Below, piece by piece: positions 1-64,000 of a stretch of 64,000 bases of DNA. The DNA is from Euprymna scolopes (lineage: Eukaryota): assembly GCA_053919585.1 (NCBI GenBank), contig CM132807.1, one strand, 5' to 3'. The stretch's first letter is position 1. Each line of letters begins with the position of its first letter. The position numbers were made by a program, and so were the translations under genes. Below the pieces are notes generated by a model, which ran no database searches, was not told where the DNA came from, and worked only from the letters and a program-made list of their open reading frames with translations.

Positions 1-1019
1 GCGTCTATATTCGCACAGGAGAAGATAGAAGCCTTTTCAATCCGGCCCGTCTAGATGCACAAACTACAGTCCGCATGATCCTAATCAGGGAAATACTGTT
101 CGCAGAGGATGAAGTATTAGCGGCCTATTCTGGCGAAGCTCTCCAAAAACTCGTTGAGCGCCCAACCCCTGCTTGCAACGAGTTTAGTCTGACAATAAGC
201 CCCATGAGAATACATGTCCTGGCTCAAGATGTCCGCCACTTTCTCTGCATATCCATTGGCGATCACAAACTGGAGGTTGTAAACGACTCCGCCTATCCAG
301 GCACAATTATTTCCAACAACGTCTCGCTGGATGTTGAGCTAAACAAACGCATTGGGAAAGCAGAAACAGCTATGGCCTGCCTGACAAACAGAGCGTGGAG
401 TAACAGCATGCTGACCAGAAACACAAATATGAGGATAGATCAAGACTGCATCCTAGCATATTACTCTTCTGCAGTGAGACATGGACCTTCTACAAGCACC
501 AAGACCGCAGACTAAATGCCTTCCATCTGCGTATTATATGGCAGAACCGCATTCCGAACAAGACGTTCTTGCCAAAGCAAATCTTCCAAGCATGTTTGCA
601 CTCCTATCCCATAGACGTCTGCACTGGATAGGGCACGTCGTTCGCATGCAGAAATGAGTAAATCCCCCAAAGCATCCTGTTTGGCAAGCTGTTAGTCAGC
701 AGTACGCCAACAGGTAGACCGCTCCTCAGATTTAAGTATGTGTGACAAAGGGACTTAAAATCCGGCAACATCAACCCTGTTGACCTGAAATCCTATGCTG
801 CAGACCGTGACTCCTGGAGAGTAAAAGTTCAGAAATGTGTCCGAATGAGCGAGGAGAAAAGAGATGAACAGTGAGAGGAGAAGAGTTTGGAAGAGCATGA
901 CGGGAAGTGCAACAGCATCTGCCGCTCCTGCATAGGTCTGCCCAGTCACAGCAACAGTTTTCTACCTTCAGGTACGATTCTTTATCGTCTATCTCGACGG
1001 AAATGGGACAACAACACAA
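1..1019 (+). mobile_element. RTE-clade (BovB-like) non-LTR retrotransposon, decayed 3' portion (RT C-terminus to tail)
   Basis: Translation gives VYIRTGEDRSLFNPARLDAQTTVRMILIREILFAEDEVLAAYSGEALQKLVER (RTE 'ELLFADD' region), then LDVELNKRIGKAETA and RRLHWIGHVVRM. A C-terminal C-x2-C...H zinc-finger remnant (GKCNSICRSCIGLPSHS) is followed by a short (CAA)-like tail at ~1008-1019. Frameshifts and stops are present. The element continues upstream of the window. Confidence 0.9.
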
Positions 1020-1294
1020 ACGTTAAGAAATCCTTCTAAATTTAATTTGTAAAGTGCTCCCCTTAAAGCATAATTATTTCCTAAACCGAGTGGTATACAT
1101 TTTCTTTATGTCATCCCTAATCTTTGTGTTTATAGTAGGCCATTTAAAGTCCTCTGAGTGTTATTTCATTTAATGCTTACTTAAGAAATACCTTTTCTAC
1201 AAGCGTAAGGTTAGCAATTTGCTTAGAATAGTGCTTCGTATGCCTCCTAAATTCAGGGTTTGAGTAGTGCTCTAGAAGCCTTCTAAAATTTCAC

Positions 1295-1359
<65 letters not shown>

Positions 1360-4300
1360 GTATAAGGAGATATTAAATGAAATCCTGAACTGCTTACTAA
1401 TTTCAGATCATATTATACCGTAAGCTTAAAGTCAAATTAATATTAGTATCAATATGTAAAACGCACTCTCAAGCAGATAAAGAAAACAAAATACACGTGG
1501 TATACCAATAATTAATCAAATTATGTAGATTCACAAGAAAATGTATTGTTTGATGAGAAATACAAATCATTGAAGTTTTAACCTTATAAATGAGGATTCA
1601 ATGAATAGCTCAGACCATTGGCGATCATTTATTAGAAACATTGTTGTAGTTAATTATATATTTTCTTCATAAGCACATTAATTGACAACTAAATTTAAAA
1701 TCTTTGTATAGAAAAGAATATTCTATTGTTGATTGAATAAAAATAAATGAGCAGTGGTAAAATTCAATGCAATGGATACTGGTATATTTTAGACGTGAAT
1801 TAGTCTGGAATATGACTAAAGCTCCCTTCATGATGTGTAATTAGATATACACTTTTAAATTTGACCTCTTTGTAGGGTGGAATAGTGGTAAAAAATACTG
1901 TATAAAAACTGCTAGACTATATCTATATTGTTCNNNNNNNNNNNNNNNNNNNNNNNNNNNNNNNNNNNNNNNNNNNNNNNNNNNNNNNNNNNNNNNNNNN
2001 NNNNNNNNNNNNNNNNNNNNNNNNNNNNNNNNNNNNNNNNNNNNNNNNNNNNNNNNNNNNNNNNNNNNNNNNNNNNNNNNNNNNNNNNNGAGTCTTATGT
2101 TTATAAAATTAAATCATTATGCTGTTGAAAGACCTAATAATCCCCAGCAATCGTCCCTATTGTTGTAATTTTGCATTCTTGAGTTTGCAAAATTTTGATC
2201 CTTTATCTTTACGCAATTGCGCCTAACCAACCTGACATGCAATGAAATGAGACTCCATTAGTCCAGGAATAGTAAAACTCTGTTTTCAATGTTTGCATTC
2301 AATAGCTTACGGCTGGAATCTTTTTCTTGCATCTTGTATCTCCAGGCCTACTAGGAATTTAATGTAATGTGAACAAACATCTTTCTATGCTACATACTAT
2401 TACGAATACACTTATGTGACCTCTAAAATCGAAGAATAGACGAAAAAATGAAATGCATAAAAATTGCTACAAATATCTATAATGTTCTCTGGAGTGCTGT
2501 CGTCAAAGCAATAAAACTTGTTCTTGTCAAGTGGTAAGAATAAGTGCGTTTGTCCTCATTTCTCTATAAATTTTTACAAAACGAACATATCTATGAAGTC
2601 ATATTTTTATGAATATAAATAATTATAATGCCTACATTAAGTAAATCATACATTTTGAGTATTTTAGTCATAAAATTATGATAAATATATTGAAATATTT
2701 AATGAGAAATTATGTATGGTTCATGTCTCATTGAAAGAAAAGGTTAGAGATGCATATATAAATATATAGGAACAAGTCGGTACGATTTTGTTGGTGCGCT
2801 TATGTCAACTAGATAAGACCTATATTCCTAATCATTTTATAGAGTCCATATTAACACTCTAATTTTAATTATGATGGTGTTACGTTTTAGCACCAACGAA
2901 GGTTAAAAACGATTTTTAAATTTAACAAAAAACTCAGTATTTGAAAATATGAAAAATAAGAATTTATTAGACATGCTGAAATGAAAAACGCGCATTACAA
3001 TAATATGGTCTAAACCTTGCTGAGATCGGTCTGTGAAATATATTTAATACATAATGTATTTTGTTTAAAAATATTTATGCGGTGTTGCAGCATTTAAATG
3101 GAAGAACTCAATAAAAACATTTAAATCAGATTAAAAATAAATTGTTTTAAAGATGATTTATATAAATGGCACAACAAATTAAACGTAACATTGCGTTAAT
3201 AAAAAAATATTAGTTGAATCTTCGCGAACAATACCCTATGCATCCTCAAACTTTTTCACGTATAGTTATTAAATTTGTTAGAATAATCCACAAATTGGGA
3301 AGGGAAATGGTTGACAGGTAGCACCGCTCATTCCTACCAACAGGCGTATGTCCCCAGGGAATACTTATAAGTGAAAACCTCATGCACGCTTAACCCTATG
3401 ATTTAGAGCTACCGACTTTGCCATGGTAATCTGCCATAGAAAATGGGGTAGGGTTATATCGCTGACTCTCATTACGGATGTGGAATTTCATGCGCGTCAC
3501 TTATATTGGGTAACCCTCATTATTGTTTATACGTTGGTGTCAATAAAGCTAACCTTTACTATCCTCTCATTTTCGTTTAAGCAAAATTGAGCATACCTCT
3601 AATATTTGGTTATATATTTCAATGAAAACTTCTCCAAAAATTCTGATTTATGATGCTAACTATGTCTGTGATATTGAAAACGAATGTTTGTTTTAGTTTT
3701 TAAGTAAAAAATTATTACAAATGTTACATATTGACTGGACTGCGGTAAATCTAATTGTAAGAAACAAATATTTACAATTTTATATTATCTTAGGAGTTAA
3801 ATAAAAAATACGACATGAGAAAATATATATGGAAGAAGAAATACGTCACGAAAAATGTACAATTTTCATAAAAATCTGTCTTATTTGCACATCTGAGAAT
3901 GTCTCTGATAAAAATATTACTTAATAAATTCCACGATTTATCGGAACAGCGTCCTGGTCGAATATAAGTATATAATTTTAGGGGATTCTACCTGATCACC
4001 AATCACGCTTCAACTAATATATGATTTCTTTAATGTTTAAATAAAAGGCTAATGTCATTACACTCCAGAAATGACAGTGATTATCCAAAATAAGTTCAAT
4101 TGAATATAGCAGAACCAAACAGCTTTTTTGTTTGCTTAAATATTAATTTTCATTCGTTCTAACATTGTATGTATAAAGAACATGGGTATAATATTTTTCT
4201 ACTGATAGTTTTTTTTAAGTGTCTAGCAATTATAGTTATGATGAATTGTAATGTAAATTCATATCTACACCTATAAACAAAGGATCGAAACCGTATGAAT

Positions 4301-7300
4301 AATATGCACCAAAATTAGTCTCCAAAAATGATTATTTATTATTTATTATTGCCAAGCACTGCTCATTAATCATCAAAATATTTTAATGAAACAAAAACCA
4401 TCCAATGTTCTCACGGTAGGTTTAAATCTGCATTATCATTTACAATTATTAACATCAGTTGTTGCGTCTGGAATGTTTTAATTACTTGAACTAAACCTTG
4501 TGTTTCAATAAAGTCAGCACACCAACCCCCTAAAAGACGATAATTTAAATTATATAAACGTCATGGTTATAGAAGGCCATTCTTTTATTTCGTATTGCAC
4601 AGGAAGAATTTGATCGATAACTCGGAGTTGAGTTTAAGAAACACCTGCGAGTCATTAATTATGAACATTCCTGGGACGCGAAAATCTCATTAATTATGAA
4701 CGGCTTTAAAAGGTTTCGCAATGAGCAATACAATTCTACAGTAATCCAGGCTTGTAAATACGTGTCTCCCATATCCCTATATATAAAAGAACATATTGAA
4801 AGTGTGCTTCCACGGAGGGAAAGTAAACAACGCTACATGTGGGTTATTCAGAAGATGAAGTGCTACGTGTACGTGTTGTAATAGACATTGTTTGAATTTA
4901 TCGAAGTATTACCATCTTGTATTTGTTGTAACTGAAATAGTTTTTTTTGTAATTTCTTTGATTCTCAAATCTGTTGAAAGCTTTAATATTGAAAGTAACA
5001 AAAGTCAAACAGTCAGCTACGAAAGGAATTGTCTAATATAGAAAAAATATGTTCATTAATAATATATCGCTCTATCTGGATAATGCTTCAATTACATAAT
5101 ATTTATCGGATTAAATTAAGAAACATTTTATAAATTATGACTAGGGATATGACAACAGCATATTATTTTATTGTTCTGACTCGCAAGTATAGTTCCGACA
5201 CAGTTAGAGACAATTACCAAACCGAAAACCACATCATTCTACTTAAAAACGTATACGGTGTCAATGGATATATACCTGAGAATCAGAACAAAGAAGATAA
5301 TATGCTGTTGTCATTGCCTAAATTATGACTATTAGAAATAAAATAATTTATTCTTTTAATGGTCTTTATCCTAGCCTAATGTAATTTATTTCAATTAAAT
5401 TATTTTTATCAATAAACAAGTTGGCAGTATTTACTTTCAGAGAATAATTTCATAACAGAAATAAACATTTATATACGTTTTAAAAATCCTTAAACTCAAA
5501 TTAACATTCTAATAGGCATGGTATTATATAAGTACTGATCAATTTAAAAGCATATAATAAATATCAAATTTTTGGCGGTGTGTATATTTTATTTCATAAT
5601 ATTTGTTACGCATTAAAATCTTAATCAACATTTTGAGTATTACGGGAAACACTATTTACATAAGGATTATCAAATATTGACATGATATACACGGTACCAG
5701 AAGCTTGCATTAATTTATGAGGAAGGTAAACAACAGAACCGAAATCCAATTATAAGAGAAAACGTTAATACTCACCAAAGGTAAACTTGAGCATGCATAA
5801 AATGGATAGATTGGTTAAATGAGGACAAAAAACACAGATTATACATCGGTATATCCATGGTAATTGAAAACAATTTTACTATAGGGAACACCGTTTTTTA
5901 TCGAATACTAATGTGCTAAACAATATGTGTAAGCATTTTAGCTATTTTAGATATATAAATGTTTAATTTATGAATTTGTAGAGATCTAATATTCTCAAAT
6001 TCTAAGAAGTTATCAAGCCTATCGTCGGAAAAATAGAAGGTAACCTAATACGAATTATAGTCTTGATACATTAAGGAGATAATGTAATCCTTAAAATTGG
6101 CACAATTATACAGTTTTAATATTTAAAGGCACATAGATATCATTCATAGTGTATTTACCTATAATACACATCACATGATTAACATTAACATCGTTTACCA
6201 GAATAGATTATAGTTCCTGCGCTTCTATACGCACATTGGCTGTGATTGTATGCAGAAATAAACAAAANNNNNNNNNNNNNNNNNNNNNNNNNNNNNNNNN
6301 NNNNNNNNNNNNNNNNNNNNNNNNNNNNNNNNNNNNNNNNNNNNNNNNNNNNNNNNNNNNNNNNNNNNNNNNNNNNNNNNNNNNNNNNNNNNNNNNNNNN
6401 NNNNNNNNNNNNNNNNNNNNNNNNNNNCAACTCGGTTTTATCAAGGTCACAGTGTCGACATTTCCATATAGTCCCAGCGCTGAAAATTAGTCTCGCAATC
6501 AGAAAATATTATTTAAAAATTTTCACAGAATACAGACGAAAGTCAGAAAGGAAGCAAAACTGCTTCGTTATTGCTTACTCAATTTTTTGTCTAGGAATTT
6601 AGTACTCCGTCTCTACGCAGGCCCAGTCAAACCTGATCGTCCGTGTTTATTGGGGGCTAACCCATCTACCCTGCACTTCTGTCGTCAACACCCAAACAAA
6701 ACAAGTATTCCTTATCGGACATTAATGCAATTGACCTCTACGATTTATACATATAAACTTGTATTTTCAGTAGAGTAAAAGTAAAGTAATTTACATATAC
6801 TTTCGACTATTATTAAAATTACGCTAAATTAAGCGCAAAGTCGTTAGTGTATTAACCTACGAAAAATTGAAGGAAGTAATGGCGCGGTAGTTGATTCATA
6901 TTTGCTGACTTTCGACTGCATTCTGGAAGATTATATTATAAAATTAATTTTTGAGTTTTAGGTTCATTTGTATGATATAAAATATCAAACGGTAATCAAT
7001 CCGTAAAAGTTCCTGATGATGTGTTTGTATTGTTATTAATTTATAATGTCTCCACACGGATTGAACAATTAAAACGTATTGTATTTTACTTGTTTGTAAA
7101 AAATCTTATAAAATCACATACACACTTATGTGTGTGTGTTAGATTTAATAAGTCATCTCAGCTAATCAAAAACGATCTTATACATTACACATACTAGCAC
7201 ACACATTATATGTTTATATGCGTGGCTGTTTTTGTTGCTGTGCGTATGTGCGGGTGAGTCTCTAAGATCCGACATCATACAATCTGTCATTATTTTTTTT

Positions 7301-7424
7301 TTGGGGGGGGGGGTATTTTAAGTTGAACTTTCCTTTTGCGCAGAACTTACATTGAGGTATTCTGAAAATGTAAACACATTAACCTAAGATTTACTATGCG
7401 ACGTCAAATGTATGTATTAATGTA

Positions 7425-7492
<68 letters not shown>

Positions 7493-7493
<1 letters not shown>

Positions 7494-8150
7494 TGCTGTA
7501 GCATGCCACGCGTTGTTGTGGCTCAAATTGGCGCAATGTAAGAAAATCCAAATCGAAAAATAGCATGTTTCTTATAGGCTTAATTTACTTGCAGGTATGG
7601 GTACACAGTTTTTTTATTGTTCCATTTTCTAAGCAGATATAGAGATTCTCTAGTTTGCTGACTCTTGAACACGCAGCATAAATTGTCCATGTGAGAAACA
7701 GTCATTGCCTAGCTGTAATCTACACAATTTTAAAGCTTTGTTGGAGATGATGGCCAACGACTATCAAATTGGAAAACGCAATTTCCTAAAGTGCAGTGGT
7801 GTATCCGGGTGAATCATAGGAATACGTGGAATGAAAATATATTCACCTCTGAAAGGTCCGGTTAAGATTGTTGTTTTTATGAAGAAGTTGTTTATTAATT
7901 TGTTATACTGTTAGCAATATGCTTCGATTGGTGTATGTTTCACAACATGATAATTAGTACGCCAATTTTCAATTGGAGTACATACGATCGCATCCTTGAA
8001 AAATCTAGCTGTTGGCTAATTAACCACTTTATCTGCTTCCACATAAGTGTCGATGGATTTGTATGTGATTACTTCACTTGGAATTTTAGACTGAATAATA
8101 TCAGTAAGTTACTCGCTTAGCCAACTGGAATTTGTATGATTAAAATATCC
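7493..8150 (-). mobile_element. Helitron relic: 3' end plus decayed PIF1-like helicase C-terminus of RepHel
   Basis: Minus-strand translation (with stops and shifts): IQSKIPSEVITYKSIDTYVEADKVVN, VLQLKIGVLIIML, TILTGPFRGEYIFIPRIPMIHPDTPLHFRKLRFPI and DCFSHGQ..YAACSRVSKLENLYICLENG. These match the Helitron helicase motifs. The 3' hairpin GCCACAACAACGCGTGGC is followed by a degenerate CTAG end next to (TA)n. The 5' boundary was not determined. Confidence 0.92.
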
Positions 8151-8179
8151 CTTTTTTACCTTCTCTTCTATTGATATAA

Positions 8180-8640
8180 TCTATTATATCTATAAAAGTG
8201 AACGTGTCTGTCTGTGTGTCTGTGTGGCTGTGTGTCTGTGTGTCTGTCTGTCTGTGTACATTTCCCTACGCAATAACTCTGTCAATTTTTAGTCTATAGA
8301 CTCGAAATTTGAAATACTGGGTACTGAGATTTGGGAAAATCGATGTGACGGGTGTCAGCCAGAAATTTGGCTGTTAAGGGGTCAAATGTTCAACGATTTG
8401 ACCTTTAAGAACTCTACCAAACTCCTCCGACAATTTTGGGTCTAGACACTTGAATTTTTAGATATAGGTTCCTTGAACATGGATCTAACTTAATAAAGTG
8501 ATTTGAGCCCGAAACAATAAATTTTAAGGGGTCATAATAGGGGTCAAAGTTTAAAAAAAATTGACCGCTTTTTCTTTTTCTTTTTTTTTTTCTCAACATA
8601 CACCTCTAAACACCCGGGCAATGCCGAGCTGAAATGTTAG
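8180..8640 (+). mobile_element. Non-autonomous Helitron family A, copy 1 (inserted next to or into the helicase-bearing Helitron)
   Basis: Starts A|TCTATTATATCTATAAAAGTG followed by a (TGTC)n tract. Ends with hairpin CCCGGGCAATGCCGAG then TTAG|T. Homologous to 35305-35784 and 35785-36219. Confidence 0.88.
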
Positions 8641-9126
8641 TTAAATTATAGAAATTAAAAGTCAAAGAAATTCTCCCTAAACTCGGATCAGCCGGAACTT
8701 TTTCGTACCCAGTGATGCAAAAACTTTGTGGGGATCGAGCATTCTGCATATGGATACTCATATATGGAGTTAAATTTGGTGTCTTAACATGGCGAAATGA
8801 AGGAGAAATCCTTTTAGACGGAGGAAATTTTAATTTTTGTTATAATGAAAAGTATCCCTTTTTTTCGGGAGCGTGATTTTCCATACATTAAAAACTGACC
8901 GGGTTCTTCTGACACCCTTATCTCCCAAAATGTAGTCTGCTAATATTTTAATCACGTGATTACGCTATTCTGATAATAATATAAACCATTCGTTAAAGTG
9001 CCGCTTGTTATTGATTTAACTGAATACGATATTTAAAAGTACTTTATTGGTACTTATGCACATTTGTTACTAGGCAAGAGGGTGTGTTGTAAGAATTCTG
9101 CACTTTCAAATACGTTATAATAAAAC

Positions 9127-9130
<4 letters not shown>

Positions 9131-9190
<60 letters not shown>
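9131..9190. repeat. (TA)n microsatellite (representative of dozens across the window)
   Basis: Pure TA run. Similar tracts occur at about 1295, 7430, 9812, 17725, 23020, 27467, 33260, 37628, 42590, 44076, 49741 and 60070, among others. Confidence 0.99.
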
Positions 9191-9193
<3 letters not shown>

Positions 9194-9810
9194 GTCGGGG
9201 TTGATTTAGTGAGAGTAAAGACCGTTTGAACAAATTCACATTGGTTTAAATTTGTCATTATAAAAAACATTTTATTTTCAGTAGCGTATACTTATATTAA
9301 GGAACTGGCGAGTGTTTTGTAACTGTTCTGTTCTTTCACCTACTAATTTAATAAACACTTTTTTAATAACACGGTAGCATAAGTACATAACCGCAATCTA
9401 TTAAAATAGTTCCTTGTCAAAGGACTGTTCACAATGATTTAAATTTAATGTGTTGTGTAATTATTAAAAAAATAAATAAAATTAATAAATTTTTTTACTT
9501 GTGCATAATTTTTTCTATTTTAATCATTTCCGACTTAAAAAATGTACTAATTCGTCAGTGGTGCTTTATTTTATTATTTTACTGACTATTTTAGATAGAT
9601 AAAATAAAGACCATTTAAAACTACTTCAAAGTATTAAAAAATAGTGAGCAGGGTAGGTAAAAATAATTCATTTTAGTAATGATAACCAGAAATTTCTATC
9701 TGGGTATAGGTTACAGGGAAATTATTTCCAACACGCATTTAGGTAAAAATCCACTTTCGTAAATAATTGAATTCATTCAAAACGGATCGCAAAAACAAAA
9801 ACAAATAACG

Positions 9811-9884
<74 letters not shown>

Positions 9885-10624
9885 GTCATAATATTTATCA
9901 CTTTTTAAATAGTATCTTTACCTTTTATCGCGGTTTCTTTAGAATCCCAACATAATTATTGCTATTTGCGACGTCTACTTTCTATATAAGTTGAACTTGT
10001 GACACTTTTTATTTTGCCGCAGATGAATTTTATTATTATTCTACATTATTGCCTTATCTGTATATGACTTCAACCGGTTTATTATTCTTATCATTATTGT
10101 AAATTGTATACGCTATATTGATTATTGATTGTATATTTTAAATATATGCCTCACTTTTATATAAAAATCGTATTATTTTATTTGATTTGTTTTATTCTTT
10201 ATTATTTTCTATATTTACATATTTATTATATTATTTTTTTATTATCATACTCTACTTCTTCTCTCCAATAATTCTCTGTATCAAACATATTTATTATAAT
10301 TTTAATATAAGCAACTGAAATGATTTAATACTAGTATAGTTTTTCTCAGTTCATAAATCTTATTTTCTATCTCCTACATGCGTATATATTCACTGTCTCC
10401 CGATTTAATTTTTTCTATTTGTTTTTTTGTGTTTTATTAAAAAATTTTGTTTATCGTTATCATTGCAAGGTTGAATCTCTGTGAGTCTCTGTGACACAGG
10501 AAATCTATTTGTTTAATGTTGCATGTATTTGATCGAAACAGTTGCATTGCTATTAACCAAACTTCGTAAATTGTTTATTTGAAATTAAATAAAATCGTGT
10601 ATATGCATATATATATATGTATAT

Positions 10625-10672
<48 letters not shown>

Positions 10673-10675
<3 letters not shown>

Positions 10676-10819
10676 AACAAATAGTTAATAAAACATGTTT
10701 AAAACATATTACATAAGGTTGAGATTACTTTAAAAATATTAATTCTTTAATATTTATAATATACTTTAGTTTGCCCATCTTGGATCATTTTTGTAAGTTT
10801 ACTTGTAATTTTTATTTTT

Positions 10820-10820
<1 letters not shown>
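10673..10820 (+). repeat. Short dispersed repeat embedded in (TA)n, copy 1
   Basis: tttaatatttataatatacttta...ccatcttggatcatttt is also found at 50502-50605. Confidence 0.7.
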
Positions 10821-10873
<53 letters not shown>

Positions 10874-11309
10874 ATGTGTGTGTGCGTGTGTGTGTGTGAT
10901 TACTTTATTTAAACACATGAATTAAGAAGATATAATTTTATGCGTAAATTGTTAGTATTTACTCCAACTGTGCTCAATACACAGGTAAAGCTAGGTAGTA
11001 AGTAATACACAGAATATTCCGCATTTCATTCTCGTGGAAATTCGTCATGCTTATTCCTGTATGCTTACGTAAAAATGGATCGGTGTTATTGCTTCATGCA
11101 ATACAATGAATTGGGGTATCCAAATGTCTAATAAGATCGAGTACTCCTTCTATTGTGGCAGATAATGCTTTACAAGTAATTTACAGAATATCCGTCTTAG
11201 TCTCTGACCGGCCTGAAATGCACAAAATTCATTAACTGTAAAATCCAAAATACTGAACAGCTTTCTACTATATTTTCGTTTAATAAGCCTAACATTTTTC
11301 TTACATGGG

Positions 11310-13409
11310 CGTCACCACTTATCAAGGCCGATAGGCCACTCAAGGATAAGGGTTAAAGAGTGTAGAGTAGTCAACAGGTCAATGAAGTAATCGATATTAA
11401 TGGAAGTTCTATAAATTTGTTAATTTAAGTGGAACGGCCCATCAGAAACTTGTTCACGTTGAACTTGAAGACAACCATATTATAGACAGCTGGAAAGCAG
11501 GAAAACGGAAGACAATTCCACAGGCGTGCAGTTCTAAGAAAGACGCTTTGATCATGGAATCTATGTTTAGGTTTAGGTACAGATAAAGAGTGGGGAAAAT
11601 TATTGATAATGTTTTCAGCTAGTCTAGTGTTTCTTGTGAAAGTTTGGCGAGGGGGCGATTGAAGCTCAGTCGAACACTTTCCATCAAATAACGATAAAGC
11701 AGAGACAAACTCGCAACATCTCTTCTGTGAGATAGAGGTTGCAGCGAAGAGAAAAGGACATCTCCCACCAGGCCACGAAGTCTATTTTGAACCCTATCAA
11801 GGCAGGACAAGTATTTTCTAGCAGCTGCTGCCCATATGTGGCAACAGTATTCCATCCTTGGAAATATCTGGCTCTTATATAGATAGAGAATTGCATCAGC
11901 AGTGAGATATCTACTTGATCGATAGAAGGATCCGACCATTTTTCCAGCGGCCTTGGCAACAGATTTGATGTACGTATTCCATTTAAGATAAGGAGTAAAG
12001 TCAAGCCAAGAAGCCTGTCAAAACTTGAGGCCTCCCCAAGACGAGAGCCATTCATTTTAATTGATGCCAGATGGAGATCAGAACGTTGATGATGTAAAGA
12101 TAGAGGCTTGGTTTTAGATGCATTAAAAGTAACCAACCACTCCCTTCCCCATTGTACAACGTGATAAAGATCAGAGAGGAGAGAATCGGAGAGAACTTGG
12201 TCGTTTACTGTCTTAGATGAGCTACCATAGATGGCAGTGTCGTCAGCAAAAAATGTCTACGAATGAGGTAAGGTTGTGATTTGGAAGATCATTAATGTAG
12301 ATCAGGAAAATAGTTGGGCCCAGGATGGACCCCTGAGGGACTCCAGCATTTATACTGTTTCTGATTTTTTTCCCATCAACTACTTCTCTTATGAACCTAT
12401 CAGAGAGAAATGATTTAATAATTGAGAAGACATTTCCAGCTATACCATAGCTGGAGATCTTGTGAAGTAAACCATTATGCCATACCCTATCAAAGGCCTT
12501 GGATATGTCAAGATCAATTGCCCTAGAAAGGTTGCCTCTGTCGAGAGATTCGCTAATCCTATGAGATATAACTGTAAGCACATCTGCTGTAGATCTAGCA
12601 GAACGGAAACCATATCGTGTGTCACTAAGAAGGTTATTTTTGCTGAGATGGTTGATTACTTCTGTATTGAACACATATTCCAGCAACTTACTCATGACGC
12701 ACAGGAGACTTATTGGCCTGTACTGAGAGGGGGATGAACGATAACCTGAATTCTTTAATACAGGGCATGCAAATGAGATTTTCCAGGGTGATGGGAAGCA
12801 ATTTTCCTTAGGACAACGTTTAAACAGTTTTGTAAGTATGGGTGCTAGTTCTGGATGAAGTTTTTTGAGTACTATAATTGAAATACCGTCAGGGCCGGTT
12901 GCTTTACTAGAATCAAGGTTTTTTATTAGCTTGGCAACATCACATACTGATATTTGTATATCACATAGTGTGTTTTCTGATACAGGAGGAAATATTGGGG
13001 GTTGGCGGCCTTGGTCGCAAAGCGTAGAATCGGCTGCAAAGTTCTTGGCAAAGAGTTTGGCTTTGTCTGATGCTGACGAGATTAACTCAGGTTCATTGAT
13101 GATAGTTGGGATAGAGCACACGCTTTTGTTCAGGATTATGTTTGCAATTTTCCAAAACTGGTGGGAACCAAGCCGCTGCTCAGCTACTTTGGACTTGACG
13201 GACTGACTATACAACTATCTTGCGTTCTTTATTACTTTCTTACAATGGTTGCTGGCAGCCATGAAAGCGACTTTAGTTTCCATACATCTATTACGTTTGA
13301 AGCAGTGGAAAAGGTGATTTCTGTGCGCAATAGCAGCAGCACATTCTGGAGAAAACCATGGCTAGCTGTTAGGTTTTTGCATGAGGATAAAACGCGGAAT
13401 ATTCTGTGT
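11310..13409 (-). mobile_element. CR1-group (CR1/L2-like) LINE, ORF2 reverse transcriptase pseudogene plus 3' UTR
   Basis: ORFs 12243-13214, 11684-12136 and 11619-11939 carry KATGPDGI, YRPISLL, YGFRSARST, DISKAFDRVWH, GVPQGSILGP, a frameshifted FADD and MEYCCHIW. The 5' end runs into an N block. Confidence 0.93.
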
Positions 13410-13614
13410 NNNNNNNNNNNNNNNNNNNNNNNNNNNNNNNNNNNNNNNNNNNNNNNNNNNNNNNNNNNNNNNNNNNNNNNNNNNNNNNNNNNNNNNNNNN
13501 NNNNNNNNNNNNNNNNNNNNNNNNNNNNNNNNNNNNNNTGGAGTAGACTAGGCATGCATATATTTTCGTATAGATTCATGTTGTATATTACGCGTATACT
13601 AATATGTATATATA

Positions 13615-13664
<50 letters not shown>

Positions 13665-14693
13665 TATATCATTACAAATATAATATATAATAATATATTA
13701 TTACAAATATAAATCTTATCGTATGATGATAGATGTTTATTTTCGACGCAAAAGCACTTAGAATTTTAAATATACCTTCACATCCAAAATAAAATGTCAT
13801 AAATATATATGGTATAATAAAATATAAACAATGTTTTATAATTATACACCCTCTTTTATGTTTCTTATTATAGGAATTTTTCTCATTATAAAATATATAT
13901 TTTTAATTTGATCCGTAAACTTTCTAATATAGATATTATATTTCCTCATACATATGGTGCAATCTGTTGTGATTGTTTGATTACGATCCTTACTAAATAA
14001 TTATGTTGCACGAGTGTGCAATTTACTATTCTCATATATTTAAGTTTTGTCTCAATCTTCATGTTATTATTTTTATTTATAAATGTCAGCAATATTTGGT
14101 ATATTTATTTTATCATTAATAATAATGGTAGTAGAAGGTATTGCTATAATCGTATATTTCTTAGAAGTCACTTTATCTTCAAATCTTTTGTTTAATTTGG
14201 AACTAGAACTATTATACAGTATTGTGTTTTGAAGATCAATACAATAACTCTAACATATTTCCAATATATTAGGGTTTACAATTTATAATTCAAAATACAA
14301 TAACTCTAACATATCTCCACATAATTGTTATTGAAAGTTAATATGATATCGCTTAGATTAATAATGATCTAATAGGAAAACGCATTTTACTATGCTACTT
14401 CGTATTTCGGATATACCTATGAATTAAGCACTTTGTTCGTGGGGAAAACAAGTAAAGAACTAAACTGTATCAAAGATGATAAACTATGTTTATTTTCTTT
14501 AAACTGATTCTTTAAAGGCCATTAAACGAATTCTCATAAATTACTATTAANNNNNNNNNNNNNNNNNNNNNNNNNNNNNNNNNNNNNNNNNNNNNNNNNN
14601 NNNNNNNNNNNNNNNNNNNNNNNNNNNNNNNNNNNNNNNNNNNNNNNNNNNNNNNNNNNNNNNNNNNNNNNNNNNNNNNNNNNNNNNNNNNNN

Positions 14694-16110
14694 AATCCGC
14701 ACTGGAATTTTTTCAAAATTCAAGCTTAATTTAATGTAACTGTTTAAACAAACAATATCTCATTTAGTTGGCCTTTTACGTTGTATAATTTTACCTCTTT
14801 ATATTTGACTCTTAATTGAAATATTCTAGTGTCCACGTAAATTAAAAATACCTTAAATTGAGGAGGAAAAAGAAGGTTTGCACAATGGAAAATTGTTATT
14901 TACATGTAACTTTAGGACTTTAAGACAACACAAATTCAACAGGATCACGACTAGTTAATATTTAGTAGCGTAGCTCTTCTGCAATTTGACAACCTTCAAT
15001 CTTTTAGGAATCCTTGAATTAGACAGCAGCAATACTTCAGGGAAGGGCATCCCACTTATCTTTGATTTTTGTCCAAAGTTCTTCCAAATTTGAAATGTTA
15101 TCATTGCGTGGCTGTTAGTTGATGTAATGTCTTACGTGTTCGATAGGATTGAGGTCTGGAAATTGTGTAGGCCAATCCAAACACGGAATATCATGCTATT
15201 CTAAGAACATCTTGATATTGCCAGCTGTGTAACATTACCTACATGAAAATGAGGTTATCATCCAAATTCCGACCAAAGTAGGGTAGAAAATACTCAATCA
15301 ACATATGAATGTACTTGCTCGAATTAATTGCAAACGAACTATTGGCCCTAGTCAATTGGTACTAATAATTCCCCCCACAAAAAATGAACATCCGCCACCT
15401 TGCAGCATTGAAACTGAGCACCTAGTATTTAATTCGTCGTCTTTCCTTCGACGGACGCACTGCCTACCATCACATCCTAAACTACTGACTTCGCTTTCGT
15501 CGCTATAAAGCACGTTTGACCAATATAAAGAGTCATGATCTTCATTGTATCTGACGAATCCAAACGACGCTTTTTGTTCTTTACAGAAATCATTGGCTTG
15601 CGTCTTGCAACATATCCTCGCAAATTAAATTCCTTTAGTCTGTTCTTGACAGTGGAAAGACATCACTTTTTAACAAGACTGTACTGTTGTTGGATATGGG
15701 GAGCCGTTTCATTAGATTAGAAAAACCAGAAAGGTGGAAATTAATAAGCCCCTTACGATCACTAAGAGTCGTAGCATATGTACTAAATGTTACATTGTAT
15801 AACCTGGAACAACAACAATTACGATTAGAAATGCTTTGTTGCCTGTTGGTGAATATTTTAAACTGATTAAGGGGCGATAAATTAAGCTTCTTGTAAGCGA
15901 ATTTGTTGCTGCGGACTTAATTTTTGCCTCCTAAATTTGAAGTTAGTTTTTAAATTGACATAACAACTAGAATGTTCCAATTAAAAGTAAAATATGAACA
16001 GGTAAATTATAGCGGAATAAAAGGCGAATCAAATGAGGTATAGGTTGTCTTAACATTTACATAAAATTTAGCTTGAATCTGCAGTTTTTAAACAAATTAC
16101 AAGTGCTGAC
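14694..16110 (-). mobile_element. Tc1-family DNA transposon, decayed, with ~200-bp TIRs
   Basis: The two ends are inverted copies (aatccgcactgg...caagcttaatttaatgtaactgtttaaacaa versus its diverged reverse complement before 16110). Minus-strand remnant reads TAGNIKMFLE*HDIPCLDWPTQFPDLNPIEH. Same family as 58369-59962. Confidence 0.88.
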
Positions 16111-16489
16111 NNNNNNNNNNNNNNNNNNNNNNNNNNNNNNNNNNNNNNNNNNNNNNNNNNNNNNNNNNNNNNNNNNNNNNNNNNNNNNNNNNNNNNNNNN
16201 NNNNNNNNNNNNNNNNNNNNNNNNNNNNNNNNNNNNNNNNNNNNNNNNNNNNNAACGAAGTAAGAAAACTATATATTGGTAAATATAGAATGGTTCATTT
16301 ATTCCATAGGGTATACACACATTTAGTTGGATGTTAAAGGAGACTCTTTATACCAAGGCATTTTGAAGCCTAATGCTTCTCGTCAGAAGGGTAGATAAGA
16401 TGCTCGTTTGCATAATGGGAATGCGACGTTTAGCGTAGGATTTATCAGGACCGAAATAAATCAATAAAATAATAGATAATGTTTGGGGG

Positions 16490-17164
16490 AGTTTTATCAA
16501 ATACTCTTAGAATTCGAATTTTTTTAAATATATATCCGCGATTAAGCTTGTTGAAATCTCTTCTGGGCTCGGCAACGGGTAATGGTAATTTTTAATCACC
16601 GCGTGTAAACCTGTCAAAATGTTAGCGCAGACTCTGATTTGGTGTGGGCTCTTTTTGATGCACACAATCGGAGCAGCCCATGAATTAGTTTTTACTTTCG
16701 ATATACTTTCCATTCTTTCCAATTCTTAAAGTTCTTAGTTCATTTTTTCTACTTCTACGAAAAAAAAAACTTATGTTTCTTTTTTATAAATTTGCATAGT
16801 AATTACCTTGAGCTCATATTTGGCTTCAAACTTGTTATATATTCCAAGACCAGATGTGAAAACTTCTGGACTTTTAAAAAAAATCCTTCTTTAATACTCT
16901 CTTTTGTTTGCGTGTTGCTTTTTATTTTTCTGCAGAACGAGTTGAAAGTGTTATCTCTAAATTCAAATGTTTTAATAAAATCCGTACACAAGAGGTTGTC
17001 TCCATTTTTCAGAATACAAACTTTTATTTTTTAACGATCCCGTTTAATTTCATGGGAGGTAAAACTTCGCCTCTGTTGTTAATTTTTTTGCCAGTTATCA
17101 TACAAGCGAGTTTCGTTAGCTTCGTTATCGTAGGCGTATGTAAAAATGTTGGTTTTATAGTTTA
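16490..17164 (-). mobile_element. Ty3/gypsy LTR retrotransposon relic, protease C-terminal part and start of RT (3'-truncated)
   Basis: SWAAPIVCIKK...IRVCA...GLHAVIKNYHYPLPSPEEI is a typical gypsy RT start. The upstream ITGKK...NLLCTDFIKTF segment resumes the protease interrupted at 20222. Confidence 0.85.
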
Positions 17165-17717
17165 CTGGCTGTACCCTGCCACGCATTGCTGTGGCTCAAT
17201 TTGGTGTAATGGAAAATTCTAATAAAAAGAGAAAATGCATGTTTCTTATATTCTTAGTACAGCAATCCACTCTAAAAAAAAAAAATGAAAAAAATGGTAC
17301 TCTTGCAGAATTGGATCCTGATCCTCAGGATTACCGTCAATCATGGCTTGGGGTCGACCAACAATCAGTGGATAAAGCTAACGTTGAAACGCTATTTTTT
17401 TTCTGCATGCAAAACTGTGAGTTAGTAATTAATATTTGAGTGATGGGGGTTTACTATACACAGATTCGAAAAAATTGTCCAAAAGCAAATGAAAGCAAAG
17501 GTAAGGTAAGTTACATTTCTACCTAACTGGATAATTCTTTAGTGTTTTATGTAAGGTAAAATGTTTAATCGGCTGGAAAAACAGAAATGGTTGCAGACTG
17601 TTGAATACGTTAAGTTTGGGAAATTAAGTTGAAAACTAAAAACTATACAATACGGTGTCAAAAACCCACCGAATATATTACCATGACATAGGCTGACATA
17701 ATCGGTGGGTTTGTGAC

Positions 17718-17797
<80 letters not shown>

Positions 17798-20221
17798 CTC
17801 ACTTTCTCAAACTTAGCATAATCAACTGTATCCGCCGCCATTTGTATCTTTCAAATACACCGATAATTACTGTTTTTCGATCTGACTAAACGTTACATTA
17901 AATGAAAAGGGTTTGTATTAACAGATACAAAGAAGTTGTCAAAAATGAATATATTACAAATAAATGTAATCAAATGCAAGAAAAGTAAATGTTCTACCTA
18001 ACTGGATAAGATTGTAGTGTTTTTATGTAATTATAATGTTTAATCAGTTCAAAAACATGCAGTGTTTATCGGTATATTTGAAAAATACAAATGGCGGCAG
18101 ACTGTATCGAACACGTTAAGTTTGGGGAAATTTTGGGAAAATGAGTTTAAACTAAAAACTATACAAAATACTGTTAGGAACTCACTCAATATATGTTACT
18201 GTGATGTAGGCTGACATATAATCAGTGGTTTTAAATTTTGATCGATACAGGTAACGACTTTTAAGAGTCTCTTTTAGTGATTACCTGGTTTGAGGATATT
18301 ATACAACTAAATGGCAAATCTGCCCCAAAAATCCGGTATTATTTTACTTTAAGGCCCGTCTCATGTTGTATATAACGAACTATTTTATTGTAGATTTCAG
18401 TGTACTAAACACGAATCTGCAAACCGTTTCCGTCGCAAAAAGAAAGTTTTCATGATATGAAGAAATTACTTTTTCGAAAAGTGGGTGATCACTTTTCAAT
18501 GTAAATTTAACTTAGAATGAGTACCCACTTTCTGGCCACCTGAGAGAGGGGCATTTTTCTGTGTGTGGGGAGGTGTTTTGGCGGACGACCCCCACCCCTC
18601 CAACCAATTTAAGCAGGTAATTTTAAAGGATTTTCCAAGGGTAGAAAGAAAACCCCCACCCCCAAAAATCGTGGCCACAAAGTGGGTGATCATTTTACGT
18701 TAAATTATTATGGAAAAGTGATCCTTCACTTTTTTAAACTAACATTTCTTCATATCTTGGAAACTACTTGTTTGCCTTAATTATAACGGTTATTTTCGTT
18801 TTCAGCGACACCGAAAACCTATAGGAGTGGTAATTTTAAAGGAATTTTCGAGGGTGGAGTAATTGCTCATATTTACCTTTTTTTTTCCAATAACATAAGA
18901 AACTAAGAATTAGACAAATTTATGGTGCTAATGCACTTACCGATTCGTACTATTTTTTTAAATCGTATTTCCAAGTTTAATTAAATTTTTTTTTATTCAA
19001 TTGTATTCTAAATAATGTTAATGCTTCTGTACTGTTCCTTGTCTGCTTAAGTTTAATTTTTGTTTATTAAATTGTTAGGTGAACGTCCAGAATAGTTACA
19101 AAACACCCTCTTCTCCCCGTGTTAAGAATGGCTTTTTAAATAATAACGTTATTATTTCAGCACGGATCAATAAGTGCACGAGTACCCAATTTCTTTAATA
19201 AAGAAAAAGCATTCATATTTTAGAATAGATGCAAAACTCCCTCCCCATGTTAAGAATAGCTTTCTAAATAACGGTATTATTTCAGCACGGTACCTTCTCT
19301 GCATAAGTACTATCTTTTGTTTATAAAATTGTTAGGTGAAAATATAAAAAAAGTTACAGAACACTCTCCCTTTCCCATGTTTAGAATGGCTTGCTTAATA
19401 GTGTTATTTCAGTACGGTATCTTCTCTGCATAAGTACCATCTTTTGTTTATTAAATTGTTAGGTGAAAGTATAGAATAGTAACAAAACGTCCTCCCCATG
19501 TTAAGAATGGCTTTCTAAATAACGTTATTATTCTATTATTATATTATTATGTTACTTTCTCTGCATAAGTACCATGTTTTGTTTATTAAATTGTTAGGTG
19601 AAAGTACAGTACTCATGCAGAGAGTGATCCGTGTTGAAATAATAACGTTAATATTTAAAAAGCCATTCTTAACATTGGGAGGGGAGGGTGTATTTTAACC
19701 TTACAATTGAATAAAAAACATATAATAAAACTGTAATTAAACCTGGAAATACGATTTAAAAAATAGAGCGGACAAAAAAAACTGTACTTTACCAACCAAT
19801 CTTATATCGAAAAACAAAAAAAAAAAAAAAACTCAAAAAGCAAGCGACAAACTTTTTTTTGTCTTATATAATAAATAAAAAATGTTTAAATTAAAAAATT
19901 CGGAAGATAAACAAATGAATTATGTTTTGTTTTTTACTTATCGCGTAAACAGAAAATGAAATCTTTCGTCAATTCGTGGCTGTGAAATGAGTCGAACCGG
20001 AAGTTCAGTTTTATCAACAGAACAGATTCGTACTAACGGTTAAAAATATAATTATATTATTTAATATTTTAATAATTCGCGAGGTAATTTTTTTAATAAC
20101 ATAAAAACATCCCTCGACTCTAAAGATTGGTTGTCTGAAAATTTCAAATAAATTGGTAACGTAGAAATATGGTTTTATTTACTGTTAACGAACCAAATTT
20201 ACATTTATATATATATATAGA
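17165..20221 (-). mobile_element. Non-autonomous Helitron (~3.06 kb) inserted at an A|T site in the gypsy protease
   Basis: Minus-strand 5' end A|TCTATATATATATATAAATG at 20221. The 3' end has hairpin GCCACAGCAATGCGTGGC then GTACAGCCAG|T at 17165. The last ~90 bp are homologous to the Helitron 3' end at 7493. Removing the element rejoins the gypsy protease sequence. Confidence 0.85.
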
Positions 20222-21300
20222 TTGTAAATTCTGAACTTGAATGGAGCTGAAATTTGATATTCTTTCTAAATATATCAGTCGTAACATATCTCCTCAAATC
20301 TCTGTTTGATTTTATATTCAAACTTGTTTATCTAATTCGGCTATTGATTTTTTTTTGTTTTGCAACAGGAAATATTGTGTCTATTCTTGTTGCACTCGAA
20401 ATATTTCCTATTCCTATATGGACAATTTACCTCCCAATGTCTTTCGTTGCAACGTCTGCAATTATATGGGGGGTCATTTCGTTTAGCCTCGTTCATTTTA
20501 TTTAATTCTTCTTGTCTATTTTTATAATACGCCGATTTTTTTACCCCATATTTCTGGCTGATGGGTATTGTCACTGATTTGTTTTATTTTGGTAATATAA
20601 GCAATGCCAGGTACTTACATTTTTCGAGACTCTTTTTTTAATCTTACAGCGCGCTAGCAATCCTCTGCTAATTTCTGCAAGGTAAGTTTCTGTTCAGATT
20701 CGAGTTTAGACAAAACTCTACGTCTTACGTGATACTAGTCTTTGAGCAAAAATATAGCACGTAAAATCCTCGACCGAAATCTCTGCCAATCTGAAGTTCT
20801 CACAATATCTATTTACTAGAGATGCATATGTTAACTAATCCTGATCATCGGATTTAGAGACACTGATGCATAGCAATCGATTATGCCAAAGTAACATATT
20901 TGGTACAAACAGCTCATTTAGTAATTTAACTGTCTCCGAGATTTCCAACACATTTGTTTTCCTCGGTAGAATAAAATCTAAAAATTTGCTATGTTTCGCT
21001 GTACCTATTATTTAGTAATAGACTGATTTTTCTTGAGTTCGATCACCTTTCACAGTCTGTGAAGAAATTATGCTCTTAACGTTTATAATACGATTAAAAC
21101 GTTTTCTCTTCGTATGGTATGTGATCCAACATTTACAGCGAAATAAATATGGTGTTATTAGAATATGTAGAATCCCCTTCATTGGCCTGGTTGTTGCTTA
21201 ATTATTCCAGGGTTTCACTTTGAATTTCTAAATGCATGTTCTGCATTTCTTCGGATCTTGACATTGATTCTTTATGTAATTCGGTTTGAAATTCCCTTTG
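20222..21300 (-). mobile_element. Ty3/gypsy relic, gag (zinc knuckles) and protease N-terminal part
   Basis: CRRCNERHWEVNCPYRNRKYFECNKNRHNISCC gives two degenerate CCHC knuckles. DFILPRKTNVLEISETVKLLNELF is gag-like. IKFQLHSSSEFTI is a decayed xxFQLDTGSDITI aspartic-protease motif. Confidence 0.8.
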
Positions 21301-21640
21301 TTCTTTTTGGATTTTTTTATATTTCCCGCTAACGAATTGCAGGAGTGCAACCGGTCTTCCTGTTTTTCTAGTTTTTTTATTTTGTTTTCTGATATTTTTG
21401 CTTTATTATCTGCTGCTCTCTTATTAATAGGGTCAACTGTTCATTTTGAGGCCGGTGACTTTCTTGCTGTACTTTGAATAATTCTCTTATCACTTTGGAG
21501 AATTATTCCATGTTTATATAATAATGTATATGCACAATGTATACGTTTTCATTTGTGTAAGCCACAAATATAAGTTGAACAAAAAAACAATTGAACGAAT
21601 TACGTCTTTTTTTATTTCATGTCTTGATTTTGACATCCGT

Positions 21641-21923
21641 GGTTTTCTTCAGTCTTGACAGACTATAGATGCCCACTATAAAGGTGCCTGCGCGTGAGAT
21701 TTGTGTTGAAAAGTTCCTCAATCTCCAACTACGCCTCTCCTGAGTCAATATTGAGTGGCAAGTTGAGAAACAGAACGACTGGAAACAATGCCGAGATGAG
21801 CGGAAAGCACATACAGCGCCTAGAATTCCCAAATATTAACCCATCTGGTACTAACGAGGCTCAAGGCTGATTAACTTCGGTGATCTGGCGAGAACCGGTG
21901 TGTCACCGTGATGATGCCGTATA
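21641..21923 (-). mobile_element. 5S rRNA-derived SINE (SINE3-type) flanked by a 12-bp direct repeat
   Basis: The head 21923-21804 aligns end to end with eukaryotic 5S rRNA and is followed by a ~160-nt unrelated body. TTTGACATCCGT occurs at both 21629-21640 and 21924-21935 (probable TSD). Confidence 0.8.
21804..21923 (-). pseudogene. Degenerate full-length 5S rRNA sequence (head of the SINE)
   Basis: TACGGCATCATCACGGTGACACACCGGTTCTCGCCAGATCACCGAAGTTAATCAGCCTTGAGCCTCGTTAGTACCAGATGGGTTAATATTTGGGAATTCTAGGCGCTGTATGTGCTTT is colinear with the 5S consensus, including box A and box C remnants. It has many substitutions and no T4 terminator directly after it. Confidence 0.85.
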
Positions 21924-22421
21924 TTTGACATCCGTAAGTCAGGGATAATCAACTTTTGTTATTCTTTTATATTTTGTGAACAGAGTATGTCAGTGATTTT
22001 ATTCTCTCTACACGTATGAATTATTCCACTTCTAACACAATAAACGAGTTTTTTTAGAACTTCTTTTTAGAAATTGTTCATATTTACCTGGTTACGTATT
22101 TTTATGACATCACTTCCAATTTCGATTTATTATCAGAGGTAAATTCGTCAATATAGAATTGAACAAAGAAAAACAAAATTATTTTAAGTTCGTTACATTT
22201 TCAAAGTTAAAACGGTGTATTTGTGTGTATTTTAATTCCATGCATGTTTTCTTAGTCGAACTAGTTTTAAGTCGGACTTGTATCGTTGCGGATAACTGTT
22301 TTTTTCTTTCAATTAAAGTAACCGTTTTTAGTGTAAAGGCGTATTTATTTTTTTTCTTAGAGAACATTTCTTAATGCTAAGTCGTCTTTTAACGACTTTT
22401 AAATATCATAAAGCTCTGAAT

Positions 22422-22766
22422 CCTTCGACGACATTGTTGAAGCTCGACTGATCACGTGGAATAAATAACTACAACACAAAAGTAAAGTAGAACATATTTC
22501 TTGAAAGGAAGAAAGTATATACAATATGTACATAGAGACCATCCCCGGAGAAAATGTCGGCTGGTTTGTTGTCGACTACCGATCTCGTGTCTCTGAGTCT
22601 CTTATTGGGTCGCACCCGTCTTTACGGTACCTACCATAATTATATTGTTTATTAGGTAGATGCTACCACTGCAAACATAAAACAGTATTAATATGGAAAA
22701 ATAGTTATAGATTAGAAAAAGGTTATTAAATTACACATGTGATACAATAGTATTACTATAATAACA
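22422..22766 (-). mobile_element. Possible 5' LTR and PBS of the gypsy relic
   Basis: Minus strand reads ...CTTCAACA|A TGTCGTCGAAGG, i.e. an LTR-like CA end followed by a degenerate TGGCGnCG-type PBS, upstream of gag. The TG start near 22766 is a guess, and no second LTR was seen. Confidence 0.35.
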
Positions 22767-23012
22767 TTTCCGTTTTAATCTGTGAAACCTGTACTATTTT
22801 GTATAACTAAAATCGTGTTTGTGTATCAGACGTAAATATAAACAAAACAAAGACGCCTTTACATAACACTTATATTATTTTATTTGTAGAATAATTCTTC
22901 CTACACGTGTTTATTTTTCAGTGGTGCAATTCACCAAACAAATTATAAGCGCCAATTTAATTTTCATGGAAAAAAACACTGTCCTAGATATTTTCTGTGT
23001 TTAGAAATGATA

Positions 23013-23080
<68 letters not shown>

Positions 23081-23759
23081 GAGAGGGAGAGGAACAAACT
23101 ATCTAGAGAGAAAATTCGTAAGTTTACGCAAGCGAATTTGTAACATTATTGTTACATGGTTAATAATTTCAAGAATGTTAAGCAAGCAATCATTATGTGT
23201 AGCATCGTTTCGTCGATGCGGCGGGGTATTTGCATTCATTAAGTGTTTATTCCCATATGTTTCTCCGTGCTTTTGCATAAACTGCACACATATTGTGTAA
23301 CACAGCGTTTAAGTCTGTGTTCTTTAAAATACACATTTTAAAATGCAAAATCCATATGAAGGCGCTTAAATGATAATAATAATTATCATAAGTATATTAA
23401 TTAGGAATTTAAATTAGCGATAAGATAGATTAGATCAGAAACCGAAAACCATTCAGACAAAACTATGGATTCTGATAAAACTAGTGTTATAACTACTATT
23501 GCTATTACTGCTACAAAACAATAATGATAATATAGTTTTAGCGAAGAGAAATGTACATACTTACAATGTTTAATGAATAAAACCATAATATCGTAGAAAT
23601 ACTATTATTTATTAAAAAAGCAAAATAGTTTAAAATTGTTGACATATCAGAGTAAAGTGAAATGTAAATAATATATTGGCTATGTGAATAATAAACTAAA
23701 AAATAAAAAAACGATGACCAAGATAAACATAAATACACGAAATGAAGTTTAAATATCGA

Positions 23760-23798
<39 letters not shown>

Positions 23799-23800
<2 letters not shown>

Positions 23801-24089
23801 TATAAGGTAAAATTAAAAGCCAAGAACAATGCGATATTTTTTTATATAGAGTAAAATTAAATGAAAACAAAAGAAATAAATTTCTTTTTTTTTGTTGTTT
23901 GTTTTTTCTTTTTCACACAAATTTTAACTCTAAACAACAGTAATTTTTTTCTGTTGTATTCAATGGTGTTATAAATCTCAATATATTTCAGACCTATTAG
24001 TCCTTTTTCAAGTCTTCTCTTGAAAAAGGACTAATAGATCTGAAATATATATATCGCATTGTTCTTGGCTTTTAATTTTACCTTATAAT
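23799..24089. repeat. Nested inverted repeats (fold-back): 39-bp perfect outer arms and a 32-bp inner hairpin
   Basis: 23799-23837 is the exact reverse complement of 24051-24089. 23981-24012 pairs with 24019-24050 with 1 mismatch and a 6-nt loop. Confidence 0.95.
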
Positions 24090-25466
24090 TTTCTTCAACA
24101 ATGCTTCAAGCAAACTATAATCTACTTATATATATATATATGTATATATATATGTTGTATTTATATTTTCACACTGTAGTTTATGAAAATTTCCATATAA
24201 CGCATGATTAAAGTCAATGTAGTTTTTATTGCTAAAATTTGTAAAGTATGTAAATTTACATAAGAAAACTGAATTTAAAGAATGTAGACACAATTTGATA
24301 CACTATGGAGCGTTAGTTTATGTATTAGGATGTAAATTAAGGAATAATAGAATTGTCAGTGCTAATGAGAGGGGACGGAATTTTAGAGGGGAGAAGTTAT
24401 TATTTTGATCGGAGTACGTAACGATTGTGTTATTTATAAGTGTATGATCCAGTTGTAAAGGATGTAAGCACAATATCTGTAAAATGTGTTTATTTCCACC
24501 CGGTCTTTACTGGGGACAGAACCATGACTTAATATTAAGGTGGTAAAAGGAACTACTTCCTATTAAGGTGCTTCGATTGTTATGGTGGTGTAACTAGAAT
24601 GAGATGTAGGATTATCTTTTATAAGGACGACAATGTCGTTCTAATGGTACATAAGATAGTAGCTAATAGTCTAGACATAATAAATTTGTATTTGGCATTT
24701 GTAGTTGCAAACTGACGGTACTTTGTCCAGAGTGGAATTTCTGCAATCTAAATATTATATATGAGGATTATATAGGACCCAATATATAGTAATGGTTTAA
24801 AAAGTTTAAAAACAAGTGGCTCGTGCGCCACAACCGAGAATCGTAAACAAAACGTGTAGCTTACAATTTATTTTTTTCCTTTGATCTTAATGCCTGAGCT
24901 ATGAATACATGTTTGCTTCAAGGCTAAAATAAAAACATGAATCGATAGCCAGTAACATACGCATGCATATTCGTAATACCGCCGTTCGTCTTTCACCTGG
25001 CAAACTCCATTTTTTCACATTTTGACAGTTTTGCGCCAGTATTCCCCAGCTAAAACAAAAAACACTTTCTCATGGGGTCGAATAACCTATATATTAATTT
25101 TCATGTTAGTAGGCATAACTGTCGGTAACCAAAATGTTTTAAACAAATATGCATGCGCATATATATAAATATATATAGAAAGAGAATTGTGTTTACTATA
25201 ACCTTTTTACGCAAATATGTGGCAAGTATAAAGCATGTTGAATATCTGCATGAATATAATAATACGTCATAGTAAACTAAAGATGATAGTCTCATCAGGA
25301 AACCGAAATACTAATAGAGATTTTAGTAAAATTAATATTTAAAAGTATATGCAAATTAGCTAGATATTTTGCAGATAAATGGAATTCCACGACATATGTA
25401 TGCCAAAGCTGTATTTAAAATAAAAAAATTATAAAATATCCCTAAAACCTGATTTGTTTTCATACG

Positions 25467-26317
25467 TGTCACCACTTATCAAGGCCGATAGGCCACTCAA
25501 GGATAAGGGTTAAAGAGTGTAGAGTACTCAACAGGACAATGAAGTAATCGATAGTAATGGAAGTTCGGTAAATTTGTTAACTTAAGTGGAACGGCTCATC
25601 AGACCTTGTTCAGGTTGGACTTGAAGACAACCATATTATAGACAGCTGGAAAGCAGGGAAACGGAAGACAATTCAACAGGCGTGCAGTTCTAAGAAAGAC
25701 GCTTTGAGCATGGAATCTAAGTTTAGGTTTAGGCACAGATAAAGAGTGGGGAAAATTATTGATAATGTTTTCAGCTAGTCTAGTGTTTCTTGTGAAAGTT
25801 TGGCGAGGGGGAACCATAGATTGAAGCTCAGTTGAACACTTTCCTTGAAAATAACGATAAAGCAGAGACAAACTCGCAACATCTCTTCTGTGAGATAGAG
25901 GTTGCAGCGAAGAGAAAAGGACATCTCCCACCAGGCCACGAAGTCTATTTTGAACCCTATCAAGGCAGGACAAGTATTTTCTAGTAGCTGCTGCCCATAT
26001 GTGGCAACAATATTCCATCCTTGGACGTATCTGGCTCTTATATAGATAGAGAATTGCATCAGCAGTGATATATCTACTGGATCGATAGAAGGATCGAATC
26101 ATTTTTCCAGCGGCCTTGGCAACAGATTTGATGTACGTATTCCATTTAAGATAAGGAGTAAAGTCAAGCCAAAAAGCCTGTCAAAACTTGAGGCCTCCCC
26201 AAGACGAGAGTCATTCATTTTAATTGATGCCAGATGGGGATTAGAACGTTGATGATGTAAAGATAGAAGCTTGGTTTTAGATGCATTAAAAGTAACCAAC
26301 CACTCCTTTCCCTATTG
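25467..26317 (-). mobile_element. CR1-group LINE, 5'-truncated second copy
   Basis: Near-identical to 11310-12157 (YKSQIRPRMEYCCHIW..., same 3' UTR beginning gtcaccacttatcaaggccgatagg). Confidence 0.93.
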
Positions 26318-27463
26318 TTTCCCTGACATACAAAATTGTAAGGTAGATATGTATTACTGGCTATCATATTTAAAGGAAGACTGGCATTAAGTCAATTTTG
26401 ATCATTTATAATCGTTATAGACACATGCACACACTCACATGCACACAGCCTGGCACACTAAGTATGTATGTGTATATTGTTCCTTATAATAACGTAAACC
26501 ACGCGTTTATTTCTCGTGTTAGTCGAGCGTGATCAAAGAATCTACAGTACTGTTTCGATTCTAACGATGAACAATATATATTTTAGTACTCTAGAAAATG
26601 TAACGTCAAAATGCTATGATTCCAAGTGTCTACCTCTTAAGGTTGTTCGTATACAAGCAAGTATATATTAACTTCACGTCTATTTTATTTGAATTTATGT
26701 GTGCATATGATAAGATAGAATATTCATGATCGTTTCATTACACTAAAAAGAATGAATTCATGGGTATTTTATTGGCTAATAAAGAGTGTTTTATTCAGAC
26801 GTATTGATCAATAGAACATTGTCGAATTGATTCTTCCGGCGTAAAGTACAATATTCCTATTCCGAAAACAAGGACGAATTAATCACACACTTGTTACTGT
26901 TCAAAAAAGAGCATTAAAATCAAGCAAATGGCTTGTACATGAAACGGTCGTTTGCCTTTGATAGATAATCAGCTGAAATGTTTAAAGCAACCATAGACAA
27001 TGTCGACTCCTAGAGCAATTATTCAAATTTGATGAATATTTCGTGTAAACGAAACACTTGTATCATTGCGTATCTCTTTTACGTGAAAAGGTGTGCGCTC
27101 ATGCGTGGAAGACAAAGATATAGCAGATGGAGTTATGTTTTGTCACGAATGAATATTTATAAAATGTCGGAAAATTCCGCTTTTTTGTACTCAGTTTAGA
27201 CATTTATATTAGCAAACAATGGCTGGTGGAGAATGGCTAGAACTGATTTGGTCTAGTTGTACAAGCAATCGCTTTGATATTTATTACACTATTCATGCTG
27301 TTCTGTCATTGTAACAAAGCGGCGAATACAAGATAACCTTTTCCTTTCCAATACTTTTAGCTTTCTCTTTTTTTGTTCTCTTTTTCACGTTTTCCCCTCA
27401 GTAACACTGTCTACCTTTATCATCCTCTTATCCGTGTAATGGGTTTTCTCTTATTCTCTTTTT

Positions 27464-27537
<74 letters not shown>

Positions 27538-28816
27538 TATTTAATTATATATATATAATTCTATATTTCATCATCAATAATATTTTCTTGCACTCATTTC
27601 CTCTTCAATTACACTCTTTCTTCCATACATCCTCTCTCTTTTAATATATATTCTTCTTCCCTCCGGCTATTTTGAACTTTCTTAGTCAAAAACTCACTAT
27701 AAAAGTCAGGGGTTGTACAAAATAAACAAGGAAATATTGTAATAACAGGCTGCAGTTCAAATACCGGTGTGTCTAGTCCGCTGAAATATTATGAACTTAA
27801 ATTTCACTGTATTGAATACCACATTACATTAATTATAATAACAGAGGTGCACACCTTTGTAAATTGATATTACTTAACAAAAAGTTCACTTTAGCTACCT
27901 CTATAAAAACACTGCAAATTCACTTGATTTTGATCAGATAAAGCACAACAATTACATACTATGTTAATTCTTTTAATGCTCCATTGATATTCCCTTTTAG
28001 TTTGAACNNNNNNNNNNNNNNNNNNNNNNNNNNNNNNNNNNNNNNNNNNNNNNNNNNNNNNNNNNNNNNNNNNNNNNNNNNNNNNNNNNNNNNNNNNNNN
28101 NNNNNNNNNNNNNNNNNNNNNNNNNNNNNNNNNNNNNNNNNNTAAAGTATGTTGAGAAACGTTTAGCAACAGTACAACCCATATTTATTATTTGCATCGC
28201 AAGGGAAACACAAATAGGTGCCTTATTCTACGAAGTTTCGAAAGAATACTTTCCTTCTCGTACGATGAGAAACAGTTAGTAAATGCATAAAAAATTGCCT
28301 GTAAAGTAGTTAAAGAAACTAAGTATAAAAAGGATCATACTATCGTAAAAATGAAATAAAGACCAATGAAACAGATGGAGTGGGTATAAAGGAAAAGTCG
28401 TTTCAGGTGAGAGAGTGTTCCCATCGTTGGTGAGTCCAAAAACACGTGAATCCAAAAAGTATCCATGTTTTTTGTAGTTCAAGTGCGTGATGTTTAAGGC
28501 AGTTATACGCTGTGGCGTAAAGGAGGATGATACTCTAATTTTAATGACAACCTATCGACGTAAGAATAGTGATTAGGGCAGTGGAGAAGGCGTAGTGAAA
28601 TACGTTAGTTTCTATGGTTAAGAGATTGAAGAAAATGTATTTAAAAAAAAAACAAATAATGAAGTTGTAAACTTATTGCAAGAAAACATTAATCTCGAAG
28701 GTACTGAGAGTTTTAGTGGATATTAAATGTTGGGGAAAGAGTAAACGATAGTAAGAGGAAGAAATCACAAACTCTGCAACTAATAAAAAAATAAAATGAA
28801 TTACGCATGAACTCCC

Positions 28817-28878
<62 letters not shown>

Positions 28879-29226
28879 TTAACACACTTAAATACACTCA
28901 AGAATACAAGCATACACACGCCATAGTATGAATGCCTAGGTCTGCATACTTGTGGAGTCCGAAATATTTTCTCTATTTCTCATCTTGGATGTTACGGAGT
29001 AATATTATGTACTTTGATTTAAAACATTTCAGCCAATTACCAACCCACGATTCACACATACTTAGAAAAAACATTTCAATTTGAAATAATAGTTTCATAT
29101 TTCTTCCGGTCAAAGCAGGGAGGTGTCTGCTAACTACTTTATTATATAACAGTATCAAAGCACCTTCATATATATTAAAAAAGATCAATAATAAGACATA
29201 TATATATATATATATATATATTGCAT

Positions 29227-29261
<35 letters not shown>

Positions 29262-31299
29262 GCATATGTTATTTTTCTTTTATTAATATTAACTCAGATT
29301 CGCACCACCCCCTATTCTATTACGAATACCTGGTCTTCAATAACAATCGAAGCAGAATTATATATGTTATCGGCAAATTACTATTTCTCTCTCGGGGGAT
29401 ATTTGTTGTTACTGACATTTATATTCCTCAGATGAATCATACTTATATTTCTGCTGCAATCCTAAAGTATTACTTACCTTATAAGTTTTGAGAATTGTAT
29501 CAAAAAGATTCTTAAAGAAAAAATTTAAGGCCGAACGGGTTTTATTGTAAGTGTAAACTATTTGTCCGTCAGTAGTTTTTAAAAAGAAAAAAATAATCTG
29601 TCCTTTTATTTAATGAGGACGGGCTCTACAATAGAAAGATTCACTGTGATTTGCGTGACGAAATATGTATCATTTGAAATGGTGTATACTACCGAATTTC
29701 GAAAGAGAATGATGTAAAACATTGTTTTCATGTAATAAAATAATTATAAAACATTAATTGTTATTTGCTATTTATAATGCAAGCATGTAACATAATATTT
29801 TCAATAATATGACAAAACTTATATCAGTTGTTTTATTTTTTTATGTTTTAGAGATACGAGTTGTATCATCCAGAACTGGCAAAACTATCCATTACTTAAA
29901 TAACAGTTCATGGATAGTATATATAGACATCATATAAAAGCCGGCCTTACTGTAAAGACACGCAATAATCTTCTGTACATCACTTCCCGCCACATCTCCT
30001 GAAGTAAACAGCATTACTATTATTAAACTCTTACAATATGGGTGACCATTTGAAAATACTAAATGGCGTATATCATTTCGCCTCATCAAGCTAGACATAC
30101 TGATTATGGACCGCATGTGTGTTGTATACGTTTACTTAAATGGAAGGCAGGAATCTCGCAACGTTTTAAAAATACAACAAAAATGCATTACTGGCTTTTC
30201 GCTGGTGAATCATGCAGGAAAGCCGTTCAGTTTTAATGTGCCTCACATACAATGCGACATTGCAAATAAATATTATCGAACTATATTCTAAATACGCAAG
30301 GTACAAGAAAGAAAATGAACGCATTACGCAGTGTAATTTATATATAATTACTTAATTTAAAGTTAGTTTAAGAATGACTACCCTGTTTGACAAGAACAGC
30401 TATTATAGATTGTTTACATTCTTTTTCAATGACCTTGCTTTTGGAATCCTATTCTTATCGATTGCATGGTTTATATATCCTTTATTTTTTCCAGCAGTGA
30501 ATCAACGTGCATAGAGTATTCATTTTATATTATTCCATTAATATTCAGATAGAATAATTATTTAAGAAAAAAAGGATGCAATCTGACGAGGATGCTACTC
30601 TTTTGAGTAACGGATGCCTCTTCATGAAATCAATATTCACATATATTTTTCAATGTTTTCAATTAATTTCTAGTATAATGGACCCTGTAGGCTGTTACAA
30701 CTAACACTTAAAAATTATTGAAAGTTTATAAGAATGTTTTTTATTTCCTCGACTTAAAGTAGATATTATGCAATTGAATGGAATAATATTTCCATACTGG
30801 CAAATAATATATACGTTCAAGAAAGTATTATTCGTAAATTCTGTATATCGTGAAGAGTTTCAGAAAACACTAATAGGAATTCTCACTGTCGAAATTTGCT
30901 AAACAATGAAAAGTTCTTTCATAAATTATTCATTGCATGTTTGTTATATTGAAAATATAATTCCTAACGCTTTTTTTCCAAACTGTTAAATTTATGACGA
31001 ATGTAAAACACATCGTTGCACGCGAACACATTTTAATTTCAGATTTTTCTATTGAATTCATGAAAAGCAATTTAAGGATATATTGCTCGTCAGAAAACAA
31101 TCGGCGAATACAAAAGAATGGAATAAACATATGTTATATTAATATAAGAAAATATGTGATATATCTACAAGATATAAGTCTTGTTAAGGAAGAGTTTTCT
31201 TCCAAAAATTTAGTCCGTGGAGTCTCCATAATAGTACGATGTGCAATCCTTCGCTGATCTAATCGGGAAAATTAAAAAATATTCATTAATTTTAAATTT

Positions 31300-33255
31300 T
31301 GCAGGATCAGACCCTCTTGTTCACAACGTCCCAGACTGTATGGTCTCCCCAAAATTCACAAGCAAGGTGTTCCACTGAGACCTATTTTATCAATAGTTGG
31401 TTCGGCACAACATTCTTTGGCTCAGTGGCTTGTGGAAATTCTGCAACCTGTGTGAAGGTATATACTACGCACTGCATCCCAGATTATTTTCGGTTCGTTG
31501 ATTGTGTACGTGGGTTGGATTTAAATACAGAGACGTCTTTTATGTGCTCATTTGATATCTCTAGTCTCTTTACCAACATACCATTGGATGAGACTATACG
31601 TATATGTACCGACGCTCTCTATGATGGTCGCCCGACTGCTCCACGTTTTTCTGAAGAGATTCTTATTGAACTAATTTTAATGTGCACAAAATCCGTGGGG
31701 TTTAGTTTTTGTGATATTATGTACTTCAGGTCGACGGGGTTTCAATGGGGAGTCCGTTGGCCCCAACTTTAGCGGGTATTTTCGTCGGGTACCATGAATC
31801 CGTAATGTTCAATTCTATAACTAAACCAACTGCATATTTCAGATATGTTGACGACACTTTTGCTATTTTTCAATCGCAAGGTGAAGCGTCGATATTTTTT
31901 AATAGGTTGAATTCTTTGCATGGGGCTCTTAAGTTAACTATGGAAAGTGAGAAGGACAATTCGCTTCCATTCTTGGATGTTCTTATCGAACATTCAAGGG
32001 GGGGGGGCTTTGGTACATAGAGCCCTCATGATTTGTTCCCCTAACAGATTAGACGCCGAACTCGATAAGATCAGGAAAATATTCATCAATAATGGTTATC
32101 CTGTGGACCTTATTGATGACTGTATTTTCAAAATGATTGCGGATTTTAAATTCCCTAAAAAGGTTGGACCCTTGAAATGTCCGGTTTATTTAAAATTACT
32201 ATGGATTGGGGAAAAGAGTAATAGACTTTCCAAACAGATTCGCAGAAGTATTTACGACTGTTTTTATTCTGTGTCCTTGCGTTTGGTATATACTAAGAGA
32301 CCTGCTTTTCCGTCTTTTCGCAAGGATAGTTTGCCTTACATCAAAAATAGCAATATTGTATATCAATTTAAATGTTAGTGCGATGCTGGTTGTGTTGGGC
32401 GAACATCCTTGCATCTTTTGACTCGTATAAACCAGCATGTTCCATCGAAGATCAGACAAGGGAGGATGGGGTCTGGTGGTCTCCCTCCTTCTGCAGCCTT
32501 GGACCATGCTATTGGCCAGCATTTGGTTGACAACTCGTGCTGTGCCGAGAGATATAAAATAGATTGGTTCGAGGTGCTACATAGAGCGGGCTCCAAAAAC
32601 CATTTAAAGATTTTGGAGTCTGTCTCTATTGCGGTGCGTCAACCTCCTTTGTGCCGGCAAAAGGAAACATCCAACTCATTGTTTCTCTTTGGGGAACTTT
32701 GAATCTTTTCTCCCGTTTTTTTCTCCCTCCCTCGTAGTGCCTTGCATCTTTTGACTCGTATAAACCAGCATGTTCCATCGAAGATCAGACAAGGGAGGAT
32801 GGGGTCTGGTGGTATCCCTCCTTCTGCAGCCTTGGACTCTGCTACTGGCCAGCATTTGGTTGACAACCCGTGCTATGCCGATAGATATAAAATAGAATGT
32901 TTCGAGGTGCTACATAGAGCGGACTCCAGAAACCATTTAAAGATTTTGGAGTCTGTCTCTATTGCGGTGCGTAACCTTCTTTGTTCCGGCCAAAGGAAAC
33001 ATCCAAGGCATTGTTTCTATTTGGGGAATCTTTTCTTCTGTTGTTTTTTTTCCTCCCTCGTTGTGGCAATATTTTAATCGTTTTTAAACGTTCATAAATT
33101 TATTTTAGTGTCCCCACACTTTTGGCACATTAAATAAGTTCGCCATTAGAACTCTTTATTTTCGACATTATATTATTTGGTACGCTATCGATCTTCTCCT
33201 TATGAGATGATAGCCGGAAGAGCTCTTGAGAAACTTTCGCGTATTATGTTCAAAA

Positions 33256-33258
<3 letters not shown>
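31300..33258 (+). mobile_element. Penelope-like element (RT + GIY-YIG endonuclease), 5'-truncated and frameshifted
   Basis: Contains QRPRLYGLPKIHKQGVPLRPILS, SFDISSLFTNIP, MGSPLAPTLA, RYVDDTF, LPFLDVLI, HRALMICS and NGYP. GIY-YIG region reads NIVYQFKC*CDAGCVGRT...RINQHVP...AIGQHL...LKILES. The element ends at a (TA)n tract. Confidence 0.93.
32407..33066 (+). repeat. 333-bp direct tandem duplication of the Penelope endonuclease C-terminus
   Basis: CCTTGCATCTTTTGACTCGTATAAACCAGC starts at both 32407 and 32740. ORFs 32409-32702 and 32742-33077 are paralogous. Confidence 0.95.
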
Positions 33259-33305
<47 letters not shown>

Positions 33306-33773
33306 GTGTGTGTGTATGTGTGTGTGCGTATGTGTTTGTGTGTGTACACCTGAAAATATTATTTCCATTAATAAAAACTTATCAGGATAAAAACAATCTA
33401 CCTGGTTAAGTTGTGCAATCTATAAATTGCATTAGAAAAATAACAAACGCCGTTTAATAAAACATTAATTACATTATTTAATTAATAAAGACGATAGTGA
33501 TTAAAAATGGAAAATTACCAATTTAGACAATGGCATTTCAAAGAAAATACTTCTCATCGGATGATGAGAAATTCCGGTAATATACAAAGATAAAGGTAAA
33601 AAGAGTAAAAGCATTTACGTGGATTTTAAATTTAAAAAAAATAAGGGATGAAAAGAGATATGGAAAAGTAGCAAGAAGGGGAGGAATATAAGTGTAGATG
33701 AAGAATAATGTGACATCTCTGTCTGCGTCTCTGACTGTGTCTCTCTCTATCTCTATCTCTATCTCTCTTTCTC

Positions 33774-33815
<42 letters not shown>

Positions 33816-34742
33816 AGAGAGAAAATTAACTTATAAGATTTAAGTAGTGGCAGCTAGGAAAACACCCAAAGCATTATAGATATACGATCCTGGAGCTTTG
33901 AGAATGTAGTCAAGGTAGGATGAGAGTAGGCTGTTTTCAACTCCGGTACCAATTCCTGAGGAATATTAATTGTCCAAATAATTCATAATATCTCATATGC
34001 GATAACGTCGCAAAATTTCCCCCTTTATGTACGATTACCGATTAAAATAATTTGCACAAAATTATATATGCTGGTTCCCGATTTACATGACTTATATGCA
34101 ACATGTTAAAAATGTTTTTAAATGTCCAGTATTTTTTCAAGAACAGTGCAAAATAAAAGAGTTGAGAATAGATTATTGAGCTGAGAGTGGTATTTTAAAC
34201 TACAGAATAAGCACTTACATCTTTTTTAAGTAAATGCCTAAGTTATTTTTTTCAAGTTAATATTGAATTAATATCATGGGTGTACATCAATATTTAAATA
34301 ATGCTAAGAAACCGTCGGAGAGATTCAAGATAACGTTAATAAAGGCAAACACAGAGGCATAGTTATATATTCAAATATAAAACATCAAATTTGTAAAACA
34401 AATATATACTATATTAAGAGGACGATAGAAGAAGGCGGGTGTCATCAAATGAAAGGTAAAAAATAAAACATAAAATAAAAAAAGATGTAAAAATTAAATA
34501 ATAAAAATTAATGAATAATGTTAAACACAATAGAGAAAGAAATATATAATAATGGCTCGGAAAACAAAAGACAAACTATAGTGCAGGACAGAAGAGAACA
34601 TATAGAAAGGACCAAGAAAATCAGTAAAACTGCACGAATATAAGGATGGAATAACATAGCAAGCGGGAATTTAAATCAGATTATTAAGCATATTATAATA
34701 ACGTCAACTTGGAAAATAAATAAACACACAATAATCATACAT

Positions 34743-34815
<73 letters not shown>

Positions 34816-35304
34816 AAGTTAAAGGTATTCAGGAGATAAAAGACAATAATTAAAACGACGTTATTAAGGGTGCTCAATAACAAATAAAGCAAAATGTAAT
34901 AGTTTTACTTATATAGACAAATATTGCATAGACACTACACTAACCATGCAAATGTTTCTGAAGATTCGGTTTATTGAAATATCAAAAGTTCCTGGTATGG
35001 CGATGAAAATAAAAGTGTGTCTGTTAATCAACACATTTGGTTCTCAAATGAAAAAAGTTAAATATATATTTTTTTGATTTAAAAATGTAAATTATTATAT
35101 CTTTATGTATTTTGTGGCATAAATAGAAAGCGATGTGGAGAAAGGGCATGCCAAGGTTTTAAAAGATAAATGAAAAGGTTAGAAAGAGATAAAACGGAAC
35201 AGGAAGGGGCAGCTTAAGAGAAGAAAAAAAAAAAGGAGAAAGAATAAAAAAGAGAAATAAGAAAAGAACCGAGAGATGGAGAGTCAGTATTGTTACATTA
35301 TCCA

Positions 35305-35356
<52 letters not shown>

Positions 35357-35784
35357 TGATTGTGTATGTGTCTGTGTGTGTTTCTGTCTGTCTGTATGTA
35401 GGCCTGTGTACATTTCCCTATGCAATAAATATGTCAATTTTTAGTCTACAGACTCGAAATTTGACATACAGTGTACTGAAATTTGAGAAAATCGATGTGA
35501 TCGGTTTTCGACCAGAAATTTGGCTACTAAGGGGTCAAAGTTCAACGATTTGACCTTTGATAACTCTACCAATCTCCTCCGACAATTTTTGGTGTAAACA
35601 CTTGAAATTTTAGATATATGTTCAGTGAACATGAATCTTACTTAATAACTTAATTTGAGCCCAAAACAATAAATTTTAAGGGGTCATAATAAGGGTCAAA
35701 TTTTTTAAAAAGTTTATCTTTTTTTTTTTTTTTTGCTCAACAGACACATAAAAACAACTGGCCAACGCTGGGCTGAAATGCTAG
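35305..35784 (+). mobile_element. Non-autonomous Helitron family A, copy 2
   Basis: A|TCTATA(TA)n AAAAGTG... homologous to 8180-8640. Ends CTGGCCAACGCTGGGCTGAAATGCTAG|T. Confidence 0.88.
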
Positions 35785-36219
35785 TATATCCATAAAAGTG
35801 AACGTGTCCGTGTATCTGAGTTGCTGTCTGTTTGTCTGTCTGTCTGTGTACATTTCCCTACGCAATAATTCTGTCAATCTTTAGTCTACAGACTCGATAT
35901 TTGATATACAGGGTACTGAGATTTTGGAAAATCTACGTGATCGGTTTTCGGCTATAAAATTGACTGTTACTAGTCAAAGTTCAACGATTTGACATTTGAT
36001 AACTCTACTAAACTCCTTGGACAAATTTGGGTCTAAACACTTGAAATTTTAGATACAGGTTCATTGGACATGGATCTTACTTAATAACTTGATTTGAGCC
36101 CAAAACAAAAAGATTTAAGGGGTCATAATAGGAGTCAAAGTTTAAAAAGTTAACCCTTTTTTTGTTTTTGCTCAGCATACACTTCCAAACACATGGGCAA
36201 CGCCGGGCTGAAATGCTAG
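35785..36219 (+). mobile_element. Non-autonomous Helitron family A, copy 3 (directly abutting copy 2)
   Basis: TATATCCATAAAAGTGAACGTG... homologous to 8180-8640. Ends GGGCAACGCCGGGCTGAAATGCTAG|T. Confidence 0.88.
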
Positions 36220-37623
36220 TATTCGATAATGAAACTGGGAGGAGTGAATAAATATGCAAGTTTAAATGCACTTATGAAAAAAAAACGTGAACGAAAGAAG
36301 ACGACATGAAGGAGAGAGGGTGGATATTGAGGTTAGCAAAAAGGATTTGTAGTAAGACTTTCGCACAAATAATTATAATCACGTCACACACCTAGGAGGA
36401 CTCATACACAAATATACGCACGTCTTGAACTGNNNNNNNNNNNNNNNNNNNNNNNNNNNNNNNNNNNNNNNNNNNNNNNNNNNNNNNNNNNNNNNNNNNN
36501 NNNNNNNNNNNNNNNNNNNNNNNNNNNNNNNNNNNNNNNNNNNNNNNNNNNNNNNNNNNNNNNNNNNNNNNNNNNNNNNNNNNNNNNNNNNNNNNNNNNN
36601 NNNNNNACAGTGCATAATGCATGCCATTATTTTCTACTTATGCCGACGAAGTTAAAAGACGTGATCTTATTCAGCATAGTCTAAAACCTAAAGAATTCGT
36701 CAGATTAAAGGAAATTGTGCAAGTGGAGATAACGTAAACAATTATCTAAAAATAAATAGTTAATTCGTGAGCAGTGTTTAAAATGAAACTAAATTAAAAA
36801 CAAACAAATACATAACGTAGGCAATGTAATGGAGGTGACATTTTTACTTTACAGGAATAAATCAGTTTAATTCAATTATATCATTTATTTCATGGTAATA
36901 TAAAGGGCAGTGCAAAAAGTTAAGTATAAGTCTGCGACTTAAATCTGTTTACCCTTTAAATTTATTATAAAAAATGAAGGCTAGGAGTAATATTATTAAA
37001 TATTTCTGTGAATACACAACTTTTTTTACAGGTTGAAGTTACTGTAATGAAGACCTCTAATCAAATTAGTATGAAAATGTATGTGCAATGTGTGTACAGT
37101 AGGCACCATCCAGTTATTGTGTAAAATCGCCAACATTTAACGCAATCCTAGTAGCGTCTATTTTTGTCTAATTTATAATTGTGTATCTTTTTAATAATGC
37201 TCGACAACGCTACATATAATAAAGGAAGCAACGGCTTTGCTGTTGTTTATAGTATTATGCTCATTAATTCAACGCCTACTTACATTGTTTGAAAAATAGG
37301 CGAAGAAATAAATAGTACAATCCCACAATAACTAAAAACACGTTTTACAATAAAAAAAAAACTAATTTTATTTATAGTTGAATTTGCTGTTATGAAATTG
37401 CAAATAGTCATTTTTAATATTATATTCAGATAGTTTTTTTTTGGGGGGGGATCCTTACTCTAACATATATTTAATATCTCATATAACGAAATATTTGAAG
37501 TTTATTTTATGTACTTTAACTGATTAATTTATAATATATTGGAAAAGAACTCTTTGTTTTAACATAATAATAGTGATGCCCAGCTTAACTGACGACTTCA
37601 ATGAAAGTTGAATAAGTAACGGG

Positions 37624-37692
<69 letters not shown>

Positions 37693-38346
37693 CGTGGATA
37701 TATTTATACCTTCAGAATGATCACTGCATAAAAACAGTGTTTTTAGCCGCGGATTTTGGTCACGCCCTTTCGCATCAATGATGTATTTTTCTAAAAATTA
37801 TTACTAGTTCATATAAAGATTTTCTTGCAAATTTATCAAATATTATAAGATACTGTTTGATTAGATAACACTTGCATATACATGCTATTTAGAGAGGTGA
37901 TTAAATATTTGAGGTCACGAGTATACGCAATATCATAATTATATATCTTAATCGTAATATCAGATTATATTTGCGAAAAAAGCGAAATACAAAAAGCTAA
38001 ATTATTTTCGAATTNNNNNNNNNNNNNNNNNNNNNNNNNNNNNNNNNNNNNNNNNNNNNNNNNNNNNNNNNNNNNNNNNNNNNNNNNNNNNNNNNNNNNN
38101 NNNNNNNNNNNNNNNNNNNNNNNNNNNNNNNNNNNNNNNNNNNNNNNNNNNNNNNNNNNNNNNNNNNNNNNNNACCAACAATAAAGACTTTACGATGTGT
38201 TTATGTAAAATTGTAAGGTAAGTGACTGAATTGTCATATAAGTCCTTTACACAACAATGCATTGTGAGCTATTTAGAACTCTATATTTGAACTCTTAGTA
38301 TAAAACATCCTATGCTTTTTCAACCACCACCACCACCAACAACATC

Positions 38347-38409
<63 letters not shown>

Positions 38410-38937
38410 TGTGAAATTGTTATGGGAAATTTCCGAATATTCATAAAAGTCGTTGCCCCTATTTCCCAATGGTATATCTTGAACCATGTAATCCTGTGAT
38501 TTTTAAACTCCTAATAAAATTGGCATAGATAAAATAGTAAGAAAAGGAATCTGATAGTAATAATTGAAGCAATAACTGTCACAGCGAAAATATAACTAAT
38601 ACACCTAATGCAAGTAGCAATGTGAACGTTTTGTCAAGACAGGAGCCGGGAAGTAAGTGCGAATCGGATTAAAAAACCGGTGATTTTGGGTTTGCTGGAG
38701 AAGTAAGTTTAAAGAAGAAATATCCATAACTACGAACGTGGAATTATATAGCTGAGGGACTTACTCGAAAATGTCAAAATATGTTTTGTAGAATAGAGAC
38801 GAATTGTAACTAGTTTAATTCAAGAGGATACTACAGTAATTACTTTGAATAGCAAGTGCAAAATATTTGCAGACGGATGGCCTTTCTGATTTCCACGAGT
38901 TCAATAGTTAGTTCGATAGTTAGTGTCATCATTCTAT

Positions 38938-39005
<68 letters not shown>

Positions 39006-39009
<4 letters not shown>

Positions 39010-39796
39010 CTATGTAGTTTCAATTAGCCTCCATACTTGATAAACACACATAGAACCCCTCCGACGCAATTACCTCTTGCTGCAATGCATTTGCTGTACC
39101 ATTCCAACAGCGTAATGCAAGTTCTCTTGTGTGGGTGTGCCAATGCCCTTCTTCACACACACTTTCATCTGATCAATTGTCTTATAACGACAGCTTCTGA
39201 TGTTTACCTTGAGCTTAAGTAATAACATTAAGTCACAGGGTGCAAGGTATACACATAAGGGAGAGTGCGGAACTGTCTTCATGCCCATCTTCGTAAGTAT
39301 TCGGTGGCAAGGATGGAGTTGTATACTGATGTATTAGTCAAATGTTCCTCGCGATATAATTGTGTGTACAGTTTCCACATTGACATCGAACTGTGCACTT
39401 ATTGTCTCTATAGACACACGATCATCCTTATCTATGAAATTCTTTATTTGGTCAATCAACTCTGGTGTTCTATTTTTTTTAATTTTTTAAGTCCACCCAA
39501 ACCTCTCATGATCACACACAGACTCTATACTTTTCTTAAATAGACTCTATACTTTTCTTAAATAGACTCTATACTTTTCTTAAATAGGTTGTATTTCCGA
39601 AATCTATCAGCTGTGGCAATCAGGTTTTAGTAGCGTGTATTCCAATTCCTGCTGAAACTGTCCATTTGAAACATAAATTAAAAAAATTAGTCAGTCGTCC
39701 TATGAAATTACCACAATAATATACTGCATTTTCAAGAGTGTATGTCAATGTTAAATGCCTGTAAAAAATGTGGACACTTATTCAAACAACATCGTA
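39006..39796 (-). mobile_element. mariner-family transposon relic, internally deleted
   Basis: ORF 39070-39288 (MGMKTVPHSPLCVYLAPCDL...RSCRYKTIDQMK) is a decayed HPPYSPDLAPCD mariner C-terminus. A TACGA...AATAAG-type terminus lies at 39796. Confidence 0.75.
39520..39587 (+). repeat. 22-bp minisatellite x3 (AGACTCTATACTTTTCTTAAAT) inside the mariner relic
   Basis: Three exact consecutive units. Confidence 0.95.
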
Positions 39797-41053
39797 TACA
39801 CACACACACGCACACACATATATATAAAGACAAAGAGAGAAATAGATAAAAGAAGAGAAAGATAGCAAATAGTAGATAGATAAATTCAGAGAAAATAAAA
39901 TAATAAAGATAGACAGAAATATAGAAGCAGTACTTTCAAATGAAAATAATTATTTCATGTTAATCAATATTCGTATTTCTATAAGTCAGAAAAGTTATAT
40001 GCCAATTTGTGAAGGAATCTTTAAAATTGCAAAATATAAATGACATTAAAAGAGATAACGATTGACGAAGAATTAACTATAGCATAAATGCCACAGATGT
40101 AATCTGATTTCATTGGCGACAATTTTAAATAATTCGCTTATCATTTGATATTTTGAGACAAAAAGAGATTTATGAATATAAATACTTTACATTTCCTTCT
40201 GGAAAGAATAAAAAAGTGAATACATTGCCAAATCGGATTCGAATGTTGTACAAAGATGCGTCGAAGAATAAATATATTTGGCTTCAGTCTCATTCTATGA
40301 AATGTTATAAAAGGTTCGCCTTTTTCTTCTATGAGCTGCACCACGTTTCAGGACCGGAAGGCGACTCGAGGATGAGGATTTACATATTATATTAAATTAG
40401 CTAAAGCAATCTCTTCTCTATAATACATATAAGATTTCAGTATTAAAATCTGATTCATTTATTTGAGAGAAAGAGATGATGTGTCTACTTAACTAAAAAA
40501 TGGCGTTGCCGATTTTAAAATCGTCCACGGTGTGTTCAAATATAATCGGATCCGTCATAGAGCTTTTAACATGTGATGAGTTCACAATTTTGAATCTGCT
40601 GAAGAGAGTGTATATGATTAGATTTAATTAAAATTTGAAACCGAAACGATTCATGATAGCTTTAATATTAAGATACGTGTTTATATTTACTTGTCTATAA
40701 TTTTCATGCATGCAACTATATTGGCTACGTATGTGCATAGATATTCCCAATAGCTATACTCGATGTCTAGAACAATCACTATCTTGTAAGTGAAACATGT
40801 ATGCACACATTTTAGAAAAAAATCTACAAGAATTACAATTTTACTTTGTATTAAGGAATATATTATACACAATATATTAACACTCCTATAAACATCATCA
40901 CATATTTATATTTTACTCTCGTCCAATTTATGCCATTTTTCTCTATGTATCTGGTTCTGTACGTCTCTCCTTCCATCTATCTATTTATCTATATATCAAT
41001 GGTAGATAAATCTGAAAATGATTATTATCTCTTAAAAGCTTACATATCAAGAT

Positions 41054-54476: not shown

Positions 54477-57067
54477 CCTTTCAAGAATAATGAATAATTA
54501 ATAATTTAAGTATAAACTAAAAGCCAGTCAACTAGTGCGTATGAAATATTCACAAATTCATGCTGTTCGAGTATTATGAATTGTCTAATGTCCGCGCCCG
54601 CATAGTATTAGAGAGTATTTCCAATGTGTGAGATTATATTTAAGGCATTGCTGTTACAGCCTACGTTTTCATATCTATATAACGTGTTCACAATGGTGTT
54701 ATCGACACTATATACTTATATAATAATAGATTTATTTTTTATTGAAAAGTAACTAATATTTATGAACTGAATTATGTTTTCGGTGATGAAATCTATAATG
54801 GATTTTCTATATGAATAATTAAATCGCATTTAAATGTTTCTTTGTTATCTTTTAATATGCCACGGATCTATGGTATGCCGGTTCAAAGTAAGATTTCTGT
54901 AACGTCTTTTAAAATACATAATGTAAAAAACATAGCAGGGCAATGACCTATTTAGTTCAATGTGTACAGCGAACTCAAAACCAATAGCATGCTGTCTAAG
55001 GAATGTTTAATAAATACAAGATCAGAACGAGTCATAAATTGTTTCCATTAGACTAGAAATACTCTATCTCGTCAAAAGTCATCTAATGATTCTTGAGTGT
55101 GAATTAATAATATATATATATATATATAGGTTATTTATTTATTAAAAGCAAATAGTCATAAACAAAAAGAGATAAAATAACTGATAATTGTTAACAGAAA
55201 AATAGGTATACTCTATTGCGAAAAAATTAATAAAGTAATAAAAAAGCAGATGTGTATATACGTGTGTGCTTGGACTTTTTATTTAAGTATTTAGAACATA
55301 TAATTGTAGGACTAATCACAATAAATATACAGATTACACTAGAAGGACTCAACGATATAAATATAGTTTGGTTAACATAACCGTCTTTATAACCTATCTA
55401 GAAAATAAACTTCTAATTTTCGTAATGCAAAATTAAGAGATGTTTAATGCGTTTTATTTGATAAAATGCAAAGGTTTTGATAAGATTAATTAGAATGAAT
55501 TAATAAAAAATATATATATATAATAAAATGATTAATTTAAAATATCATTTAACGTGCCTTGTTGAAATTCATAAATTGTAATTAATATATTGAAATAAGG
55601 GAAGTAGTTGGGTATATTTCTTACGTCATAACACTTTTCTCAGACTGAATCTACAAAATAGTTAACGGAGAAGTAAAGAAATCCTCATTAATACAAGGAA
55701 AATGGTTAATAAAACAAAAATAAATTAGATCTAGCAATAAATATATTTGTTATAGTTCTAATATAAATATTTATTTTAATAATTTAGTTAGATTAGTTAA
55801 TATTAAGATTGTACCGATTATTTACTAAGAAAAACGTAGTATATGTTTATGAATGCGTTAGTTCTTTTTAAAATTATATACACCAACTAAATTTAACGTC
55901 GCTAGGATAAGTTTGACAACAGGTTCTTTTAAAAATAAAAAAATAAATGTATTAATATACATGTTTCGTGTTTAATTAAACCATATGGAAACTTATTTGC
56001 AATACGTAAAATTAGGTTAAAATATATATAAATCTATAAACAAAATAGCTTCTATTTTCTTTAAAAATTGGGTCCTCATGTGATCGTGTCCAATTTATTT
56101 TTCATTTTTTTTTTTAATTACTAAACTCACATTTTTCTGATGTGAACGCGTAAAAAATCAGCCAATAGTAAAAAAATGACTGTAATATTTTTTAATGTGA
56201 TGTGTGTCATTGAATAAATAGGAAAATAAATAACATCTTCGACTTCGGAATATAAGTCCTTTGTCAACGATTCATACATACTTTCTTATTAAATTCAACA
56301 TACATAAGGCTTCAGAAATAAAATTATATGAAATATATTTGGAAAAGCGTCTTTCCACACACACACACATACACACATACACACACACATATATATGTAT
56401 ATATATACATATATATAGTATGATCCGTTTGCACGCAGTCGTGAAATAAAGATTATTTCTAATCTTTTTTTTTTCACAAATTGCTCCATAACGTTCAAAC
56501 AGATCTTACTTCAGTATTGCACATATTTTTATTTTATAATTGAATTTATTTGAGAACATTATAAATCCGACTTATTCTTATGAGACCATTGCCTGTTATG
56601 ATCATGCTGTCTTTAATATATATTCCGACTCTATCTCATTTCATTTTGATTTTGCATCTTTAATTTTTAATTCACTATTCTATTTTTAATGAATCTTTGC
56701 ACTAAAACTCCATTTGCATTTATATCTTATTTTCATATTATGTTGTTTCAAAATATGTAAGTAACTAGAAATTTATAGCTTCACTATATTTTTTTGTTTA
56801 ATAATATCTCCTCTCTGATTAGATGACACCTTTCTTAAGAAAAGTTTAATATTTATTATTTGAATATTCTGCCGAACAAAATATTCATGTTATATGGAAT
56901 TTATAGAAGTGTGTTCTCTGACAAACTGTATTTTCTATCTTAGTTGCATTGAGCATTTAATTTACTTGGGATTAATATTGATATTTAAATTCTCTTTAAG
57001 TTTATCTGCTTTTGCCTTGTAAACTTATTTTTTTACTTTACACACAAACACACACACATACACACAC

Positions 57068-57101
<34 letters not shown>

Positions 57102-58368
57102 TCATATATATACACTTAGAACATTATTAAACAAACTTGCGTAGATTGCCAACATAAAGCGTACGGTATTAATAGAAAGATTATGAAGGTATTTCTGATA
57201 ATTTTCGGTAACCTTCCCACAACGGTAAAGCCAGCCTGATTGAGTGTTTAGCTGATTGTGAAGGCACATTTTTGTTTTATTTGTTTGATGTATATATGTG
57301 TATATATTATGCGTTTGCGTACCTACGTGCTTTAAGAAACACGTTCGAGAAGAGCCCCCTGATTTATTGTCTGCTCTATGCACTATAGATTATTGTCACG
57401 ATTCACTAAATCTTTTTTCATGTAGCATAGAAAGTTAACAGTTAAAGTAGAGATATGTCACTCTTCAGTATTGTCATGATATGATTGGTGTGTTGGCGTA
57501 TTGTGTATGTGGGTATCATTGTAGATAATATCAAAGTAACAAAGATGAGAAAAAGTATTATTCTCGTCATTTCTGCTGTAAAATATATACATTTAAAATA
57601 TGTCAATCTATATATGTTTTATATAATATTATAAACAGTGTGAAACTTCCGAGCATACTTGCCTTCTTGCTGGAATCTTGTATTCTAATTTTTTATGCCT
57701 CTTTGTTTGTTTGTTCACAATTTCATACCTGTTCACAATTTCATACCTGTCCACAAAAGATACACTGCTTTCTAAATTAATGTTCATACAGAAACGGAGT
57801 TTTATACGCATTTATTCAAGCACATGTTCTCTATATACAATTTAGTCAAAGTTATTGACATTTTATTAGCAACATCATCTGTTAATATAATCAGGAAATA
57901 TATTTTGATAGTTAGCTCGATGTTCATAATTGTTTTCAAAATAAACTCTTTATAATTGTTCTATTTAGAAATATTAGTAAAAGTTCATTGATTTAATTTA
58001 TTTTTAATTGAATTTATATTAACTGTATTGTATTTTTATTATAGTTTACAACTTTTGCGGTTAAATATGGAAGTAAACTTATTTTATTAAGCTATAGGAG
58101 TTATTTTCCTTTGCAGTTATTAAATTGTGATTATCATGGACAAAAGGAATAGTAATTTATAGTTTCCCTTCAGCCAATATGTGGTCACTTTTCCTAAAGT
58201 TTCAATCGGTTAATCGATGCAGAAATTGTCATTATTCTTTTATAGATTTAATTGTGTCCCCATTGTTTCCCACGAACTGCCTTGATATAGCCTTCAAAAA
58301 CAGTTATTTTTCTACTATGCACAATACTTCAAAGAAACTATAACATCAATCTCATGAATGCATATATA

Positions 58369-59962
58369 CAGTCCGTACTTGTCATATTTTCAAAATCCAC
58401 AAATTTAAGCTTAATTGAATGTAACTGTTTAAACAAAATCATTTAATCTAATTTTATTTTACCTGTTCATATGTATCTTTTAATCGAAGTACACTAGGGT
58501 TCACGTTAATTTAAAAATAAATAACTTCAATTTTAGATGGCAAAAAGAAACTCCGCAGACACAAATGAGCTTCACATATCTACATTTTAGGCAACAAAGT
58601 ATCTCTAATCGTAATCGTTGTTGTTCCAGTTTATACAACGTAACATTTAGTCGATATGCTTCGACTTTCTCTCAATGACTGGCAGGAGCTTATCTCCACA
58701 TTTCTTTTTTTTTTTAATCGGGAAATTAGCAGCAGATTTAGATGTGATTAGAAACCGGCACGAATGATTGCAAAAGAACCAAAACACCGCCAGTGTTCGT
58801 GATGCCTCTAAATCTGGTTGTCCTAGAGTTTCTTTTTACAGGGAATGCAATGCAATCAGGATCCGCAGCCTCAGAAACAGACTGTACTTGTCTCCCCAAA
58901 TCCAACAACAGTGCAATCTTGTAATAAACTGCTCCCTTTTTAAAATTAAAAACTAATTAAAGGAATTTAATTTGCAAGGCTGTGTTGTAAGACGCAAGCC
59001 AATGATTACTGAAAAAAAAACAGAAAGTACCGTCTAAAGTTCGTCAGATGCAATGGATATCATGACACCTTATATTGGCCGAAAGTCATTTTAATCGATA
59101 AAAGATGATGCAGTGATGATAGGCAATATCTCGTCGAAAGAAACGGGCGACGAATTTAATCGTTGGTGAACAGTTTAAACGTACCAAAGTCGTTGATTTA
59201 GTAGTTTTGGTGGGGGGGGGGGGCGTTATTAGTGCCATTGGGTCAGAGACTTTATTTCGCTCGCAAGGTTGAATTGATTCAATCAAATAGATAAATATGC
59301 TGACTGAGCAATTACTACCCAAATTTGGCCTAAATTTGGAGGATAATCAAACTTTCATGCGGAATAATAATCCCATTCACACAGTTGACAATGTCAAGAG
59401 GTTCCTGAAAGAATATGATATTCCGTGTTAGTGTTGTTCTGCCCAATCTCCAGACGCCATTCCGATCGAAAATGTATGGCATTACATCAAGCAAGAACTA
59501 CGCATTGATGAAACCACATCAAACAATAGCTACGCATTGATAAAATATCTAATTCGGAAGAAATTTATATAAAAATACAAGAGAAGTGTGATTATCTTTC
59601 ACCGGAGTGTTGCCGCAGACTAATTCAAGGAATATCCAAAAGGATTGCAGGCTAATTGCAGAACGGTTATGCTAATAAATATAAACTACTTCATTGTGTT
59701 TCTGTTGTAGTTGTGTTACAAAAATTTTCTAAAGTTACATTTAAATAGCAATTTTCGATTGTGTTAAGATTCTTTTTGTCTTTTCGAATTGAAGTCATTT
59801 TAAATTAATATAAACAACATCACACTTCAAGTAAAAACTAAATATGAGCGTGTAAAATTATAACGGAATAAAAGACGAATCAAATGAGGTATAGGTTGTT
59901 TAAACCGTTACATTTAATTTATCTTATACTTGCGCTTTTTAACAACTGACAAGTGCGGACTT
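58369..59962 (+). mobile_element. Tc1 (DD34E) transposon, decayed, same family as 14694-16110
   Basis: TA|CAGTCCGTACTTGTC...GACAAGTGCGGACT long TIRs. Remnants SGCPRVS and FMRNNNPIHT...AQSPDAIPIENVW, with 34 residues between the D position and E. Confidence 0.88.
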
Positions 59963-59972
59963 TCTTTTTGCG

Positions 59973-60007
<35 letters not shown>

Positions 60008-60063
60008 CACACAAACTGAAATAACACGGTGTTTATATGATAGAGAATCCTCTCGGAACTATA

Positions 60064-60133
<70 letters not shown>

Positions 60134-62550
60134 CGTATAATTAGGCAATATTCAATCATTTATATATGTCTGATTGAATATCGGAGCAAAGCTTATCATA
60201 TTATTTTTGGTCCATTTTTCAATATGGCAGCTTAATTTCTCTCATTTTCCAGGAAAGTTTCCCATCATACTTACGCCGTTTTGCTTCAACTAGTGTGGAA
60301 TAATGAAGGTTCATTGATCAATTGATTTATCATATTATGAGTATATAAACATTTGAGTATACCATCCCTACTCCAAACCACGGTCCGGTGATTGGTTGAA
60401 TTAGCAATATCTGTAATGTGGATAGGCGCAGTTCGTAATATGAGATGGCCACTTGGTTATGTTTTCTGTAAGGTGTTTTCAAACTTTTTTTTTTGCTTGT
60501 GTGTAGCTAAGTATGGATAAGATTGCTCTTAGAAAAGAGGGTAGTATTACGGTTTTTGTGCCCTAGTCTAGGGATAAATAACGCCGCAAACATATTACTT
60601 AAAAATAAAAAGATTGAAAAAAAGATAATTTGAAAAAAAAACATTTTATTACAAAGAAAAAAAACAAAAACGGAGTAGAAAGGACATGAATTTCTAATGC
60701 ACTTTTTACAACCGTAGCAGTGGAAGAAGGAATGATCCTGTTTTCTGAGTTATTTTCCTTTTTGATTAAGGTAATTTTTTATAGTAATATTTTGTTGTAT
60801 TTTAGATATAAATGCTTTGGGGCAAATATAATTAAGAATAATCTCTATTTACCAGTTATTGATGAAATAGATTTTTTCTTCGTATCTTTTAGTCCAGTTC
60901 ATCTGTTATTGGAGGACTCGAATTTATGAACGCGCCCCAGTGATATATTATTACTGACTATAAATAGCATTTATTTGCTATTCATAATCGTAGCTAGAGA
61001 ATGTTCTAGAGATAACAGAAAAAAATAATTTTCTCGTCCATCTTTTTGAAAATCTCCAGAGACGCTAAAAAACGTTTTACATTCAAATTCTTAAGTAATA
61101 CTTTTTATATTATTTTATAAAATCTTTTATTGATATTTCTTTTTAATTAGGTAATTTATTATATTTATATCATTATATAATATTTTAAGTATTTTTATTT
61201 TGTTATAATCATGAATAATAATAATAATAATTATGTTTTTAAGTTTTTATTACATGTTATTATTTGGATAATTAATATAATCTTTTGTGTAATAAATTAT
61301 AATTTCTTCATAGCGTAAAAGGAATGTATGTCCTCTTATGACAGTATCTTCAAGTGATTAACAGCGACGAGATAGAAATACTGAGTTTCCTTACTGTATA
61401 ACAGTAATTATTGCCTTCCATAACTATTGTCTGACCAGGTTGTTGTCTCTCAATGTATGGCCAACTAATATGTTACTTTCTGGAGTAGGATTAAAACGCT
61501 ATCTTCAAACAATGCTAACCATAAAGGGTTGAGATAGCATGACTTCTCACTCCATCACGGTCCCTGAATAGAGATCAGGATTGGGGTGATCGTCATATAA
61601 ACTCAATTTTATCTATTAGATTTGTCTTCTAGAGTCTATCCGTACTGAATCATATTATATTGTTTTATTGTTTATTTCTCATTTTGAATCCTTTGAAGTC
61701 TTATGTAAAAAATATTTAAAAATCACAGACGATAATAATCAAATGAAATGCAAGTATTTATTAATGTGACTGCTTTCATTTATGCATTGAAATCATATTA
61801 TCATCATCAAACATATTCTTTTTCGATCGAATGTAGACTTACTAATAACTTAACAATAAGCATGTAAGACTCCAAGTAATATTTACAGCAAAGTTAGGAA
61901 TAGTTTTGGAATGTGGAGATTAAATTAAAGCGAATGAATTCTACCATTTACAATAAATAAAAATAGACAAAATGGAGGCCTCCGCTGGATGACAGAACCC
62001 CATTAAAAACATACATAAAGGTGTTCGATACTATTTCCTATTAACTAATTTATGTTACAGAACCAGGAAAATCACTCTAAACTGTCTAAGAGGTACTATA
62101 AAATGTTTCAAATGATTATCAACGACCACAATAAAAAATACCAAAGGAGAGTTATAAATGTACATTTTAAATAGCAAATATAATAGTTGTAGCATCACAT
62201 GAATAGAAATATTAAGTTAATAAATAGGAGAAATATACAGTCTAATACGCAGACGCGTTTTCTATTAAAATAATTGGTTAGCCAAAATGTATCCTTTAAC
62301 AAGTCACATATTTAAGCAATAAAATTCCATTAACCGATATACTACACAAAAAAGCTTTTGATAATCTCGTGAAACATATCTTAGTGTGAAAAAGACTGTC
62401 GGCATATAAAAAAAATGATTAATTATTCCAAACATTATAACCAAACAAAGATGAGCTTACTTCGTAGCTAGGAACACAAGTGCAATCATATTTAAATTCT
62501 AAAATTATGAATGAGAATCAGTCGGCATATTACACTGTTTTATGTTTATA

Positions 62551-63878
62551 TAGGCACCGCCAAAACTGGGGGGGGCAGGTAAGTACTTTTTTTACGGACC
62601 GTCTTTTTAAAAATCTACCAAAAATCAGGTAATTATCCGATCAATACGAAATTTTCAGCGATTATTAAGAGAAGAATGAACTTTATAACGGTGTACTTAT
62701 TTTTCATAAACGATATTTATATATACATATATTTTTGCTTACAAAACCCCCCTTGTTTTGAAGTGGGAACAAATATGCTTAAAATAATCATCTGAAACTG
62801 AACACAACATATTGTGTTGTTGTAAGGGACAGAAATATAGATTTAAAAAAATTGTTTGCATACCTTATTTTGACATCTGAATATCAGAACTTCGATTGTG
62901 TTTAATTATCCCGCTTTTGAGTTTTGAAGTGTGAAATTCGGTGAATATGTTAAGTAAAATAATTAATTTAAGTTAAGCAAAACAATTTTTTTAAATATTT
63001 ATACGAAAAAAGCCATCTTAAAATCTTTGATAAATAAATTAACATTTTTTTTAGCGAGCCGAATAATGCATGACCATTATTAAACAGGGCATGCTTTGAA
63101 GAATCGATACCAAAAAAAAAAAATTCGATAAATATTGTGCCCTTTGTGTTAAAAATATCACCATTTTTTTCGATCCCGTTTAAAAACGTTTGCCGCCTTT
63201 CGACTACGGTGGACCAAACGCGCTGAAATAATTTTTTTTTTATTCTGCTTTAAATTGCCCCCCCCCCCATTTTGGGGAGCCTGTCCCCCACACACATAAA
63301 CATTAAAAACCAAACTCATACAAATGGTCACCCATCTGGTACTGGCCAGCCTCAGCTTAATAATACATTGAAATTTTCGTCACTGAAAAATAATTTTTTT
63401 TGCCTGTTTGGTCTTCCATAGTTTGCTTCTTATCAAACGCAAACGTAAACAGTGTCGATCTAGACTCTAGATCGACGCGAAATAATCGGTTACATATATG
63501 AATAAGTGGAATTATTTGAAATCCAGGTACTTATATTATAATATTTTTGCATATTCTCTTAGAAAATAATCCTAAATCTTAGTTAGACAATAAATAAATA
63601 AATTAATTATTTCAAAAACTTTTTTTTAAATATTTATGAACGTTTTTTGTGCAAGACAAAAAATGTCAATTGTTAACTGTTTGGGAAAATTTAACATTTA
63701 AAATTTAATTAAAAATAGTAGAAAAAGTTTTACATTATTCTGCTAACTATATGATAAAATTCAGGGTTTTATCTTTCTGGAAAAAAAAAGTTACTCAGAA
63801 ATAATGGATTTTAATAAATGTAATTTCGTTTTAAAACCAACAACAACTTGATTTTGCGGCCATTTTTGGCGGTGCCTA
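62551..63878. mobile_element. Non-autonomous hAT-type DNA transposon (15-bp perfect TIR, 8-bp TSD)
   Basis: TAGGCACCGCCAAAA at 62551 and TTTTGGCGGTGCCTA ending at 63878. TGTTTATA is duplicated at 62543-62550 and 63879-63886. No transposase ORF. Confidence 0.88.
63321..63360 (-). pseudogene. Short 5S rRNA / 5S-SINE fragment (box C region)
   Basis: ggtcacccatctggtactggccag...gcttaa resembles the reverse complement of 5S and shares cccatctggtact with the 21.8-kb SINE head. Confidence 0.5.
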
Positions 63879-64000
63879 TGTTTATAACATAATTTCATCA
63901 TTCTATCCAGCCAGAAACTATATATTCTTCCTAGTGATATCATCAGCTTACATAAGAGCCACTACATAAAGGTCGTCGCTTTTTTAAATACTTATGTATT

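What the first reader, a model, noticed from the sequence alone, without database searches (positions are those of the whole stretch)
21629..21935. 5S rRNA-headed SINE whose tail stops in a half hammerhead-like motif
Seen: a full-length degenerate 5S sequence fused to a ~160-nt body and bounded by a 12-bp direct repeat. There is no poly-A or simple-repeat tail. On the minus strand the body ends GTCAAGA-CTGAAGA-AAACC|ACGGATGT, where CTGAAGA fits the hammerhead CUGANGA box and AACCAC-GGAT-GT would be the start of a stem II that is cut off inside the duplicated target. Known: 5S-derived SINEs (SINE3) are much rarer than tRNA SINEs and usually borrow a LINE 3' end, while Penelope-like elements carry minimal hammerheads in their terminal repeats. 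The tail does not resemble the RTE or CR1 3' ends in this window. Inference: this may be a Pol III/5S-driven non-autonomous element mobilised by a Penelope-like RT, with priming by microhomology. That would be an uncommon SINE-partner pairing.
Basis: partly seen in the sequence, partly recalled or inferred. Interest (0 to 1): 0.72.

Follow-up and report, generated by a model that had tools for sequence, protein, structure and literature searches.

The report
Old 5S-headed SINE copy, no ribozyme
This stretch is a decayed copy of a very abundant short jumping element whose front end is copied from the 5S ribosomal RNA gene. Its supposed "half hammerhead" end is only the element's ordinary last bases followed by duplicated target DNA. 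The family's real oddity is that it lands mostly in (TA)n microsatellites.

Summary
Window 21641-21924 (minus strand) is a full-length 5S-rRNA-headed SINE flanked by an exact 12-bp direct repeat. It belongs to a family of about 6,800 copies in this 5.9-Gb genome.

The hammerhead reading fails.
- The letters ACGGATGT, read as the start of stem II, are target DNA or microhomology.
- All other copies stop at ...GAAGCC plus 0-15 extra bases, mostly TT or a T-run.
- The family consensus reads CTGAAGG, which does not fit CUGANGA, and no GAAA box follows.
- Rfam finds no hammerhead even at E<=10.

No LINE or Penelope-like element (PLE) shares the SINE's last 15 or 24 nt or its whole body. Two PLE 3' regions align with the tail no better than shuffled sequence.

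New finding: the family inserts preferentially into (TA)n microsatellites. In an unbiased sample, 62% of copies have them on both sides, and so do all 11 of the youngest copies, against a 3-4% background. The genome's abundant young PLE families show the same signature, as do two other non-coding repeats. Two abundant LINE families are poly(A)-tailed instead.

A PLE partner therefore stays plausible (about 35-40%) on target-site evidence, not ribozyme evidence. The scan has noted other 5S-SINE families in this genome before.

The parts
21924..21935 (.). Target-site duplication, copy next to the 5S head (TTTGACATCCGT on the + strand). Base 21924 is shared with the Rfam 5S match.
   Evidence: Exact 12-nt direct repeat. 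Family alignments end here.
21808..21924 (-). 5S rRNA-derived head, full length and decayed. The internal promoter region (box A, intermediate element, box C) lies at roughly 21831-21877.
   Evidence: Rfam RF00001, 56.3 bits, model 1-120. Alignment to the genome's own 5S gene from the C18 cluster.
21665..21807 (-). Family-specific non-5S body. This copy lacks 9 nt that the young subfamily has.
   Evidence: Alignment of 30 copies. No match to any LINE or PLE tested.
21651..21664 (-). Terminal hairpin AGTCT-GTCA-AGACT, kept in all copies.
   Evidence: Read from the sequence. Predicted in the minimum-free-energy folds of both the young copy and the window copy.
21641..21650 (-). Last 10 nt of the element, GAAGAAAACC (family: GAAGGAAGCC).
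21629..21640 (.). Target-site duplication, copy next to the tail.
   Evidence: The older subfamily's end ...GCC-AC(G) makes the first 2-3 nt ambiguous.

Best explanation
Window 21641-21924 (minus strand) is an old member, about 85% identical to young copies, of a high-copy 5S rRNA-derived SINE (SINE3 type).

Anatomy of the family:
- a roughly 119-nt 5S head that keeps helix I and, in young copies, the box A / box C internal Pol III promoter but has lost the 5S terminator;
- a roughly 175-nt unique body;
- a 14-nt terminal hairpin followed by GAAGGAAGCC;
- a very short variable end: TT or a T-run in young copies, A(C/T) in older ones.

Inferred mechanism: Pol III transcribes source copies and terminates in a T-run just after ...GCC, giving an oligo(U) 3' end. 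A reverse transcriptase supplied in trans then copies the RNA by target-primed reverse transcription at a staggered nick. This leaves 8-15-bp target duplications, occasional 5' truncation down to tail-only stubs, and 1-4 nt of junction microhomology.

The nick is placed with strong preference in (TA)n or TA-rich sequence. There is no ribozyme.

The SINE borrows no recognisable LINE or PLE 3' end. The enzyme is therefore not identified. The best candidate (about 35-40%) is the genome's abundant young C-terminal GIY-YIG Penelope-like elements, which show the same (TA)n signature. An unidentified LINE is about equally likely.
For: Shown:
- 5S head and its alignment to the true 5S gene, 98 of 128 aligned positions, with boxes kept in young copies.
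- About 6,800 copies.
- Of 30 randomly placed tail matches, 29 are SINE copies at 80-98% identity and 3-4 of them are 5' truncated.
- Unique-site TSDs of 8-15 bp in L017, L028, L030, L015, L022, L072, L087, L063, L035, L011 and the window copy.
- End heterogeneity in 100 unbiased junctions: about 62 start TT, about 27 start A, about 12 have T>=5.
- Tail-only stubs with unrelated upstream DNA.
- TA-like microsatellites on both sides in 18 of 29 unbiased copies and on at least one side in 24 of 29, against a 2.8-4.1% background. All 11 copies at >=95% identity have them on both sides.
- The 3' end of family PLE-A has 7,219 matches. Of the first 100, about 48 continue into the next tandem unit and nearly all the rest run straight into (TA)n. 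PLE-B does the same.
- Two further non-coding families sit in (TA)n.
- Two abundant LINE families end in poly(A).
- No other element shares the last 24 nt, the last 15 nt or the whole body.

Inferred: Pol III transcription, the oligo(U) end and the identity of the reverse transcriptase.
Against: - No transcript ends were seen. Poly(A) RNA-seq reads from the family lie on both strands, and 83-90% run on into unlike flanks, which looks like read-through.
- There is no sequence homology between the SINE and the PLE families sampled.
- SINE copies do not form the head-to-tail tandems typical of PLEs: 0 tail-to-head joints within 30 nt.
- TA bias is weaker for the SINE (about 56% of 3' junctions) than for PLE-A (about 96%), and weaker still in old copies such as this one, which sits in unique DNA.
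- Only two LINE and two PLE families were examined in a 5.9-Gb genome, so a (TA)n-preferring LINE cannot be excluded.
Confidence: 0.85

Rival explanations
1. One reading: the SINE tail is a truncated hammerhead taken from a Penelope-like terminal repeat. Full-length copies would continue into stem II and a GAAA box.
For: The window copy reads CTGAAGA. The PLE 3' regions of this genome contain a hammerhead-like stretch, CTTGAAGAAGCC...GGGCGAAAC, that resembles the SINE's last 12 nt.
Against: About 190 inspected copies end at ...GAAGCC. The continuation in the window is the TSD. The family consensus CTGAAGG breaks the CUGANGA box, and no GAAA follows. Rfam finds no hammerhead at E<=10 in the window or at E<=1 in the PLE. 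The local alignment is not better than shuffles, p 0.13-0.97.
Confidence: 0.03
2. A conventional LINE-dependent SINE. The hairpin plus short tail is the recognition site of a stringent LINE (CR1, L2 or RTE type) that prefers TA-rich nick sites. That LINE would be rare, extinct or too diverged to be caught here.
For: A hairpin about 10 nt upstream of a short repeat or T-rich end, 8-15-bp TSDs and 5' truncation are typical of LINE-driven SINEs. Other 5S SINEs (CoeSINE5, HaSE3, SINE-1_Pmo) use RTE parts (PMC5786205).
Against: Exhaustive pattern scans found no non-SINE sequence that shares the last 24 nt (42 hits), the last 15 nt (48 hits against 16 in the control) or the body start. The hits were SINE indel variants or truncated stubs. 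The two abundant LINE families sampled are poly(A)-tailed and unrelated. The youngest copies are 98-99% alike, so the partner should still be active and present.
Confidence: 0.35
3. The (TA)n flanks are not a target preference. They grew after insertion from the TA-rich ends of the element (head ATATA..., junction ...TTATAT).
For: The element starts with ATATA, and many 3' junctions carry a short TATA. SINE ends are known seeds of microsatellites (general knowledge).
Against: The youngest copies have the strongest association (11 of 11 on both sides) and the oldest the weakest (8 of 29), the opposite of growth with age. Arrays extend beyond 40 nt on both sides of copies 98-99% identical to each other. 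Unrelated families (PLE-A, PLE-B, X, Y) show the same flanks.
Confidence: 0.07

Closest known systems
SINE3 / 5S rRNA-derived SINEs (zebrafish SINE3; CoeSINE5, HaSE3, SINE-1_Pmo; Kapitonov and Jurka 2003 as cited in PMC5786205)
   Same: A 5S-derived head with an internal Pol III promoter, an unrelated body, dispersed copies with TSDs, and thousands of copies.
   Different: The described families carry LINE-derived 3' parts (RTE, or L2 through the Deu domain). This one shares no 3' end with any element found, ends in GCC plus a short T-rich stub, and prefers (TA)n targets.
5S-derived loci of decapodiform cephalopods (about 24,000 loci reported in the giant squid, PMC6962438)
   Same: Massive amplification of 5S-like sequences, suspected there to be SINEs. 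This genome has several 5S-headed families with different bodies (earlier scan notes).
   Different: That paper gives only a count. No family structure, ends, targets or partner were described. That my genome is a cephalopod is an inference, not shown.
Penelope-like elements with microsatellite insertion bias (Naiad in (TA)n; Neptune; PMC8557442) and animal retrozymes as their non-autonomous derivatives (bioRxiv 10.64898/2026.07.22.740005)
   Same: Insertion bias for (TA)n, no poly(A), and variable short junction sequence. This genome's own PLE families end ...CATAT directly in (TA)n.
   Different: The SINE has no hammerhead, no pLTR homology and no tandem arrays. It has a Pol III head, which retrozymes lack. 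A Pol III SINE driven by a PLE has not been described in the papers I could search.

Membership tests
SINE3 (5S rRNA-derived SINE) | The 5' part is homologous to 5S rRNA over its whole length. | tested here: met
   Rfam RF00001, 56.3 bits in the window copy and 72-83 bits in young copies. 98 of 128 aligned positions match the genome's own 5S gene.
SINE3 (5S rRNA-derived SINE) | The internal Pol III control region (box A, intermediate element, box C) is retained. | tested here: met
   Young copies keep AAGTTAAGCAACG and GATGGGTGACC..TTGGGAA as in the true 5S gene. The window copy has several substitutions there, so it is probably inactive.
SINE3 (5S rRNA-derived SINE) | Short, non-coding, dispersed, high copy number, flanked by TSDs. 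| tested here: met
   294 nt, about 6,800 copies spread over all large contigs, TSDs of 8-15 bp.
SINE3 (5S rRNA-derived SINE) | The 3' end is shared with a partner LINE (usual, not obligatory). | tested here: not met
   No non-SINE sequence shares the last 15 or 24 nt or the body. There is no similarity to two LINE families.
SINE3 (5S rRNA-derived SINE) | Transcribed by Pol III as a discrete RNA. | tested here: inconclusive
   Only poly(A) RNA-seq was available. Reads are mostly read-through, with no end pile-ups.
Hammerhead ribozyme | A CUGANGA box, stem II, a GAAA box and a cleavage triplet in a three-way junction. | tested here: not met
   The family consensus is CTGAAGG and the element ends 5 nt later. 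There is no GAAA. No Rfam hammerhead match at E<=10.
Non-autonomous PLE derivative (retrozyme-like) | Sequence homology to a PLE terminal repeat. | tested here: not met
   nhmmer finds no hit, and local alignment gives p 0.13-0.97 against the PLE-A and PLE-B 3' regions. Only two PLE families were sampled.
Non-autonomous PLE derivative (retrozyme-like) | Tandem or partial-tandem insertions. | tested here: not met
   0 tail-to-head joints within 30 nt. Only rare tandem tail stubs were seen (L075, L080).
Non-autonomous PLE derivative (retrozyme-like) | The same target preference as the autonomous PLE. | tested here: met
   (TA)n flanks in 62-100% of SINE copies and in about 96% of PLE-A termini, against a 3-4% background.

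The most novel reading that the evidence does not exclude
This 5S-headed Pol III SINE, together with at least two other non-coding (TA)n-dwelling repeat families, is mobilised by Penelope-like elements. The link would not be a shared 3' sequence or a ribozyme. It would be the PLE endonuclease/RT complex nicking (TA)n and priming on short U/UA-rich RNA ends. That would be the first SINE-PLE partnership, with a relaxed, microsatellite-guided template choice.
Probability: 0.35. Interest if true: 0.7.

Novelty: new member of a known kind. Interest (0 to 1): 0.38.

Why it matters
By itself the locus is an ordinary decayed SINE copy. The family is still useful for three reasons. First, it documents a well-defined 5S-derived SINE in a mollusc-type genome, where only counts of 5S-like loci had been published. 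Second, it lacks any borrowed LINE tail. Third, it shares a sharp (TA)n insertion bias with the genome's young Penelope-like elements. PLE integration is poorly understood and has no in-vitro system (PMC8557442). A short, abundant, easily tagged passenger would give a practical handle on it, if the partnership is real.

Tried and rejected
- Hammerhead: Rfam scans at gathering score and at E<=10 on the locus, and at E<=1 on a complete PLE unit, found none.
- Partner hunt by 'tail plus not-SINE-upstream' IUPAC patterns at three anchor points found only SINE indel variants and truncated stubs.
- BLAST and nhmmer of the SINE against the window, 97 loci, one LINE and four PLE 3' regions gave nothing beyond SINE copies and other 5S heads.
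- The resemblance of CTGAAGGAAGCC(TTCATA) to the PLE's TTGAAGAAGCC(CGCATA), and of GTATCCA motifs, was tested against shuffles and dropped.
- Tail-to-head tandems: none.
- Poly(A) RNA-seq gave no transcript ends.
- A control using a second 5S-SINE family failed. The copy I had was 3'-truncated, so the pattern landed inside that family's body.
- Organism names were coded. 'Mollusc' comes from earlier scan notes and 'cephalopod' is my inference.
- The N run in the window was not touched.

Full report
**Observation**

The minus strand of window 21808-21924 matches Rfam 5S_rRNA over the whole model, at 56.3 bits against a gathering score of 38. It is the only Rfam family that reaches its gathering score in the 64-kb window.

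An exact 12-nt direct repeat, TTTGACATCCGT, lies at 21629-21640 and 21924-21935.

A whole-genome search with the 307-nt stretch gave 6,646 first-look candidates. All 39 other scored hits align to query positions 9-17 through 295-298, that is, from the head to the base just before the downstream repeat. The element is therefore 21641-21924 on the minus strand, and the repeat is a target-site duplication.

The window is G000:C25:47,368,001-47,432,000 of a 5.9-Gb assembly.

**Family anatomy**

I aligned 30 copies with 40-nt flanks and tabulated about 86 copies. The family has four parts:
- a roughly 119-nt 5S head;
- a roughly 175-nt body with no match to anything else I hold;
- a terminal hairpin, AGTCT-GTCA-AGACT;
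- the ending GAAGGAAGCC.

After GCC come 0-15 variable bases and then the TSD. The 24-nt tail occurs 6,806 times at <=2 mismatches and never in the reversed control.

Of 30 exact-tail matches taken in genomic order along contig 1, 29 are SINE copies at 80-98% identity to a young copy. Three or four of them are 5' truncated, and one is a 24-nt tail-only stub.

The window copy is about 85% identical to young copies. It lacks 9 nt of the body and ends GAAGAAAACC. It is an old member.

**The head**

The genuine 5S rDNA cluster lies on contig 18 at 127.4-128.2 Mb and scores about 115 bits.

Aligned to one of these genes, the young SINE head matches 98 of 128 aligned positions. It keeps the box A and box C regions and has lost the gene's terminator, so it runs on into the body. 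Helix I is still paired in the Rfam alignment although its first bases changed from GCTT to ATAT.

The window copy has several substitutions in the promoter boxes and is probably dead.

**The hammerhead claim**

No other copy continues that way.

The family consensus is CTGAAGG, which breaks the CUGANGA box, and the element stops 5 nt later without any GAAA. Rfam with permissive filters finds no hammerhead at E<=10 in 21500-22050.

**Search for a partner that shares the 3' end**

Pattern scans of the whole genome are exhaustive. I therefore anchored on SINE sequence and required the adjoining bases to differ from the SINE.

| Anchor | Hits | What they were |
|---|---|---|
| Last 24 nt | 42 | SINE copies with small deletions, or tail-only stubs with unrelated upstream DNA |
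| Last 15 nt | 48 (16 in the control) | Almost all SINE copies with a 1-nt indel in the hairpin |
| First 25 nt of the body, preceded by non-5S sequence | 353 | Indel variants, or copies truncated at that point against (TA)n |

An nhmmer profile of 64 full-length copies found nothing else in the window or in 97 loci.

Two abundant LINE families end in poly(A) and are unrelated to the SINE. One lies in the window with its 3' end at about 11295 on the minus strand and has 16,601 candidates. The other encodes a 1,231-aa ORF.

No LINE-derived tail was found.

**Target preference**

In the unbiased set of 29 copies, 18 have (TA)n or (TRTG)n on both sides and 24 on at least one side. (TA)>=5 makes up 2.8% of the window and 4.1% of distal flanks.

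| Identity to the young copy | TA-like repeat on both sides |
|---|---|
| >=95% | 11 of 11 |
| 90-95% | 5 of 16 |
| <90% | 8 of 29 |

This trend argues against microsatellites growing from the element's ends after insertion.

I scored 100 further 3' junctions printed by a pattern scan by eye:
- about 56 run into such repeats within 18 nt;
- about 62 begin TT;
- about 27 begin A(C/T), the older subfamily, to which the window copy belongs;
- about 12 have a run of five or more T.

In unique targets the TSDs are 8-15 bp, and 8 of about 20 start with TA.

I read the TT or T-run as the remnant of a Pol III oligo(U) end, and the TA as nick-site preference or microhomology. Both readings are inferences.

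**Penelope-like elements**

A GIY-YIG scan found 15,396 candidates. They are dominated by one young family with 804-808-aa ORFs, often in tandem or inverted pairs.

One fetched unit (L092) encodes RT plus a C-terminal GIY-YIG domain with the CCHH cysteines. Its array ends ...TTTCATAT directly in (TA)n.

The 22-nt 3' end occurs 7,219 times. Of the first 100 places, about 48 continue into the next tandem unit and essentially all the others run into (TA)n. A second PLE family (L094) ends ...CATCATAT in (TA)n as well.

Both carry a hammerhead-like stretch that Rfam does not call.

Their 3' regions do not align with the SINE tail better than shuffled tails, p 0.13-0.97. SINE copies do not form tail-to-head tandems.

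Two more non-coding families live in (TA)n:
- a hairpin repeat with a CTGATGA motif (L019:1816-2456; pieces in 6 of 90 SINE loci);
- a roughly 735-nt element (window about 51630-52362; 6,723 candidates).

An earlier scan note (s1-295607) had already described a hairpin repeat that lives in (TA)n.

**Interpretation**

The core claim is secure: an old copy of an abundant SINE3-type family, retroposed by target-primed reverse transcription, with no ribozyme.

The enzyme is not identified. The only RT-encoding elements I found with the SINE's target signature are PLEs. The abundant LINEs sampled do not have it, and nobody shares the SINE's tail.

I therefore put a PLE partner at about 35-40% and an unseen LINE at about 35%, and leave the rest open.

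Evidence against the PLE reading:
- there is no homology to the PLE families sampled;
- there are no tandem insertions;
- the TA bias is weaker than that of the PLE itself;
- the window copy lies in unique DNA;

**RNA**

Four poly(A) RNA-seq runs of the same species label gave 600-2,300 family reads each, on both strands. Between 83% and 90% run on into unlike flanks, and there are no start or end pile-ups. This is read-through transcription and says nothing about Pol III transcripts.

**What is known**

5S-derived SINEs are established, and several use RTE parts (PMC5786205). About 24,000 5S-derived loci were counted in the giant squid without further analysis (PMC6962438). (TA)n bias is described for Naiad PLEs and suspected for Neptune (PMC8557442). 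Animal retrozymes are proposed PLE passengers (bioRxiv 10.64898/2026.07.22.740005).

My searches found no paper that describes a Pol III SINE driven by a PLE.

Earlier notes of this scan list dozens of 5S-SINE sightings in this genome. One follow-up covers a different family of at least 4,200 copies (s1-295712). The scan has therefore met this kind of element before on other DNA.

**Verdict**

The hammerhead interpretation is refuted, and the PLE partnership stays open with new circumstantial support. This is a new member of a known kind, of modest interest.

Noticed in passing
L092 (G000:C5:35825300-35829400, element on the minus strand); L093; genome-wide pattern: A very young, abundant Penelope-like family. 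It has an 806-aa ORF with RT plus C-terminal GIY-YIG and tandem units of 2,888 nt. Its 3' end 22-mer occurs 7,219 times. The fixed 3' terminus ...TTTCATAT is followed by (TA)n in nearly every terminal copy.
   Followed up: partly
L094 (G000:C23:116599270-116600570): A second PLE family. Its 3' region is homologous to the first, including a hammerhead-like CTTGAAAAAGCC...GGCGAAAGG stretch that Rfam does not call. It also ends ...CATCATAT in a long (TA)n/(TRTG)n array.
   Followed up: partly
L019:1816-2456; pieces at window 10709-10817 and 50502-50605; also L005, L052, L058, L061, L080: A hairpin (fold-back) repeat of about 640 nt with roughly 160-nt inverted arms that contain a CTGATGA motif. 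It is bounded by (TA)n on both sides and is frequent next to SINE copies. It is probably the '(TA)n hairpin repeat' of an earlier scan note.
   Followed up: partly
window about 51630-52362 (+): A non-coding element of about 735 nt with three internal repeats. It ends ...GGGTACTTTTGCTAG and is flanked by (TA)n on both sides here and in other copies. It has 6,723 first-look candidates genome-wide.
   Followed up: partly
window about 11295-13300 (-): The 3' part of an abundant LINE (16,601 candidates; RVT_1 ORF at 12243-13214). Its A-rich, poly(A)-type tail ends at about 11295. Copies of the same family's 3' end are in L057 and L084.
   Followed up: partly
L010:1077-1318, L063:445-; L015:3088-3201; L069:2123-2236; window 29976-30087 (+) and 63321-63357 (-): Other 5S-headed SINE families with quite different bodies. 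One has at least 4,500 matches to an internal 18-mer. The window also holds two weak 5S-like remnants. 5S heads have been recombined with several bodies in this genome.
   Followed up: partly
L061:1938-2656: A short tandem array with a period of about 185-215 nt. Each unit joins the first 119 nt of the hairpin repeat to a 40-nt piece of the 5S head. It looks like a junction of two repeats that was amplified into a mini-satellite.
   Followed up: no
L057, L067, L077, L088, L089 (about 1500-1535); L075 and L080: Tail-only SINE insertions of 22-26 nt with unrelated upstream DNA. In L075 and L080 two tail units stand in tandem, separated by 4-20 nt. This suggests extreme 5' truncation and occasional template switching.
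   Followed up: partly
G000:C18:127.42-128.24 Mb (L097 is one unit): The genuine 5S rDNA cluster, with dozens of genes at about 115 bits. The rough first-look count of 5S-like loci genome-wide is about 277,000.
   Followed up: no
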